A stretch of 64,000 nt of DNA from Candidatus Omnitrophota bacterium (GCA_028707125.1 JAQTUX010000002.1:272355-336354); one strand, 5' to 3'. Positions 1 to 64,000 are shown, numbered from the stretch's first letter. The notes: generated by a model from the letters alone, not told the origin. Numbers and translations: made by a program.

Positions 1-174
1 TTTGATAACCGTCCTGAAAGACAGGGCTGCCAATATAATAAAAAGGACCCAAAGCAGGGCCGCTATCCCGGGATACCCTATAATATCTAATAAGAAATTC
101 ATAACCTGCCTCATAAAAGAGGCAGAGATAAAGATAAAAGAAGCAAAAATAAGCGTTATCTTAGACGGCTTCAT
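1..174 (-). CDS. hypothetical integral membrane protein, partial (C-terminus lies beyond window start)
   Basis: Minus-strand ATG at 172-174 overlaps the trxB stop in an ATGA arrangement. Hand translation gives MKPSKITLIFASFIFISASFMRQVMNFLLDIIGYPGIAALLWVLFIILAALSF..., hydrophobic and TM-like. Not in the ORF track because it is truncated by the window edge. Confidence 0.45.
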   Translation of the reverse strand, partial: MKPSKITLIFASFIFISASFMRQVMNFLLDIIGYPGIAALLWVLFIILAALSFRTVIK

Positions 175-1076
175 TTCTGCTGCGCCAGATACCTGAATAC
201 GCTCAACGCCGCCTTGGAGCCCTCGCCCGCGGCAATGATGATCTGTTTTTCCGGCACATCTGTAACGTCTCCGGCGGCGAATACAGCCGGGACATTAGTC
301 CTGTTATAGCAATCAACCTTTATTTCGCCTTTTTCGTTTTTATCTATGTCTTTGGCGAATTCGGAATTGGGTATAAGCCCTATTTCCACGAAAACACCCT
401 GCACGTCAATGGTTTTCTCGCCGCCATCGCTATGTACCTTGATCCCGCTTACCATCTTGTCCCCGAAAACAGCGCTGACCCTGCTATTATTAAGCAATGA
501 AACCTTTTTGTTCCGCTCAACCTTTTCACGCATTATGGCGTCTCCGTCTAACTGCGCGCCTATATTGACAAGATAAACGTGGTTGGCGATGTTCATCAGC
601 TGTAAAGCCGCGTCAAGGGCGGAATTGCCGCCGCCGATAACGGCTACGTCCTTTTTGTGAAACAGAGGCGCGTCGCAGGTAGCGCAATAAGTAAGCCCCT
701 TGTTCTTGAATTCCTTCTCTCCGGGCACATCAAGCTCTCTTGACCGCTTTCCGGAGGCGATTATTACAGTCCTTGCTTCGTATGTCCCTTTGCTGCTGCC
801 GACATATATGGAACCGCGCTCACTCTTGAGGCCGGTTATCTTCTCGCCCTCTTTCAATGTTATATTGAACTTGCGCATATGCTCTTCAAACTTTGCCGCA
901 AGTTCCGGCCCGGTAATAAATTGATACCCCGTATAATTCTCTATATCACCGCTTAAAGCGGCCTGGCCGCCCATGTCTTCGCTGACTACCAGAAGGTCCA
1001 TCCCTTTGCGCGCCGCGTATACGCTTGCCGTTATGCCCGCGGGTCCCGCGCCTATTATGATCAGATCATGTATCAT
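171..1076 (-). CDS. trxB: thioredoxin-disulfide reductase family flavoprotein (TrxR-like, copy 1)
   Basis: 301 aa. N-terminal FAD motif IIGAGPAG, redox-active CATCD motif and second NAD(P)H Rossmann VIGGGNSA. Translationally coupled (ATGA overlap) to the upstream glutaredoxin-like gene. Confidence 0.85.
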   Translation of the reverse strand: MIHDLIIIGAGPAGITASVYAARKGMDLLVVSEDMGGQAALSGDIENYTGYQFITGPELAAKFEEHMRKFNITLKEGEKITGLKSERGSIYVGSSKGTYEARTVIIASGKRSRELDVPGEKEFKNKGLTYCATCDAPLFHKKDVAVIGGGNSALDAALQLMNIANHVYLVNIGAQLDGDAIMREKVERNKKVSLLNNSRVSAVFGDKMVSGIKVHSDGGEKTIDVQGVFVEIGLIPNSEFAKDIDKNEKGEIKVDCYNRTNVPAVFAAGDVTDVPEKQIIIAAGEGSKAALSVFRYLAQQK

Positions 1077-1309
1077 AACCCTAATGCCCGGCTTATCCTT
1101 TCTTTATCAAACCCCACTATGATCTCGCCGTCTATATCCAATACCGGGACACCCATCTGTCCCGACTTGCTGACCATCTCCTCCGCCATCGCCTGGTCCC
1201 GCGATACATCAATATCCTCAAACTCAATGTTCCTGTCCTTGAGGAACTGTTTGGCGCGCGTGCAGTATGGGCACGTCGGCGTGCTATATATCATAACCTT
1301 GCTTGGCAT
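1073..1309 (-). CDS. glutaredoxin-like small redoxin (CPYC active site)
   Basis: 78 aa with a TCPYC motif and thioredoxin-fold pattern (…GVPVL…). Sits directly upstream of trxB with a 4-nt overlap. Confidence 0.8.
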   Translation of the reverse strand: MPSKVMIYSTPTCPYCTRAKQFLKDRNIEFEDIDVSRDQAMAEEMVSKSGQMGVPVLDIDGEIIVGFDKERISRALGL

Positions 1310-1319
1310 GATAAACCTC

Positions 1320-1787
1320 CTACAACTTCTTTCTTAATTCTGTCAATTTATTCAAATGCCCCCGCTCCTGCTTGATCAATCCATCAATTAAGCCCTGCTC
1401 CCTTTTTTCTACACCCGTCTTCATGCCTTCGTAGAAGACGATGGATTCTTTTTCAAGCCCTATGCCCATATCAACCGCCTCTTTGTCGGTTTTTATCTTT
1501 CCGGCGATCTCCGCGCCTTTGCCCCTTCGCGTAAACACATATTTTGCCGCTATCGCGTTCATATAGGCGAAATACTCCTGCGGATATGCCTCCCTGGGCT
1601 CGTATTGATGCGCCGCCCGCAGTATCTGCTCAAATGTCTTTATGTGTTTTTCTTCCGCCTCAGCGAGATACTTAAATATCCCCTTCGCCTCAGCGTCAGG
1701 CGACCGCTCAAACAATGTATTGTAGAAATCTCTCCCGTTCTCCTCTATCTGGATCCCCAGCTCCGCTATCTCTGCCGCGCTGAACAT
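1320..1787 (-). CDS. ferritin-like diiron protein (rubrerythrin family, no rubredoxin domain)
   Basis: Contains the E..E..H diiron helix motif YLAEAEEKH. The start is trimmed to the MFSAAEI Met at 1787, which is preceded by GAGGAGAGGA and lies just downstream of the stop (1799) of the next gene; the ORF-track N-terminal extension would overlap that gene. Confidence 0.65.
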   Translation of the reverse strand: MFSAAEIAELGIQIEENGRDFYNTLFERSPDAEAKGIFKYLAEAEEKHIKTFEQILRAAHQYEPREAYPQEYFAYMNAIAAKYVFTRRGKGAEIAGKIKTDKEAVDMGIGLEKESIVFYEGMKTGVEKREQGLIDGLIKQERGHLNKLTELRKKL

Positions 1788-1798
1788 TCCTCTCCTCT

Positions 1799-2269
1799 CT
1801 AGCCCTGCTGTTTTATATGATGGGGCGTAAGATTCACGATCTCCTTTACATCCATGACAATCATATATTCGGGAGTAGGCAAGGCGACTTCGGGATGCCT
1901 GGGATGTCCTTTTTGCCCGCTGATATTCTTCAACACCCTGTGCGTTATCCGTTGGGTGATCTTGGCCTCCCACTCCCTGATGATGTGGGGCTGGAGCCGG
2001 TCCTCTCTTATTACCTTAGCCACGCCCTTAAGGCAGAAGCCGGCGAACTTATGCTCATCCACAGCGGTAATAGACATACGCCTGTTATGCCTGAGGTTTT
2101 CGTATGTCCTCTCTTTGTACAGGTCCAGCAGATAAATACGGCCGCTGCCGTCTATCTTCACTATGCCCTTGCAGGAATTATGGGGCGTGCCGTCCCTGCC
2201 GACTGTAGAAACTATGACAAAATTCTGGCTTCGCAAAAAATGCGCTATGTTCTCGTTCAATCTTTTCAT
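1799..2269 (-). CDS. pyridoxamine 5'-phosphate oxidase-like FMN-binding protein
   Basis: 156 aa. The split-barrel PNPOx family pattern (…FVIVSTVGRDGTPH…) is recognised by eye from family knowledge. Confidence 0.55.
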   Translation of the reverse strand: MKRLNENIAHFLRSQNFVIVSTVGRDGTPHNSCKGIVKIDGSGRIYLLDLYKERTYENLRHNRRMSITAVDEHKFAGFCLKGVAKVIREDRLQPHIIREWEAKITQRITHRVLKNISGQKGHPRHPEVALPTPEYMIVMDVKEIVNLTPHHIKQQG

Positions 2270-2410
2270 GACAACACCTTTATGCTGATGACTGGCGGGC
2301 AGTTTTGCGTCTTGCCCAGGACATGATACTACAGCCCTCTTTACAATGTGTAACGGGCCTGATCATCCATCTGATAATCGCCATCATCTCAATCTCACCC
2401 CCCTTATAAT

Positions 2411-2575
2411 CTATCCCTGCACCTTCTCAAACAGGTCTTTGCCTACGCCGCACTCAGGGCAAACCCAATCGGCTGGCAGGTCTTCAAAGGCGGTCCCCGG
2501 GTTGACGCCGTTGGCCGGGTCTCCCGCCGCCGGATCGTATATATAACCGCATACGGTACAACGATACTTCTGCAT
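2411..2575 (-). CDS. rub: rubredoxin (54 aa)
   Basis: Hand translation of the minus strand gives [54 protein letters not shown], with the two CxxCG knuckles and the aromatic core typical of rubredoxin. It is under 60 aa, so it is absent from the ORF track. Confidence 0.85.
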
Positions 2576-2601
2576 GGCCTCTCCCTCCTATAATGCCGTT
2601 G

Positions 2602-2778
2602 CTATTTTTCCATTTCCCGGATCTTCTTCTCAAGCAACTCCTTGTGCCTATATTCTTCGTTGCTTAAAAAAACGCAGATATCCTTTATTACCGGGTGCTC
2701 GACTCCCAGCCGTTCATAAAACTCCATTGCCTCTATTTCCTTGGACAACGCCAATTCCAATGCCTCGCTCGGTACCAT
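2602..2778 (-). CDS. small ferritin-like/rubrerythrin-like half-domain protein (58 aa)
   Basis: Hand translation gives MVPSEALELALSKEIEAMEFYERLGVEHPVIKDICVFLSNEEYRHKELLEKKIREMEK, with E..E..Y…EE..H spacing like one helix pair of a diiron ferritin-like domain. Sits between the rubredoxin and the pterin dehydratase. Not in the ORF track. Confidence 0.45.
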   Translation of the reverse strand: MVPSEALELALSKEIEAMEFYERLGVEHPVIKDICVFLSNEEYRHKELLEKKIREMEK

Positions 2779-2796
2779 CGGCCCCTCCTCCCGGAT

Positions 2797-3141
2797 CTAA
2801 ATGACAGCGTCTATCTTAGCTGCCATGATAAAATCGTTCTCGGATAAACCCTTTACGGCATGGGTAGACAGGGTAATCCTGACTTTGTTATAGGAAATGA
2901 ATATATTGGGATGGTGCCCTTCGTTTTCCGCCAGTTCCGCGACCTTATTTACAAAACTCATTGACTCTTTGAAATCCTTGAATTTAAATTCCTTCTTTAT
3001 TTTTACCGCCTCTTCCAGCTCCCAGTCCTGCAGCGCGGACGCGTACCCCCTTGCCTGTTCTTCAGGCATAGCAAGGCCTCCTGCTTCACAGGGCCGGCAT
3101 TTCTTAACCCGCAACAACTCTGCTTCTCTATTATCTGTCAT
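2797..3141 (-). CDS. pterin-4a-carbinolamine dehydratase (PCD/DCoH family)
   Basis: Motif …EGHHPNIFISYNKVRITLSTHAV… matches the PCD signature [EDKH]-x(3)-H-[HN]-P-x(5,6)-[YW]-x(9)-H-x(8,9)-D. The start is set at MTDNREAE (3141); the ORF-track alternative is 3195. Confidence 0.7.
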   Translation of the reverse strand: MTDNREAELLRVKKCRPCEAGGLAMPEEQARGYASALQDWELEEAVKIKKEFKFKDFKESMSFVNKVAELAENEGHHPNIFISYNKVRITLSTHAVKGLSENDFIMAAKIDAVI

Positions 3142-3205
3142 AACTGTCTTCCGGATATTTACTATAAAATATAACGCTTCTTTTGTAAAGCGCAAAGTGC
3201 CGCGC

Positions 3206-4381
3206 TTAACCGCGGGTATATCCGGCTATCTTTCTGCCGAACTCAAAACACTCTGATAGCTGCCCGGGCGTGGGGACGTATCTTATCTCAATACTGTCCA
3301 GCACCTCTATGTTCATCTTTGTCAATTCTTCATTTATGGCCTTTACAGCCCCTTTTCCCCAGCCGTAGCTTCCGAAAGATGCGGCCTTTTTGTTTACCGG
3401 CCTTATCCCTTTAAGAAAGGTCATAAAGCCGCCGACCGTGGGATACATCCCCATATTTAAGACGGGTGAGCCGATGGCTATTATCCGGGACTCCATTATA
3501 TCCGCCATTATCTCGCTCCAGTCGCTGGAGCGCAGGTTAAACACCGTAACATCCACGCCCTCCTGCTCAATGCCCCGCGCGATCTCCTGCGCCATCTTAT
3601 CCGTGCTCTGCCACATCGTATCAAAGACGATCGTGACCTTTGGCTCCGCCTCTCCGCTGCTCCAGCGCTTGTAGGCGTCAATTATCTTTCCGGGGCCGCG
3701 CCAGATCAAGCCGTGGGCAGGGGCTATCATTTTCAAGTTGAGCTTCATCTTTTCCAGCTCTTTGAGTTTATCCTGCGCCAGATTGGAATACATGCTTACT
3801 ATTACCGCGAAGTACCTGGCCGCCTCGCGCATGACCACATCTCCTAATTCGTCGTCAAAACGCTGATGGGTCGCTATATGCTGGCCAAAGGCGTCGTTGG
3901 TGAACAACATCTCTTCTTCTTTTACATACGTAAACATATTGTCCGGCCAGTGAAGCATGGCGGCTTCAATAAACTCAAGCGTCCTTTTGCCCAGTTTTAA
4001 TGTATCGCCTGTCTTTACGGCCTCGGCATTCCAGTCAGTACCGAAGTGCGACAGCAGGCCGTCCTTGCCCGCCTTAGTGGCGATGATCTTCGCGTTTACG
4101 GCGTATTTTTTAAGTTCCGGCAGGCATCCGGCATGGTCGCGCTCTGAATGCTGGCAGATGATATAGTCGATCTTCGCCGGGTCAACGATCTCCCTTATCC
4201 TCTCCAGCATAATATGCTCAAAACCATTCTTCACCGCGTCCACAAGCGCGATCTTATCGTCTATAATAAGATAGGAGTTATACGTTGTGCCGCGCGGCGT
4301 AGTGTAGGAACCGCAAAAGCGCAGATTCCAGTCGATCGCTCCTACCCAATAAATATCTGGCGCTATCTTTACTGCCGGCAT
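3206..4381 (-). CDS. fprA: flavodiiron protein (FprA/ROO type; metallo-beta-lactamase-like diiron domain plus flavodoxin domain)
   Basis: 391 aa. The N-terminal MBL-like domain carries HSERDH (H-x-E-x-D-H diiron ligands) and the C-terminal part is a flavodoxin-like domain; size and order are typical of class A FDPs. Confidence 0.8.
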   Translation of the reverse strand: MPAVKIAPDIYWVGAIDWNLRFCGSYTTPRGTTYNSYLIIDDKIALVDAVKNGFEHIMLERIREIVDPAKIDYIICQHSERDHAGCLPELKKYAVNAKIIATKAGKDGLLSHFGTDWNAEAVKTGDTLKLGKRTLEFIEAAMLHWPDNMFTYVKEEEMLFTNDAFGQHIATHQRFDDELGDVVMREAARYFAVIVSMYSNLAQDKLKELEKMKLNLKMIAPAHGLIWRGPGKIIDAYKRWSSGEAEPKVTIVFDTMWQSTDKMAQEIARGIEQEGVDVTVFNLRSSDWSEIMADIMESRIIAIGSPVLNMGMYPTVGGFMTFLKGIRPVNKKAASFGSYGWGKGAVKAINEELTKMNIEVLDSIEIRYVPTPGQLSECFEFGRKIAGYTRG

Positions 4382-4392
4382 ACCCTGTCCTC

Positions 4393-5241
4393 CTATATAT
4401 TCTTTTCCAGTAATTGCCTGATCTTGGATCCTCTATCTACTTGCGCGCCGTAATCCCGAAACGGCTCTTCAAATGTCGCGGCTTCCTTCTTATAAAATGT
4501 CCCCAGGGCGATCGGCGCCTCTTTGTTATAATCCCACTCCCTTATTTTTTGCAGGGCGCCGTCATAGTTACGCGGGTCATGGTCTTTTAGTTCATACGCG
4601 TGCCTGGTATAATACTGATACATATTGTAGAAGGTAACGCATACCTGCAATACGTCTACCAGGGAAAATCCCTTGTGCGCCAACGCCTCCTTAAAAATAC
4701 CCTTAAGAAGCTCTATGCCGTGGGAATAACCCCTGGCAAGGAAGGTGGCGCCGCTTGAAAGCATAAGTTCGAGGGGATTTATGGGCAACTCCCTGGTGCC
4801 GAACGGCGTGGAGCGGCCCCTGAAACCCAACGGCGAAGTAGGTGTATATTGGCCGGTTGTAAGCCCGTATACCCGGTTGTTGTGTATGATCATTGTTATG
4901 TCTATATTGCGTTTAGCGGCAAATATGAGATGCTCCAAGCCCTCCCCGTAAGCGTCTCCGTCTCCGGCGAAGCCGATTACCTTTAAATCAGGGTTCGCCA
5001 GCTTTATGCCGATGGCTACCGGCACAACCCTGCCGTGTATGGAATAAAAACTGTTGACGTTGATATAATCAACTATCTTAGCGTGGCATCCTATGCCGGA
5101 AACCAGGACAACCTTCTCCAGAGGGAAACCCTCATTCCTCAACTCATCAAGTATGGCCTTGACAGCATTAAGGATGGCGAAGTTTCCGCAGCCCGGACAC
5201 CAGGTATTTACGGCGTAAGTGCCTAAGTCATTCTGGCTCAT
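4393..5241 (-). CDS. korB: 2-oxoacid:ferredoxin oxidoreductase, beta subunit (TPP-binding)
   Basis: 282 aa. The N-terminal Cys cluster (CPGCG…, Fe-S ligands) and the GDG…N TPP-binding fold are typical of OFOR beta subunits. Overlaps the alpha-subunit gene by 4 nt. Confidence 0.8.
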   Translation of the reverse strand: MSQNDLGTYAVNTWCPGCGNFAILNAVKAILDELRNEGFPLEKVVLVSGIGCHAKIVDYINVNSFYSIHGRVVPVAIGIKLANPDLKVIGFAGDGDAYGEGLEHLIFAAKRNIDITMIIHNNRVYGLTTGQYTPTSPLGFRGRSTPFGTRELPINPLELMLSSGATFLARGYSHGIELLKGIFKEALAHKGFSLVDVLQVCVTFYNMYQYYTRHAYELKDHDPRNYDGALQKIREWDYNKEAPIALGTFYKKEAATFEEPFRDYGAQVDRGSKIRQLLEKNI

Positions 5242-6890
5242 CTCATCGCCTCGCCTAATCTGGATTCTAACTCATCCAAAGAAAACGGCCTTCCATCGTA
5301 TTTCAGTATCATTTTGTCAACCTTCAGGCCGCGCGCTGACATAAGGCCCGCGAGCATTCCTGTGGCGTTATTTTCCACGCAGATTACCTTTTTGGCGCCT
5401 TTGAGCGCTTCACTGAACTGCTTTAAGGGGAACGGTGAAAGCACAAGCGGCTGTATCACCTTAAGCCCCAACTTTTCCGCTGCCTCAACGCATACACCTT
5501 TATTAGAGCCCCAGCAGACAACCGCGCATTCAGCAGAAGGATTACCGTACGCCTTTACCGCTCTATATTTCTCCAAATCCTGCGCCAGGTATTTCTCCTT
5601 GCGCAGGCGCTTATCGTAAGAAGAGGTGATCGTCGCGGGATCTTCAGTGGTTATACCGTAGTCATCGTGCTCATAACTGCTGGCCTTTATAACCGCGCCT
5701 TTACGCGGGACAAATGCCAGGGGAGAAACCCCTGTTTCCGTATTCAGGTATCTTTTATAATCACCGTCTTTATCCCATAAGAGCGGCGGTTCCTCTTTTA
5801 CGCTGTCTACGGCGGATGCCTCAAAGCTGAATGTTGCCTCGTTTAATGTCTTATCGGTCAGGACAAAACACGGTATCTGGTATTTCCAGGCGATGTTTAA
5901 CGCGACCGCTGACCAGTAACAGGCCTCTTCCGCGTCTCCGGGGGCTGTTACAAGCCTCACAAACTCTCCGTGACCGGCGTTTAGAACAAAATTCAGGTCT
6001 GCCTGCGCCGTATATGTGGGGACCCCTGTGGAAGGGCCTGGCCGCTGCCCCATGACAATAACTACGGGCAGCTCTGCCATACCCGCCAAACTCAACCCTT
6101 CATTCATCAGGCAGAAGCCGCCGCCTGAAGTGCCTACGGCGGCCTTCTCTCCGCAATAGGCGAAACCCAGCGCCATTAATATCACGGAAATCTCGCTTTC
6201 CGGATGAACCACCTTTAAGGAAAACTCCTTTGAAAGCCCGGCGAGAAAATGCAGGACGCCGGAAGAAGGTGTCATAGGATAGGCAATGTATGACTTAAGC
6301 CCTGCCTTAATAAGGCCTAAACCGATCGCTTCATTACCTGTAAATAGAGAAAAAGGCGCCTGAGATATCGCCGGCAGGGCAAGCGACTCTTCTGTTTCGT
6401 TGTAACCCCGCAAGGCGATCTTGATATTCAAATCGGCCTCTCTGGGAATATGTTTCTTAAATACCTCCTCCAGAATATCCTGTTTTATTCCCGCCGCCCT
6501 GCAAAAGGCGCCTATAATGCAGGAGTTGCGCATTATCGCGGAGCCGCCTTCTTCCTTGATCATCTTTTCTAAAGGCAGGCCGCTGCCTTTTGACTTAACC
6601 GTATCCGAATCATAGACTATCAGTGAGTTATCTTTAAGGCGGTGTTTGTGAAGGTCCACCGTATCCTGATTTAAGGCGAGTAGAACGTCTATCTTATCAC
6701 GATGAACAGCGATCTTTTTCTCAGACGCCCGGATAATAGCAAAGTTATGCCCCCCTCTTATAAGTGAGGGATAGTCCAGGTATACATATATACGCCAACC
6801 CAGGCGGTTGAGCAGATGCGCGATAAGGGAGGCGGCCTGGTTTATGCCCTCCCCTGCCTTTCCGCCGATAAGAACCGAGAAATCAGCCAT
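5238..6890 (-). CDS. korA: 2-oxoacid:ferredoxin oxidoreductase, fused gamma-alpha subunit
   Basis: 550 aa. N-terminal gamma-type domain (MADFSVLIGGKAGEGI…) followed by an OFOR alpha domain (…AYPMTPSS…); a two-subunit, 2-oxoglutarate/2-oxoisovalerate-type OFOR. Confidence 0.8.
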   Translation of the reverse strand: MADFSVLIGGKAGEGINQAASLIAHLLNRLGWRIYVYLDYPSLIRGGHNFAIIRASEKKIAVHRDKIDVLLALNQDTVDLHKHRLKDNSLIVYDSDTVKSKGSGLPLEKMIKEEGGSAIMRNSCIIGAFCRAAGIKQDILEEVFKKHIPREADLNIKIALRGYNETEESLALPAISQAPFSLFTGNEAIGLGLIKAGLKSYIAYPMTPSSGVLHFLAGLSKEFSLKVVHPESEISVILMALGFAYCGEKAAVGTSGGGFCLMNEGLSLAGMAELPVVIVMGQRPGPSTGVPTYTAQADLNFVLNAGHGEFVRLVTAPGDAEEACYWSAVALNIAWKYQIPCFVLTDKTLNEATFSFEASAVDSVKEEPPLLWDKDGDYKRYLNTETGVSPLAFVPRKGAVIKASSYEHDDYGITTEDPATITSSYDKRLRKEKYLAQDLEKYRAVKAYGNPSAECAVVCWGSNKGVCVEAAEKLGLKVIQPLVLSPFPLKQFSEALKGAKKVICVENNATGMLAGLMSARGLKVDKMILKYDGRPFSLDELESRLGEAMR

Positions 6891-7495
6891 TATTTTAGAT
6901 TGTCTGCGACCTTACCTACCATCTCTTTACCGGGTGTAAGTGTTTTCTCTCCCGGCTGCCATCTCGCGGGGCATACCTGCGCGGGATTCTCCCTGACATG
7001 CTTGAACGCCCTGAGCTTTCTTAATAATTCATCGGAATTCCTGCCTACCGGAAAATAATTCACCTCTGAGGCAACGAGTTTTCTATCGGGATCAACAATA
7101 AATGTGCCCCGCAATGCCAGTCCGGTTGACTCGTCGTAGACCCCGAAGGTCTTGGAGACAATATGAGTGGGGTCTGCCCCCATGGGGTACCTTATACCGG
7201 CCAGCAGCGCCTCAGATCTCTGCCAGGCGTAATGCACAAAATGAGTGTCGGTGCTCAGGGAAATCAACTCCGCGCCTTCTTTCCTGAGTTCTTCGTATTT
7301 TTCCGCCACATCAGCAAGTTCGGTGGGGCAGACAAACGTATAATCGGCAGGATAAAAGAAAAGTATCAACCAGTTGCCCCTCTTGGAGATGTCCGTGAAT
7401 TTGATCTTAGCGAAATCCTTCTTCTCGGTCAGGTAAACATCTATCTCGAACTCAGGGATCTTATCGCCTATCTTTAATATATTGATCTCTTCCAT
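6890..7495 (-). CDS. peroxiredoxin (AhpC/TSA family thiol peroxidase)
   Basis: Peroxidatic motif FYPADYTFVCPTEL. The start is trimmed to MEEINILK at 7495, preceded by GGAAGGAGG. Confidence 0.85.
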   Translation of the reverse strand: MEEINILKIGDKIPEFEIDVYLTEKKDFAKIKFTDISKRGNWLILFFYPADYTFVCPTELADVAEKYEELRKEGAELISLSTDTHFVHYAWQRSEALLAGIRYPMGADPTHIVSKTFGVYDESTGLALRGTFIVDPDRKLVASEVNYFPVGRNSDELLRKLRAFKHVRENPAQVCPARWQPGEKTLTPGKEMVGKVADNLK

Positions 7496-7548
7496 AAAGG
7501 GCCTCCTTCCCAACACTTTTATATCACCGAATCAGGAAAATGACAATA

Positions 7549-9219
7549 TTATTTTCCCTGCAGCGCCGCATCCAGGTCCTGCTCCGCGGTTGAGATCGGC
7601 TTGATACCAAACTTTTCTACCAGTACCTTAAGCACATTCGGCGAAACAAACGCCGGCAGCGAAGGGCCTAATCGTATGTTCTTGATGCCCAGGGCAAGAA
7701 GCGTGAGAAGAATGCACACCGCCTTCTGCTCATACCAAGATAAGACCAGCGACAAGGGAAGCTCGTTAACTCCGCATTTGAACGCCCCTGCCAGGGCAAG
7801 CGCTATCTGGATGGCGGAATACGAATCATTGCACTGGCCGCAGTCAAGAAGCCGCGGTATGCCGCCGATGTCCCCGAACTCCAGCTTGTTAAACCTGTAT
7901 TTACCGCAGGCAAGCGTAAGTATTACCGTGTCCCCGGGCGCCTTCTCGGCAAATTCAGTATAATAGTTCCTGCCTGACTTTGCCCCGTCGCAGCCGCCGA
8001 TAAGGAAGAAACGCCTTATCTTGCCTGCCTTGACCGCATCTATCACTTTATCGGCAACGCTAAGAACTGCGTTACGGGCAAATCCCACCAGTATCTCCTT
8101 ATCTTCCCTGTCATCCTTAAAGCCGCCGGCCTCAAGCGCCTTGTCAATGACCGCGCCGAAATCCTTTTTTCCGCCTTTGCCTTCTATATGCTTGACACCC
8201 GGCCAGGCAACCAGGCCCGTGGTAAATATCCTGTCCCTATAAGAATCCCCGGGCCTCTGGATACAGTTGGTGGTCATAAGGATACTGCCGGGGAAATCAT
8301 TAAACTCCCTTATCTGGTCCTGCCAGGCGCCTCCGTAGTTGCCCGCCAGATGCTTATATTTCTTCAATCCGGGATAGCCGTGCGCGGGCAGCATCTCTCC
8401 GTGGGTATATATGTTTATGCCTTTGCCCTCTGTTTGCTTCAACAACTCCTCCAGATCAAGCAGGTCATGTCCTGAAACCAGGATCGCCGGCCCCTTCCTC
8501 ACGCCCAGTGAGACCTTGGTGGGTTCGGGATGGCCGAAACGTTCAACGTGCGCGCCGTCAAGCAACTCCAGGCACTTCAGGTTCACCCTGCCGAAATCCA
8601 TGATCATGCCCAGTAGATCATCCGCTTTCAGGCCATCCCTCGTAATAAAGGACAGCGCCTTATAGAAGAAAGAGATTATTTCCTCATCCTTCTTACCTAA
8701 TATATAGACGTGGTCCGCGTAAGCAGCCATGCCTTTGAGGCCGTAAACAAGGATCTCTTTTAAGCTTCTTATGTCTTCATCAAGCGAGGGGTCGGACATT
8801 ATGCCTACTTCCTTACCCTGATCTATGAGCCCTTCCAGCGTATCAGCCGGCTCCCAATCGGTCTCCGCGGCAAGCTTACCCCTGAATTCCGCGCCGTGCT
8901 TATCTTTATAGGCCTTAAGAAACAGGCGCCTATTCTTCTCCTTCAGCTCGTACGCGCTCAATAAAAGCCCGCGTAATCTTTCCGGGTCAAAATCCACGTT
9001 GGTAACCGTGCTGAACAGGCCTTCAATTATAAAAATGTCGGTAGCCTCATCTCTTACGCCCAGCTCTCTGGCGGCATTCCCATAGACCGATATGCCTTTT
9101 AAAGCGTATATAAGCAGGTCCTGGAGCGCTGCCGTCTCCGGTTTCTTCCCGCATACGCCCGATACCGTACAACCCTTGCCGCCTGCCGCCTGTTCACACT
9201 GATAGCAGAACATACTCAT
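7549..9219 (-). CDS. hcp: hybrid cluster protein / hydroxylamine reductase
   Basis: 556 aa with N-terminal MSMFCYQCEQAAGGKGCT, the hallmark Cys motif of Hcp (prismane protein). Confidence 0.9.
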   Translation of the reverse strand: MSMFCYQCEQAAGGKGCTVSGVCGKKPETAALQDLLIYALKGISVYGNAARELGVRDEATDIFIIEGLFSTVTNVDFDPERLRGLLLSAYELKEKNRRLFLKAYKDKHGAEFRGKLAAETDWEPADTLEGLIDQGKEVGIMSDPSLDEDIRSLKEILVYGLKGMAAYADHVYILGKKDEEIISFFYKALSFITRDGLKADDLLGMIMDFGRVNLKCLELLDGAHVERFGHPEPTKVSLGVRKGPAILVSGHDLLDLEELLKQTEGKGINIYTHGEMLPAHGYPGLKKYKHLAGNYGGAWQDQIREFNDFPGSILMTTNCIQRPGDSYRDRIFTTGLVAWPGVKHIEGKGGKKDFGAVIDKALEAGGFKDDREDKEILVGFARNAVLSVADKVIDAVKAGKIRRFFLIGGCDGAKSGRNYYTEFAEKAPGDTVILTLACGKYRFNKLEFGDIGGIPRLLDCGQCNDSYSAIQIALALAGAFKCGVNELPLSLVLSWYEQKAVCILLTLLALGIKNIRLGPSLPAFVSPNVLKVLVEKFGIKPISTAEQDLDAALQGK

Positions 9220-9953
9220 CGCCTTCCTCCTTGTAGATATATTTCCTCAGCTAATTTTTTGCCTGTGGCCGTAAGAAATATCTTGTTGATCATCTCTCTC
9301 AGTTTATCACTATCCCCTGTCTTGACCTCATCCTTAAGGTTGACCAGCCAGTCGGCATCGTACAATACCCTGAAATTATCCGTGTTAACCTTTCCGGGTG
9401 AATGATGATTGGCTATTATGAGGCATATTTCATCTATGTCCTTTTTCTCCAGCCCCATACGCCTTAAGGTCTCCTTCGCGATCGCTGGGCCCTCCCTTTC
9501 CTGATAATGGCCTGCCGATGAGCCGTATTTTTGCTCTGCCGCCTCTATCCCCACATCATGCAGCAACGCGGCAGGTATCACTATATGCCAGTCCGCCTGC
9601 TCCTTCCTTAGTATCTCCTCGGCATAGTCCATAACCTTGCGCGCGTGCCTTATCCTCTTCTTATCCTGCCCAAAATAATTCTCTAAGGCCTTTATTATTT
9701 TATCTTTAAGCATTATGGATTTGTTTTCCAGATACCTGGCATAAAGCTTATCCCCAACGCATTCCCTGGCATACTTGCACCAGTCAAGGCAGCCGGCTGT
9801 ATCCCCCTGACGCATAACCTCCTTCTTGCAGGACGGGCAGATCGCCCTGGCCTCATCGCTCCATATCTCCATCTCCTGTTTGCAATAAGGGCAGTTTATA
9901 ATTTCCGGCACCGGCTGTTTGAACCTGCCCGCGCCCGGGCATTCCAGCATCAT
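9216..9953 (-). CDS. HD-domain phosphohydrolase with N-terminal zinc-ribbon (4 Cys)
   Basis: Two CxxC pairs at the N-terminus (CPYCK…CPSCK), then an …AALLHDVG… HD motif and a downstream His/Asp. Overlaps hcp by 4 nt. Confidence 0.6.
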   Translation of the reverse strand: MMLECPGAGRFKQPVPEIINCPYCKQEMEIWSDEARAICPSCKKEVMRQGDTAGCLDWCKYARECVGDKLYARYLENKSIMLKDKIIKALENYFGQDKKRIRHARKVMDYAEEILRKEQADWHIVIPAALLHDVGIEAAEQKYGSSAGHYQEREGPAIAKETLRRMGLEKKDIDEICLIIANHHSPGKVNTDNFRVLYDADWLVNLKDEVKTGDSDKLREMINKIFLTATGKKLAEEIYLQGGRR

Positions 9954-10780
9954 TTTAATCTCTCTCCCTGAATGCTTATAATCGCTTCCTTAAAAGGCAC
10001 CTTCTTCCCGGAATCGGAAATCACCGATTGGATAACGCTTACCAGCCCGAAACAACAGGGCACCTCCATATGGGCGTATGTTATGGATTTTATCTCGTTG
10101 TTTTGCAGGATCTGGGCAAATTTTTCCTTGTAGGACTCTACATCGTCTAATTTAGGGCAGCCCACCAGCACAACTTTGCCCTTCAACAATTCGTTATGAA
10201 AATCGGCGTAGGCAAACGGCACGCAATCCGCCGCTATCAGCAAGTCCGCTCCCCGCAGATACGGCGCGAAGGGAGGGACCAGGGTGATCTGTATCGGCCA
10301 CTGCCTGAGCTGCGGCTCCATATGCCCGGCCGTGGCTGGCGAGGCGGTTTCATTCCGCTCTTTCCTGAAATCCATTAGTTTTGAGCCGGGGCAGCCGGAA
10401 CGCGCGGCATGCGAGGGCTTACTTAAATCAGGCACCTTTATATTATTCTTCTTAAGATAATCCACTGCCTGGTTAAAATATACCGTCTGATCATGCTCCT
10501 TAAGATGTAAAAGGTGCGCATTGATAACATTCCCGCCCTGTTTTGCCACATTTGCCATAACCTTGTATTCATCATATTCCTCTGCCTCCCTTTCCTCTAT
10601 TGTTATCGCCCCTTGAGGGCAGTGGCCGATACAGGCACCCAGCCCATCGCAGAACAGGTCGCTTATGAGGCGCGCCTTTCCGTCTATGATCTGCATCGCC
10701 CCCTCCGGGCAGTTGGGGACACACAGGCCGCAGCCGTTACATTTTCCTTCATCGATCTTTATGATCTTTCTCCTGGGCAT
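9950..10780 (-). CDS. 4Fe-4S dicluster ferredoxin-domain protein (Hcp-associated)
   Basis: The N-terminus carries two CxxCxxCxxxCP motifs (CNGCGLCVPNCP, CDGLGACIGHCP); a Cys-rich C-terminal domain (VGCPKLDD…PCCFG) follows. Overlaps the HD gene by 4 nt. Confidence 0.65.
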   Translation of the reverse strand: MPRRKIIKIDEGKCNGCGLCVPNCPEGAMQIIDGKARLISDLFCDGLGACIGHCPQGAITIEEREAEEYDEYKVMANVAKQGGNVINAHLLHLKEHDQTVYFNQAVDYLKKNNIKVPDLSKPSHAARSGCPGSKLMDFRKERNETASPATAGHMEPQLRQWPIQITLVPPFAPYLRGADLLIAADCVPFAYADFHNELLKGKVVLVGCPKLDDVESYKEKFAQILQNNEIKSITYAHMEVPCCFGLVSVIQSVISDSGKKVPFKEAIISIQGERLK

Positions 10781-11192
10781 CTCTACGCCCTCCTTCTTTT
10801 ACCAAAGAAGCTATGGTTATGGATCTTAATTCAGATGCCACATACCTGCCGATAGCGTCGATTTTCTTTTTTAAAACACATTCTTTGGTATTAGGACAAA
10901 TGTGCTTTTTCAGGGTGCATTCGTTTAACTTGAACGGGCCCTGGAATATATTTATCAGGTCGGTAATAAATATCCTCTGAGGCCTGACCGCGAGCCTGAA
11001 TCCGCCTGCCTGCCCCCTGATAGATATAAGCAGTCCCTCCCTATTCAGTATCTGAAGTATCTTCCTTAAAAAAGGCCGCGGTATCTTAAGGCGGCTGACA
11101 AGGTCGCTTGCAGGGATTAATGCCCCTTTCCTGCCCGCTATGAACACAAGCGCCCTGACCGCGTAATCCGTATTCCTGGTGATCAGCTTCAC
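10749..11192 (-). CDS. Rrf2-family transcriptional regulator with three-Cys cluster motif (NsrR/IscR-like)
   Basis: 147 aa. N-terminal wHTH (…TDYAVRALVFIA…) and C…C….C spacing (NECTLKKHICPNTKEC) as in Fe-S-containing Rrf2 regulators. It is the first gene of the co-directional array. Confidence 0.8.
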   Translation of the reverse strand: MKLITRNTDYAVRALVFIAGRKGALIPASDLVSRLKIPRPFLRKILQILNREGLLISIRGQAGGFRLAVRPQRIFITDLINIFQGPFKLNECTLKKHICPNTKECVLKKKIDAIGRYVASELRSITIASLVKEGGRRDAQEKDHKDR

Positions 11193-11216
11193 TCCCTTCT
11201 CCTTTCAGTTCTTGAT

Positions 11217-11241
11217 AAATGATACCATAATAGTATCATTT
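11217..11241. promoter_or_regulatory. perfect inverted repeat AAATGATAC-N7-GTATCATTT, candidate Rrf2 operator
   Basis: Seen directly: 9-bp arms around a 7-bp spacer, about 25 bp upstream of the Rrf2 start codon. An AT-rich dyad of this geometry is what Rrf2 regulators typically bind. Confidence 0.5.
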
Positions 11242-11294
11242 GTCAAGAAAAAAATAATTTTATTTAACCGGCAACGCCTGTCTGGGATCACGCG

Positions 11295-12338
11295 TCAACT
11301 ATGTTTCTTCAAACGAATGCTGTTAAGCATCAACATGATCAGAAGCCAGGAAGCGCATACCTTGATATAGCGCGGCATAACCTCTCCCGCCCCACCCAGC
11401 GCGCTCTTCACATCAATCCCCGAGGCCAGATAGATCTGATTAAGCAATAACCCCAATACTATTGAACAAACCGCGATAGACGCCAGATATATCGCTACGG
11501 ACCTCATTCCCAGGAACCTGCCGGTGGTAATTATGCCGGCGATATTGGTTGCCGGTCCGGCTAAAAGGAATACCAGCGCCGCTCCCGGGCTCATGCCTTT
11601 TGCGATCAAGGCGGCGGCTATAGGGGTTGAGGCTGAAGCGCAGATATAGAGAGGGATGCCTATTATCAACATTATGAACATCGCCTGCCAGTTATAACCG
11701 AGATACCCCTCAATTAATCTCTGCGGGACAAAATACGCTATGATGCCGGCCATTATTATGCCGAAGGCAAGCCATACCGCGATATCCGCCAGCAGGTCTA
11801 CAAACGCGTAACGCATACCGTATTTAAATTTCTCGATTAAATTGTGGGTATGCGCCTCTTCCTCTTCGCAGAAAACGCAGGAACCCGGCCTGATTGATGA
11901 ATGCGCCCCGTCTTTTCTGCCGAAGATATTCTCCGTGATGCCGGCGATAATAGCCGTGATAAAGGCGGCCGCCGGCCGGAACACGGTCATTATGGGGTCC
12001 AGTAACGCGTAAGACAGGGCGATCGAGTCCACGCTTGATTCAGGCGTTGAGATCAAGAAAGAAAGCACCGCGCCTCTGGACGCGCCGTTCTTTCGTAAAG
12101 ATACGGCTGTGGGGATCACGCCGCAAGAACATAAAGGCAGGGGAATGCCGCAGACAGCCGAAAGCAGGACTGATTTTATCCCCCGGCCGCCCAGATGCCT
12201 GGCGATCTTGTCTTTATTTATGAACATCTGGATCACGCCGGAAATAAAAATACCGAAAAGAAGGTAGGGGGCGGCCTCTTCCATAGTATGCCAGATCTCC
12301 CCAATCAAGCTTTCTATAACGTAACCGATATCCGCCAT
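11295..12338 (-). CDS. permease, COG0701/DUF318 family (two-repeat membrane permease with Cys-rich loop)
   Basis: 347 aa, polytopic, with the …CGIPLPLCSCGVIP… motif characteristic of the YraQ/ArsP-like permease family. Confidence 0.6.
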   Translation of the reverse strand: MADIGYVIESLIGEIWHTMEEAAPYLLFGIFISGVIQMFINKDKIARHLGGRGIKSVLLSAVCGIPLPLCSCGVIPTAVSLRKNGASRGAVLSFLISTPESSVDSIALSYALLDPIMTVFRPAAAFITAIIAGITENIFGRKDGAHSSIRPGSCVFCEEEEAHTHNLIEKFKYGMRYAFVDLLADIAVWLAFGIIMAGIIAYFVPQRLIEGYLGYNWQAMFIMLIIGIPLYICASASTPIAAALIAKGMSPGAALVFLLAGPATNIAGIITTGRFLGMRSVAIYLASIAVCSIVLGLLLNQIYLASGIDVKSALGGAGEVMPRYIKVCASWLLIMLMLNSIRLKKHS

Positions 12339-12348
12339 TCTTAATGTA

Positions 12349-13092
12349 TTAATGATTATGGAAAAAGAATTTCATTACCCACATAATAAGCAGCCCGAAG
12401 AGAAAAAACGCCACGGAAAGGTTCGCCCGCTTGAAAGGGCCGTGCTTACGCAGCTCGGGTATGAGGTCGCAGGTGGAGATATACAAAAATCCTCCGGCCG
12501 CGAACGGCAGTATGAATAGAGAGAACTGCCCTGCCTGACGGGAGAAATAATAGCCGATCAACGCCCCAAGCACAGCCCCCAGGGCGCAGATAAAATTAAA
12601 AGCAAGCGCCTTGAAACGATGGAATCCGCCGTAAACCAGGACTCCGAAGTCGCCTATCTCCTGCGGTATCTCGTGAAAGATGACCGCGACCGTGGTAACG
12701 ATGCCGAAATGGATCCCCGCGTTAAAGCTGGCGCCGATCATTATCCCGTCTATAAGATTGTGTATGCCGTCGCCGATGAGGTTAAGATAAGTAAAGATAT
12801 GCACATCACATACGCCGTTGTGGCAATGGTGCCAGTAAAGGTATTTCTCCAGGACAAAAAACGCGGAAAACCCCAGAATACAGGAGCCAAAAACTAAAGG
12901 AACGCTGAGATGCTCAAATGCCTCCGGCAATAAATGAAACAACGCTCCCCCGATAAGCGCCCCTGCCGACAGGGCGATCAATAGGATGAGGGCCCTGTTC
13001 AGGATCTTCTCATTAAGCATCAGGCTGAATACGCCTACCAGAGAAACCAGGCTTACCACTAAAGTAGCGCCTATCGCCCAAACCAGATTCAT
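12349..13092 (-). CDS. ZIP-family divalent metal transporter (ZupT-like)
   Basis: 247 aa with the …HEIPQEIGDFGVL… and …HNLIDG… motifs of the ZIP family. Confidence 0.8.
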   Translation of the reverse strand: MNLVWAIGATLVVSLVSLVGVFSLMLNEKILNRALILLIALSAGALIGGALFHLLPEAFEHLSVPLVFGSCILGFSAFFVLEKYLYWHHCHNGVCDVHIFTYLNLIGDGIHNLIDGIMIGASFNAGIHFGIVTTVAVIFHEIPQEIGDFGVLVYGGFHRFKALAFNFICALGAVLGALIGYYFSRQAGQFSLFILPFAAGGFLYISTCDLIPELRKHGPFKRANLSVAFFLFGLLIMWVMKFFFHNH

Positions 13093-13179
13093 TATACCGC
13101 CTTATTATAAATCCCAGCCTCAACTGCCTTCTGAAGCTGGGATCTATACATCTTGCTTAAAATCGGGACTACAACCTTC

Positions 13180-13350
13180 TTATTTCTTAAGGTCCTTTAC
13201 CTTGTCTTTGCTGACCACCCTCCAACATTCATGGGGGCCGTTGGGTGATTTGGCAACGGCGAAACACCTGCCGCCCTTCTCTCTGATCTGATATTCGGTG
13301 GTCTTGAATTTATTTTTCGTCTTTACATCAAAGAATTCAATTTCCTGCAT
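13180..13350 (-). CDS. hypothetical small protein (56 aa)
   Basis: Hand translation gives MQEIEFFDVKTKNKFKTTEYQIREKGGRCFAVAKSPNGPHECWRVVSKDKVKDLKK. A hairpin followed by a U-rich run lies at 13110-13145. Under 60 aa, so not in the ORF track. No family recognised. Confidence 0.35.
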   Translation of the reverse strand: MQEIEFFDVKTKNKFKTTEYQIREKGGRCFAVAKSPNGPHECWRVVSKDKVKDLKK

Positions 13351-13375
13351 CTCTTCCTCCTTTAAGTTGCCGGCG

Positions 13376-13810
13376 CTATTTGTAATAGTCCAATCCCCTC
13401 TTTATAAAACGTTCGTCCATCCGCCTGGGTTCAAAAAACCTTCTGACGAACTGCCTTGCCTTTTGGATATCAAATTCCTTGCAGCAATAGATATCTATAC
13501 TGATGAAGTTTTTGGGGCTCAGGGTATGAATTACTATTGAGCTTTCAATAAGCGGGACCCAGCCCGAAAGGCCGGCCTTATCGGGGAACCTTACCCCGTC
13601 GCTCCTGAATATGTCCGGCGGGGCCTGCTTTTCCATTCCTAAATAACCTACGATCTCATCAAGGAACTGATAGCAGGTATGCAGGTCATCGCATACGCCG
13701 GGCTTGCAGTCATAAAGGTCAAGCAGCAGTTGATACCCGAAAACAGCCTTGATCTTTGGCTTCAGGTTTATCGCTGCTTCCTGCAGAGCTGCTGCGCTTT
13801 CTCTTGCCAT
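13376..13810 (-). CDS. speH: S-adenosylmethionine decarboxylase proenzyme (pyruvoyl-dependent, SpeH/class 1b)
   Basis: 144 aa. Contains the …LLLDLYDC… motif and the ESS self-cleavage site (…LIESSIVIHT…). Confidence 0.75.
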   Translation of the reverse strand: MARESAAALQEAAINLKPKIKAVFGYQLLLDLYDCKPGVCDDLHTCYQFLDEIVGYLGMEKQAPPDIFRSDGVRFPDKAGLSGWVPLIESSIVIHTLSPKNFISIDIYCCKEFDIQKARQFVRRFFEPRRMDERFIKRGLDYYK

Positions 13811-13882
13811 GTTTTTTATAATAAGTCCCTTCCTCTATCTGTGGTATATAATAAAACTAAGAAATAAAATAGTCAAGAAAAA

Positions 13883-14254
13883 TTATTGGGGCGAACCCGC
13901 CGCCCCGGCTTCCTTACGCGACCAATCCGACAGGAGGCCGTCTTTGTCAAAATAAACATAGATCTTCCCGGTATTGAAAAACTCCAGCGGATACCTGTAA
14001 AGCAGCCTCAGGCCGCCTTCATGCCGGCCCTCCAGGACCGGCTCGCCGTAAATATTTATGAACCTCTCCCGCGGCATGCCTCTTGCGATCTTTCCGTTTT
14101 TGATGTCGGAGGCAAGCAGATCAAACTTGGCTTCCTGCCTGCCGACCTGCCGTTGCATACTGCCCTGGCTTTCTCCCAGCGCCTTAAGCGTCATCAGCGG
14201 CCGGCCGCAGCCTGAGAGCATAATACAGAAACCAACATATAGAACTCTAATCAT
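13883..14254 (-). CDS. hypothetical lipoprotein
   Basis: Signal peptide with lipobox (…MLSGCGR…); no recognisable domain. Confidence 0.4.
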   Translation of the reverse strand: MIRVLYVGFCIMLSGCGRPLMTLKALGESQGSMQRQVGRQEAKFDLLASDIKNGKIARGMPRERFINIYGEPVLEGRHEGGLRLLYRYPLEFFNTGKIYVYFDKDGLLSDWSRKEAGAAGSPQ

Positions 14255-14397
14255 ATTGAATCTTAAACCCTAAACTCTAAATCCTAAACCCTAAATAAAC
14301 CCAAAACCCAAAATTCCAAACCCAAAACGCTATTGCTTTGTAATTGCGTGTTTTGAGTTTTGTGTTTTGACATTTGAGTTTGTTTAGAGTTTAGTGT
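14255..14397. repeat. long imperfect palindrome of 7-bp units: (AAAYCCT/CCCAAAA)n arm facing a (TTTRGGG-like)n arm
   Basis: The left arm (aaaccctaaactctaaatcctaaaccctaaataaacccaaaacccaaaattccaaacccaaaacgc) reads as CCCTAAA-type heptads. The right arm (gcgtgttttgagttttgtgttttgacatttgagtttgtttagagtttagtgtttagggtttagtgtttt) is its imperfect complement with TTTAGGG-type heptads. It lies between the pgi stop and the lipoprotein start. Confidence 0.8.
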
Positions 14398-15690
14398 TTA
14401 GGGTTTAGTGTTTTCCCTACCCAGCAACTCAAACATATTCTTTTTATATGCCTCAACACCCGGCTGATTAAACGGGTTGACACCCTGTATATACGCCGAT
14501 ATCGCTACCGCCTTTTCAAAAAAGAAAAACAGCGAGCCCAAAGAATACGCGCTTCTGTCGGCAATCTTGATTGACATATTAGGCACGCCGCCGTCCATAT
14601 GGGCCTTCCTGGTGCCCACGCGCGCCTGGTTATTGATAAAACTGAAGCCCTTGCCTTTTATATAGTCCAACCCGTCGATGTTTTTGTCCATGGCGGGGAC
14701 TTTAATTTCCCTCTTGGGCTTTTCTACGGCCATAAAGGTCTCAAACAGGTTCCTCGCGCCCTCCTGTATCATCTGGCCTATAGAATGCAGGTCCGTGGTC
14801 AAAACACACGACGCCGGGAATATGCCTTTGCCCTGTTTGCCTTCGCTCTCGGCGAAAAGCTGCCTCCACCACTCCGCGAGATAATACAGGCAGGGATTGA
14901 AACCGGAAAGTATCTCTATATTTTTTCCCTTACGATAAAGCAGCTGCCTTGCCGCGGCGTACCTGTAGGAAATGTTTTTCTCAAGGTCAAGCGCGGAACA
15001 AAGATCTTTCATATCAGAGCCGCCCCTAAGCAGTTCCCTTATGTCTATCCCCGAGGCGGCCTGCGGCAATAAACCTACGGGGGTGAGCACGGAAAACCTG
15101 CCTTCAACGTCCTGGGGTATGAAAAATTTCCGAAAGCCCTCTGAATCGGCTATCTTCTTCAGCGTCCCCTTTTGCCTGTCCGTTGTGCAGATGATCCTTT
15201 TCTTGAGCTGCCGGCTGGAATACCTCTTCTTCATATAGTTATATATCACCCTGAACGCGGCTGCCGGCTCAAGCGTCGCGCCTGATTTGGAGATCACATT
15301 TACGCAAACATCCCTGCCCTTTAGCCCGTCCAACACATCCTGAAGGTAATCAGCGTCAAGGTTAATGCCGGCAAACACGACCTTAAGCCCCTCAGGGCGG
15401 CAAAATTCCAAAGCAGCCCGCGAACCTAAGTAAGACCCGCCGATCCCTATGACTACCAATACCTCGCTTGTCTCCCGAATCTCTCCGGCGCAATTCTCAA
15501 TATCTCTGATCAGCTCATCAGGCGTATCATCCGGCAGATCAAGCCAGCCCAGGGAAGCCCCGCCTTCCCCGGTTCTGTCGATAAGAAGCTCATGCGCCCG
15601 TTTTACTTCACTGAAAATAGAAGCAAAATCTCTGCCGGATATAAAAGGCGATAAATTACCACAATCTAGCTCTATCCTGGTCTTCGGCAT
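14398..15690 (-). CDS. pgi: glucose-6-phosphate isomerase (short bacterial form)
   Basis: 430 aa with conserved PGI motifs (…GIGGSYLG…, …VISKSGATLE…). Confidence 0.85.
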   Translation of the reverse strand: MPKTRIELDCGNLSPFISGRDFASIFSEVKRAHELLIDRTGEGGASLGWLDLPDDTPDELIRDIENCAGEIRETSEVLVVIGIGGSYLGSRAALEFCRPEGLKVVFAGINLDADYLQDVLDGLKGRDVCVNVISKSGATLEPAAAFRVIYNYMKKRYSSRQLKKRIICTTDRQKGTLKKIADSEGFRKFFIPQDVEGRFSVLTPVGLLPQAASGIDIRELLRGGSDMKDLCSALDLEKNISYRYAAARQLLYRKGKNIEILSGFNPCLYYLAEWWRQLFAESEGKQGKGIFPASCVLTTDLHSIGQMIQEGARNLFETFMAVEKPKREIKVPAMDKNIDGLDYIKGKGFSFINNQARVGTRKAHMDGGVPNMSIKIADRSAYSLGSLFFFFEKAVAISAYIQGVNPFNQPGVEAYKKNMFELLGRENTKP

Positions 15691-15691
15691 T

Positions 15692-15988
15692 CTACTTTTG
15701 GATCGGTTTTAATTCCGCGCCGTCAACAGGGCAGTATTTAACGCCCTCTTTATACCTTTTGCCGCATACCGGGCAAAACTTGGCATCCATCTGTTCTCCG
15801 ATAAGCGCCCCTGCCGCGGCGCCGCCCAAGCCTCCGATCACAGCCCCCTCCATCGTATTCCCCGATTGGTGCCCTATGATCGCGCCTAACCCCGCGCCGG
15901 CCGCGGCGCCCACGCCCGCGCCCTTCTGAGTAGTGGTGCATCCGGCCATAACTACCGCCAGAACAATAATAAATATTATTCTTTTCAT
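15692..15988 (-). CDS. glycine-zipper lipoprotein with C-terminal Cys4 zinc-ribbon
   Basis: Start MKRIIFII with lipobox VMAGC, preceded by GGGAGG. Gly-zipper segment GAGVGAAAGAGLGAIIGH…GGLGGAAAGALIG; C-terminal CPVCG-x11-CPVDG. Confidence 0.6.
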   Translation of the reverse strand: MKRIIFIIVLAVVMAGCTTTQKGAGVGAAAGAGLGAIIGHQSGNTMEGAVIGGLGGAAAGALIGEQMDAKFCPVCGKRYKEGVKYCPVDGAELKPIQK

Positions 15989-16005
15989 ATCAACCTCCCT
16001 TTCTT

Positions 16006-17034
16006 CTAAAACAAACCTTCGACCCTGGTATTGCAGGACGGACACAAGCCGCCCTTAAGGTTATTCCGGGAAACGCTGAAACCCTGCCTTTTTATAAGAA
16101 CGGTATTACAATTACCGCAGAATGTGTCTTCCCTGCCTCCGGGCACATTCCCGGTATACACATACTTAAGCCCGGCCGCCTTCCCTAAACCATACGCCAT
16201 CTCTAACGTCTCAACGGGAGTGGCCTCCACATCATTCATTTTGTAATCCGGATGAAACCTTGATATGTGCCAGGGGATCTCCCTGCCGACGGAAGCGATG
16301 AACGCGGCGGCCTCTCCCAGCTCTTCCTTTGAATCGTTAAGGCCGGGGATGACCAGCGTTGTCACCTCGACCCAGATGCCGATCTCCTTCATATGCCGTA
16401 TTGATTCGCATACCGGCTTAAGGCGCGCCTTGCAGACCTTGCGGTAAAACTCGTCGGAAAACGCCTTCAGGTCAACGTTGGCGGCGTCAAAATAACCTTT
16501 TGAAAGATCAAGCGCCTCCCGGGTCATATAGCCGTTTGTCACAAGGATATTAAGCAGCCCCTCTTTTCCGGCAAGCCCCGCGGTCTCATAGGCGTATTCA
16601 AAGAAAATCGTGGGCTCGGTATAGGTATAGGAGATGCTGGCCGCGCCGCCCGCCTTTGCCTGCTTCACTACCTCACGCGGCGGCATTCTCTGCGCCTTGT
16701 CATCCCCGCCTTCACTGTACCCTGTCTGTGAGATCTGCCAGTTCTGGCAAAAACCGCACCTGAAATTACAGCCGTATGCGGCTATGGAAAAGGATTTAGA
16801 ACCCGGAAGCACATGAAAGAGCGGCTTTTTTTCTATAGGGTCAAAATTCGCGGCCGCTACATCAGCGTAAGCGTAAGTATAAAGCCGGCCTTTTTTGTTC
16901 TGCCTGACGCCGCAGAAACCAAACTCACCGTCTTTTATCAAACAACGATGGGAACACAGAAAACAGGAAACGTCATTGCCGGAAACCTGCCTGTAAAGCA
17001 GCGCCTCACTGCGCATTTGAAAACAGGGACACAT
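16006..17034 (-). CDS. amrS: AmmeMemoRadiSam-system radical SAM enzyme (PflA-like activase family)
   Basis: 342 aa. CNFRCGFCQN is a radical SAM CxxxCxxC motif, and an N-terminal Cys cluster (CFLCSHRC…FCG) is present. Overall similarity to the AmrS family is recognised from knowledge. Confidence 0.75.
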   Translation of the reverse strand: MCPCFQMRSEALLYRQVSGNDVSCFLCSHRCLIKDGEFGFCGVRQNKKGRLYTYAYADVAAANFDPIEKKPLFHVLPGSKSFSIAAYGCNFRCGFCQNWQISQTGYSEGGDDKAQRMPPREVVKQAKAGGAASISYTYTEPTIFFEYAYETAGLAGKEGLLNILVTNGYMTREALDLSKGYFDAANVDLKAFSDEFYRKVCKARLKPVCESIRHMKEIGIWVEVTTLVIPGLNDSKEELGEAAAFIASVGREIPWHISRFHPDYKMNDVEATPVETLEMAYGLGKAAGLKYVYTGNVPGGREDTFCGNCNTVLIKRQGFSVSRNNLKGGLCPSCNTRVEGLF

Positions 17035-17077
17035 CCCATCTTTTAGCCGGAAACGAACAGGATGTGTCCCTTTTTTT
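17026..17077 (-). promoter_or_regulatory. 11-bp perfect GC-rich hairpin (GGGACACATCC / GGATGTGTCCC) that pairs the amrS start codon, followed by a T-run
   Basis: Seen directly. The arm at 17026-17036 contains the complement of ATG-TGT-CCC (amrS codons 1-3). The pairing arm is at 17060-17070 and TTTTTTT follows on the plus strand (17071-17077). The 23-nt loop carries a weak SD. Confidence 0.6.
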
Positions 17078-17753
17078 ATTTCTTTGCCTTAACCTTGTCA
17101 ATAAAAGCGGCTACTGAATCCCCGATTATGTCTTTGCAACCCAGGCCTATCGCGATGGCAAGGCCCAAACCCAAAGAGCCGATCAAGATAGTCAAGACCC
17201 TTTCTACTATAACGGCGCCTATCTTCAACTGCTCAAGGACGATCGCGATCGTGAATATTATGGTTATTACCTCGGCAATCTTGCCCAGAAGCTTGCTCTG
17301 TACAACGCCCGCGTTGGCGGTGGCCGCCTGCACGAGCGAACTTAATAAAGTGGCTACGAACATACCCAGGATCAAAACAAAGATAGCGGCGATTATATTA
17401 GGTATGTAAAGCACGATCCTGTTGAGTATGTCGGCGGCGGCAGTCAAGCCCAGGGTATTGACCGCTATAACCAGCGCGATCAACAATATCAACCAATAAC
17501 TGACCACGCTTATGAGTTCAGATACGCTGTACTTAATGCCGCCCTTTGCGAGGATCTCGCCGAGTTTGATCTGTTCGCAGAGCTTGTCCAGAGAAATGAT
17601 ATCCAGCACCTTCAGCACGAGCCTCTTCACAATGCGCGCAATGACCCATCCGACCGCGAGGATCGCCAAGACCCCCAGTATGGCCATAATAAATTCGCCG
17701 ATCTGGCCAAGCATGGTCTTGATGGGCTCCAGCAAAACTACTGTCCAACTCAT
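17076..17753 (-). CDS. membrane protein with repeated conserved TM-helix motifs (MscS-N-terminal-like TM_helix family)
   Basis: Start MSWTVVLL (17753), preceded by GGAGGTG. There are several similar TM segments (…LGQIGEFIMAILGVLAILAVGWVIARIV…, …LLGKIAEVITIIFTIAIVL…). The family assignment is tentative. Confidence 0.5.
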   Translation of the reverse strand: MSWTVVLLEPIKTMLGQIGEFIMAILGVLAILAVGWVIARIVKRLVLKVLDIISLDKLCEQIKLGEILAKGGIKYSVSELISVVSYWLILLIALVIAVNTLGLTAAADILNRIVLYIPNIIAAIFVLILGMFVATLLSSLVQAATANAGVVQSKLLGKIAEVITIIFTIAIVLEQLKIGAVIVERVLTILIGSLGLGLAIAIGLGCKDIIGDSVAAFIDKVKAKK

Positions 17754-17807
17754 ACGCACCTCCTTTTTGCTAACTCTATCACTCCTGAAAAGGCGTGTCA
17801 AGGGTTT

Positions 17808-18584
17808 TTAGACGGGTAAGGTCATACCGTCGTACGCGGCAGAAACGTCTATGCCGCTTTCCCGGGCAAAGGCCTCGCAGAGGATATGCGGCTTATGCGC
17901 GAGCATGGTCATGCCGAAATGCGTAAGTACCGCCTTTTTCGGCCTGATATTCTCAATTATCTTCTTTGCCTCGGGAAAAGAAAGGTGCTGCACATCGGGG
18001 CGCGGTTCATAGAAAACTACGGAAATTATTAATATATCCGCTTTATAGAAATCCTCCAGTCCGCCGAAATAAGCCGTATCCGTGATCAAAGAAACGCTGC
18101 TGCCGGCCAGTTTAATCTTAAGGCCGTATGTCTCTGCCGGATGCCGGTGCCTGGGAGAGGTCATGAATTTAAGATCCTTGACCGCGTACTCCGACTCCGA
18201 CTCCAGAAATTCAATGCGCTCGGGAAAGGCCTCGGCATGCTTTAATATCACGGAGTCAACGCCTATTGTATCCTTGGGACAAAAAACAACTCCTCGTTTT
18301 TTGGACCCGCCTTCGGTCATCGCCTCGATCATAACGTTTATATCGCCTGAATGGTCAAGGTGCCTGTGGGTAAGTATGATGCCGTCCAATTTGGAGGGGT
18401 CAAGCTTCGGCCTGCTCATCGCGCAGCGCGCGATGCTGCCGGGCCCGGGGTCCACGATCACATTGGCTGCCTGCGAATGGATCCATAGCCCGCCTGAGGC
18501 GCGAAGCTGCTTTATCATTACGAACCTCGCGCCGGCGGTACCTAAGAATTTGATCCAGTTATCCGGCTTGGATTCTGTCTTCAT
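17808..18584 (-). CDS. MBL-fold metallo-hydrolase
   Basis: 258 aa with a beta-lactamase-fold metal-binding motif (THRHLDHSGD) and downstream His/Asp residues. Confidence 0.7.
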   Translation of the reverse strand: MKTESKPDNWIKFLGTAGARFVMIKQLRASGGLWIHSQAANVIVDPGPGSIARCAMSRPKLDPSKLDGIILTHRHLDHSGDINVMIEAMTEGGSKKRGVVFCPKDTIGVDSVILKHAEAFPERIEFLESESEYAVKDLKFMTSPRHRHPAETYGLKIKLAGSSVSLITDTAYFGGLEDFYKADILIISVVFYEPRPDVQHLSFPEAKKIIENIRPKKAVLTHFGMTMLAHKPHILCEAFARESGIDVSAAYDGMTLPV

Positions 18585-18618
18585 ATAAACCTTGACGCTT
18601 TAGCACCTTGATACTTGA

Positions 18619-19092
18619 TCACTTAAGCCAGACCTTACGCAGCTCCTCCGTGATCCTGCGTTCCTGAGAAGAATCGATCTCTGCCTTAGGGATACGCCCT
18701 GATATGTCCTTCTTTTGGCCCTTCATAATAAAATCTGATGAGCCCATAACGCACACGCCCAGCGCCTTCATTGAAGCGCGAAGCTCCCTGTCATCGGAAA
18801 CAACTATTATGTCCCGAGGTTTACCGCCTGCCCCCGCGATCTGCCGTATCTTATCGTCCGCGGAGGACGAGCCGCTGAAGACCACCTCAATTCCCCCGCG
18901 TCTTTCCTGAAAGGCGGGATCGGCATTACCGTCAAAGACAACCGTTACCCTGTTCCTTTTGGAACCGCAGACATTATTATTGATTATGAAATCAACCAGG
19001 CGTGTTTTATGGTCTTCGAGAGCCGAATTAACTTTAGGAAAGCCGCGCCTTTTTGCGACGTTGAAGCCATCTAGAATGTAATGCAAAGGCAT
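18619..19092 (-). CDS. NYN-domain (YacP/Rae1-like) predicted ribonuclease
   Basis: 157 aa. N-terminal …ILDGFNV… and acidic residues (…VVFDG…, …VVSDD…) typical of YacP-like NYN/PIN nucleases. Confidence 0.6.
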   Translation of the reverse strand: MPLHYILDGFNVAKRRGFPKVNSALEDHKTRLVDFIINNNVCGSKRNRVTVVFDGNADPAFQERRGGIEVVFSGSSSADDKIRQIAGAGGKPRDIIVVSDDRELRASMKALGVCVMGSSDFIMKGQKKDISGRIPKAEIDSSQERRITEELRKVWLK

Positions 19093-20011
19093 ATACTATC
19101 CCTCCGGCAATGCCGGCCAGAAGAAGAAAGCCGAAATTTATAAGCGACATTGCCAACGCGGCGTTATGCGCCATGCCCACCTTTGTAAAAAAGAACACCG
19201 TGCTCATATCCCTTAAGCCAAGCCCGCCTATGGAAACAGGCAGGATGGTAATGGTAGTAACCACAGGTACGAATATAAAAAAATATATGAGCGGGATGTC
19301 GGCCCCCAGCGCCCTGGCAGTCAGCCAGAAGATCAACGGCGTCATCGCCTGAATGGCCACGGAAATAAAGAAATTCTTCGTGATCACGGCTGAACGCGAA
19401 CGAAAATGGTAGATCTCCTGATGAAGGTTCTTAAGGTAGGCCCTTATGCCCTTTTCGTGATGCGACTTAAGCAGGCTATTCACAAACAAAAACACCCTCT
19501 CGTTAAACAGGACGATGATCAGCGCTAACAGGATAAAGGCGACCGCCGCTATAATGAAAAACACAACCGGCTCGTCGCTTATATACCTGTAACCCAAAAG
19601 CAGGGCAACGATGGCAACAGATACCAGCCCCACAAAACCGCTTATCCTGTCCAGCAAAACCGTGGCTACTACCTCCTTTGAACTCCTGGTGTGTATGACC
19701 AGGTCCATGGAACGGACCACATCCCCGCCGATAGTGGAAGGCAGGAATAGATTAAAGAAGTTACCGCCTAAGAAAGAGACCGCTACGCGGCGCAAGGGTA
19801 TATGGAGCATCACCCCTCTTAAAAGCATATCCCAGCGTATAAGCGCCAACAGATAAAGGAAAAGTAATAGTAAAAACGCGGCTATTATGTAAACAGGGTC
19901 CGCCTTTGAAATAGTAACCCGCAATTCTTCTATATTAACCTTGCTGAACAAAAAGAACAGCAGCAGGATGCTTACGCTGACCCTTAGACCAATATTAAGC
20001 GCCTTTTTCAC
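19034..20011 (-). CDS. polytopic membrane protein, lysylphosphatidylglycerol-synthase-TM / flippase-like (UPF0104) family
   Basis: 325 aa with about 8 TM segments, a Gly-rich loop and basic tails. Its 3' end overlaps the NYN gene start by 59 nt. Confidence 0.45.
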   Translation of the reverse strand: MKKALNIGLRVSVSILLLFFLFSKVNIEELRVTISKADPVYIIAAFLLLLFLYLLALIRWDMLLRGVMLHIPLRRVAVSFLGGNFFNLFLPSTIGGDVVRSMDLVIHTRSSKEVVATVLLDRISGFVGLVSVAIVALLLGYRYISDEPVVFFIIAAVAFILLALIIVLFNERVFLFVNSLLKSHHEKGIRAYLKNLHQEIYHFRSRSAVITKNFFISVAIQAMTPLIFWLTARALGADIPLIYFFIFVPVVTTITILPVSIGGLGLRDMSTVFFFTKVGMAHNAALAMSLINFGFLLLAGIAGGIVYAFALHSRWLQRRKKARLS

Positions 20012-20940
20012 TTAACGGCCCCTTCCAGATACTTTACCGCCGAGAACCCTGCCTGCGCCCCGTCGCCGCAGGCGGTAATGAATTGATACAGGTCCTTCCT
20101 GCGGCAGTCGCCGCAGGCAAATATGCCGGATGAGCCGGTATTCATCAGCTCATCCGTAAGGATAAAGCCGTCTTTATCCAACTTCAACGCGCCCCCGGCA
20201 AACTCTGTATTGGGCAATATACCTACAAAAATAAACACGCCGTCGGCAGGCATCGCGTCTTTCTTTCCCGTCTTTACATTTGTTATTTTCACCGCCTCAA
20301 CCCTGGCGCTGCCGGTTATTTCTTCAACCACGCTGTCAAGGGCAAAATGGATATTTCCGCTTGCCTCCGCGCGTTTCTGAAGTATCCTTGATGCCCTGAA
20401 TCTATCCCGCCTGTGCACTATGGTTACTTTTTTCGCTATCCGGGAAAGGAAGAGCGCCTCTTCGATCGCTTTGTCGCCTCCGCCTATTACTATTACCTCT
20501 TTACCTCTGTACAGCGGACCGTCGCAGGTAGCGCAATAGGAAACGCCCTTACCGCTGAGTTCGGACTCGCCGGGGATACCAAGCTTTTTCGGACTGGCCC
20601 CTGAGGCGATTATCAAGGCCCTTGACCTGAACTCCCTGTCTGCCGTAAAGACCTGTTTTTCGTCGGCCGCGTGGCCGGCTCCGATGCGTATTGCTTCTCC
20701 TTCTTCTATTCTAACGCCGAAACCCTCTGCCTGTTTACGCAGCCGCTCTGCCAGCTCAAAACTGCCTATGCCTTCCGGAAAACCGGGATAGTTCTCTATT
20801 CTTTCTGTAAGGATGATCTGGCCGCCTACACACAGCCGCTCCAGGATAAGCGTGTTGTAAAGCGCCCTGCCGGTATAAATGCCGGCGGTAAGCCCTGCTG
20901 CCGAAGCGCCTATTATAATACAGTCATACGTGTCATTCAT
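20008..20940 (-). CDS. trxB: thioredoxin-disulfide reductase (copy 2)
   Basis: 310 aa. FAD motif IIGASAAG, redox-active CATCDG and VIGGGDKA. Paralogous to the gene at 171-1076. Confidence 0.85.
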   Translation of the reverse strand: MNDTYDCIIIGASAAGLTAGIYTGRALYNTLILERLCVGGQIILTERIENYPGFPEGIGSFELAERLRKQAEGFGVRIEEGEAIRIGAGHAADEKQVFTADREFRSRALIIASGASPKKLGIPGESELSGKGVSYCATCDGPLYRGKEVIVIGGGDKAIEEALFLSRIAKKVTIVHRRDRFRASRILQKRAEASGNIHFALDSVVEEITGSARVEAVKITNVKTGKKDAMPADGVFIFVGILPNTEFAGGALKLDKDGFILTDELMNTGSSGIFACGDCRRKDLYQFITACGDGAQAGFSAVKYLEGAVK

Positions 20941-20944
20941 ACGG

Positions 20945-21682
20945 CTAAAAGTACACGGGAAATATCAATCTCATGATCGGCTCATACCAGAATATGGAAA
21001 CAAGCGCGGCCAGCGAAAGAAAGGGCCCGTAGGGTATAGTGTGGTCTTTTTTCTTTAATAAAATATAAACGCCTACGGCCGTGCCGAAAAAAGGCGCGGC
21101 GAAAAACGTAAACAGCGCTTTTTTGTATCCCAAAAAAGCGCCTATCATGGCCAGAAGCTTCACATCCCCTCCGCCCATGGTCTCCTTCTTGAAGATAAAA
21201 TCGCCTAAAAGGCCCGTAAGATATATGACGCCTCCTCCGATCAGGATCCCAAGCAGCGAGTCAATGTTATGGTTAAAGACAAAACCGGCTATTATCCCTC
21301 CTATCGAAACCTCATCCGGTATAATGCGGTGTTTCAAATCCACAAATGTGGCGACGATCAGGCCGCAGGACAGGACCGCGTAAGAAACACTTTCAAATCC
21401 CAACCCGAATCTGCTGTATAAGGAAAAAAACGCGCCTGCCGTAAGTAATTCAACAAAAGGATAGACAAAGGATATCCTGCCGCCGCATGACCTGCATTTG
21501 GCCCTGAGTATCAGAAAGCTGACAATAGGTATGTTATCGTACCAGGATATTACATGATCGCATCTGGGGCAGAATGACCGGGGGGGCTTGTTGACCGGCT
21601 TTCCCAGCGGCAGGCGGTATATGCAGACATTGAGGAAACTGCCTACGCACAGGCCTAAAATTAATACAATGGCTATAGCCAA
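20945..21682 (-). CDS. prepilin peptidase (A24 family)
   Basis: 245 aa with the N-terminal Cys-rich Zn-binding region (CPRCDH…CRSCG) and a polytopic peptidase domain with a conserved Asp (…IPDEV…, …GGGDVKL…). Confidence 0.8.
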   Translation of the reverse strand: MAIAIVLILGLCVGSFLNVCIYRLPLGKPVNKPPRSFCPRCDHVISWYDNIPIVSFLILRAKCRSCGGRISFVYPFVELLTAGAFFSLYSRFGLGFESVSYAVLSCGLIVATFVDLKHRIIPDEVSIGGIIAGFVFNHNIDSLLGILIGGGVIYLTGLLGDFIFKKETMGGGDVKLLAMIGAFLGYKKALFTFFAAPFFGTAVGVYILLKKKDHTIPYGPFLSLAALVSIFWYEPIMRLIFPVYF

Positions 21683-21685
21683 TTA

Positions 21686-22543
21686 TTACCTACTTTTCTC
21701 TATCGCCAACTGCAGGGCCTTTCTCATGGTCTCTATGGGGGGAGTCCGCTTCTCCCAGATCTCAAAGGCGAGAACGCCCTGATAAAGAAGCATACCCAGG
21801 CCGTTTGTCACCTTGAACCCTCTTCTCTTGGCCTCGCGCAGCAGCCTTGTTTCCTGCGGGTTGTAAAGCAAGTCATAGACCAATATGCGGGAGGGCAGCC
21901 TGTCGATATCTATGATCAGCGGATCGTCTTTATGAAGCCCTGTCGGGGTAGCGTTAATAAGAAGGTCGCTTTTCTCTACCGGCAGATCCGCTATGCTGCC
22001 GTAACTCCGGATATCACAATCGGGGAATTTGGCCGACATATCCCTGGCCAGCGTACCGCACTTTGACTGGTCTATGTCAAACAGAGAGATGCTCGATGTA
22101 CGCGCCTTTGCCAGATAATAGGTAAGCGCCCTTGCCGCTCCACCCGCGCCCACGATCGAGGCCGCCTTGCCCACGGGGCCAAACTTCATCTCGCTGCTTA
22201 AGTGCTGCAGGAAGCCGGCTCCGTCGGTATTAAACCCGCTCATCCTGTCCTTTTCAATTACTATTGTATTTACCGCGCCGATCGCGCGGGCGTCCTCCGA
22301 TAATTCATCTATAAAGGCGATCACCGCTTCCTTATGCGGCAGGGTAACGTTCAGGCCGCGGATACCCAGATACCTGACCTTGCCCATAAAATCAGGCAGG
22401 TTGGGCGGCTCAACTGAAAACAGCCGGTACTCCGCCTTTATGCCCATTTCTTTGAACGCGGCATTATGCATTATGGCGGAAAAGCTGTGGGACACAGGAT
22501 GGCCTATCACTCCGTAAACCGCTTTTGTGTGTTTGGTATTCAT
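21686..22543 (-). CDS. aroE: shikimate dehydrogenase
   Basis: 285 aa. Shikimate-binding N-terminus (…VIGHPVSHSFS…) and NADP Rossmann (…VGAGGAARA…). Confidence 0.85.
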   Translation of the reverse strand: MNTKHTKAVYGVIGHPVSHSFSAIMHNAAFKEMGIKAEYRLFSVEPPNLPDFMGKVRYLGIRGLNVTLPHKEAVIAFIDELSEDARAIGAVNTIVIEKDRMSGFNTDGAGFLQHLSSEMKFGPVGKAASIVGAGGAARALTYYLAKARTSSISLFDIDQSKCGTLARDMSAKFPDCDIRSYGSIADLPVEKSDLLINATPTGLHKDDPLIIDIDRLPSRILVYDLLYNPQETRLLREAKRRGFKVTNGLGMLLYQGVLAFEIWEKRTPPIETMRKALQLAIEKSR

Positions 22544-22545
22544 TT

Positions 22546-23025
22546 TTATTTACTCTTTAAGGCGACGCCGAAGAATACCCCCCACTGTTCATCAGAAAAT
22601 CTGGCGAAAGGAAAAGTGTACATATCCACTAGTTTGATCCGTATTTCCTCAATAGTTAACTGGCGGTATACCTTGGGCCAGTTCCTGCCGCGGGGGTTGT
22701 CCATGTAGCGCCGTCCGTAAACAATGTCCCAGAATTCCTGCCACTCCAACCGGTCAAAATTCTTGAACGGCTCTCCCACATAAAGGGCAAGCTGCGTCTC
22801 CGCGATCGCCGTGCTCAGCGGCCTTCTCCTTTGTTCCTGTTTCACGCCGCCGGCAAACTCTTTCTTGAACTTGCCCAGGGAATTTAACAGGGCCAGCCAA
22901 TCCCCCCTTAAGTTAGACCTGGCAGCCAACATAAGCGCCGCGACCACAAAGCCCGAGACGATCAGTACCCTTAAGAAATGCCTATCTTCCATGGTAAACA
23001 CCTGCCATGGACTTATTGACGGCAT
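22546..23025 (-). CDS. hypothetical membrane-anchored protein
   Basis: 159 aa with an N-terminal TM segment and no recognisable domain. The start is uncertain (an alternative Met at 22992 would reduce the overlap with the upstream gene). Confidence 0.35.
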   Translation of the reverse strand: MPSISPWQVFTMEDRHFLRVLIVSGFVVAALMLAARSNLRGDWLALLNSLGKFKKEFAGGVKQEQRRRPLSTAIAETQLALYVGEPFKNFDRLEWQEFWDIVYGRRYMDNPRGRNWPKVYRQLTIEEIRIKLVDMYTFPFARFSDEQWGVFFGVALKSK

Positions 23026-24502
23026 TTAAATACGCCTTTACAGACGCCTCTATTATATCCGTACTTGAGGCGCGGGAGGCGATTACCGCGTCTTTTATCC
23101 TGGCCTTGATATTCACTTCGCCTAAAGCGTCTTTTCCGGAAGTGACCGCCTCAATGCGGTAATCCAGAAGTTTCCCGCGTAAGCCCGTGATCTTATCCAC
23201 AGCCTTGTAGCAGGCGTCGACCGGCCCATCGCCGCTGGAGCGGGCCTCATGGATCTTTTTCCTGTATTTTATCCTGACCGTCGCCTCAGGCACGATATCC
23301 GTGCCTGTGACCACGCGTACTGAAATCAGCTCATAGGCCTTTTTTTTCTGAGCCGTCTCTTCCTCCACCAGGGCGATCAGATCATCATCGTAGACTTCTT
23401 TCTTCTTATCGGCCAGCCGCTTGAAATTCTTAAAGATCTCATTGATCTTGCCCCGGTTAAACTTAAACCCTAAGCCATTCAATCTCCCGGAGAGCGCGTG
23501 CCTTCCAGAATGTTTACCGAGGACCAGTTCCGTTGAGCTGAACCCTACGTCCCTGGGGTCCATTATTTCATATGTGGTCCTCTTCTTGATCACCGCGTCC
23601 TGATGAATGCCGGACTCATGGCGAAAGGCGTTCCTGCCCACCACCGCCTTGTTAGGCGCGACCACAAAACCGGTGAAACTGCTCACTAAACGCGAGACCT
23701 TAAAAAGGTTCCTGGTATTTATACCGGTATAGAGATCACCGAAGGTATCCTTGCGCGTCTTAAGCGCCATAACGATCTCCTCCAAAGACGCGTTGCCGGC
23801 GCGCTCGCCGACGCCGTTTATGGTGCAATGCGCCTGCCTCGCTCCGGCCAAAACCGCGGACAACGAGTTGGCGGTAGCCATCCCCAGGTCGTCATGGCAG
23901 TGGATAGAGAGTACGGCCTTATTTATATTAGGCACATTGTCCAGGATATCGGTCACCAGAGAATATATCTCCTGCGGATAGCTGTAGCCGACCGTATCGG
24001 GGATATTGATCGTAGAGGCGCCCTCATTGATCACCGCCTCGATAACGCGGTAGATAAAATCCCGCTCGGTGCGCGTAGCGTCTTCCGGAGAAAATTCTAT
24101 ATCACTACAGAGCCGGCGCGCGTCCCGGGTTGAGCTCGCGGCCAACCTGAGTATCTCATCCTCCGCCTTGCGGAATTTATAGCGCATATGTATTTTTGAA
24201 GTAGCCAGAAATAAGTGCACGCGCGGATGCCTGGCGGCCTTGACGGATTTAGCCGCGGCTGTAATATCGCCCTTAACGCAGCGGGCAAGCGCGCATACGG
24301 CGCTGCGCCTGATATTCCTGGCGACCGCGCTTACCGCCTTAAAATCATCGGGGCTGGCAATGGGGAAACCCGCTTCGATCACATCCACGCCCAGTTTTTC
24401 CAACTGATAGGCCAGCTCAAGCTTCTGTTCCGAGGCCATAGACGCGCCCGGCGCCTGTTCCCCATCCCTCAACGTTGTATCAAAAATAATTATCTTTTCC
24501 AT
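22982..24502 (-). CDS. leuA: 2-isopropylmalate synthase / (R)-citramalate synthase family (LeuA/CimA)
   Basis: 506 aa. DRE-TIM metallolyase N-terminus (…FDTTLRDGEQAPG…), …HCHDDLG… motif and a C-terminal LeuA regulatory domain. Confidence 0.8.
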   Translation of the reverse strand: MEKIIIFDTTLRDGEQAPGASMASEQKLELAYQLEKLGVDVIEAGFPIASPDDFKAVSAVARNIRRSAVCALARCVKGDITAAAKSVKAARHPRVHLFLATSKIHMRYKFRKAEDEILRLAASSTRDARRLCSDIEFSPEDATRTERDFIYRVIEAVINEGASTINIPDTVGYSYPQEIYSLVTDILDNVPNINKAVLSIHCHDDLGMATANSLSAVLAGARQAHCTINGVGERAGNASLEEIVMALKTRKDTFGDLYTGINTRNLFKVSRLVSSFTGFVVAPNKAVVGRNAFRHESGIHQDAVIKKRTTYEIMDPRDVGFSSTELVLGKHSGRHALSGRLNGLGFKFNRGKINEIFKNFKRLADKKKEVYDDDLIALVEEETAQKKKAYELISVRVVTGTDIVPEATVRIKYRKKIHEARSSGDGPVDACYKAVDKITGLRGKLLDYRIEAVTSGKDALGEVNIKARIKDAVIASRASSTDIIEASVKAYLNAVNKSMAGVYHGR

Positions 24503-24508
24503 TTTATT

Positions 24509-24566
24509 TCTTCATTAAAACAAAGTCTGCCTCTGGCGTTTAGACTTTGTTTTATCCTGTGCTCTG
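24509..24566 (-). terminator. two stem-loops between ilvC and leuA/cimA (possible partial terminator/attenuator)
   Basis: Seen directly: CCTGTGC-tct-GCACAGG (7-bp stem) and AAACAAAGTCT-n13-AGACTTTGTTT (11-bp stem). On the minus-strand transcript the second hairpin is followed by UUUUAAUG, immediately before the leuA start. Confidence 0.45.
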
Positions 24567-24575
24567 CACAGGACC

Positions 24576-25610
24576 TTATTTCTTCATCCACGGCATCATC
24601 TCTCTAAGTTGTTTGCCGACTTTCTCTATCAGATGCTCGTCCCCTTCTTTTAATAATTTGTTAAATACGGGGCGGCCCTTTTCGTTCTCCGCTATCCACT
24701 CTTTCGCGAAAGAGCCGTCCTGCACCTCTTTGAGGATCTGCTTCATCTCAGAGCGCGTCTTTTCGGTAATAACGCGTTTCCCGCGGCTCAGGTCTCCGTA
24801 GCAGGCGGTGTTGGAAACCCTGCGCCTCATGCCGCTTATGCCTGTTTCCTGTATAAGGTCTGTGATAAGCTTCAGTTCGTGAAGGACTTCAAAATAGGCG
24901 ATCTCCGGCTGATAGCCGGCCCCGATCAACGTGTCAAATCCGGCTTTGATCAATTCGCTGACGCCGCCGCAGAGCACTGCCTGCTCTCCGAAAAGGTCTG
25001 TCTCCGTCTCCTCTTTGAACGTTGTCTCAATTACGCCTGCCTTGGTCGCCCCTAACGCCTTCGCGTAGCTCAACCCCAGCTTCAAGGCGTTGCCGCTGGC
25101 GTTCTGGAATACCGCTATCAACGACGGAACGCCTTTCTTTTCCTCATACATCCTTCTCACCAATGCCCCCGGCCCTTTAGGCGCGACCATAAATACGTCT
25201 ATGTCCTTAGGCGGGACTATCTGCTGGAAATGTATGTTAAAACCGTGTGAGAAACATAATGCTTTCTGGCTTTGGCTATTGGAGGCCAAACCACCGCCCC
25301 CTGGCTTGCCTTTCTTCAGGTTCGGCTCTATGGATTCCTTATATACCTTTGCCTGCACATGGTCCTGAGTCAATATCTGGATTATGTCCGCCTGCTTTGC
25401 CGCCTCGGCTGCCGCCACCGGCTTAAATCCGTCTTTTTTGGCTATCTCAAAATTAGGGGACTGCTCTACCTCGGACACAATGACATCTACGCCGGAATCC
25501 CGCAGGTTTAAACTCTGTCCCCTGCCTTGTATCCCGTATCCTATGATCGCCACCTTCTTACCATTCAATAAATTCAGATCAGCGTCCTTATCGTAATAAA
25601 TCTTTAACAT
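24576..25610 (-). CDS. ilvC: ketol-acid reductoisomerase
   Basis: 344 aa. N-terminal Rossmann (…[10 protein letters not shown]…) and conserved KARI C-terminal domain. Carries an atypical Gly-rich insertion (…[19 protein letters not shown]…). Confidence 0.85.
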
Positions 25611-25630
25611 ATTTTCCTCCGATTATATTG

Positions 25631-26104
25631 TTATTCTAACGTGGCTATCCTTCCGGTCCTGACCAGCTCCTTGACCCCGAGATCCCCTAACGCCTCCAGC
25701 AGCTGCCTGATCTGCTGATGGTCTCCTACCGCCTCGATGATCGCCGTGTCTCCTTTATGCTTGATGATCTTTCCCACGCACTTGCTTAAAAGATGCTCGA
25801 GTTTTATCTTATCCCCGGGGGAATAAGCAACCTTTGCCAGCACAAGCTCGCGGTCAATATGCTCCTTTTTGGTAAAATCGGTCACGGTGATCACATCAAT
25901 AAGTTTATTGAGTTGTTTTTTTATCTGTTCCAGGATCTTCTCGTCCTGCGCCTCCACCACGATGGTCATATAGGATACGGCCGGATCCAGCGTCTGGCTT
26001 ACTGCCAGGGAGGCGATATTGTAGCCGCGCGCGCTGAACAACCCCGATATGCGCGCCAGCACCCCGAATTTATTCTCAACCAAAACTGAAATTATATGGC
26101 GCAT
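25631..26104 (-). CDS. ilvN: acetolactate synthase small (regulatory, ACT-domain) subunit
   Basis: 157 aa; ACT-domain start (MRHIISVLVENKFGVLARISGLFSARGYNI). Confidence 0.85.
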   Translation of the reverse strand: MRHIISVLVENKFGVLARISGLFSARGYNIASLAVSQTLDPAVSYMTIVVEAQDEKILEQIKKQLNKLIDVITVTDFTKKEHIDRELVLAKVAYSPGDKIKLEHLLSKCVGKIIKHKGDTAIIEAVGDHQQIRQLLEALGDLGVKELVRTGRIATLE

Positions 26105-27775
26105 TTAAGCCATGCCTCCTATCATGCGATTAATTGCCTCGCCCGCGGGCACCATAGGAAAGACATTCTCCTCCTCTTCTATCTGAAAATCCATGAACAC
26201 AACATTGTCTATTGAGAGCGCCTTCTCAATCGCCGGGCGCACCTCTTCCTTTTTCGTAACGCGTATGCCGGCCGCTCCGTAGCTCTCTGCCAACTTCACA
26301 AAGTCAGGGCCGGTAATACAGGTCTGGGAGTAACGCCTGTTATAAAACAGCTCCTGCCACTGCCTCACCATGCCTAGATAATGATTATTTAGTATCGCCA
26401 CCTTGACCGGGATCTTATTGCAGACGCAGGTCGCCAACTCCTGGATGTTCATCTGGATAGAGCCGTCCCCGGCGATATCAAACACTATTTTGTCCGGACA
26501 ACCCATCTTCGCGCCCATCGCCGCGGGAAAGCCAAAACCCATAGTGCCCAGGCCGCCGCTGGAAATGAAGGTGCGCGGTTTTTCGTATTTATACCACTGC
26601 GCCGCCCACATCTGATTCTGCCCCACCTCAGTCGTTATTATCGCCTCGCCCCTGGTCGCCTCATAGATCTGTTCTATGACGTACTGCGGCTTTATCTTTC
26701 CGGAACTGCCGTACTTGAGAGGAAGGTCCTTCCGCCATTTTTCCACCTGTTTTAACCAGGCGGCTGTATCCGGAGCTTTCTTTATAAGAGGCAGCAGACC
26801 AGCCAGTATCGTCTTCGCGTCGCCAACTATAGGTATATCCACGTTCACATTCTTGCTTATGGAAGCCGGGTCTATATCAATATGTATTATCTTCGCGTAA
26901 GGCGCGAAAACGTCAAGCCGGCCCGTCACCCTGTCGTCAAACCTCGCGCCGACGGCGATGATCAGGTCCGACTCCATTATAGCGTGGTTGGCGAAAGCCG
27001 TCCCGTGCATACCGAGCATGCCTAAAAATAATTTATGGCCTCCGGGAAAGCCGCCCATGCCCATCAATGTGGTTGTGACCGGTATGTTTGTCTTCTCCGC
27101 CAGCGCCTTCAGCTCTTTATCCGCTCCGGAAATGATCACGCCTCCTCCGGCGTAAAGAATGGGTTTCCTGCTCGCCTCTATTGCCTTTGCCGCCTTTTTT
27201 ATCTGTCCGTGATGCCCCTCATAAGTAGGGCTGTAGCCCCTCATCTTGACCTCTTCCGGCCAGACAAAATCTGTTTCCCCCAACTGCACGTCAACCGGCA
27301 AGTCGATCACAACCGGCCCGGGCCTGCCGGTAGATGCAACATAAAACGCCTCCCTTATTATCGTGCTCAATTCACCGGCGTCCTTCACCAGATAATTATG
27401 CTTTGTTATCGGGCGGGTAATGCCGGTAATATCGGCCTCTTGAAAGGCGTCGCTGCCGATAAGGTTGGTCTTGACCTGCCCTGTTATGGCGATAATGGGA
27501 ATGGAATCCATAAAGGCCGTGGCAATGCCTGTTATCAAGTTGGTTGCCCCCGGCCCGGACGTGGCAAGGCAGACCCCCACCTTACCCGTTGCGCGGGCGT
27601 AACCGTCCGCGGCGTGCGCCGCTGCCTGCTCGTGGCGCGTAAGGATGAATTTTATATCGGCGTCATACAGCTTGTCAAAAATAGGCAGCACAACGCCGCC
27701 GGGATAACCAAACATCACCCGCACGCCTTCTTTTTTAAGGCACTCGATTAAGACCTGCGCTCCCGTCATCTTCAT
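26105..27775 (-). CDS. ilvB: acetolactate synthase large (catalytic, TPP-dependent) subunit
   Basis: 556 aa with the TPP motif …[12 protein letters not shown]…NN… and biosynthetic AHAS-type sequence. Confidence 0.9.
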
Positions 27776-27778
27776 AGT

Positions 27779-29431
27779 TTACCCCAATATCGCGCCTTTG
27801 TCCGCGGAACTCACCAGCCTGGAATACCTGGCAAGGTAACCGGTCTTAATTTTAGGCGCGACAGCTTTCCAGCCCTTAAACCTCTGTTTTATTTCAGAGG
27901 CGGTGAGCTTCGCCTCTAATTTCCTGCCAGGTATATCTATAATTATCGTATCTCCGTCCTTCAAGACCGCGATGGCGCCGCCATTGGCCGCCTCGGGAGA
28001 CACATGGCCGATGCAAGGCCCCTTTGTGCCGCCGGAGAATCTTCCGTCGGTGATCAATGCCACTGAATCCTCAAGCCCCAGCCCCACAATGGCTGCCGTC
28101 GGCGCGAGCATCTCACGCATGCCCGGCCCGCCGGCGGGCCCCTCATAACGGATGACCAGGCAGTCCCCCGGCCTTATCTTCCCGCCGAGGATCGCCCGCA
28201 TCGCCTCCTCCTCGCGGTCAAACACCTTTGCCTTGCCCGTGAATTTCATCATCTTCGCGGAAACGCCGCTCTGTTTTACTACCGCGCCGTCGGGAGCGAT
28301 ATTGCCGCGCAGGACCGCGATACCTCCCTGTTTATGATAGGCGCGGCCAAAAGGCCTGATCACCTCTTCATCGTAAATCCGCGCCGCGTCCGCGATCTCA
28401 AATATGCTCTGTCCGCTTACGGTAGCGGCATTATTCAGTTTTTCCTTCAGGCGCTTAAGCACCGCTGGTATGCCTCCGGCATACTCTAAGTCCTCCATGA
28501 AGTGTTCGCCTGCCGGTTCAAGACTCGTGATATGAGGCGTAATTTTGCCGATTTTATCAAAAATCCTTAAGTCCAACTCTATTTTGGCTTCATTGGCGAT
28601 AGCCATTAAATGCAGGACGGTATTGCTTGAACCCCCCAGGGCCATATCCGCGATAATGGCATTTTCCATGGACTTCTCTGTGATGATCTTAAGAGGAGTA
28701 ATATTTTCCCTCACCAATTCCACTATGCGCTCTCCGCTTGCTTCAGCAAGGCGGCGTTTCTTAGCAGAGGCGGCCAAAGCGCAAGCCGCGCCTGGCAAAG
28801 ACATCCCCATTGCCTCAGTAAGGCAGGCCATGGTATTCGCCGTATATAAGCCCTGGCAGGAGCCGGCGCCCGGACAGGCCTCCATTTCCAGACAGGAAAG
28901 CTCGTCCATTGAAATTGAGCCCTTTTTAGCCCGCGCCACCCCTTCAAAGGTATCGTGCACAAAGGCAAGCCGCCTCCTGCCGATACGCCCGCCGAGCATC
29001 GGGCCGGCGGTCAAGATTATCGCCGGAATGTTCAGGCGCGCCACGCCCATAAGCATACCCGGGGTGATCTTGTCGCAATTAGTAAGGCAGACGATCCCGT
29101 CTAATTGATGGGCGTTACAGACCGTCTCAATGGTATCGGCAACCAGCTCTCTTAAGGCCAATGGATAGCACATGCCTAAATGCCCCATTGCCAGCCCGTC
29201 GCAGATCCCCGGCACGCCGAAGAAAAACGGCACGCCGCCGCCGTAACATATGCCGCGCTCAATAAAACGCTCCAGATCCCTCATGCCTATGTGGCCGGGT
29301 ATCAGATCGGTGAACGATGTCGCCACGCCGATGAACGGGCGCGACATGGACCTTTTGCTCAACCCTGTCGCGTATAACAGGGCTCGGTGCGGAACGCGCT
29401 CTATGCCTTTCTTGATCGCGTCGCTTCTCAT
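27779..29431 (-). CDS. ilvD: dihydroxy-acid dehydratase
   Basis: 550 aa with IlvD/EDD-family motifs (…CDKITPG…, Fe-S ligating Cys, …SGGTKG…). Confidence 0.9.
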
Positions 29432-30757
29432 TTAATCGTCCCCCTCGCCGGTCTTCTCCACCGGCGCCACCTCTTCGCGTTTTCTTTTTATTACGCGCTT
29501 TAACTTTATATGCTTGTCAACCAGGTCCTTGTTATTGACCGCGTTTAACTGCTTGAAAAGAAAATCAAACTTCTCCTCTACCGCGTTAGCGATTGCGTCC
29601 CTTGCCTCCTGAGTAAGGTTCATAATATCTTTCTTAAACGGCCCCAACACCTTCTTCCTTGTCTTATAGAAGAACTGTTCGTCGGTCTGGCCTTCCTTTC
29701 TCTCTTCAGAGGCATTTACCTTAAGCCATTCATACATCCTTGCCTTCAATTCCTGAGGGAAACTGCCGTGTTCATAAACCATATTCTGGAACTCCGTGGC
29801 AAGATGCACCTCCGCCGTATCTGATTCAACGAATTTATGGAACGCCTCGGCGGGCAGGGTGGACGCGCCGTGCTGCACCGCGCCTGCCAGGCCGTATTCT
29901 TTCTTTGCCAACTCCGACAACGCCTTTAACGTATCAAAGTCCAGATTCACCTTCGCTATGGAACCGTCGGGCAGGACTACCCCTCCGTGCGATGTGCCTG
30001 TTTGTATGCTGATCTTACTGATGCCTTCCCTGCCCTTTCTCAGGGACTCGGTGTATCCTCCCATAAAAGCGCGCAGGTCTTCAGGCGTTGAGTTCTTGCT
30101 GCCTACCTCGCCTATCTCTCCGCCCACGGAAACCTGTATGCCTCTGGGCTGTATCTGGCGTATATACTGGGTGAGTTTGGCGCATACCTCATAGTTATCC
30201 CTCTGCTGCTTCTTTATGTCTGTCTTACTCAGGTCGACCAGCGTGGAAGAATCAATATCTATATTGTAAAAATGGGCGTCTATTGCCTCGTTAATGATCG
30301 CCTTTAGCCCCTCTATTTCTTTATCTGGGTTATCGGCAAATTTCTTCGCGTTGACCTGAAAGTGGTCTCCCTGTATGAATACGGGCCCCCTGTATCCCTC
30401 CTTGACCGCCGCGGCCAAAACTACCGCGCTATACTCTATGGGCGGCTGGTTAGTGTACCCCATCTCTGATTTGGCGATCTCAAAGATAAAGGCGCCGGAG
30501 TTATTCTTTAAGGCGACCCGGAAGATCGCCTTTGCCAGGTCATAGGTAAGGGTGCGCAGGTTTATCGCCGGAACAGTAAGGCCGGAAAATTCTCCTCTGC
30601 CCCTGGCCTTATAGAAGTCATGTATAGAAGAAGGGTATACCCCTTTCTTGTAGGCGATATCAACCAGCTTCTTTGCCAGCGCCTTCTTTTTGCCGAAATC
30701 ATCTTCCAGCACCAATTCCTTTACCAGTTTGTCCATATCAAGCGGCCGCCTTCCCAT
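29432..30757 (-). CDS. fba: class II (metal-dependent) fructose-bisphosphate aldolase, long form
   Basis: 441 aa. Class II aldolase pattern (…PVFIQGDHFQ… metal-binding His, TIM-barrel periodicity). The long-form assignment is made by eye; its position between ilvD and pfkA supports a glycolytic role. Confidence 0.6.
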   Translation of the reverse strand: MGRRPLDMDKLVKELVLEDDFGKKKALAKKLVDIAYKKGVYPSSIHDFYKARGRGEFSGLTVPAINLRTLTYDLAKAIFRVALKNNSGAFIFEIAKSEMGYTNQPPIEYSAVVLAAAVKEGYRGPVFIQGDHFQVNAKKFADNPDKEIEGLKAIINEAIDAHFYNIDIDSSTLVDLSKTDIKKQQRDNYEVCAKLTQYIRQIQPRGIQVSVGGEIGEVGSKNSTPEDLRAFMGGYTESLRKGREGISKISIQTGTSHGGVVLPDGSIAKVNLDFDTLKALSELAKKEYGLAGAVQHGASTLPAEAFHKFVESDTAEVHLATEFQNMVYEHGSFPQELKARMYEWLKVNASEERKEGQTDEQFFYKTRKKVLGPFKKDIMNLTQEARDAIANAVEEKFDFLFKQLNAVNNKDLVDKHIKLKRVIKRKREEVAPVEKTGEGDD

Positions 30758-30769
30758 ATAATTACCCCC

Positions 30770-31735
30770 TTAGCTGAGCAGTTTGATTAAAGCGTAAAAT
30801 TCATCCGTATTAAATTCTTTCCTGGTTATAGCCGATTTCAGGTCTACTTCGCCTATATTGCCGTCGCGTAATCCCACGACCTTATTGACCTTGCCCTTAA
30901 GCAGGCAATCTACGGCGTGCCTGCCCAGCCTCAACGCCAATTCGCGGCTGGCGGCGGTAGGGCGGCCGCCTCTTTGCACATGGCCCAGCACTACCGCGCG
31001 CGTATCCAGATCAGTCAGGTCTTTGATCTGAGCGGCGATGTCTTCTGCCCTGGCCGCGCCCTCGGCAACGACAATGATCCAGCTGACCTTCCCCCTTAGA
31101 TTGCCCTCTACTATATCGTGGCAGATATTCCCTATATCAAATTTTCTCTCCGGGATTATCACCTCTTCGCATCCGCCGCAGAGAGCCACAGAGAGCGCGA
31201 TATAGCCGCTGTCCCTGCCCATCACCTCTACCACAAAGACCCTCTCCATAGAGGTCGCGGTATCGCGTATATTATCAATGGCGGAAAGCGCCGTGTTTAT
31301 CGCCGTGTCCGAACCTATGGTCGCGTCTATTCCGTTAATATCATTATCTATGGAGGCGGGGATGCCGGCCACGGGCACCTTGTATTTCAGATAAAATTCA
31401 TGTGCCGCCGTGAAACTGCCGTTGCCGCCGATGACCGCCATCGCGTCTATGGAATACTTCTTCAGGGTCTCGTATGCCCTCTTCTGGCCTTCCTCGGTAT
31501 GGAACTCCGGGCAGCGCGCGGTCTTAAGTATCGTCCCTCCCTGATTGATTATCCCGGAGACAGAACGGCTGTTCAATATCCTGGTCTCATCGTTGATCAG
31601 GCCCCACCAGCCGCGTTCTATCCCCCTTACCTCTAAACCATGGGCTTGCGCTGAACGCACCACTGACCGTATTGCCGCGTTCATCCCCGGCGCGTCCCCG
31701 CCGGTGGTCAATACAGCTATCTTCTTAATGGACAT
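30770..31735 (-). CDS. pfkA: ATP-dependent 6-phosphofructokinase
   Basis: 321 aa with GGDAPGMNAAIR, …GGNGS…, and a GRDSG-type substrate motif (MGRDSG); the GGDGS motif reads GGNGS here. Confidence 0.9.
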   Translation of the reverse strand: MSIKKIAVLTTGGDAPGMNAAIRSVVRSAQAHGLEVRGIERGWWGLINDETRILNSRSVSGIINQGGTILKTARCPEFHTEEGQKRAYETLKKYSIDAMAVIGGNGSFTAAHEFYLKYKVPVAGIPASIDNDINGIDATIGSDTAINTALSAIDNIRDTATSMERVFVVEVMGRDSGYIALSVALCGGCEEVIIPERKFDIGNICHDIVEGNLRGKVSWIIVVAEGAARAEDIAAQIKDLTDLDTRAVVLGHVQRGGRPTAASRELALRLGRHAVDCLLKGKVNKVVGLRDGNIGEVDLKSAITRKEFNTDEFYALIKLLS

Positions 31736-31740
31736 ATGCT

Positions 31741-31836
31741 TTAGCGAAAAGTGTAAAGCGCAAAGCGTAAAACCAAAACTTAAAGTTTAAAGTTTTACAC
31801 TTTAGTTTTGCGCTTTTCGCTTTACGTTTTACGCTT
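31741..31836. repeat. heptad-phased imperfect palindrome (GCGNAAA)n…(TTTNCGC)n, copy A
   Basis: Seen directly: agcgaaaagtgtaaagcgcaaagcgtaaaaccaaaacttaaagtttaaagttttacactttagttttgcgcttttcgctttacgttttacgctt. Shares a 42-nt core (1 mismatch) and a 23-nt block with the element at 50221-50345. Lies between the pfkA start and the ahcY stop. Confidence 0.85.
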
Positions 31837-33102
31837 CTAAGTTCCTTCTTCCCAACTGGAAAGATACTTCTCCTGCTTTGGCGTCAATCTATCCACCCTT
31901 ATCCCCAGGGATTTCAATTTCAAAGCGGCGATGTCTTTGTCTATTTCTTGAGGCACCGAATACACCTTCTTCTCAAGAAAGCTGTAATTCTTACTTATAT
32001 ATTCCGCTGAAAGCGCCTGGTTCGCGAACGACATATCCATGACCGAAGCGGGATGGCCTTCTGCGGCGGCGAGGTTGATCAGGCGGCCTTCTCCTAAAAG
32101 ATATACCCTCTTTCCCGCGGCAAGCGTGTATTCATCCACGAATTCCCTGATCCTGCGTTTCTTCCTTGCCATCTTTTCCAGGTCGGATATGTCTATCTCC
32201 ACGTTAAAATGGCCTGAATTGCATACTATGGCGCCATCCTTCATCTTTTGAAAATGTTCCTTTCTTATTACGCTTATATCGCCCGTGGTGGTCACGAATA
32301 TATCGCCTATGGCGGCGGCCTGCGCGACAGGCATGACCATATTGCCGTCCATTACCGCCTCAAGCGCCCTTAAGGGGTCTGTCTCCACGACTATTACGTT
32401 AGACCCCATCCCCTTAGCCCTCATGGCTACGCCCCTGCCGCAGAAACCGTAACCGCAGACAACAAAGCTCAGGCCGCAGAGGAGCTTGTTGGTCGCGCGC
32501 AATATGCCGTCTATTGTGGACTGGCCGGTGCCGTAACGGTTGTCAAAAAGATGCTTTGTATCCGCGTCATTGACGGCTATGATCGGGTATTGCAGCGCCG
32601 CGTCCTTCTCCATCGCCTTAAGCCGTATTACTCCGGTCGTGGTCTCCTCTGTCCCCCCCAATATCCCCTCAAACGCGCCTCTCTTGTGAATGGTGGAAAC
32701 CAGGTCCGCTCCGTCATCCATGGTTATGTTCGGATTTATGGAAAGCGCCGCGTCAATATGCTTATAATAGGTCTTTGTGTCTTCGCCTTTGATGGCAAAG
32801 ACAGGGATGCGGAAATCCTTCACTAAAGACGCTGCCACGTCATCCTGAGTGGACAGCGGGTTTGAGGCGCAGATCGTAACGTCTGCCCCGCCAATTTTTA
32901 GCGCGTTAGCCAACACGCCGGTCTCAGTCGTAACGTGAAGACAGGCGGCGAGTTTTATGCCCTTAAGCGGCCTCTCTTTTTTAAACCTTTCTTCTATCAG
33001 CCCCAGAACAGGCATATTATTCTTTGCCCATTCTATCCTTAATTTACCCTTTGCCGCTAATCCTAAGCTCTTGACATCATACTTCACTTTAATCCTCCTC
33101 AT
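31837..33102 (-). CDS. ahcY: adenosylhomocysteinase
   Basis: 421 aa with a NAD Rossmann (…[11 protein letters not shown]…) and conserved SAHH motifs. Confidence 0.9.
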
Positions 33103-33128
33103 TCCCCACGCGTAAGTGTGGGGTAAGA

Positions 33129-34286
33129 TTATGCTCCTTTTTGCAAGGCGTGCGCCTTATCCGTTTTCTCCCAGGTAAAGCCCTCTTCTTCTCTGCCGAA
33201 ATGGCCGTAGGCGGCGGTCTGCCTGAACTTCGGCTTGAGCAGGTCCAGGGTCTTGATCATCCCCTTGGGCGTAAGATCGAAATTCTTTTCTATCAGCATG
33301 ATTATCTTTTCATCCGGCATCTCGGTCGTCCCGTAGGTATCAACCATTATGGATACCGGTTCCGGCCTTCCGATGACATAGGCAAGCTGGACCCAGCATT
33401 TCCGGGCAAGCTTTGCCGCCACTATGTTCTTGGCGATATAGCGCGCCATATACGCCCCGGAACGGTCAACCTTTGTGGGGTCCTTGCCGGAAAACGCGCC
33501 TCCGCCGTGCGAAACCGTGCCCCCATAAGTATCAACCACTATCTTTCTGCCGGTCATGCCGGTATCGGACTGCGGCCCGCCGATAAGGAATTTTCCCGTT
33601 TCATTTACGTAAAACTTGGTATTCTTGTCTATCCGGTCCGCCACAATGGGCTTTGCTATGACCTCTATCATTTCCTCTCTTGCCCTGGGCGTTATCTTGT
33701 CTCCGCCGGCATCAAGTATGTCGTCGGTATGCTGGCAGGCGAGGGTAACTGCCTCGATCCTCCCGGGATGGCCGCCGTCATACTCAACCGTAACTTGAGA
33801 TTTACAGTCAGGCCCCAGGTATTTAAGCACTCCCTCTTTCCTGACCTGCGCTACGCGCCTCACCAGCCTGTGTGAAAGCATTATGGGCAAAGGCATAAGT
33901 TCCGGCGTCTCATCGCAGGCAAACCCTATCATAACACCCTGGTCCCCGGCGCCGCCCCTGTCAACTCCCTGGGAAATATCGGGCGACTGGGAATGTATCG
34001 TATTGATTATGGCGCAGGTCTCATAATCCAGCCCGTATTTGGGATGGGTATACCCTATTTCTTTAAGAACGCGCCTAGCCAACTTATGGACATCAACATA
34101 GGTATGCGTGGTGATCTCGCCGCCCACTATAGTCAAACCCATGGTGACGTACGTTTCGCAGGCAACCCTGCCATGAGGATCGTTTTTCAGAACCTCGTCC
34201 AATACCGCGTCCGAGATCTGGTCGCAGACCTTATCCGGATGCCCCTCGCCTACCGACTCCGAAGTAAAAAATCGCTTGTATTCCAT
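33129..34286 (-). CDS. metK: S-adenosylmethionine synthetase
   Basis: 385 aa with …GEGHPDK…, …GAGDQG… and …GGGAFSGKD… MAT signatures. Confidence 0.95.
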
Positions 34287-35054
34287 TTAACTTTGCTCTC
34301 CTTTCTGTACGCCCGGCTTTGCAAACTGCAATTTTGCCTGATTGTAAAGATTATGGTGGCCGATATCAAACCACCTGCCGCTGAAAACAAACCCGTATAC
34401 AGGGCACCTGCCCCTGAGCCAATCTATGTAGAAACCCGATGCGTCCTGGTTGTTTTTTCTGTCGCTCATATACTCTCCGATAAGCCCGACCCGCGCCCTG
34501 GGAAAATAATACAGGCACATCGCGATCAGCGCCGAGACGGGTTCTTTCGGCTTTTCCTTGAAATCAAGGATCTTATTATCCTCGTCAATATACGCTACGC
34601 CGTATTTCTTCGCCTGTTCCCTGCTCTTTATGTCATAGAGCCCTACGCAGGGAGAGCCGCCTTTTTCCTTCGCGAATTTTACGAAGCCGCTTAAAGAGCC
34701 GTCAAACAGGTTGTCTCCCCCCACCACCAGCAGATCGTCGTCTATGCGCTCATGCTTCAGCGCGTAAAACATATCGCCTATCGCGCCGAGCTTTTCCTTC
34801 TCGCCCTTTGTCCGGTCGTTAATGATCTTGATGTCTTTATCCGTCTTCAGCGCTGACGCCCACTTCTGAAAACGGCTGAAAAACCTGTCGTTGGTTATCA
34901 CGAATATTGTATCTACCTCTTTAACACCTTCTATTTTCCCGACTATGTAGTCTATTATGGGCCTTCTGCCTACCTTGAGCAGGGGTTTGGGAAAGTCCCT
35001 GGTCAAAGGATAAAGCCGGGTGGCATATCCTGCGGCAAGGATCAACGCTTTCAT
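34287..35054 (-). CDS. sugar-phosphate nucleotidyltransferase (NTP_transferase family)
   Basis: 255 aa with an N-terminal LILAAGYATRLYPLT nucleotidyltransferase motif. Substrate cannot be assigned from sequence. Confidence 0.65.
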   Translation of the reverse strand: MKALILAAGYATRLYPLTRDFPKPLLKVGRRPIIDYIVGKIEGVKEVDTIFVITNDRFFSRFQKWASALKTDKDIKIINDRTKGEKEKLGAIGDMFYALKHERIDDDLLVVGGDNLFDGSLSGFVKFAKEKGGSPCVGLYDIKSREQAKKYGVAYIDEDNKILDFKEKPKEPVSALIAMCLYYFPRARVGLIGEYMSDRKNNQDASGFYIDWLRGRCPVYGFVFSGRWFDIGHHNLYNQAKLQFAKPGVQKGEQS

Positions 35055-36790
35055 TTAGACAGCTCTTTAAATTTTTTCTGAATGAAATCCTCTACTTCCC
35101 GGCCGGTAGAAAAGGTCAACGCCTTACGGGAGATCTCCGACGCCTCTTTCATCGTCACCGACCTTATGACCTGTTTTACCTCCGGTATATTAACAGGGGG
35201 CATGCTGAATTCATCGAGGCCAAGCCCTAAAAGGACCAGCACAAAATAAGGGTCGCCGGCCATTTCTCCGCACATACCCACCCATCTGCCCGCGTTATGC
35301 CCCGCTTCAATTACGCTCTTTATCATCCTAAGCACCGCCGGATGCGCCGGCTCATAAAGATAGGCGATCTTTTCGTTGGTCCTGTCTATTGCCAGAGAAT
35401 ACTGGATAAGGTCATTGGTGCCTATACTGAAAAAAGAGGCCTCCTTTGCCAGGATGTCTGCCGTAAGCGCCGCCGAAGGCACCTCTATCATCGCGCCGAC
35501 CTCCAATTTATCGTTGAAGGGTGTCTTTTGCTTCTTCAGTTCCGCCTTGCATTCTTCAAGGATCAAATTGGTCTGTTTCAGCTCTTCTATGCCGGAGATC
35601 ATCGGATACATAAGCTTAAGGTTGCCGTAGACCGACGCCCTCAATATCGCCCGAAGCTGCACCTTGAAGATATCCGGCCGCGCCAGGCAGAACCTTATCG
35701 CCCTCCAGCCAAGGAACGGATGCATGTCGTGCGGCACCTCTAATTGCGACACGAATTTATCCCCGCCCAGGTCCAGCGTCCTGATGATCACGGGGTGGGG
35801 CTTGACCTTTTCGGCAACATGTTTATACGCCTGGAAATGCTCCTCCTCCGAAGGCAGGCCCTTCCTGTTCATATAGAAGAACTCCGTCCTGTAAAGCCCT
35901 ATGCCCCGCGCCCCGTGCTCGATCACCGACGGCAGCTCTTCGGGCAATTCCATATTCGCGGCGATCTCCACGCGCTTTCCGTCAAGCGTCTCCGGGGGCA
36001 GGTCCCTTAAGGAAGAGTACCTGCGCGTAAGTTCAATATAGCGCGACTGCTCCTTTACATATTCCTTGAGCGTCTTCTCGTCCGGATTGACGATCACGAT
36101 ACCCGCCGAGCCGTCCACTATCAGCATATCGCCGTGCGCTATCTTCTTTGTGGCCTCCTCCACGCCTACCACCGCGGATATCTCAAGCGACTTTGCCATG
36201 ATCGCCGTATGCGAGGTCTTGCCGCCTATATCGGTGACAAAGGCGCAGACGTTCTGCTTGTGCATTGCCGCGGTATCCGAAGGAGAAAGGTCATGCGCTA
36301 CCACGATCACCTTATCTTTTATATCTCCCAGCCCTCTTTTCTTCTCCCCCAACAGGTGGCGCAACACCCTTCTGGAGACGTCGTTTACGTCCGCTATCCT
36401 CTCCCTGAGATACTCGTCTTTAGTGCGCGAAAGCACGGATACATACTTCTTTAAGACCTCGGAAAATATAAATGCCACCGAGAGGCGCTCCTTCTTCAGG
36501 CGGGAGATGACCTCCTCTATGAGCATGCGGTCTTCCAGCACCAGCAGGTGCGCGTCAAAGATCTCCGCCGCCTCCTGGCCCATATCGTCGGAGATCTTCC
36601 GCTGAAGCGATACTATCTCTTTTCTGGTGTTAATAAGCGCCTCTTCCAATGCCTGTATCTCAAAAGGGATGCGTTCGGCGCCTATGGCAGAGCGCGGCAC
36701 GATAAAATCCTCCTTGCCCAGGATATAGGCCGGGCCCGAAGTTATCCCCGGCGCGGCCGGTATGCCTTTTAATTTGACCATCTCATTCAT
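35051..36790 (-). CDS. ptsI: phosphoenolpyruvate-protein phosphotransferase (PTS enzyme I)
   Basis: …GGKTSHTAIMAKSLEI… active-site His region and PEP-utilising C-terminal domain. The start is set at MNEMVKLKG (36790), overlapping the ptsH stop; the ORF-track start is 36859. Confidence 0.85.
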   Translation of the reverse strand: MNEMVKLKGIPAAPGITSGPAYILGKEDFIVPRSAIGAERIPFEIQALEEALINTRKEIVSLQRKISDDMGQEAAEIFDAHLLVLEDRMLIEEVISRLKKERLSVAFIFSEVLKKYVSVLSRTKDEYLRERIADVNDVSRRVLRHLLGEKKRGLGDIKDKVIVVAHDLSPSDTAAMHKQNVCAFVTDIGGKTSHTAIMAKSLEISAVVGVEEATKKIAHGDMLIVDGSAGIVIVNPDEKTLKEYVKEQSRYIELTRRYSSLRDLPPETLDGKRVEIAANMELPEELPSVIEHGARGIGLYRTEFFYMNRKGLPSEEEHFQAYKHVAEKVKPHPVIIRTLDLGGDKFVSQLEVPHDMHPFLGWRAIRFCLARPDIFKVQLRAILRASVYGNLKLMYPMISGIEELKQTNLILEECKAELKKQKTPFNDKLEVGAMIEVPSAALTADILAKEASFFSIGTNDLIQYSLAIDRTNEKIAYLYEPAHPAVLRMIKSVIEAGHNAGRWVGMCGEMAGDPYFVLVLLGLGLDEFSMPPVNIPEVKQVIRSVTMKEASEISRKALTFSTGREVEDFIQKKFKELSK

Positions 36791-37043
36791 CCTGTGTAAG
36801 CAGCCTTTCCAATTCTTCCAACGCTTTATCCGCGTCTTCTCCTTCAACGGTGACCTCAAGACGGCTGCCCTTCTCCGCCGCGAGCATAAGTATGCCCATA
36901 ATGGACTTACCGTTTACCTCCTCGCCGCCCTTCTTGACCTTTATACTGGAGTCGTATTTATTAGCCGCCTGCACAAACAGGGCGGCCGGCCGCGCGTGCA
37001 GGCCTTGCTTGTTCTTAATAACTATCCTCCTGGATAACTTCAT
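36783..37043 (-). CDS. ptsH: phosphocarrier protein HPr
   Basis: 86 aa; His15 region …KQGLHARPAA…; Ser46 region (…GKSIMGI…) is present. Confidence 0.9.
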   Translation of the reverse strand: MKLSRRIVIKNKQGLHARPAALFVQAANKYDSSIKVKKGGEEVNGKSIMGILMLAAEKGSRLEVTVEGEDADKALEELERLLTQDE

Positions 37044-37051
37044 AGCGATAA

Positions 37052-38299
37052 CTAACCTTCTTCCGCCACAAGATTTATTACCACCCTGCCCAATTTCTCC
37101 GGGTCATGGCGCACATAATCAAGGGCGCTGACAAAATTTCCCTCGATCACGCCGCAGCCTAACGACTTTACGCGGTTGGCGTCCACGGTTATAGGGTAGG
37201 AGTTCTCCATTTTATATTTCTCCAGCAGCGCCTCAGGTATCCTGGACTTATTCACTACGCAATAGTCTATGATCTTCGGGTGGCTGTGGTCTATAAGCGT
37301 CTTAACGTGGTCGTAACAGCTGAAATTATCGGTCTCTCCGGGCTGGGTCATAACATTGCATATGTAAACCTTAAGCGCCGGTGAAACCAGAAGCGCGTCA
37401 ACTATATCCTTTATAAGAAGATTAGGTATAATGCTTGTGTATAAACTGCCCGGCCCCAGCACTATCGCGTCTGCCTCGGATATCGCCTTAAGCGCCTCGG
37501 GCGCGGCAGTAGAGGTGTCCGGTTTTAAATATACTCTTTTTATCGCGACGCCTTTTTTCGGTATCTCTGCTTCGCCTTCCGTAATGGCCCCATTCTTATG
37601 CTCCGCCACAAGCACAACCTTATTCAAGGTAGAGGGCACAACCTTGCCCCTTATGGCAAGCACGCGGCTGGATTCCTTAACTGCCTTGTCAAAATCGCCG
37701 GTAAGCTGCGTCATGACCGTGATGAACAGATTGCCGAAACTGTGGCCGGCGAACTCGCTGTCGGCATTAAACCGGAACTGGAACAGGTCCTGCATCAGCG
37801 CCGGAGCGTCTGCCAGCGCCACAAGACAGTTGCGTATGTCCCCCGGGGGCAGTATATCAAACTGCTCCCTGAGCCGGCCGGAAGAACCGCCGTCATCGGC
37901 AACGGTCACGATAGCCGTGATATTGGAGGTGAACTCCTTAAGCCCCCTGAGGATCACCGACAAACCGCTGCCGCCGCCTATTACCACGATGCGCGGGCCG
38001 CGTTGCAGCAATCTCGTGCGGAACATTATGTCCAGAAGTTCCTTATCGCTCTGGGGAAGAAATAATGTTATGAAAGAACGCAGCATCTTTTTTATGCCAA
38101 AGTACAAAAAGATGAGCCCGCAGGTGACCAGCGCCGCGTCTATGAACTTATATACGTATTCTATCTCCGACAGGAACTTGGCAGAGCCGAAGACGATAAG
38201 AGAGACGCCGAAGATGGTCAGCACTATCCATCTTTTCACCCTCATGCCGGGGTAGAGCCATTTAAAAGGCCTGATTATATCAAATCTTCTTTTCATCAC
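37052..38299 (-). CDS. YvcK/UPF0052 (CofD-like) family protein with N-terminal transmembrane extension
   Basis: …IVVIGGGSGLS…, …GPGSLYTSIIPNLL… CofD/YvcK signatures. About 95 N-terminal residues are hydrophobic (two predicted TM segments), which is atypical. Confidence 0.75.
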   Translation of the reverse strand: MMKRRFDIIRPFKWLYPGMRVKRWIVLTIFGVSLIVFGSAKFLSEIEYVYKFIDAALVTCGLIFLYFGIKKMLRSFITLFLPQSDKELLDIMFRTRLLQRGPRIVVIGGGSGLSVILRGLKEFTSNITAIVTVADDGGSSGRLREQFDILPPGDIRNCLVALADAPALMQDLFQFRFNADSEFAGHSFGNLFITVMTQLTGDFDKAVKESSRVLAIRGKVVPSTLNKVVLVAEHKNGAITEGEAEIPKKGVAIKRVYLKPDTSTAAPEALKAISEADAIVLGPGSLYTSIIPNLLIKDIVDALLVSPALKVYICNVMTQPGETDNFSCYDHVKTLIDHSHPKIIDYCVVNKSRIPEALLEKYKMENSYPITVDANRVKSLGCGVIEGNFVSALDYVRHDPEKLGRVVINLVAEEG

Positions 38300-38750
38300 C
38301 CTGCGAAATGGCCTGTATTACTGACTTGGCATCCTTGCAGTTTTTCAGAGTATCCCTGAAGTATTTATCCTTGAGCAGGCGCGATATCTTGGCGAGCGCC
38401 TTTAAATGGGGGCCCGCGGAATCCTGCGGCGCAAGAAGCAGAAAGAATATGTACGCCGGCTCCCCGTCCAGAGAATCAAAATCAACGCCGCCGCGCGAAA
38501 TACCGAATGCCGCGACCAGCTTACCGACGCAGTCCGCCTTGGCGTGCGGTATGCCTATGCCCTGGCCTATGGCCGTTGAACCCAGCGCCTCCCGCGCCAT
38601 AAGCAGTTCTATTATCTTGCCGCGGTTCTTCTTGTCAATGTCGCCGCTATTCACGAGCAGCTCTACGAGCTCCTTGATCACATCCTCTTTCTTTGCGCTT
38701 TTGATCTCACAGCTGATGGCATCCTTGGAGAGAAAATCCATGACCTTCAT
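38280..38750 (-). CDS. ptsN: PTS EIIA (fructose/mannitol type; EIIA-Ntr/PtsN-like)
   Basis: 156 aa with the phosphorylatable His in …GIGIPHAK…. No cognate EIIB/EIIC is present in the window. Confidence 0.7.
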   Translation of the reverse strand: MKVMDFLSKDAISCEIKSAKKEDVIKELVELLVNSGDIDKKNRGKIIELLMAREALGSTAIGQGIGIPHAKADCVGKLVAAFGISRGGVDFDSLDGEPAYIFFLLLAPQDSAGPHLKALAKISRLLKDKYFRDTLKNCKDAKSVIQAISQGDEKKI

Positions 38751-38785
38751 ACAGTAGCCTCCTCTTGTGTATTTTTTTATCTAAG

Positions 38786-38858
38786 AGCGGGAGACGGGGT
38801 TCGAACCCGCGGCAACGACGTTGGCAACGTCGCACTCTACCAACTGAGTTACTCCCGC
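38786..38858 (-). tRNA. tRNA-Gly (anticodon GCC)
   Basis: Hand-folded cloverleaf: acceptor GCGGGAG/CTCCCGC, anticodon loop TTGCCAA, T-loop GGTTCGAAC, discriminator U. CCA is not encoded. Confidence 0.85.
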
Positions 38859-38983
38859 AGTAAAGCAGAACTAAGAATTAAGAGCTAAGAACTAAGATGA
38901 CATCTATGAACCCATCCAAAACAAACAACAAAAAAATTCCCTTTTGCCCCTTAATTTTTTCTTAGTTCTTAATTCTGCCTTTA

Positions 38984-39065
38984 TGGGCGGAAGAGGATTT
39001 GAACCTCCAAGGGTTGCCCCAATAGCTCCTAAGGCTATCGCGTATCCCAATTCCGCCATCCGCCC
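38984..39065 (-). tRNA. tRNA-Leu (anticodon TAG), type II with long variable arm
   Basis: Acceptor GGGCGGA/TCCGCCC, 3-bp D-stem, anticodon loop CTTAGGA (U33, G37), variable stem GGGG/CCCT, T-loop TTCAAAT, discriminator A. CCA is not encoded. Confidence 0.8.
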
Positions 39066-39075
39066 CGCATTCTAA

Positions 39076-39148
39076 TGAGCCACGGAGGACTCGAACCTCC
39101 CACAGCCATCTTAAAAGGATGGTGCTCTGCCGGATGAGCTAGTGGCCC
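39076..39148 (-). tRNA. tRNA-Lys (anticodon TTT)
   Basis: Acceptor GGGCCAC/GTGGCTC, D-arm GCTC…GAGC, anticodon loop CTTTTAA, T-loop TTCGAGT, discriminator A. CCA is not encoded. Confidence 0.85.
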
Positions 39149-39163
39149 AGATTATTCAAAGAA

Positions 39164-39733
39164 CTAAAACTCCATCAACTCTTTTTCTTTACCGGCCAGG
39201 ATCTCGTCTATCTTTTTAATATGCTTATCGGTCAGCTTCTGGACCTCTTCCTGCGCCTTGAACCTGTCGTCCTCCGAGATCACCTTGTCCTGTTCGGTCT
39301 TCTTTATCGACTCGTTAATATCGCGCCTGATAGTGCGCAAAGATACCCTGCCTTCCTCGGCCATCTTTTTGACTACCTTTGCCAATTCCTCCCTTCTTTC
39401 CTTGGAAAGCTGCGGCAGTGGAAGCCGCACAACCTTGCCGTCGTTAACCGGCGTGACGCCTATGCTCGATTTGAGCACGGTCTTCTCTATTTCCGGTATG
39501 GAAGACGCGTCCCAGGGCTGTATTACGATAAGGTGGGCGTCCGGAGCGGATATCGACGCCATCTGCTTCAACAATGTGGGCGTGCCGTAATAATCCACGA
39601 ACAGCCCCTCAACCAGTCCGGGGTGCGCCCTGCCCGTGCGGATCTCGGAAAATGACCTGGTGACTGAATCAACCGCTTTCCTCATTTTTTCTTCGGCGCC
39701 CGACAAAATATCTCTGGTATTCATATCCTGCAT
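39164..39733 (-). CDS. frr: ribosome recycling factor
   Basis: 189 aa; family recognised by the Frr consensus and the conserved frr-pyrH-tsf-rpsB context. The start may be the Met four residues in (39724). Confidence 0.85.
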   Translation of the reverse strand: MQDMNTRDILSGAEEKMRKAVDSVTRSFSEIRTGRAHPGLVEGLFVDYYGTPTLLKQMASISAPDAHLIVIQPWDASSIPEIEKTVLKSSIGVTPVNDGKVVRLPLPQLSKERREELAKVVKKMAEEGRVSLRTIRRDINESIKKTEQDKVISEDDRFKAQEEVQKLTDKHIKKIDEILAGKEKELMEF

Positions 39734-39741
39734 AGCCTCCG

Positions 39742-40470
39742 TTATTTTACGATCGTCCCTATTCGTTCCCCGAAGATCACACGCCTGATGTTGCCCTCTT
39801 TGTTGAGATTAAAGACGACTATCGGCAGTTTATTATCCATGCAAAGGCTCACGGCAGTGGCATCCATGACCTTAAGCCCCCTCTTAAGCACATCAATATA
39901 TTTCAGGGAAGAGAACTTTCTGGCATTCCTGGCCTTCATCGGGTCGGCGGAATAGACCCCGTCCACCTTGGTCGCTTTTAAGATAGCGTCCGCGTTTATC
40001 TCCATAGCGCGAAGCGCTGCCGCGGTGTCGGTGGTAAAATAAGGGTTGCCTGTGCCGGCGACAAAAATGACTATCCTTGCCTTTTCCAGATGCCGAACAG
40101 CGCGCCTGCGTATATACGGCTCGGCGATCTGGTGCATCTCTATGGCGGTCATAAGCCGGGTGGGCATATTCAATTTCTCCAAGACGTCCTGAAGCGCCAG
40201 CCCGTTTATGACCGTGGCCAGCATCCCCATGTAATCCGCCACAGACCTGTCCATGTCCAGGCCCTGCCTCCCGGTATTTTCCTGGCCCCTGAAGATATTC
40301 CCCGCGCCCAAAACCACGGCCACCTCAACCCCCAGATCCTTTATGTCTTTCAGCTGCCTGCCGATGGAATTAAGCACTCTTTCGTCAATGCCGTGCTGGC
40401 CCTTTCCCTGCAGGGCCTCACCGCTTAACTTAAGCACCACTCTCTTATAAAGCGGCCTGTGCTTGATCAT
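39742..40470 (-). CDS. pyrH: UMP kinase
   Basis: 242 aa; amino-acid kinase fold with UMPK pattern (…KLSGEAL…, …GAGNIFRG…, …[17 protein letters not shown]…). Confidence 0.9.
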
Positions 40471-40997
40471 GCCCGCTCCCCCAACTTATAACGCGCGAAT
40501 CTCTTTACTACTATGTTCTCTCCCAGCTTGCCTATAACAGAGCCAAGGTAATCCTTAATGATAACGGAGCCGTCCTTCACGAACGGCTGTTCCATCAGGC
40601 AGTGCGCCTTGAAGAATTCATCTTTCTTATCAACATCGGCCAGCGCCTCCTTTGGCACGTCTTCCTTCTTTATATATAAAGGCGCCGCGGCCGCTATCTG
40701 TATGGTAATGTCCTTCACAAAGTGCCGAAAGTCTTCGTTTCTTGCCACGAAATCCGTCTCGCAGTTGACCTCAAGCAAAACGCCTGTCTTGTGGTCATGA
40801 TGCACGTAGGAGGCGATAAGGCCCTGTTTGGCCGACCTGTCGGCTTTTTTCGCCGCCATCTCCAGCCCCCTCTTACGCAATATCTGCTCCGCCTTTTTTA
40901 TGTCTCCTTCGGCCTCTTCCAGCGCGCGGCGGCAGTCGGCCACGCCCGCGGATGTCTTCTCCCTGAGTTGTTTGATTAAATCCAAGCTGATATTCAT
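40467..40997 (-). CDS. tsf: elongation factor Ts (short form)
   Basis: 176 aa; N-terminal UBA-like …[16 protein letters not shown]… and …[12 protein letters not shown]… motifs. Confidence 0.85.
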
Positions 40998-41905
40998 TAT
41001 TTCTTACCCTTCCTTTCCCTGGCCTTCTCTTCATCTTCCTGCGCCCTTAACTTCTTCGCGATCTTTTCCTTCTTTTTTTCCTCTTCGAGCAGCGCCTCCG
41101 CGTCTATTTCCAACTCGGGCTTTTCAACCGCGGGCTCCGTTGGCTCCGCCGGGGCCTCGCTTCCCTTCTCCATGCGCACGCCCTCCTGCGACAGATAAGA
41201 AAGGAACTTCTTGCGGCCTTCGGCAACGCTGTCGGCTACCAAAGAGGTGATTATGCTGATCGACTTCATAGCGTCGTCGTTGCCCGGTATGGGATAATCC
41301 ACCAGTTCAGGGTCGGAGTTTGTGTCTATTAAAGCTACGATGGGTATACCCAGCTTCCTCGCCTCTTTCACCGCCGTCTCTTCTTTCTTCGTGTCTATCA
41401 TAAATATCGCTGCCGGCATCTTTTCCATTTTAATTATCCCGGAAAAATTCTTCTTTAACTTCTCGAGCTCTTTGGTCAGCTGCGACACCTCCTTCTTGGA
41501 AAGCATATCAAAGGTGCCGTCTTCCCTCATTTTCTCCAGCTCGTTAAGTCTGCCGATACTCCTTCTTACGGTGGCAAAATTGGTAAGCAGCCCGCCAAGC
41601 CATCTGTTGACCACATAAAACACCCCGCAGCGCTCGGCCTCTTTTCTAACTATCTCCTGCGCTTGATGTTTTGTGCCGACAAAAAGGAGCCCTTCGCCTT
41701 TGGCAGCCAGGTCCATCAGGAAATCCCTCGCGGCATTAAGGCAATCCACCGTTTTTTCCAGGTCGATTATATATATGCCGCTTCTCTGGCCAAAGATGAA
41801 CTTCTTCATCTTGGGGTTCCACCTCTTCTTCTGATGGCCGAAATGAACCCCTGCTTCTAACAGTTTTTTAAGTAATTCGTCTGACAAAACGCCTCCCTCC
41901 TTCAA
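40997..41905 (-). CDS. rpsB: 30S ribosomal protein S2 with about 50-aa charged C-terminal extension
   Basis: 302 aa; S2 core (…VHFGHQ…RWNPKM…) plus a low-complexity Glu/Lys-rich tail. Preceded by GGAGGGAGG. Confidence 0.9.
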   Translation of the reverse strand: MKEGGVLSDELLKKLLEAGVHFGHQKKRWNPKMKKFIFGQRSGIYIIDLEKTVDCLNAARDFLMDLAAKGEGLLFVGTKHQAQEIVRKEAERCGVFYVVNRWLGGLLTNFATVRRSIGRLNELEKMREDGTFDMLSKKEVSQLTKELEKLKKNFSGIIKMEKMPAAIFMIDTKKEETAVKEARKLGIPIVALIDTNSDPELVDYPIPGNDDAMKSISIITSLVADSVAEGRKKFLSYLSQEGVRMEKGSEAPAEPTEPAVEKPELEIDAEALLEEEKKKEKIAKKLRAQEDEEKARERKGKK

Positions 41906-41964
41906 AGAATCTGCTTTACTAACGCTTCTTCCTTGATTTTAGTTTATTTGACTATATTTTATAA

Positions 41965-41992
41965 ATTATACCAAAAAAAACCTAATATGCAA
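41965..41992 (-). promoter_or_regulatory. sigma70-like promoter for rpsB operon: -35 TTGCAT, 16-nt spacer, -10 TATAAT
   Basis: Seen on the minus strand as ttgcat-attaggttttttttgg-tataat, about 60 nt upstream of the rpsB start. U-rich spacer. Confidence 0.55.
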
Positions 41993-42055
41993 GATTTTTC
42001 CCTGAATTTTGCCATTAAGCGGGGATTATCCTCCTTCGCTCATCAAATTGCTAAC

Positions 42056-42099
42056 GATGGTAGAGCTTCGGAGGATTAATCCGCCGAAGCCCTACCATC
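42056..42099. promoter_or_regulatory. 44-bp perfect palindrome GATGGTAGAGCTTCGGAGGATTAATCCGCCGAAGCCCTACCATC
   Basis: Seen directly. The centre is GGATTAATCC, and related GGATTATCC motifs lie at 42023-42031 and 42125-42133, the last overlapping the msbA-like stop. It sits between the msbA-like 3' end and the rpsB promoter and is not followed by a U-run on the transcribed strand. Confidence 0.6.
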
Positions 42100-42127
42100 A
42101 TTTACCCATTGATGTGGCGTAGGCGGA

Positions 42128-43915
42128 TTATCCTATTTCCTGGAGGGAATATAATTGCTTGTATAGGCCGTTTTGACCCAGCAGTTCTTCGTGGCTGCCC
42201 TGCTCAACTATTCTGCCCGCGTCAAGCACGATGATCCTGTCCGCGCTCCTCACGGTTGAAAGCCGATGGGCGATAATAAAAACCGTCCTGCCGGCAATAA
42301 GCGTATCCAGCGCCTCCTGCACTATCCTTTCGGACGTGCTGTCCAGCTGAGAAGTGGCCTCATCCAGAATAAGTATGGGCGGGTCCTTAAGCAACGCCCT
42401 TGCTATGCATAAACGCTGTTTTTCGCCTCCTGATAACTTAGCCCCCCTGTCTCCGATAAGCGTATCATACGCGTCGGGAAGCGACTCTATGAACTCATGG
42501 GCATGCGCCTTCTTTGCCGCCTCCATGATCTGAGCGTCTTTCGCGTCCTTCCTGCCGTAGGCAATGTTCTCCCTTATCGTATCGTTAAAAAGTATTGTTT
42601 CCTGGGTAACAATGCCCATCTGCCCCCTGAGAGACCTCAAGGATACGCCGCGTATATCCACGCCATCAATAAGAATACGGCCGCGGCCGGGGTCGTAGAA
42701 CCTCGGCAATAGATCGACGAGGGTGGACTTGCCTACGCCGCTTTTGCCTACTATCGCGAGCACCTCTCCCTTCTTGATCTCTATGTTGATATCCTCAAGC
42801 ACCGGCTGTGAGCCGTAGCTGAAATTGACCCCTTCATACACTATCTTATGCTTGATGACTGCCAGCAAGGGCGCTTGCGGCCCTTCCGCGACTGTGGAAA
42901 CAGTATCCAGCACATCGTAAACCCTGCTTGAAGCCACCAGCGCCTGCTGGTTTAACGTGCTGACCTGGCTCAACTTTTTAAGCGGCCTGATCAGAGAGAA
43001 AAGCGAACCCAGGAATAAGCCGAACACGCCGAAAGAGATCTTCCCGGAAATCACATCTTTGCCGACCCATGCCAGGATAAATACGCCGAATATTACGCCG
43101 ATCAATTCCGTCGCCGGGCTCAACAAGAGCGTGCGCTTGATGGACTTCATTGACAGCTTATAATAACCCTGATTCTGGCTTCTAAACTTCTCTATTTCAT
43201 GGTCTTCCATGCAAAATGCCTTCACTATCCGCGCGCCGCTTATCGTCTCAACTAAAAGCGAGTTTATATCCGCCATCTTGTCCTGGGAGCGCCGGGAGAT
43301 CTTACGCAGCACCTTGCCGACCTTAATGATGGGCAGCGCGACCATGGGAAGAAGCAAAAGCGATACTAAAGCCAGTTTCCAGTGTATATAGAATATGGTG
43401 AAGGAAAAAACAACCACCAGAAACGACTGATACACCAGGTCCGTCGTGCCGTAGGAAAGGGCGTTCTCCACCAGCTTCACGTCATTGGTGATCCTGGAAA
43501 TGAGCTCGCCTGTGCGCTTCTTGATAAAATACTCCAGCGATAAGCCCTGGATCTTCTCGTAAAGGCGGTTACGGATATCGCGCACGCACAACTGCCCTAT
43601 ATCGGACATATAATAGGAATATAAGAAATTAAACAGGCCCTTTAGTAAAAATAAAACGGGCATGATCAGGATGATGATCCTCAGCAACTCCATCTGGGAC
43701 ATAGAGTTAATAAGCGAGATCAGCTTCTCCATGCCGGAAGGCAGCCCCACAGGGAAAACGATCTTGCCGTTATTGAAGACCTTGTCCACTACGGGCACAA
43801 ACATGGCGATAGAAACCCAGTCAAATAAGCTGGAAATCGCCATAAACAATACGGCTAAGCCGAGAGTCCCTTTATGCGGCCTGAGAAAACGCAAAAACCT
43901 CATATAATCTTTCAT
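42128..43915 (-). CDS. ABC transporter, fused permease/ATPase (MsbA-like lipid exporter family)
   Basis: 595 aa. Six-TM N-terminal domain, Walker A GKSGVGKST, ABC signature LSGGEKQR, Walker B ILILDEATS. Divergent from the lpxB pair. Confidence 0.8.
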   Translation of the reverse strand: MKDYMRFLRFLRPHKGTLGLAVLFMAISSLFDWVSIAMFVPVVDKVFNNGKIVFPVGLPSGMEKLISLINSMSQMELLRIIILIMPVLFLLKGLFNFLYSYYMSDIGQLCVRDIRNRLYEKIQGLSLEYFIKKRTGELISRITNDVKLVENALSYGTTDLVYQSFLVVVFSFTIFYIHWKLALVSLLLLPMVALPIIKVGKVLRKISRRSQDKMADINSLLVETISGARIVKAFCMEDHEIEKFRSQNQGYYKLSMKSIKRTLLLSPATELIGVIFGVFILAWVGKDVISGKISFGVFGLFLGSLFSLIRPLKKLSQVSTLNQQALVASSRVYDVLDTVSTVAEGPQAPLLAVIKHKIVYEGVNFSYGSQPVLEDINIEIKKGEVLAIVGKSGVGKSTLVDLLPRFYDPGRGRILIDGVDIRGVSLRSLRGQMGIVTQETILFNDTIRENIAYGRKDAKDAQIMEAAKKAHAHEFIESLPDAYDTLIGDRGAKLSGGEKQRLCIARALLKDPPILILDEATSQLDSTSERIVQEALDTLIAGRTVFIIAHRLSTVRSADRIIVLDAGRIVEQGSHEELLGQNGLYKQLYSLQEIG

Positions 43916-43939
43916 GGCTGCTTGATTATATCAGATATG

Positions 43940-43968
43940 TTGACTTTCCACAAGGTATTTGTTATGAT
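43940..43968 (+). promoter_or_regulatory. sigma70-like promoter: -35 TTGACT, 17-nt spacer, -10 TATGAT; predicts a near-leaderless transcript for the downstream oxidoreductase-lpxB pair
   Basis: Seen directly. The -10 ends 8 nt before the ATG at 43977 and no SD is visible. Confidence 0.45.
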
Positions 43969-43976
43969 GATGAATT

Positions 43977-44897
43977 ATGCCTGACAAAATTAACATAGCC
44001 GTGATAGGGGCCGGCCGGCTGGGCAGGCTGCACCTGCGGAAATATAAAGAAATTGGAAACGTCGGCCTGGCAGGGGTATGCGACGTTGACGGGCAAAAGG
44101 CCGACTCCGCCGCCTGCGAGTTCTTAACGCGGGCATTTCACAACTACAGAGAAATACCCCAAACCGTGGACGCGGTAAGCGTAGCCACCCCTACCTCAAC
44201 GCACTACGAGGTTGCCGAATATTTCCTTAAACGCGGGGTACACTGCCTTGTGGAAAAACCTATCACGCTGACCCTCAAAGAAGCGGACGCGCTGGTCAAG
44301 ATCGCCAGGAACAATAAGGCCATACTCCAGGTGGGCCACGTGGAAAGGTTTAATTCCGCCTTTGCCGCGGTCAAGGATATGATCAAAGAGCCCAAATTTA
44401 TAGAGGCGCACCGGCTTTCTCCCTTCCCCAACCGCTCCCTGGACGTAGGCGTAACGCTGGACCTTATGATACACGATATAGATATCATTTTAGGGTTGAT
44501 AAACTCCCCCATAAAGAGGATAGACGCCGTAGGCGTTAAAGTGCTGAGCGAATATGAAGACATTGCCAACGCGCGTATCAGTTTTAAGAACGGCTGCGTA
44601 GCCAACCTTACGGCCAGCAGGGTATCGGAGGAATGGATGAGAAAGATCCGCATCTTTCTGCCGCAGGCCTACATCTCCCTTGATTACAAAGCGGCGGAGG
44701 CGACCCTCTACACGAAAAAAGGCGGCTCCATATCCAAACAAGACCTGCCCATTGAAAAGGAAGAACCCCTGAAGAAAGAATTGGAGTCATTTGTCCACTG
44801 CGTCGCTCATAAATGCCAGCCCCTGATATCCGGGAAGGAAGGCCGGCAGGCGCTGGCTGTGGCGTTGAAGATCCAGAAGAAGATACGCGATGGCTGA
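43977..44897 (+). CDS. Gfo/Idh/MocA-family NAD(P)-dependent oxidoreductase (candidate GnnA-like UDP-GlcNAc 3-dehydrogenase)
   Basis: 306 aa. N-terminal Rossmann (IAVIGAGRLGRLH) and the …EKP… Gfo/Idh/MocA motif. Its position directly upstream of and overlapping lpxB is the only basis for the GnnA suggestion. Confidence 0.6.
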   Translation: MPDKINIAVIGAGRLGRLHLRKYKEIGNVGLAGVCDVDGQKADSAACEFLTRAFHNYREIPQTVDAVSVATPTSTHYEVAEYFLKRGVHCLVEKPITLTLKEADALVKIARNNKAILQVGHVERFNSAFAAVKDMIKEPKFIEAHRLSPFPNRSLDVGVTLDLMIHDIDIILGLINSPIKRIDAVGVKVLSEYEDIANARISFKNGCVANLTASRVSEEWMRKIRIFLPQAYISLDYKAAEATLYTKKGGSISKQDLPIEKEEPLKKELESFVHCVAHKCQPLISGKEGRQALAVALKIQKKIRDG

Positions 44898-46029
44898 CAA
44901 AAAGATAATGATAGTTGCCGGCGAGGCATCCGGCGATATGCATGCCGCGCACCTGATAAAGGCGCTCAGGGAACTTGAGCCGTCGGCGCAATTCTCCGGC
45001 CTGGGCGGAGAACGCATGGAACAGGCGGGGGCGCGCGTCTATTACGACCTCACCAGGATCGCGGTGGTAGGATTCCAGGAAGTATTAAGAAACCTGGGGA
45101 AATTCCGAGGCGCGTTCAAGCTGTTCCTCAAAGAAGCCCGGGCGATCCGGCCTGACTGCGTTGTGCTGGTTGACTATCCGGGGTTTAACCTCGCGCTGGC
45201 GAAACAACTCAAGCGGTTAAAGATAAGGACCGTCTATTACATTTCCCCGCAGGTCTGGGCCTGGCACAGGGGACGGGTAAAGGCGATACGCAAATTCGTA
45301 GATAAAATGCTGGTGGTATTCCGGTTTGAAAAGGAATTCTACGAAGAAGAAGGCATTGAGGCGGAATACGTGGGCCACCCCCTGCTTGACATAGTCAGGC
45401 CGTCCATGAATAAAGAAGAGGCGTTCACCCGTCTCTGCCTTTCCTTTAAAAGAATAACCGTGGCGCTCCTGCCCGGCTCAAGGCAGCAGGAGGTAAAGAA
45501 ACTGCTGCCTGTCATGCTGGAGGCGGCAAAGTTAATAAATAAAACAATACCTCCCACGCAGTTCGTGATACTAAGATCCGAGGCGGTAGCAAAAGAAATA
45601 TTTGAGGGGGCTATCTCCAGATCCGGCTTACGGGTAAGCCTGCTTGAGGGCAATACATACGACGGAATAAATATAGCCGATTTCTGTATCGTTGCCTCGG
45701 GAACGGCGACCCTGGAAGTAGCTATAATGGAAAGGCCGATGGTAGTGGTTTACAAGACCTCCCTGCTTACCTCATTTATCGCCAGGTGCCTGGTCAGGAT
45801 ACCGGATATCGCGCTGGTAAACGTGGTCGCCGGAGGGCGCATCGTGCCCGAACTGATACAGTCAGACGCGACAGCGCAAAAGATCGCCAAAGAATCGGTG
45901 GGCATCCTTTCCGACCCGGAAAGGATCATATCTATCAGGCGCCAGCTGCAGGAAATAAAAGAAATGCTCAAACCCTACGGCGCGGCGCAAAGAGCGGCAA
46001 AGATTATCGTTGATTTCATACACCCCTGA
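44890..46029 (+). CDS. lpxB: lipid-A-disaccharide synthase
   Basis: 379 aa. GT19-family pattern (MIVAGEASGD…, …VDYPGFNL…, …YISPQVWAW…). Confidence 0.85.
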   Translation: MADKKIMIVAGEASGDMHAAHLIKALRELEPSAQFSGLGGERMEQAGARVYYDLTRIAVVGFQEVLRNLGKFRGAFKLFLKEARAIRPDCVVLVDYPGFNLALAKQLKRLKIRTVYYISPQVWAWHRGRVKAIRKFVDKMLVVFRFEKEFYEEEGIEAEYVGHPLLDIVRPSMNKEEAFTRLCLSFKRITVALLPGSRQQEVKKLLPVMLEAAKLINKTIPPTQFVILRSEAVAKEIFEGAISRSGLRVSLLEGNTYDGINIADFCIVASGTATLEVAIMERPMVVVYKTSLLTSFIARCLVRIPDIALVNVVAGGRIVPELIQSDATAQKIAKESVGILSDPERIISIRRQLQEIKEMLKPYGAAQRAAKIIVDFIHP

Positions 46030-47170
46030 GAAATTCCCCTATCCTGCGCAGCGCCTCTTTCAGGTCCTGAAAACTTGAGGCGTATGACATGCGTATATAA
46101 CCGTCAAATTCCCGTCCAAAGGCAGTGCCCGGCACAACGGCGACCTTTTTTTTCTTTAAAAGCCCCTGCGCGAACTCCAGGGACTTAAGCCCTGTTTTCT
46201 TAAGCGAAACAAACACATAAAACGCCCCCTGCGGCTCCACGTATTCAAGGCCTGATCTACCGAGCTCGGCCAACACAAACTCCCTGCGCCTTTTGTATTC
46301 GCGCTTCATCTCTTCCACCGATTTTCTGCCGGAATGCAGCGCCTCGCAGGCAGCCATCTGTCCGGTTATAGGGACGCACATGATCGTATACTGGTGGATC
46401 TTGGTCATAGCCGCGATAATATCTTTGGGGCCGCAGGCAAAACCCACGCGCCAGCCGGTCATGGCGTATGATTTGGAAAATCCGTTAAGGTAGAGGGTAT
46501 TATTCCTCGCTCCGCTCAACGTGGCAAAAGGCGTATGCTCAAAATCATAGGTAAGGTCGGCGTATATCTCATCGCTGATACATAAGACATCGTGCTTAAG
46601 CAGGACTTTATTCAACCGGCCCAGTTCCTTTCTGGTATAGGATATGCCCGTGGGATTAGCGGGATAATTAAATATGATCGCCTTTGTCTTTCTGTCTATG
46701 CTCTTCTCCAGATTCTCAGGCGTAAGCTTGAAGCCGTCGCCTTCGGTATCTATATATATAGGTATGCCGCCTGCCAGCTCCGCCATAGGGCCGTAAGAAA
46801 CGTAACTCGGCTGCGGCACCAGGATCTTATCCCCGGGGTTGATAATGGCGCGCAGGCACAGGTCCATCGCCTCGCTTACCCCCACCGTAATAAGTATTTC
46901 ATCATCGGCAGAATAAACTACGCCGTAATTGTTCTTCAGGTAACGGCTTATCTCCAGCCGCAGCTTATAAAGCCCCTTGTTGGAGGTATATGAGGTAAAC
47001 CCCTGCTCCAGCGAATAAATGCCCGCCTCGCGTATCTGCCAGGGCGTGACGAAATCCGGCTCGCCTACGCCCAGTGATATAACGTCCTCCATGCCCAGCA
47101 CAAGGTCGAAGAACACCCTTATGCCTGAAGGAGCGAGTTGCGCGACTTTCTTAGATACAATATTTTTCAT
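46016..47170 (-). CDS. pyridoxal-phosphate-dependent aminotransferase, class I (aspartate aminotransferase-like)
   Basis: 384 aa with an …NPTG… loop and the SKS(YAMTG) PLP-lysine region. Its 3' end overlaps the lpxB 3' end convergently by 14 nt. Confidence 0.75.
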   Translation of the reverse strand: MKNIVSKKVAQLAPSGIRVFFDLVLGMEDVISLGVGEPDFVTPWQIREAGIYSLEQGFTSYTSNKGLYKLRLEISRYLKNNYGVVYSADDEILITVGVSEAMDLCLRAIINPGDKILVPQPSYVSYGPMAELAGGIPIYIDTEGDGFKLTPENLEKSIDRKTKAIIFNYPANPTGISYTRKELGRLNKVLLKHDVLCISDEIYADLTYDFEHTPFATLSGARNNTLYLNGFSKSYAMTGWRVGFACGPKDIIAAMTKIHQYTIMCVPITGQMAACEALHSGRKSVEEMKREYKRRREFVLAELGRSGLEYVEPQGAFYVFVSLKKTGLKSLEFAQGLLKKKKVAVVPGTAFGREFDGYIRMSYASSFQDLKEALRRIGEFLRGV

Positions 47171-47659
47171 TTAATATGATATCGCTATCCTCTTATTCTC
47201 CTGCCTTTGCTTCAACACGACCCCGTCTTCCTTGTATTTCTTTAACAGGAAATGCGTGACCGTGCCGCGCACGTTCTCAAGGCAGGAAAGCTTCTCAGCG
47301 ACAAAATTGGACACAGTATTGATATTCCTGCCTTCCACAACCACCAGAAGGTCGTAGGTGCCGGAGATCAGATAACAGCTTGTAACCTCCGGAAAAGAAT
47401 ATATGCGCTCCGCGATCTTATCAAAACCCGCGTCCTTCTGAGGGGTAATATTGACCTCTATCAAAACCCTGACATTGGAATCATCGTCATTGATAAGGTC
47501 TTTATTAATAACCGTCTTGTACTTTAATATTATGCCCGACTTTTCGTATTTCCCGATCTTTGCCTTTACTTCTGCCGGCTTTTTCTTCAGCATCCTGGCT
47601 ATATCCTCGGGCGTGGTGCGCGCGTCCTTCTCCAAAACCTCCAGTATCTCGTCCATCAA
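47171..47659 (-). CDS. Lrp/AsnC-family transcriptional regulator
   Basis: 162 aa; N-terminal HTH (…LEKDARTTPEDIARML…) and C-terminal RAM/ACT-like domain. Confidence 0.75.
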   Translation of the reverse strand: MMDEILEVLEKDARTTPEDIARMLKKKPAEVKAKIGKYEKSGIILKYKTVINKDLINDDDSNVRVLIEVNITPQKDAGFDKIAERIYSFPEVTSCYLISGTYDLLVVVEGRNINTVSNFVAEKLSCLENVRGTVTHFLLKKYKEDGVVLKQRQENKRIAISY

Positions 47660-47666
47660 ACCCTCC

Positions 47667-48401
47667 TCACTTTATATGGAAGATCTCAGGCATGCGCCTC
47701 TTGTGCCCTGATCTCCTGATAGCGCCTTTAACCTTCGCCGCCTTGCCTTTGGAAACGGGCGGCCTCTTTTTATTTTCTAAACATTCTAAGATGCCGTCTA
47801 ACTCCCTGTAGGTTATGCCCATCTCGCCTTCATCTGTCTGCCCCAGCCACAGGCCCGCGCTGGGAGGTTTATAAATGATATGGCGGGGGATGCCCAATTC
47901 CTCCGCCAGCGTCCTTACCTCCGACTTAAGCAGGTCTCCCAGGGGCAGTATATCCACTCCGCCGTCTCCGTATTTGGTAAAATAACCCATCATAATTTCG
48001 GATTTGTTGCCTGTGCCGCACACTAAATAATTGTATTTATTGGCAAAATAATAGAGCGTGATCATGCGCAGCCGCGGCTTCAGGTTATGCGCGGCCATAC
48101 TGCCTCCGGCAGGCAGGATCCTCACCAATCTGTCAAATATCTCCGATAGATCCACGGTCCTGGTCTTTATGCCGATTTTCTTTGCCGCGATCCTGGCGTC
48201 CCTGAAGTCGGCGATATTGCTGTGGCAGGGCATGATCAAACCCAGGGTGTTATTCCTGCCTGCCGCCTCCTTCACCAGGGCAGCCGCTACCGAAGAATCC
48301 ACTCCGCCTGAGAGCCCTATAACCACTCCCCGCGCGCCTGACTGCCTTAGCTGCCCCTTGATCCAACTGATCATCCTGCGCTTAACGCCGCTTTTCTTCA
48401 T
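47667..48401 (-). CDS. nadE: NH3-dependent NAD+ synthetase
   Basis: PP-loop …GLSGGVDSSV…; size fits the short ammonia-dependent form. The start is uncertain (alternative Met at 48374). Confidence 0.8.
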   Translation of the reverse strand: MKKSGVKRRMISWIKGQLRQSGARGVVIGLSGGVDSSVAAALVKEAAGRNNTLGLIMPCHSNIADFRDARIAAKKIGIKTRTVDLSEIFDRLVRILPAGGSMAAHNLKPRLRMITLYYFANKYNYLVCGTGNKSEIMMGYFTKYGDGGVDILPLGDLLKSEVRTLAEELGIPRHIIYKPPSAGLWLGQTDEGEMGITYRELDGILECLENKKRPPVSKGKAAKVKGAIRRSGHKRRMPEIFHIK

Positions 48402-48790
48402 TATTGCGAATCCTTCAAGGCCATCAGCGAGATCTTATGCAGGACCACCTTTTCCAGAAAATCAAGGGTGAACGGCTTGTTTATATAATCATCCGCGCCC
48501 AATTCCTTTGCCCTCCTGATATTCTCTTCATCCTGTAGTCCGGTAAGCATCAGGATGCGGGTCCGCGGGCTTTCCTCTTTGATCTCTTTCAATACATCCA
48601 TCCCCGAAGAGCTCCCCAGCTTGATGTCCAGAAGGACAACCGCGGGAGAAAAGCTGCGGAATATGTCCAACGCCGCGTCCTTATCCTGCGCGGCCAATAC
48701 CTCATAGCCCCTCTTTTCCAGGAAGGACCTGGTTATATCGCAAATGTCCTGCTCGTCATCCACAATGAGAATCTTGGTCTTCTGCCGCAT
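48401..48790 (-). CDS. stand-alone response-regulator receiver domain (CheY-like)
   Basis: Start MRQKTKILIVDD, preceded by AGGAGG. Has the acidic pocket DD, the phospho-acceptor Asp in …VLLDIKL… and a conserved Lys (…YINKPF…). No output domain. Confidence 0.8.
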   Translation of the reverse strand: MRQKTKILIVDDEQDICDITRSFLEKRGYEVLAAQDKDAALDIFRSFSPAVVLLDIKLGSSSGMDVLKEIKEESPRTRILMLTGLQDEENIRRAKELGADDYINKPFTLDFLEKVVLHKISLMALKDSQ

Positions 48791-48821
48791 TATCTTGCCT
48801 CCTGGCTCCACTGTGTGGTCG

Positions 48822-49511
48822 CTATTTTATCTCCGCGCTCAGTATTACTGCCTCGGCGATCTGCCGCATTGATTTCCTGCTGTCCATTGAATGCCGCTGC
48901 ATTACTTTGTATGCCTCTTCCTCCGACAGCCCCTTCTGCTTCATTAATATCCCTTTTGCCCTTTCAATAAGCTTGCGGCTCTCAAGCTCCTCCTGAATGA
49001 CCTTGGTCTTTACCATCAGCTCGGTATTTTCAATGACCAGAGCCGCCTGGTTTGCCACCGTGGTCAATATCTCGATCTCGCTCTCTGTAAATTTATGCGG
49101 CTTTGAAGTATACAGGTTGAGCGCGCCTATGGCCTTATTCTTGACCATCATCGGGACGCACAAAAGCGACACCAGGCCGTCTTTCCCGGCGATATCTTTA
49201 AACTTGTAGTCCTTGTCTTCAAGGACATTATAGACCGTGCGCGGCTTCTTGCTCAGGACAACCTTGCCTGCCACGCCTTCGCCGATCCTGAGCGGCCCCT
49301 TTTTGTTGTATCCTTCCGAAATTGACTGGGACGCCCTTATGGCCAGCACCTTCTGCTTTTCATCTATCAACATAAGCGAACAGACGTTTGAGCCCATCGC
49401 CTGGGCGGTGACAGTGACGATCAGCTTCAAGATATCCTCTAAATAAAGGTCGGAGGTGATCGCCTTGCCTATCTTATAAAGCGCCTCTATTTTATCCTTT
49501 GTCTGAGCCAT
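48822..49511 (-). CDS. GAF-domain plus ANTAR-domain RNA-binding antiterminator
   Basis: 229 aa; N-terminal GAF-like region and a C-terminal ANTAR helix pattern (…EELESRKLIERAKGILMKQKGLSEEEAYKVMQRHSMDSRKSMRQIAEAVI…). Confidence 0.7.
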   Translation of the reverse strand: MAQTKDKIEALYKIGKAITSDLYLEDILKLIVTVTAQAMGSNVCSLMLIDEKQKVLAIRASQSISEGYNKKGPLRIGEGVAGKVVLSKKPRTVYNVLEDKDYKFKDIAGKDGLVSLLCVPMMVKNKAIGALNLYTSKPHKFTESEIEILTTVANQAALVIENTELMVKTKVIQEELESRKLIERAKGILMKQKGLSEEEAYKVMQRHSMDSRKSMRQIAEAVILSAEIK

Positions 49512-49542
49512 AGCAATATTGTAATCGGAAAATCGGGTATAG

Positions 49543-50226
49543 TCAATATCTTCCCTTGCAGGCCTTCACACACACCCCGCAGATATACTGGCCGACCAGG
49601 CCGCTGTTTTGAAACTCCTTCAGTTTTTCAAAACAAGCGGTGTGATCAAAATCTTCCCGTCTTTGCTTTATGGCCCCTCGGGGGCAGGCCTGTATGCAGG
49701 CGCGGCAGTCCCCGCAGCCATCCGCGGCCGGGCTGTCCGACTTAAGCGGCATATCGGTAAGAATGGTAACGATCCTGAACCGGCTGCCCAACTGCCTGTT
49801 TACCAGAAGGTTATTCCTGCCGATCCAGCCCAGGCCCGCGAGGTAACCGATCTTTTTATGAGAAAGATGCGCGCTCTGTTTTACCCAATCCAGGATCTGA
49901 GAAGCGGGTATGGGTAACGCGGAAAAACCCCTGCCGGATATCAAACCTGACAGCCTCAATGCAATCTGGTCAAGCATCATATTGACAGCGCGGTAATGAT
50001 GAAAATAAAGTTTGGTGGGGTGGTCTTCTATTTCATCCAGTATCGGCCCTGACAGCGCGGCCCCCAGGCACACAGCCCTGTCTAATTTCTCTAAGACAGC
50101 GGCGGCGATAGTAAATTCATTCTTTACCCCGGATATATCCGCCACGCCGAACAGCCGCGCCCCAAGCTCCATCGCCTTCTCTTTGAGCAGATTGTAATTA
50201 TTCGTAGTATCCATATCACTCAACAA
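49543..50226 (-). CDS. QueG-like (DUF1730 plus 4Fe-4S dicluster) protein, short form
   Basis: 227 aa; …GLGWIGRNNLLVN…GSRFRIVTILTD… resembles the epoxyqueuosine reductase core, followed by CGDCRACIQACP and CGVCVKAC. It is shorter than canonical QueG (about 380 aa). Confidence 0.45.
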   Translation of the reverse strand: MLSDMDTTNNYNLLKEKAMELGARLFGVADISGVKNEFTIAAAVLEKLDRAVCLGAALSGPILDEIEDHPTKLYFHHYRAVNMMLDQIALRLSGLISGRGFSALPIPASQILDWVKQSAHLSHKKIGYLAGLGWIGRNNLLVNRQLGSRFRIVTILTDMPLKSDSPAADGCGDCRACIQACPRGAIKQRREDFDHTACFEKLKEFQNSGLVGQYICGVCVKACKGRY

Positions 50227-50345
50227 ACGTAGAGCGTAGAGCGCAAAGCGTAAAACTAAAACTTAAAGTTTAAAGTTTTTTGTTCTGTAGTTTTAAGCTT
50301 TACACTTTAGTTTTGCGCTTTTCGTTTTACGCTTTTCGCTATCTT
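50221..50345. repeat. heptad-phased imperfect palindrome (GCGNAAA)n…(TTTNCGC)n, copy B; right arm overlaps the mnmG 3' coding end
   Basis: acgtagagcgtagagcgcaaagcgtaaaactaaaacttaaagtttaaagtttt…acactttagttttgcgcttttcgttttacgcttttcgc. Shares a near-identical core with copy A. The segment 50293-50334 encodes the Lys-rich MnmG tail KRKTKSAKLKCKA. Confidence 0.85.
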
Positions 50346-52209
50346 TCAAACCAATCTTCTTAATCCACACCATCAACACCGCGACCGCCGCGGGCGTGAC
50401 CCCGGGTATACGCAGCGCCTGCCCCAGAGACAGCGGCCTTACCCTGCCCAATTTATCCCTGATCTCGCGTGAAAGGCCGTTGAGCCCGTTATAATCCATG
50501 CCCGCCGGGACCTTTATCTTTTCCAGGTGGCGGAAGCGTTCAACCTCCGCCTTTTGCCTCTCGATGAACCCGGAGTATTTCATTTCCGTTTCAATTAAAA
50601 ATGCCGCCCTTTCATCGAGGCGCAAGCCCCGGCAATCCAGCTCCCGTAATCTGCGCAGGTCTATCTGCGGGCGCTTCAGCAATTCCGCGAGCGTAACCTC
50701 TTTTCTCAAGGCCGGGCTGCCGAATGAGTTAAGCTTTGAGTTAACCTCCCGCGTCGGCTTTATCCTGCTTGACATTAGCGCCTCTGTGCCTTCCTTTACC
50801 GCCTTTATTTTATCCCGGGTCTCTCTGTATTCCTCCCTGCTTACAAGGCCGAGCCCAAACCCCATCTCTCTTAACCTTATATCGGCGTTGTCCTCTCTCA
50901 ACAGGAGCCGGTATTCTACCCGCGAGGTAAACATGCGGTAGGGCTCATCAGTGCCTTTTGTGGTAAGGTCGTCTATTAAAACGCCTATGTAGGCCCGCGA
51001 CCTTTCCAATACAAAAGGGCCTTTGCCCTTTACCGTTAAGGCGGCGTTTATCCCGGCGATCAGGCCCTGGGCAGCCGCCTCTTCGTAACCGGTCGTCCCG
51101 TTTATCTGGCCGGCGAGATAGAGATTTTTTACGCGCTTTGTCTCTAAACTTGGCAGATTTTCCCTGGGGTCCACGACGTCGTGTTCTATGCCGTATCCGA
51201 AATCTATGATCCCGGCATGTTCCAGCCCTTCTATGGAATGGACCATTTCAACCTGCGCCTCTTCAGGTAAACTTGTGGATATGCCGTTAGGGTAGATCCG
51301 GTTATCCTCTCTGCCTTCCGGCTCAAGGAAAACCTGGTGCCTCACCCTGTCGGGGAATTTCACTACTTTATCTTCAATGGACGGGCAATAACGCACACCC
51401 GTTGCCTTTATCAGGCCTGTATAAAGAGGCGAATACTTCAGGTTGTCGCGGATGATCTTGTGCGTGCGTTCGTTTGTATATGTTATATAACAAGGCGCCT
51501 GTTTTAATTTAAGCCCCTTATTGGTAAAAGAGAACGGCCTGGGGTCGGCATCGCCTTCCTGGATCTTGAGACGGGAAAAATCTATCGTCGCCTTATCAAG
51601 CCGGGCGCAGGTGCCTGTTTTAAAACGCATGATCCCAAACCCCAGGGACCTCAATGACTCGGATAATCCCATGGCCGCCTCTTCATCCTGCCTGCCTCCG
51701 GGAAAATTCCTCAAGCCTATATGGATCTTGCCTCCGGAGAATGTTCCGGGCGCGATAACAACCGTTTTTGAGAATATCTCTTCATCTTTAGTCCTGACGC
51801 CGTTTACGCTGCTGCCTTTGACCAGCAGGGATATGACCTCCGCCTGTTTAAGGCAGATGTTGCTTTGTTTTCCCAGGGCCTTTCTCATATATTCTTTATA
51901 CCGAAAGCGGTCTATCTGGGCCCGGCTTGACCAGACAGCAGGCCCCTTTGACGCGTTTAAGATCCTGAACTGCAGTCCGCAGGCATCTGCCGCCTTTGCC
52001 ATCTCCCCGCCCAGGGCGTCTATCTCCTTTACCAGCTGGCCCTTGCCTACACCGCCGATCGCGGGATTGCAGGACATATGGCCGATCTGCTCCAATCTCA
52101 AGGTAACCAGCAGGGTATTACAACCCATCCTTGATGCAGCTAATGCAGATTCAATACCTGCGTGCCCGGCGCCGATGACTATGACATCATACATATTATT
52201 TGTCGTCAA
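50293..52209 (-). CDS. mnmG: tRNA uridine-5-carboxymethylaminomethyl(34) synthesis enzyme MnmG (GidA)
   Basis: …YDVIVIGAGHAG… FAD motif and a conserved MnmG body. The ORF-track start is TTG at 52209; a canonical ATG (MYDVIVIG) lies at 52194. Confidence 0.85.
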   Translation of the reverse strand: MTTNNMYDVIVIGAGHAGIESALAASRMGCNTLLVTLRLEQIGHMSCNPAIGGVGKGQLVKEIDALGGEMAKAADACGLQFRILNASKGPAVWSSRAQIDRFRYKEYMRKALGKQSNICLKQAEVISLLVKGSSVNGVRTKDEEIFSKTVVIAPGTFSGGKIHIGLRNFPGGRQDEEAAMGLSESLRSLGFGIMRFKTGTCARLDKATIDFSRLKIQEGDADPRPFSFTNKGLKLKQAPCYITYTNERTHKIIRDNLKYSPLYTGLIKATGVRYCPSIEDKVVKFPDRVRHQVFLEPEGREDNRIYPNGISTSLPEEAQVEMVHSIEGLEHAGIIDFGYGIEHDVVDPRENLPSLETKRVKNLYLAGQINGTTGYEEAAAQGLIAGINAALTVKGKGPFVLERSRAYIGVLIDDLTTKGTDEPYRMFTSRVEYRLLLREDNADIRLREMGFGLGLVSREEYRETRDKIKAVKEGTEALMSSRIKPTREVNSKLNSFGSPALRKEVTLAELLKRPQIDLRRLRELDCRGLRLDERAAFLIETEMKYSGFIERQKAEVERFRHLEKIKVPAGMDYNGLNGLSREIRDKLGRVRPLSLGQALRIPGVTPAAVAVLMVWIKKIGLKDSEKRKTKSAKLKCKA

Positions 52210-52337
52210 TTACCAATTAGCCAATTCCCAAATCCCAATAAATGACCAATTAGTCAATTCCCAATTGGACCTTGGGTAATTGAGCATTTATTTGGCATTG
52301 GTAATTGGTCATTGGAAATTTATTCGGATTTATTATA
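52206..52337. repeat. heptad-phased imperfect palindrome (CCAATTN)n…(NAATTGG)n
   Basis: caattaccaattagccaattcccaaatcccaataaatgaccaattagtcaattcccaattgg / ccttgggtaattgagcatttatttggcattggtaattggtcattggaaatt. Fills the whole mnmG-apgM intergenic space. Confidence 0.8.
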
Positions 52338-53621
52338 TTACTCTTTGGCCAGCTTTACAAGGAGGGGCATGATCTCAACACCCTTGAGCTCTCCGATGCT
52401 GCCTTCTCTGGCTGCCTTCTCCGAGAAGCTCATTGAGCCGTCGGCCTTTATAGGGCCGCCCGCGGTTAAAAGCGGCACGGGGTCAGAGGAATGCGCTTTA
52501 AGTTTACAGGGCGTGGAATGATCAGCGGTCACCGCGATTATGGAATTCTTAAAATCGATATTTTTAAGCAGTTCACTGAAGAAGAACTTATCTATCTCTT
52601 CAATGGATTGTTTTTTAAGCTCGTATTTTCCGTCGTGCGCCGGCTCATCCGGGCCTTTGATATGGATATACAGGGCGTCGTGGGCCTCTATGGCATTATG
52701 CGCTATCTTTGCCCAGGCAGCGTAATCCACATCGCTGTGGCCTGTCCTCTTGGGGACATCCACTATCTTGATGCCTGTGAGAAGGGCGATGCCTTTCTCA
52801 ACCGGCATCTCCACAAATGAACCCACGTTTAAGTTATAAAACGAACCTATAGGGGGAAACTCCGGAAGATGGTCTCCCGCGTCGCGGCTCAAGATAACAT
52901 TACCCGGCATCTTGCCTTCCGAAACCCGCCTCTTATTCACCGCCGAATCATTAAGCGCCTTGATAGATAATCTGGTAAACTCATTTAAAAGCCGCGCTGC
53001 CGTCTGCGCCTCTTTTGAATCCTCGTATCCGGGCATGGGCGAGGACTCCTGAACCTTGTTCTCAAATTTCTCCTTGGCAACGCCAAACACCCCTTCCCTG
53101 TCATACGCCGGGTCTGTATTGGTTAGCCAGCCGGATAATTTAGAACGCATTCCCCTTATGACCAAGACACCCCTATGGCCTATGGTGTTCTTAAATTCAA
53201 ACACGCCTTCAGAAAGCGTGACTTTGGAATTTATCTCTCTGGAAAGCGACGACGCCTCCTCGGTAGTAAGGTTCCTGCCCACCCTTCTGTCTTTTATATT
53301 TACGCCGTCGTCATCCACCGTGGCAAAGTTCACCCTGAATGCCACGTCTCCCGGGTTGACCGCGACGCCCTCCGCGAAACATTCAAGCGGCCCCCTTCCC
53401 GTATAGTATTTGTGCGCGTCATACCCCAGCAGGCTTATGACCGCGATATCCGATTCCGGCGCGATGCCCTTGCCTACCGTATACACAATGCCGGTTCTGC
53501 CCATCTGGGCCAGCCTGTCCATATTAGGGGTAAAGGCCGCCTCAAGCGGTGTCTTGTCGCCGAGTTCCTTGATCGGCAAATCGCCTAAGCCATCCAATAC
53601 TATGTAGAATATCTTTCGCAT
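52338..53621 (-). CDS. apgM: cofactor-independent phosphoglycerate mutase, archaeal type (ApgM family)
   Basis: 427 aa. N-terminal …YIVLDGLGD… metal-binding Asp and an alkaline-phosphatase-superfamily body; size and pattern match ApgM. Confidence 0.75.
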   Translation of the reverse strand: MRKIFYIVLDGLGDLPIKELGDKTPLEAAFTPNMDRLAQMGRTGIVYTVGKGIAPESDIAVISLLGYDAHKYYTGRGPLECFAEGVAVNPGDVAFRVNFATVDDDGVNIKDRRVGRNLTTEEASSLSREINSKVTLSEGVFEFKNTIGHRGVLVIRGMRSKLSGWLTNTDPAYDREGVFGVAKEKFENKVQESSPMPGYEDSKEAQTAARLLNEFTRLSIKALNDSAVNKRRVSEGKMPGNVILSRDAGDHLPEFPPIGSFYNLNVGSFVEMPVEKGIALLTGIKIVDVPKRTGHSDVDYAAWAKIAHNAIEAHDALYIHIKGPDEPAHDGKYELKKQSIEEIDKFFFSELLKNIDFKNSIIAVTADHSTPCKLKAHSSDPVPLLTAGGPIKADGSMSFSEKAAREGSIGELKGVEIMPLLVKLAKE

Positions 53622-53622
53622 A

Positions 53623-55920
53623 TCAACACTTTGTGAATCCGCAGGAAGGACACTTCACGCACCCTTCCTCATGCATAAGCGCGCCTCCACAATCAGGGCA
53701 AACGCCCACTATGGTCGCGACGCGCTTTTGCGCCTGTTGCTCCTCAAACACAGACAGATTGTTGCTAAGGCCGTCGTCTTTTTCTTCTTTGATCTGACCA
53801 TTGACCAGCCGGCGCTCGATCACCCTCGCCATCGCGTCCGCGCAGGAAAATATGCGCACGCCCTTCTCCCAGGAAGGCGAAGGGCAGCGTATGTTCCTTA
53901 GCTGCTCTATAATGGACTTGACCTCTATGCCTGAGCGGAACGCCAGTGATACCAACCTGCCTATCGCCTCAAGCTGGGACGCGGCGCAGCCGCCGGCCTT
54001 GCCCATATGAGTAAAAAGCTCAAACGGCTTACCCTGTTCGTCGGAGTTAATGGTTATGTAAAAATTACCGCAGCCGGTAGGGACCTTCGTGGTCGTGCCC
54101 TGAGTGACCTCCGGCCTGGGGCGGGGAGATATGTCATACCTCTCCTTGGACGCGGAGGCGGGCTGCGCTTTATCCTCGTCTTTCTTTCTGGCTATATTCA
54201 ATACCTGCTCATCCCTGCTTCCGTCGCGATAAATGGTCACGCCTTTGCACCCCAATTTATAGGCAAGCAGATATACCCCTGCCACATCCTTCTCGGCCGC
54301 CCTGTTGGGGAAGTTAACCGTCTTTGAAGTGGCGTTGTCCACGTATTTCTGGAACGCGGCCTGCATCCTTATGTGGAATTCCGGAGAGATATCGTGCGCG
54401 GTGACAAACAGCCGCCTCACGTCTTCCGGCACTTCATTTATATGTTTCACTGAGCCGGACTCCGCCACCTTCTCCATCAGTTGGCGGGAATAAAACCCGC
54501 GCTCCTTGGCGGTCTCTTCAAACAAAGGATCGACCTCAACAAGCTTATCATTATCCATAACGTTGCGGTAGTAACTTACCGCGAATAACGGCTCGATACC
54601 GGAAGAACAGGGCCCGGCTATAATGCTTATCGTGCCCGTCGGGGCGATAGTGGTCAGGGTGGCGTTGCGCTGCCTGTTAGCCGCCCCGCCTTTTGCGTAA
54701 AGCGCGCTGCCTATAAACGCCGCGAATGCCCCCCGTTCTTCGGCCAGCATCGCCGACTCGGCCCTTGACTCGTTGGCGATAAAAGCCATCACGGTCTCGG
54801 CAAGCTGCAATGCCTCCTCGGAATCATAAGGTATACCTAATCGTATCAATAATGTGGCCCATCCCATGACACCCAGCCCTATCTTCCTCGTCAGTTTCGT
54901 ATTCTCTTCTATCTGGGGCAGGGGGAATTTATTGATGTCTATGACATTATCAAGAAAATGCACTGCCCCGCGCACAGTTACGCGCAGCCTCTCCCAGTCA
55001 ACCTCGCATCTGCCGCTTAAAGAATCCTTCTTATATAATCTGGCCAGGTTGATGGATCCCAGATTGCAGGACTCATAGGGCAAAAGCGGCTGCTCTCCGC
55101 ATGGGTTGGTGCTTTCAATGCTGCCTATGTTTGGGGTAGGGTTGTCTTTGTTGATATTGTCTATGAAAACGATCCCGGGCTCGCCGTTCTTATGCGCCTG
55201 CTTTACGATCAGGTCAAATACCTTTTTTGTGTTAAGGCGCCCTGCCGTCTGTTTTGTGCGCGGCTCTATAAGGTCGTAGTCCTCGCCGTTTTCAAGCTTC
55301 TTCATGAAATCGTCTGTAAGCGCGACCGAAATATTAAAATTTGTGATGTCTTTATCGCTCTCCTTGCAGGCGATAAACTCAAGGATGTCCGGATGGTCAA
55401 CCCTTAATATGCCCATATTCGCCCCGCGCCGGGACCCCCCCTGCTTGACTGCCTGGGTCGCGGCATCGTATACCTTAAGGAACGATACGGGGCCGGAGGC
55501 GATGCCTCCGGTGGACCTCACCACGCTGTTTTTAGAGCGCAGTTTGGAAAAGGAAAACCCCGTGCCGCCGCCGGATTTATGTATTAAACTTGCCGCTTTC
55601 AACGTCTCAAAAATTGACTCCATTGAATCCTCAATAGGAAGCACAAAGCAGGCGGAAAGCTGGCCCATATCCTTGCCGGCATTCATCAGGGTCGGCGAGT
55701 TAGGCATAAATTCCAAAGCGGACATCGCGGAATAAAACTCTTCCTCTGTCCTCAAGATCTCTTCCGGCGGCCTGCCGTATAGAACGTCTGCCGAGGCAAC
55801 GGCGCGCGCCACCCGCCGGAACATCTCTTCAGGGGTCTCAACACACCTGCCCGAAGGATCCTTAACAAGGTATCTTCTGTTCAAAACTTTGAGCGAGTTC
55901 TCCGAAAGCTCAAGCGGCAT
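53623..55920 (-). CDS. nrdJ: adenosylcobalamin-dependent ribonucleoside-diphosphate reductase (class II, NrdJ)
   Basis: 765 aa with class II RNR N-terminal allosteric/ATP-cone-less pattern (…LKVLNRRYL…). Catalytic Cys/Asn/Glu loop (…NPCGEQ…, ligands Cys, Glu). C-terminal Cys pairs (CPDCGG…CVKCPSCG). Confidence 0.85.
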   Translation of the reverse strand: MPLELSENSLKVLNRRYLVKDPSGRCVETPEEMFRRVARAVASADVLYGRPPEEILRTEEEFYSAMSALEFMPNSPTLMNAGKDMGQLSACFVLPIEDSMESIFETLKAASLIHKSGGGTGFSFSKLRSKNSVVRSTGGIASGPVSFLKVYDAATQAVKQGGSRRGANMGILRVDHPDILEFIACKESDKDITNFNISVALTDDFMKKLENGEDYDLIEPRTKQTAGRLNTKKVFDLIVKQAHKNGEPGIVFIDNINKDNPTPNIGSIESTNPCGEQPLLPYESCNLGSINLARLYKKDSLSGRCEVDWERLRVTVRGAVHFLDNVIDINKFPLPQIEENTKLTRKIGLGVMGWATLLIRLGIPYDSEEALQLAETVMAFIANESRAESAMLAEERGAFAAFIGSALYAKGGAANRQRNATLTTIAPTGTISIIAGPCSSGIEPLFAVSYYRNVMDNDKLVEVDPLFEETAKERGFYSRQLMEKVAESGSVKHINEVPEDVRRLFVTAHDISPEFHIRMQAAFQKYVDNATSKTVNFPNRAAEKDVAGVYLLAYKLGCKGVTIYRDGSRDEQVLNIARKKDEDKAQPASASKERYDISPRPRPEVTQGTTTKVPTGCGNFYITINSDEQGKPFELFTHMGKAGGCAASQLEAIGRLVSLAFRSGIEVKSIIEQLRNIRCPSPSWEKGVRIFSCADAMARVIERRLVNGQIKEEKDDGLSNNLSVFEEQQAQKRVATIVGVCPDCGGALMHEEGCVKCPSCGFTKC

Positions 55921-56036
55921 ATCTTGTTCTCCTTATTTTTTGGGAGTTATCTAATGGTGATGAACCACAGTATAACGGCCGGATGGCCTCCTGTCAAGGG
56001 AAAATATACTATATGTTGTGTTCTATTTTAATTATA

Positions 56037-57044
56037 CTACGATATCTGGCGGCAGGAATCCCTTACCACCAACTCCACCGGCAGCCGCACCTTTTTCACC
56101 CTGGCAGCGCCTTCGCTGATGTATTTCCTGAGTTCCTTCACCGCCTCCTGCGCCATAGCGGCAAACGGCTGCCTTACCGTAGTGAGGGCGACCTTGCCGT
56201 AGAGCCCGGAAGGATCATCGTCAAATCCGATAATTGAAATATCTTTCGGCACATCCAGCTTTCTTTCGTATATAACGTTTATCGCCTCAAGCGCCATAGA
56301 GTCAGAGGCGACGAATACCGCCGTAGGGGGATGGCCCAGATCAAGCAGCGCCTCCATCGCGGTGCGCGCCGCGCCGCGCGAATAGTCCGCCTTGATAACG
56401 TAACCCTCATTGTATGCTATATTGCCACCCTCAAGCGCCCGCCTGTACCCCTTAAGGCGCTCTGAGGCCGCCTGGGTTATCAGGTCGCCGGTAATATGCG
56501 CTATTTTCTTATGCCCCAGATCTATAAGGTATTTTACCGCCGTATACGCGCCTTTCTCATTGTCTATGGCAATGCAGCTTACGGCAAGGTCCTGCACAAA
56601 ATTATTTATTACGACCGCCGGGATATTCTCTTTCAGCGCCGATTCAAGCTGGCCCCTGTTCTTGATCACATCGGCGAATATCACCCCTGCCACTGAACCG
56701 GTGCTTAGAAAAGAGCCTGAACCGGTAATGTGCAGCAGCAGGTCAAACTTCATCACGTCGCACATCGTGCCCACGCCCTTTATTATCTCCAGGGCATAAT
56801 AAGAATAAAATATCCCTTCATAATGCGGGATAACCAGGCCTATGGCGTTGGCCTCTCCGCGCGCCAATGCCCTGGCAGCCGCGGAAGGCATAAACTTAAG
56901 GTCTTTTATCGCCTCTTCGATCCGCGCCTTGCTTGCCTTGCTTACCGGCCCGCTTTTATTAAGCACCCGTGAAACCGTGGTGATAGACACCCCACAGGCG
57001 CGCGCCACATCTTTAATTGAGATCTTCTTTTTGGAGGGACCCAT
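56037..57044 (-). CDS. LacI-family transcriptional regulator
   Basis: N-terminal HTH …IKDVARACGVSITTVSRVLN… and a periplasmic-binding-protein-like effector domain. Confidence 0.85.
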   Translation of the reverse strand: MGPSKKKISIKDVARACGVSITTVSRVLNKSGPVSKASKARIEEAIKDLKFMPSAAARALARGEANAIGLVIPHYEGIFYSYYALEIIKGVGTMCDVMKFDLLLHITGSGSFLSTGSVAGVIFADVIKNRGQLESALKENIPAVVINNFVQDLAVSCIAIDNEKGAYTAVKYLIDLGHKKIAHITGDLITQAASERLKGYRRALEGGNIAYNEGYVIKADYSRGAARTAMEALLDLGHPPTAVFVASDSMALEAINVIYERKLDVPKDISIIGFDDDPSGLYGKVALTTVRQPFAAMAQEAVKELRKYISEGAARVKKVRLPVELVVRDSCRQIS

Positions 57045-57057
57045 ATGATACGAAGGG

Positions 57058-58236
57058 CTATCTTACAATGTCGCCTGCTTTTATCTCCCTGGTTGACTGC
57101 AGTATATCTGCCGCCGAAATTGACTTGCGCGTCTGTATGACCCTTGCCGTGCCTACGCGCTCGCCGTTCTGATAAACCTCAAAATCCATTCCGATGCCGA
57201 CCCCCGCGTCTTCTCCGATGTCAATGACTACAAAATTATGCTCCACATCAACGGCGGCGATCCTGCCCACCATCTCTTTGCCGGACACCTGTATGCCGGC
57301 GGCATCGGGAGCGTGCACTACAATGGGCGAGAGCTCAACCGCCTTCTCGTCGGTCTTAGCCGCTTCGCTGCCGGCCGGACCGCCTTTGATCCTGGAAAGC
57401 TTCTCGTCTGAGGCCTGCAGCGCGGTCCGCTTTTCCATGGCTACGGTCTCAACATCCTCAACCTTATCCTTCAATACCGCTTTTTCTTCCTCAATATTTA
57501 CTATCTTTTCCTGCAGCTTCAATTTCGCGTCAACCGCCAGTTTAAGCTGCCTTCTCAAAACCCCGTTTTCCTTCCTTATTTCATTGACCTGCGCTGTTAT
57601 GGCCTGCTTATCGTTCTTCTCCCTGACCAGCTCCGAACTCAACGAATCAAGTAATTTCTCATTGTAGTCGTAACGCCGCTGGAGGTCTGAATTCTTATGC
57701 TGAAGGTTCGTCAATTCCAGCTCAAGCTCGGTCTTCTCCTTTGTAAGCTCTTCTATGTGCAGCCGCAGTTTTTTATATTCGTCCTTGACATTGCCGAGAT
57801 CAAACTCCAGGGCCGCCTTATCTTTAAGCACGCTTCCCCAATATTGATCGCTTACTGAAGACGGCGCTTCGGAAGAGCCCATACCCGCGGAACGCGAAGA
57901 AACAGGCGCCTTCGGCTTCTCCTTCAATCTCCGGACCAGCTCATCCCGCTCCCTGGCTACAATGTCATATTTAGACCTGAACTCGCCCTTCTCCCGCTCC
58001 GCGCTGTCCAATTCCTTCTGTATAGCGTTAACGCGCTCCTGAAGGCTGTCTTTTTGCTTCTTTATGATTTCGGCATTTTGCCGCAGCTTGCCCTCCTTAA
58101 GCCCCCAGGCCTCCCTCTCTTCCTGATATTCCCTCAACACTGCCTGCTTTTCATTATTGAGCTTGGCTGCGAATAAAATAGAAATGAGCGTTAGTATGCC
58201 TAATATGACTATTATGATTTTTGACTTCTGGTCCAT
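57058..58236 (-). CDS. membrane-anchored coiled-coil protein with small C-terminal beta-rich domain
   Basis: Start MDQKSKIIIV (58236), preceded by AAGGGGG. Single N-terminal TM segment, about 250 aa of heptad-rich charged coiled coil, and a C-terminal …GRIAAVDVEHNFVVIDIGEDAGV…EVYQNGERVGTARV… domain of unknown family. Confidence 0.45.
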   Translation of the reverse strand: MDQKSKIIIVILGILTLISILFAAKLNNEKQAVLREYQEEREAWGLKEGKLRQNAEIIKKQKDSLQERVNAIQKELDSAEREKGEFRSKYDIVARERDELVRRLKEKPKAPVSSRSAGMGSSEAPSSVSDQYWGSVLKDKAALEFDLGNVKDEYKKLRLHIEELTKEKTELELELTNLQHKNSDLQRRYDYNEKLLDSLSSELVREKNDKQAITAQVNEIRKENGVLRRQLKLAVDAKLKLQEKIVNIEEEKAVLKDKVEDVETVAMEKRTALQASDEKLSRIKGGPAGSEAAKTDEKAVELSPIVVHAPDAAGIQVSGKEMVGRIAAVDVEHNFVVIDIGEDAGVGIGMDFEVYQNGERVGTARVIQTRKSISAADILQSTREIKAGDIVR

Positions 58237-58246
58237 CGACCCCCCC

Positions 58247-59461
58247 TTACTGTGCGAATACCCTGCGCACAATTAAACTTGCCGCGCCAACCGCAACGGC
58301 ATTCTCCGCCAGGTCAGAATAAACTATCTTCAAATCGGCCGTCATTTCTTTAAAAGCCCATTCATTTACCGCGAAACGCAGCTTGGTCAGAAATAACTCT
58401 CCGGCCTCCTCAAAACCGCCCCCTATTATAACCATATCGGGATTAAGCAGATTGACCAGGAAGGCGGTCTTTATCCCCAGGCGTATTGCCCCCTGCTCTA
58501 TGAGTTCGCAGGCGAGCGCGTCCTTTGCCTTCGCCGCCTGGAACACGCTCCTCAAGGAAAGATTATTTATATCGCCCTGGCAGAATTCAACCAGCCGGCT
58601 CTCCCTCTCCTGGACCATCTTCCTTGCCTCTTCAACTATGCCCAGATCCGCTTCCCAACGCTCGATCAGGCAGGACTCAGCGAAAACGCAGGGAGATTTT
58701 TTAGCGGCAGATGGATTGTGCACGGATATCTCGCCGGCAAAACCGCCTGAGCCGGTATAAATGTCGCCTTTTATCATTATGCCGCAGCCCACGCCGGAAA
58801 ACATGAACATGGCATTTTTACAGCTGAGGTCCTTTCTCGCCCACTGCTCCGCGAAACAGGCGCAGGTAGAATCATTCTCCACGAAAACCGGAAGGTCAAA
58901 CTCTTTCTCCAGGGCGTCCCTTAAATTGATGTTCAGGCCCACGTAGTTATAACCGCCGCCGTTGCGCTGCGGCCAATGCACGGAACCGCTTTTTTTATCT
59001 ACGAGTCCGGCGATGCCTATGCCCAGCCCCTTTATTTTATCCGCGTAACTTTTTGCCTTAAGTAAAAGTTCCCTGATCAAATTTATGCTGCAGTCGGCTG
59101 CCGCCTGGGCGGAGAGCGGCACTTCCTCCGTTTTCGCCCTCGCGACAATATTGCCCTTCAGATCCACAAGCACGGCAACGCTGTTAAAAAGATTGATACC
59201 CACTCCCACGGCATACGCGGCATCGGGATTCAGGTCCAGGAGCACCGGGCGCCTGCCGCCCTCGGATACATCCAGCGTTTTTTCAAAGACCAGTCTTTCT
59301 TTTAAAAAAGAATCTATATAATTTGAGACCGTAACTACATTCAGCCCTATATGTTGAGATATCTCCGGGCGCGACAAAGGGCCCATCCGCCTCAATGTTT
59401 CCAATATAGAGATATTACGCCGTTCTCTTTCGGATAGGACCTCGCTATCTAAAGTTTGCAA
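58247..59461 (-). CDS. ROK-family transcriptional regulator (N-terminal wHTH plus sugar-kinase-like domain)
   Basis: 404 aa; N-terminal …ILETLRRMGPLSRPEISQHIGLNVVTVSNYI… HTH. ROK body with …GVGINL…, CxCGxxGC-like Cys/His zinc motif (…FSGVGCGIMIKGDIYTGSGG…). Confidence 0.75.
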   Translation of the reverse strand: MQTLDSEVLSERERRNISILETLRRMGPLSRPEISQHIGLNVVTVSNYIDSFLKERLVFEKTLDVSEGGRRPVLLDLNPDAAYAVGVGINLFNSVAVLVDLKGNIVARAKTEEVPLSAQAAADCSINLIRELLLKAKSYADKIKGLGIGIAGLVDKKSGSVHWPQRNGGGYNYVGLNINLRDALEKEFDLPVFVENDSTCACFAEQWARKDLSCKNAMFMFSGVGCGIMIKGDIYTGSGGFAGEISVHNPSAAKKSPCVFAESCLIERWEADLGIVEEARKMVQERESRLVEFCQGDINNLSLRSVFQAAKAKDALACELIEQGAIRLGIKTAFLVNLLNPDMVIIGGGFEEAGELFLTKLRFAVNEWAFKEMTADLKIVYSDLAENAVAVGAASLIVRRVFAQ

Positions 59462-59589
59462 ATTCCCGGCACCCCGTCCCTCTTATGCCGCGGCTGAAAA
59501 TCATAAGAAGGGCCTTAAAAAATATTGTAAAAATAACACCTTCAATAGTTTATCACACTATTTTCAGTTTTGTCTATATTTTTTTTATT

Positions 59590-61158
59590 TTATTGCACGT
59601 CGATTATCGCGATCGCCCTGCTGGCTGCTCCCGATGGGTTCACGGCAACTATATTCACGACCTTTGTGCCTGCCTGGCCGTAAGTTACGCTGAATTCGGG
59701 AGAATCGGAAAGCGGTTTTTCACCGGGTATCTGGCCTGACCATAGATAACCGGTCTTCTGAGGGAAACATCCGGCGGAGGAAATAAAGGCGGGGACGGAA
59801 AAATCTACCTCTTTATTTTTCGGTATGGGGATCGGGGAGGCCTTCAGGTCCAATATCGGTATCGCGGCCTGCCCGGTTTCCTGCCTTAAACAGGCATCAA
59901 GGAACGTCTTCAGGTTATGTTCTATGGAGGAACCGTTATTGATCTCTGAGATCCTCAGGCCGGCCTCATCTTTAATGTCCGAAGACATCTCTTCATCCAT
60001 TGACAATATCTTCCCATAATGATCAAGCGCGCATTTGTGATCATTATTCCATTGGCATATAAGCCCCAGATGATAAAGCGAAAGCGGATAGTACGCGCCG
60101 GCGGCAGGCCTCGCGATTATGCCGCTAAGAAGCTCTCGGCCGCGGCCCTGGTTACCGACCACGTAAAGGTTTATGATCCCAAGCTTGAACTCCGCCTCAT
60201 CCAGATGCCTGCCTTTGGGAAAATTATAGAGCAGTTTCTCAAACTCTACCGCCGCCGGGACAAGGAGCCCGGCGTGCTGTAGATTCTTCGCTCTGAGATA
60301 CAACAGATCTTCGCCGGGGCTGCCCGCGCTGATCTCATTGAGCATCGCGAAGACCTTCTCTGAATACTCCACGTCAAAATTCTCCCCTTCGCAGGAAAAC
60401 CTTTCAACTATCCCGGATAACTCTCCGGCCGCGTCCTCTTTTTGCTGCGGCCTTATCCTCTCTATAAATGAATCAAACAATGCCTGCGCCAGTTCCACGC
60501 TGCCTTCCTCAAGCGCCTGCAGCGCCTTCTCTTTTATCTCATCAGGGGACTTGACGGTTGAGTCCACCTTCCGGGCATACAGGGCATAGACCGATCTCGC
60601 GGAGGCATCCGCCCCTTCCTGTTTAAGCCGGTCCGCCATACCTCTAATGCTTTCAATATCTTTTGTCTGCTGAGAATAATGCTTTAACGCGGAGAATAAT
60701 TCTTCAAGTATTGTGTTGTCTTCGGCGCCCCCTTCGCGTTTCAGGAATTTCCACTTAAGAAATAAGGCTTCGGGCAGAAGGATATCGGACCTGGAAATAT
60801 GCTCGATGGCGAATTGGAGGTTCTCCGTAAATTCTTTCCTGAAGTCATCGCCCTTGTTAAAATATTCGTCCCACATCTTATTTGTCTCCAGAAAGCCGAA
60901 CTGCGTAAAGCGCGTCAGGGCGATAAAATACGCTACGGCCGCCTTCTCGGATTCCTTTGCCTCAGGCAGCATGCTTTTCAAAAAATCCACAAACTCATTA
61001 TACTGGTTGAGCCCGAAATACACCCCCCTCAACTCATCTATGCCGTCCAGGAGCTGCGCCCGTCCGGCATCAGCGGTAAAGCCGCGTTGAGACAGGCAGA
61101 GAAACAGCGCCAGCGCCGAGGCCAGAACTATCTTTTTCTTTCTTTTTCCGTTATCCAT
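59590..61158 (-). CDS. secreted hypothetical protein
   Basis: 522 aa with a signal peptide (…ALALFLCLSQRGFTADA). Helical N-terminal two-thirds, possibly TPR-like. The beta-rich C-terminal ~70 aa (…FSVTYGQAGTKVVNIVAVNPSGAAS…) suggests an Ig/PKD-like module. Confidence 0.4.
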   Translation of the reverse strand: MDNGKRKKKIVLASALALFLCLSQRGFTADAGRAQLLDGIDELRGVYFGLNQYNEFVDFLKSMLPEAKESEKAAVAYFIALTRFTQFGFLETNKMWDEYFNKGDDFRKEFTENLQFAIEHISRSDILLPEALFLKWKFLKREGGAEDNTILEELFSALKHYSQQTKDIESIRGMADRLKQEGADASARSVYALYARKVDSTVKSPDEIKEKALQALEEGSVELAQALFDSFIERIRPQQKEDAAGELSGIVERFSCEGENFDVEYSEKVFAMLNEISAGSPGEDLLYLRAKNLQHAGLLVPAAVEFEKLLYNFPKGRHLDEAEFKLGIINLYVVGNQGRGRELLSGIIARPAAGAYYPLSLYHLGLICQWNNDHKCALDHYGKILSMDEEMSSDIKDEAGLRISEINNGSSIEHNLKTFLDACLRQETGQAAIPILDLKASPIPIPKNKEVDFSVPAFISSAGCFPQKTGYLWSGQIPGEKPLSDSPEFSVTYGQAGTKVVNIVAVNPSGAASRAIAIIDVQ

Positions 61159-62405
61159 TCCTGATCCGGGTCTTGGAAGAACTTCTTCAGCACGTAATAA
61201 CTCTTTCTGGGCACGCGCTTATTCAACCCCGAGTCTGATTCTTCGGATAGAGCGACTATCCCGAACCACTCCTCATTCATATTCATACCGCCGGGGACTT
61301 CAATGTCAAAATAGTATTCGCCCTTAGACCAGTTTGAGCCGGTATCGTGCGCCGGCCACCCCTGAAGGTCGTATTCGTTATGTTTCCACCATTCGTCATT
61401 CCACTCAAACATGACCCCTCCCACGCAGTTGCCCGCGCCCTTGGGGCCTCCAGCCAGATTTTCGTAGATCTGCCTCCACTGTGACTCAAGAAAGAACGCC
61501 TGCATGCCTTCGTCTTCCTCTTTAAGCTTGGCGTTATACGCGTCGGCGCCGAACTCGGAAATGATCACCGGCTTGTCAAAGGTAAATTTAAGCGAATCGA
61601 ACAGATTACCGAATGTCTTGCCCCTGTAGATAACGCAGGCGATAAGGTCAATATCGGGGCAGATCCCGGCGGAGGCAACCTCCAGATACTTGAGCTCTCC
61701 GTTGCCGAGGGCGACGGGATGATCAGGGTCAACCTGTTTTATTTCCCTGGCTATCTCGTTAATGAACGAATAATAAATCCTTGCCCGCTCAAGCTGCCTC
61801 TGCCATAGATCCGGTATCGCGTCTATTTCAGGCGATGACCAGGGGTTTACCTGGCCGTTGAAGGAATAATTGTTTTCGTTACCCAGGACCCACATAAGTA
61901 TACCGGGGGTATCCTTATAAGTATTTACCATCTCCAGCACCTGTTTCTTTATGCGTCCCCTGAACTCTGCATCCGCGTATCCCAGGGGATATTCCCAGAA
62001 CCCCGCCCACGAACCCATTATGGTATATATGCCGTGATCATTATACAGGCCGCTGATAAGCTCTTTTACCACCTCGGCGTGAGGCCCGGGCTGATAAAAG
62101 CGCACCGTGTTTATCCCCGCCGCCTTCATCAACTCAGCGTCTTTTTTCCAGGGCTTATTCGGATCGGAGAAAAAGTCATATTCGTGGTTCTTGCCGACAG
62201 GAACGGGAGAATAACAGACGCCCCGGACAACAAACGGCGCCCCTGCCGCGATCAACCGGTAGTGCCCCTTGCGGTCCTTGTGTATAAAAACATCGCCTTT
62301 TCCCTTACAGCCCGCGAGGGATAGAAACAGGCAGGCTGCAAAGAATAAAATCCCTCCTTGCAGCCTGCCCCTGATCCTTAAACCATCACTCATACTTGAT
62401 CTCAT
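61128..62405 (-). CDS. glycoside hydrolase, clan GH-A TIM-barrel (GH5/GH2-like), lipoprotein
   Basis: 425 aa; signal peptide/lipobox (…LSLAGCKG). Catalytic acid/base …WVLGNENNY… and nucleophile …VIISEFGAD…; …FEWNDEWWK… aromatic motif. Confidence 0.65.
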   Translation of the reverse strand: MRSSMSDGLRIRGRLQGGILFFAACLFLSLAGCKGKGDVFIHKDRKGHYRLIAAGAPFVVRGVCYSPVPVGKNHEYDFFSDPNKPWKKDAELMKAAGINTVRFYQPGPHAEVVKELISGLYNDHGIYTIMGSWAGFWEYPLGYADAEFRGRIKKQVLEMVNTYKDTPGILMWVLGNENNYSFNGQVNPWSSPEIDAIPDLWQRQLERARIYYSFINEIAREIKQVDPDHPVALGNGELKYLEVASAGICPDIDLIACVIYRGKTFGNLFDSLKFTFDKPVIISEFGADAYNAKLKEEDEGMQAFFLESQWRQIYENLAGGPKGAGNCVGGVMFEWNDEWWKHNEYDLQGWPAHDTGSNWSKGEYYFDIEVPGGMNMNEEWFGIVALSEESDSGLNKRVPRKSYYVLKKFFQDPDQEWITEKERKR

Positions 62406-63585
62406 CCAGATAGAATGTAGCTCCCTCTGGATTCACATCCAGGTTTGTTGACCAGACAAAACCCCCTAATATATAGGAAAGGTCTTTGCCCTTCAGGTCT
62501 ATGGTATATTGCTTCCATTCCGTGCTGAGCATGACCGGGCCTATGCCGGCGACATCGGAATCGGAATATTCATTACTGACACCGCCTACCTTAAATTCCT
62601 CGATCCTCTCGGTGCCCTTCTCGCCGCGCGCCCAGAAGGTAAGCTTTGTGGCGTTGGAAAGGTCAAAGCCGGCGTCAATAGTGCCCCAGTTGTTAGCGGG
62701 GTTAAGCCAGTAAACGCCTACCCAACGCTGCCCCTTGGTCGCCTTGTTGCTGTAAACCACCTTTATGCAAGTATCCCCGAGGTAGGGGTTTTCCCTGGAA
62801 TCGTTGACAAGCATTACGTCTTCGGAGCTGTAATCGCCCATGTAACCCGAAGGCACAAAATGATTATTCAAAGACGACTTATCGGTATAGACATAAAACG
62901 GCATAACCTCCTTATTCCTGGTCTGCGGCTTAATGTTGGGGTCAGCGACATATTTTATGTCATCAAGATAAAACACAACTCCGTTGGGAGACAGGTCGGT
63001 ATTGGCAACCCAGCAAAACCCGCCGGCTATAGAGGTGAGGTCCCTGCCCGCCAGGTTTATGGCGTACTCCTTCCAGGTGTTGGTCAATTCTATGGGGCCT
63101 GACTCCACCGTGGCGGAATCAGGATACAGCCCTTTGATCCCGCCGACGACAAACTTCTGGATGATCTCGCCGCCCTTCTCGCCGCGCGCCCAGAAGGTAA
63201 GCTGGGTCATGCCGGTCAGGTCAAATCCGCCCTTCTTGGTCCCCCAGTTGTTCGCGGGATTCTGCCAGTAAACGCCTGCCCAACCCTCATTCTCCGGGGC
63301 ATACGACACCTTTACACAAGTGGTGCCGGAACGCGGGTTATCCATACTGTCTTCCACAAGCTTGACTACGCGGCCTATAACGGAGACCGTCTGGTTATCG
63401 CCCATATAACCGGAAGGTATGTAATGGTTATCCGGGGAATTTTTGTCCGCGTAGACATTGAATGTCTTGTAGCTTGCCGCTTCGTCTTTCAGCGCCGCCG
63501 CGCCTTCTTCGGCAGCGCGGACTGGATCCGGCGCGGAAACCGAAACCGCGAGAAACATAGACAACGCAACTGCTAAAAACTTCAT
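62386..63585 (-). CDS. secreted protein composed of two tandem copies of an uncharacterised ~170-aa beta-rich domain (candidate carbohydrate-binding module)
   Basis: 399 aa with a signal peptide. Repeat 1 (YADKNSPDNHYIPSGYMGD…GVYWQNPANNWGT…LTFWARGEKGGE…FYLDDIKY) and repeat 2 (YTDKSSLNNHFVPSGYMGD…GVYWLNPANNWGT…LTFWARGEKGTE…FYLDEIKYE) align end to end. Confidence 0.55.
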   Translation of the reverse strand: MKFLAVALSMFLAVSVSAPDPVRAAEEGAAALKDEAASYKTFNVYADKNSPDNHYIPSGYMGDNQTVSVIGRVVKLVEDSMDNPRSGTTCVKVSYAPENEGWAGVYWQNPANNWGTKKGGFDLTGMTQLTFWARGEKGGEIIQKFVVGGIKGLYPDSATVESGPIELTNTWKEYAINLAGRDLTSIAGGFCWVANTDLSPNGVVFYLDDIKYVADPNIKPQTRNKEVMPFYVYTDKSSLNNHFVPSGYMGDYSSEDVMLVNDSRENPYLGDTCIKVVYSNKATKGQRWVGVYWLNPANNWGTIDAGFDLSNATKLTFWARGEKGTERIEEFKVGGVSNEYSDSDVAGIGPVMLSTEWKQYTIDLKGKDLSYILGGFVWSTNLDVNPEGATFYLDEIKYE

Positions 63586-63603
63586 ACTGCACCTCCTTTT
63601 TTT

Positions 63604-64000
63604 TCAGTGTTTGCTTAAAAGATCCTTGAATTCCCACGGCTCATCCCTAAGCCATGAGTCCCTGTATAGAAAATAACTCTTCCTTAAATGCCGAAGGAAC
63701 GGGCTTAACGCCCCGCTGCCCTGTCCGCAGACGCCCAGCCATTCCTCATGCATATACCCGTCGGGGAACGGCCCGGTGAACAGGCCCTGCCTGTCGTGGA
63801 TGAACGGCTCGTATGCCTTCCACCATTCATCCAGCCATTCAAATACGATGCCGCCCAGAGAGTTGCCCGCGCCCTCGCTGAATGCCGTATTGTTTTCTAT
63901 GTCCTGCCAGCAGCCCCTGTGATACTCCGCCTGAAGCCCTTCGGCGTCACTAAGCGATCTGCCTTTGGCGTACGCGGGGCAGCCGTATTCACTGATAAAT
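63604..64000 (-). CDS. glycoside hydrolase, GH-A clan, paralog of 61128-62405 (partial; N-terminus beyond window end)
   Basis: Hand translation of the minus strand gives …FEWLDEWWKAYEPFIHDRQGLFTGPFPDGYMHEEWLGVCGQGSGALSPFLRHLRKSYFLYRDSWLRDEPWEFKDLLSKH*, matching the …FEWNDEWWK…EEWFGIVA…RKSYYVLKKFF… C-terminus of the upstream GH. Truncated by the window, so absent from the ORF track. Confidence 0.6.
   Translation of the reverse strand, partial: FISEYGCPAYAKGRSLSDAEGLQAEYHRGCWQDIENNTAFSEGAGNSLGGIVFEWLDEWWKAYEPFIHDRQGLFTGPFPDGYMHEEWLGVCGQGSGALSPFLRHLRKSYFLYRDSWLRDEPWEFKDLLSKH

Follow-up and report, generated by a model that had tools for sequence, protein, structure and literature searches.

A phylum-conserved Omnitrophota gene cluster that may capture, hydrolyze, and import a β-1,3-linked glucan

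No member of the phylum Omnitrophota has been isolated in pure culture (PMC10066038), and the operon described here bears on how these bacteria feed. Within a 64,000-nucleotide stretch of a Candidatus Omnitrophota genome (the window), in which all described genes are called on the minus strand, a gene for an internally duplicated secreted protein stands between genes for two paralogous clan GH-A enzymes, with another secreted protein encoded downstream. The original prediction had picked out this arrangement, and each of its elements is present in the window. We asked what such a set of proteins would do. The answer that we favor, with slightly better than even confidence, is a glycan capture–hydrolysis–import operon conserved across the phylum, whose substrate would most likely be a β-glucan with β-1,3 linkages (laminarin-, curdlan-, or callose-like).

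The central gene (62386..63585, minus strand) encodes a 399-aa protein with a Sec-type signal peptide (residues 1–24, MKFLAVALSMFLAVSVSAPDPVRA/AEE) that lacks a lipobox, a low-complexity linker, and two ~170-aa CBM-like β-sandwich domains; it is preceded by an 18-nt intergenic spacer with a Shine–Dalgarno-like AAGGAGGTG (63586..63603, minus strand). Self-alignment and the AlphaFold2 (AF2) model delimit repeat 1 (residues 42–212; 62950..63462) and repeat 2 (residues 230–398; 62392..62898), both on the minus strand. BLASTP of residues 1–215 against 216–399 returned 93 identities over 174 positions (53%, E = 2e-66), bearing out the proposed duplication, and the four motifs cited for it (YxDKxSxxNHxxPSGYMGD, GVYWxNPANNWGT, LTFWARGEKG, and FYLDxIKY) all appear in the repeat–repeat alignment. 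The duplication is ancient, since every homologue examined has both repeats, and identity between orthologues (59–68%) exceeds that between the two repeats of a single protein. The signature motifs PSGxMGD, WAGxYWQxPxNNWG, FWARGxxGGE, and FYLDDI are specific to this family.

The domain had been described as unassignable to a known CBM or PKD family, and Pfam is silent on the window protein and, even at E = 10, on its single repeats; membership in CBM_4_9, CBM_11, and CBM30 was likewise not found for either at that threshold. Absent from Pfam, the domain is nonetheless partly covered by NCBIfam, whose choice-of-anchor J model (NF038128) matches 51 of 54 orthologues at E ≤ 0.01 (best E = 6e-11). 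On the window protein this model covers the C-terminal half of repeat 2 (residues 306–396) and scores 29.5 bits, short of its curated cut-off of 30. The tandem protein's C terminus has no sorting signal typical of the choice-of-anchor class, and as no function is known for choice-of-anchor J, belonging to it would leave the protein unexplained.

The AF2 model (pLDDT 83.9) consists of two β-sandwiches, and the best whole-protein Foldseek match is BtSGBP-B (7kwb, E = 1e-7), which belongs to a 1,3-glucan utilization locus, is specific for β(1,3)-glucan, and contains two duplicated CBM-like domains (PMC7974029). Given a whole-protein TM-score of 0.25 and 9% identity, this match conveys fold class and domain count rather than demonstrated homology. 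The best single-domain matches are CBM8, CBM30, and CBM11 (target-normalized TM-scores 0.55–0.66), and scores of 0.47–0.66 to 1v0a, 7t7y, 1wmx, 2c24, and 2y64 place the domain in the β-sandwich jelly-roll fold of CBM4, CBM11, and CBM30; Foldseek also returns the non-CBM jelly rolls of reelin, meprin MAM, and FlaA1. Searched against the PDB, a diverse single-domain profile retrieved CBM4-2 (E = 5e-5) and CBM30 (E = 1.7e-3), both over the domain's C-terminal half, and Pfam CBM30 scores above cut-off within a domain copy of one eight-copy relative. Identity to CBM4, CBM30, and CBM11 members is 12–16%.

The wider domain family comprises 2958 representatives at 50% clustering, with one to eight copies per protein. 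Pfam Glyco_hydro_17 matches 15 of the 63 multidomain members scanned, typically with a tandem domain pair directly after it, and the catalytic part of one such fusion matches the GH17 β-1,3-glucanosyltransferase 4wtp (E = 2.9e-33); these fusions are relatives outside the Omnitrophota orthologous group of the tandem protein. The initial guess of a CBM-like domain is thus backed by the predicted fold, the weak CBM4-2 and CBM30 profile matches, and the recurrent GH17 fusions. The fold does not fix the ligand, because CBM4, CBM11, and CBM30 members bind various β-glucans and xylans. The family of the middle gene (~3000 clusters at 50% identity, lacking a Pfam model and recurring on GH17) is a candidate for a new CBM family.

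Downstream of the tandem-domain gene lies a 425-aa clan GH-A (β/α)8 hydrolase and predicted lipoprotein (61128..62405, minus strand; lipobox LSLAGC) with the motifs LGNENN, ISEFG, and FEWNDEWWK. Upstream, the window holds the C-terminal 131 residues and stop codon of a larger hydrolase (63604..63999, minus strand; the rest lies past the window's end) with the motifs FISEYG...FEWLDEWWK; its orthologues span 747–780 aa and join a TPR-containing N-terminal half to a GH-A barrel. The two are paralogues, as first proposed: BLASTP aligns the fragment to the 425-aa enzyme at 34% identity (E = 1e-15), and a full-length 780-aa orthologue aligns over the whole barrel at 35% (E = 2e-57). These similarities, like that between the two repeats of the tandem protein, greatly exceed chance expectation. 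In the 425-aa enzyme the predicted catalytic residues are Glu177 (acid/base, GNEN) and Glu284 (nucleophile, SEFG), which correspond in the alignment to the GNE and TEFG glutamates of GH158(Pro); N176–E177 and E284 are invariant in 51 orthologues. Among orthologues of the larger enzyme, both GNEN (83/83 loci) and xE[FY]G (84/84) are retained.

The AF2 model of the 425-aa enzyme (pLDDT 80.3, pTM 0.82) shows the alternating strand–helix elements of the barrel. The top 50 Foldseek matches listed are all GH-A barrels, and the top 11 are GH158, GH157, GH72, and BuGH158, all β-1,3-glucan-active. In phmmer searches of the PDB, GH158 is the best sequence match for both paralogues: GH158(Pro) (9oro) and BuGH158 (6pal) match the 425-aa enzyme at E = 2.8e-9 and 4e-5, and the larger enzyme's orthologue L004:7487-9829 at 4e-13 and 7e-10. 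Identity to characterized enzymes is 15–23%, and the match between the 425-aa enzyme and GH158(Pro) covers only chain residues 59–278 of 424. In GH158 the catalytic barrel is followed by an eight-stranded Ig-like domain (PMC13195107); this domain is absent from the 425-aa enzyme, whose model continues past the barrel for two strands and one helix. Family placement rests on these PDB sequence and fold matches, by which both enzymes appear closest to GH158, then GH157 and GH72.

Pfam matches to other families are partial. Glyco_hydro_2_C matches the 425-aa enzyme (3e-7, 30.3 bits against a cut-off of 21) and a 780-aa-type orthologue (55 bits); neither enzyme matches Glyco_hydro_2_N or Glyco_hydro_2. 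Before the barrel, the smaller enzyme has only ~25 residues of β-hairpins (AF2) and the larger one's N-terminal half only weak TPR matches; the sugar-binding jelly roll and Ig-like domains that precede the barrel in GH2 were not found. Published accounts call both enzymes 'GH2' and leave the gene between them unmentioned, whereas the comparisons above put the enzymes nearer to GH158. Glyco_hydro_72 also matches the 425-aa enzyme (1e-6, 28.3 bits against a cut-off of 25.9), only at profile positions 24–146 of 314, and the GH72 enzyme Gas2 ranks seventh in Foldseek. Clan GH-A folds are promiscuous in substrate.

These genes form the distal half of a larger conserved cluster, the remainder of which probably lies past position 64000 here; the locus had been called compact, a description that does not fit. 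In ~80 species the order runs PilZ, sugar ABC importer, GH of ~780 aa, tandem-domain protein, GH of ~430 aa, TPR protein, ROK, coiled-coil protein, and LacI. The last four lie in the window, all on the minus strand. The first is a 522-aa secreted protein (59590..61158) with a signal peptide, helical with weak TPR-like matches and a PKD-like C-terminal domain, which is syntenic in all loci long enough and fast-evolving (28–38% identity). The second is a ROK-family protein (58247..59461; Pfam ROK 5e-39) with an N-terminal winged-helix region, probably a sugar-responsive repressor. A 404-aa coiled-coil protein (57058..58272) and a LacI-family sugar-responsive regulator (56037..57044; Pfam LacI and Peripla_BP_3) follow as syntenic neighbors. 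Upstream, gene calls and Pfam in the related loci L001 and L003–L005 give PilZ, SBP_bac_1, and two BPD_transp_1 genes. The best PDB relatives of the CUT1-type solute-binding protein (SBP) bind chitin oligosaccharides, maltodextrin, and xylo-oligosaccharides. The cluster itself encodes no ABC ATPase; neither a SusC/SusD pair nor a TonB-dependent transporter appears among the genes called and Pfam families assigned in L001 and L003–L005, and a 2026 preprint reports TBDR/sus clusters absent from its Omnitrophota collection.

The cluster is conserved across the phylum rather than a variable accessory locus. A relative is encoded in 258 species-level genomes, labeled nearly all as Omnitrophota, and when 85 loci were searched by tblastn with 14 proteins of the cluster, order and strand were identical wherever the contig is long enough. 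Identities across loci are 65–78% for the SBP, 69–91% for the permeases, 54–77% for the larger hydrolase, 59–68% for the tandem protein, and 56–66% for the smaller hydrolase, near the 67–74% of ribonucleotide reductase (RNR). The cluster is located among core genes, and its level of conservation is housekeeping-like. A conserved pilZ, an SBP-dependent transporter, and glycosyl hydrolases have been described downstream of Omnitrophota giant genes (bioRxiv 10.1101/2023.11.21.568195).

One sequence feature sets the central gene apart. A 17-bp GC-rich hairpin (62329..62370, minus strand; −42.7 kcal/mol minimum free energy for a 110-nt segment) begins 16 nt past the tandem-domain stop codon and, in this genome, extends over codons for the signal peptide of the following gene and so lies inside coding sequence. 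In 80% of 84 related loci the tandem-domain gene is trailed by a strong terminator-like hairpin, kept by position and not by sequence; the figure is 0–8% for 12 other genes of the cluster and 26% for RNR. Stems with ΔG ≤ −20 occur in 79 of 83 distinct loci, 48 of the 83 having a T-rich tail (at least 5 of 10) next to the stem; the window's T tail is weak (GTTTCTATCC). The element is terminator-like, or may act as an mRNA 3′-end stabilizer.

The scheme proposed for these parts is a periplasmic or surface system. The tandem-domain protein, exported by Sec, would act as a noncatalytic bivalent glycan binder, functionally similar to SGBP-B, and the hairpin after its gene would raise its level above that of the enzyme encoded next. 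The bound polymer would be cut by the two paralogous GH-A enzymes, both of the retaining type and one a predicted lipoprotein here, and the ABC importer would take in the resulting oligosaccharides for fermentation under sugar-responsive control by ROK and LacI. Most Omnitrophota are predicted to be sugar fermenters (PMC10066038). Against this scheme, housekeeping-like, phylum-wide conservation is unusual for a nutrient-specific glycan locus, and a universal β-1,3-glucan source is not evident for Omnitrophota of groundwater and sediment. Also counting against it are the low identities to characterized enzymes, the substrate promiscuity of GH-A folds, the missing Ig-like domain, the low whole-protein TM-score to BtSGBP-B, the varied ligands of CBM4, CBM11, and CBM30, the position of the GH17 fusions outside the orthologous group, the lack of an ABC ATPase gene in the cluster, and the coding-sequence location and weak T tail of the hairpin in this genome.

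The best-surviving alternative, which we nevertheless consider unlikely, is that the proteins serve predation, attacking glycans in the envelope or matrix of prey or host cells rather than β-1,3-glucan specifically, jointly with a giant 'archaeovorin'-type protein, with the sugars imported. It overlaps the favored reading but departs from it in what is degraded and in tying the operon functionally to the giant gene. Giant genes (19,579–39,962 aa) lie immediately upstream of the PilZ–SBP genes in L001, L004, and L005, so that the cluster comes after giant genes in some relatives, and in 27 of 49 long loci the 5′ end of the locus cuts through an ORF of >1.2 kb. Two preprints interpret the neighborhood as cell-wall-degradation machinery. 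A diverse range of prey (archaea and bacteria) is assumed, whereas the predicted binding loops of the tandem domains are nearly invariant across the phylum, which argues for one constant ligand; moreover, no sequence or fold match suggests peptidoglycan, pseudomurein, or S-layer glycans.

Less probable still is remodeling of the cell's own envelope, in which the GH-A proteins would be transglycosylases that build or remodel a glucan layer and the tandem protein an abundant structural binder. GH72 and GH17 enzymes are transglycosylases in fungal walls, and the Gas2 fold match and above-cut-off Glyco_hydro_72 score fit this idea, as do the housekeeping-like conservation in core-gene surroundings and the high expression that the hairpin would imply. 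PilZ proteins, moreover, commonly control exopolysaccharide synthesis. Against it, an SBP-dependent importer with ROK and LacI typifies catabolic uptake rather than wall synthesis, and neither cluster nor window shows a glucan synthase or glycosyltransferase. Finally, a nonglycan system, with the tandem protein as an adhesin or protein-binding module and nonhydrolytic GH-like proteins, could appeal to choice_anch_J as the only curated sequence model matching and to the reelin, meprin MAM, and FlaA1 jelly rolls, but is made very improbable by the invariant catalytic glutamates of both paralogues, the repeated GH17 fusions, the CBM4-2 and CBM30 profile matches, and the sugar importer and regulators in the operon.

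The favored capture–hydrolysis–import reading has a bolder extension, to which we give little credence at present: The ~170-aa repeat would found a β-1,3-glucan-specific CBM family, and the operon would be a single phylum-wide core feeding apparatus coupled to the giant proteins. Were this true, these ultra-small putative predators or parasites would without exception rely on a single, unvarying glucan, which would come from the hosts they attack or be made by the cells themselves; the tandem-domain protein would rank among their major surface or periplasmic proteins and be abundantly expressed. Because the operon is housekeeping-like and sits beside the giant genes that brought the phylum to notice, it provides a compact group of expressible proteins (a binder, two enzymes, and an SBP) whose in vitro ligands would directly reveal the glycan that Omnitrophota harvest. 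The hairpin, specific to the tandem-domain gene, makes a testable prediction about expression stoichiometry.

Among known systems, the closest parallel is the Bacteroides 1,3-glucan utilization locus (1,3GUL; PMC7157763, PMC7974029), which pairs a GH158-type endo-glucanase with a noncatalytic protein of two duplicated CBM-like β-sandwiches. BtSGBP-B is the tandem protein's top Foldseek match, BuGH158 comes second among the PDB sequence matches of both hydrolases, and sequence assigns neither SGBP-B nor the Omnitrophota binder to a CAZy CBM family. The systems differ in import (SBP and ABC permeases versus SusC/SusD), in enzymes (two GH-A paralogues versus a GH16/GH158/GH3 set), and in distribution (phylum-conserved versus variable between species); identity is 9% for the binder and 15–23% for the enzymes, and the Omnitrophota binder has neither the Ig-like spacer nor the lipid anchor of SGBP-B.

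With GH158 (6pal; 9oro/9p25, PMC13195107), the enzymes share the clan GH-A barrel and aligned NE acid/base and EFG nucleophile motifs, whereas they are only 20–23% identical to it, lack the Ig-like C-terminal domain, carry a conserved ~40-residue insertion after strand 8 (residues 342–383), and, in one paralogue, have a ~400-aa TPR-containing N-terminal extension. The tandem domain shares the jelly-roll fold of CBM4, CBM30, and CBM11, though with no direct Pfam match. In GH17 fusions such as P0256, P0247, P0255, P0260, and P0264, the C-terminal modules are copies of this ~170-aa domain, most often paired in tandem, which profiles of the two window-family repeats match at E = 1e-36 to 1e-61. 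There the domain is covalently joined to its enzyme, whereas in Omnitrophota it is a separate gene set between enzymes of a different GH-A lineage.

On the minus strand, positions 56037-64000 of the window carry the cluster genes head to tail, the first of them cut by the window end. This first gene contributes the final 131 codons of the upstream GH-A hydrolase (63604-63999) and is followed by the genes for the 399-aa tandem protein (62386-63585; N-terminal Sec signal peptide), the 425-aa hydrolase GH425 (61128-62405), and TPR522, a 522-aa secreted protein with TPR/PKD-like features (59590-61158). Genes for a ROK-family protein, a 404-aa coiled-coil protein (57058-58272, with weak SMC-like matches and a small β-rich C-terminal domain), a LacI-family regulator, and class II ribonucleotide reductase (RNR) then follow. 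Most related loci likewise have the coiled-coil gene flanked by those for ROK and LacI.

The original prediction described an internal tandem duplication between two paralogous hydrolases. The two ~170-aa repeats align at 53% identity (E = 2e-66), with all motifs of that prediction inside the alignment, and GH425 matches the truncated hydrolase fragment at 34% identity (E = 1e-15). Paralogy also holds at full length: a 780-aa orthologue of the upstream hydrolase (GH780), from related locus L004, aligns with GH425 across the whole catalytic domain (35%, E = 2e-57). Repeat alignment and hydrolase paralogy together therefore confirm the observation. The TPR N-terminal half of GH780 was also considered as a paralogue of TPR522 and was ruled out, there being no similarity between them.

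The repeated domain, for which Pfam has no dedicated model, is a remote member of the CBM4/11/30 β-sandwich superfamily, an assignment made because fold comparisons and CBM30 and CBM4-2 profile matches both lead there. Pfam searches of the tandem protein and of its single repeats returned nothing usable up to E = 10, and neither the single protein nor orthologue profile A1 found more than chance-level matches among PDB sequences. A more diverse profile, built from 37 single domains, was needed to recover CBM4-2 (E = 5e-5) and CBM30 (E = 1.7e-3) from the PDB, both over the C-terminal half of the domain. The NCBIfam choice-of-anchor J model, a family without assigned function, scores the window protein at 29.5 bits against a cut-off of 30 and is found in 51 of 54 orthologues (best E = 6e-11). 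AlphaFold2, run with the 54 orthologues, predicts two β-sandwiches (pLDDT 83.9). The first-ranked Foldseek match of this model in the PDB is BtSGBP-B (7kwb, E = 1e-7); for single domains, CBM8, CBM30, and CBM11 match best, at TM-scores of 0.55-0.66 when normalised to the target; CBM4-2 variants reach 0.47-0.50, and overall identities are 12-16%. BtSGBP-B, encoded in a Bacteroides 1,3-glucan utilisation locus, binds glycans at the cell surface with specificity for β(1,3)-glucan; it joins an Ig-like domain to two CBM-like β-sandwiches, the products of an intragenic duplication. Three aromatic residues per sandwich bind laminari-oligosaccharides, and the protein was kept out of CBM4 on sequence although CBM4 is structurally nearest (PMC7974029).

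When 1.84 billion cluster representatives were searched exhaustively with a profile, 2958 relatives of the domain emerged, 728 of them at E ≤ 1e-30. They carry one to eight copies and range from small single-domain proteins to parts of large ones. Six exceed the Pfam CBM30 threshold, and in the eight-copy protein P0241 the Pfam CBM30 match falls inside copy 6. Pfam Glyco_hydro_17 was detected in 15 of 63 multidomain relatives scanned; the mapped fusions have two or three domain copies each, placed directly after the GH17 part in five of six. In P0256, for example, the GH17 part extends to residue ~389, the domain copies occupy 421-587 and 621-780, and the catalytic part matches the GH17 β-1,3-glucanosyltransferase 4wtp (E = 2.9e-33). 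Names and genomic context of the GH17-fusion proteins were uninformative. A common lineage of GH425 and the repeat-fused GH17 domains was rejected, as BLASTP detects no similarity.

Both hydrolases belong nearer to GH158 than their annotation implies. Pfam gives weak Glyco_hydro_2_C and Glyco_hydro_72 matches, and the 425-aa protein is listed at NCBI as "GH2 TIM barrel-domain containing"; GH2 N-terminal domains are absent from it. GH158 enzymes were the only clearly significant relatives of both in the PDB sequence search: GH158(Pro) (9oro) matched GH425 at 2.8e-9 and GH780 at 4e-13, and BuGH158 (6pal) at 4e-5 and 7e-10, respectively. The AlphaFold2 model of GH425 is a TIM barrel (pLDDT 80.3, pTM 0.82) with short N-terminal hairpins and no C-terminal Ig-like domain. 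GH158(Pro), GH157 (LaGH157), GH72 (Gas2), and BuGH158 lead its Foldseek matches, all from β-1,3-glucan-active families, with GH50, GH2, GH1, and GH42 appearing later. E177 and E284 align with 9oro chain residues 135 and 221 (numbering offset inferred) and do not vary in 51 GH425 orthologues; the 83-84 GH780 orthologues retain GNEN, xE[FY]G, and FEWxDEWWK. A conserved insertion of ~40 residues after barrel strand 8 (aa 342-383; conserved W350, H353, D354, Y364, Y365, D367, and N375-F381) is modeled at pLDDT <50 and could be a mobile active-site lid, as described for GH158(Pro). A lipobox occurs in the window protein (LSLAGC) and likewise in 13 of the 51 orthologues. Many orthologues (P0128, P0130, P0131, and others) carry a precomputed Pfam match to PF26410.1, which our own Pfam scan of the same orthologues did not return.

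The cluster is widespread and strongly syntenic. A database entry for a hypothetical protein from a Candidatus Omnitrophica MAG matches the 399-aa protein at 100% identity. Homologues of the 399-aa protein form ~5000 clusters at 90% identity; the best of these are 61-68% identical and nearly all labelled Omnitrophota, and no cluster bears an informative name or any Pfam domain. With each species represented by a single genome, a scan detected relatives in 258. When 14 cluster proteins were compared by tblastn with 85 fetched loci, the order was invariant wherever the contig was long enough: PilZ, the solute-binding protein (SBP_bac_1), two BPD_transp_1 permeases, the ~780-aa hydrolase, the tandem protein, the ~430-aa hydrolase, and the TPR protein, followed in most loci by ROK, coiled-coil, LacI, and RNR genes. 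For the window genome, the upstream half of this operon is inferred from the orthologous loci only. Identities are 65-78% for the solute-binding protein, 69-91% for the permeases, 54-77% for GH780, 59-68% for the tandem protein, and 56-66% for GH425, close to the level of RNR (67-74%); the TPR protein alone evolves fast (28-38%). Giant genes lie directly upstream of the PilZ genes in L001 (39,962 aa; end at 1-577), L004 (19,579 aa; 1-2460), and L005 (30,556 aa; 1-2460), and an open reading frame >1.2 kb leaves the upstream end in 27 of 49 long loci.

A hairpin follows the tandem-domain gene. In the window, a terminator scan placed it at 62370-62329 on the minus strand, 16 nt past the stop codon, with a 17-bp stem containing nine GC pairs, and a 110-nt segment folds at -42.7 kcal/mol. 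Folding stability of the 90 nt after each stop was scored as z against background windows of the same locus: the median z is -3.05 for the tandem-domain stop, and 80% of 84 loci fall below -2 there, compared with 0-8% of loci for 12 of the other 13 cluster genes and 26% for RNR. Hairpin sequences differ among loci with structure and position kept; ΔG is ≤ -20 in 79 of 83 distinct loci, and a T-rich tail follows in 48 of 83. A hairpin so placed inside the cluster fits an intrinsic terminator or 3'-end stabiliser and predicts that more tandem protein is made than downstream enzyme. In the window genome, where it overlaps the GH425 signal-peptide codons and has a weak tail, it may act via RNA stability or translation, not termination. 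The annotated GH425 start overlaps the tandem-domain gene end by 20 nt (62386-62405), and orthologues P0124, P0126, and P0129 have long, odd N-terminal extensions (e.g., NKQGKNIGHKV...). Such N termini probably reflect gene callers reading through the hairpin region, the true start being a later Met before the signal peptide.

The remaining window genes include iPGM, MnmG, NadE, LpxB, an MsbA-like ABC protein, RpsB, ilv genes, PFK, and SAM/AdoHcy enzymes, with no glucan synthase or further CAZymes in the rest of the window. Given these core-metabolism and envelope neighbors, the cluster is chromosomal and core, in a diderm. LpxB (lipid-A disaccharide synthase; 43977-46029, plus strand) and the MsbA-like exporter (42128-43915, minus strand) indicate an LPS-containing outer membrane, which would make the exported cluster proteins periplasmic or outer-membrane-associated. 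Downstream of the cluster, a GAF-ANTAR protein, an RNA-binding antiterminator-type regulator (48822-49511, minus strand), is encoded amid housekeeping genes.

We lean slightly toward reading the cluster as a capture, cleave, and import system. The secreted tandem protein would bind glycan bivalently, two retaining GH-A enzymes, also exported, would cleave what is captured, an SBP-dependent ABC importer with a binding protein akin to oligosaccharide binders would take up the products, and two sugar-type regulators would exert control. A glucan with β-1,3 linkages as substrate is put forward a shade less firmly, on three independent lines: the enzymes' affinity to GH158/GH157/GH72, the occurrence of the domain in fusions with GH17, and the resemblance of the tandem protein to BtSGBP-B; at 9-23% identity, none proves β-1,3 specificity. 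Specificity of the solute-binding protein is unreadable from its sequence because chitin, maltodextrin, and xylo-oligosaccharide binders, its best PDB relatives, score similarly.

Action on prey envelope glycans, together with the giant protein, is an unlikely but serious alternative. The binding loops of the tandem domain are near-invariant across a phylum whose supposed hosts are diverse, which argues for one constant ligand; no feature of the locus is more puzzling than this near-invariance. Remodeling of a self-made glucan layer, suggested by the GH72/GH17-like affinities, by conservation at housekeeping level, and by the PilZ genes, seems more doubtful still. That the tandem protein is an adhesin with a non-glycan role is very improbable.

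Loci of this type are known, and that one occurs near the giant genes of Omnitrophota had already been reported in general terms. Downstream of these giant genes, West-Roberts et al. reported conserved pilZ genes together with glycosyl hydrolases and carbohydrate transporters that depend on a binding protein (bioRxiv 10.1101/2023.11.21.568195). Next to a protein of 147,155 aa, a 2026 preprint noted "two GH2 enzymes," numbered _128 and _130; gene _129 between them, passed over there, is presumably the tandem-domain gene. Our analysis adds the recognition of this middle gene as encoding a tandem CBM-like protein of a large, GH17-linked family without a Pfam model, the move of the "GH2" enzymes to the GH158 neighborhood, the extent of synteny, and a hairpin specific to the tandem-domain gene.
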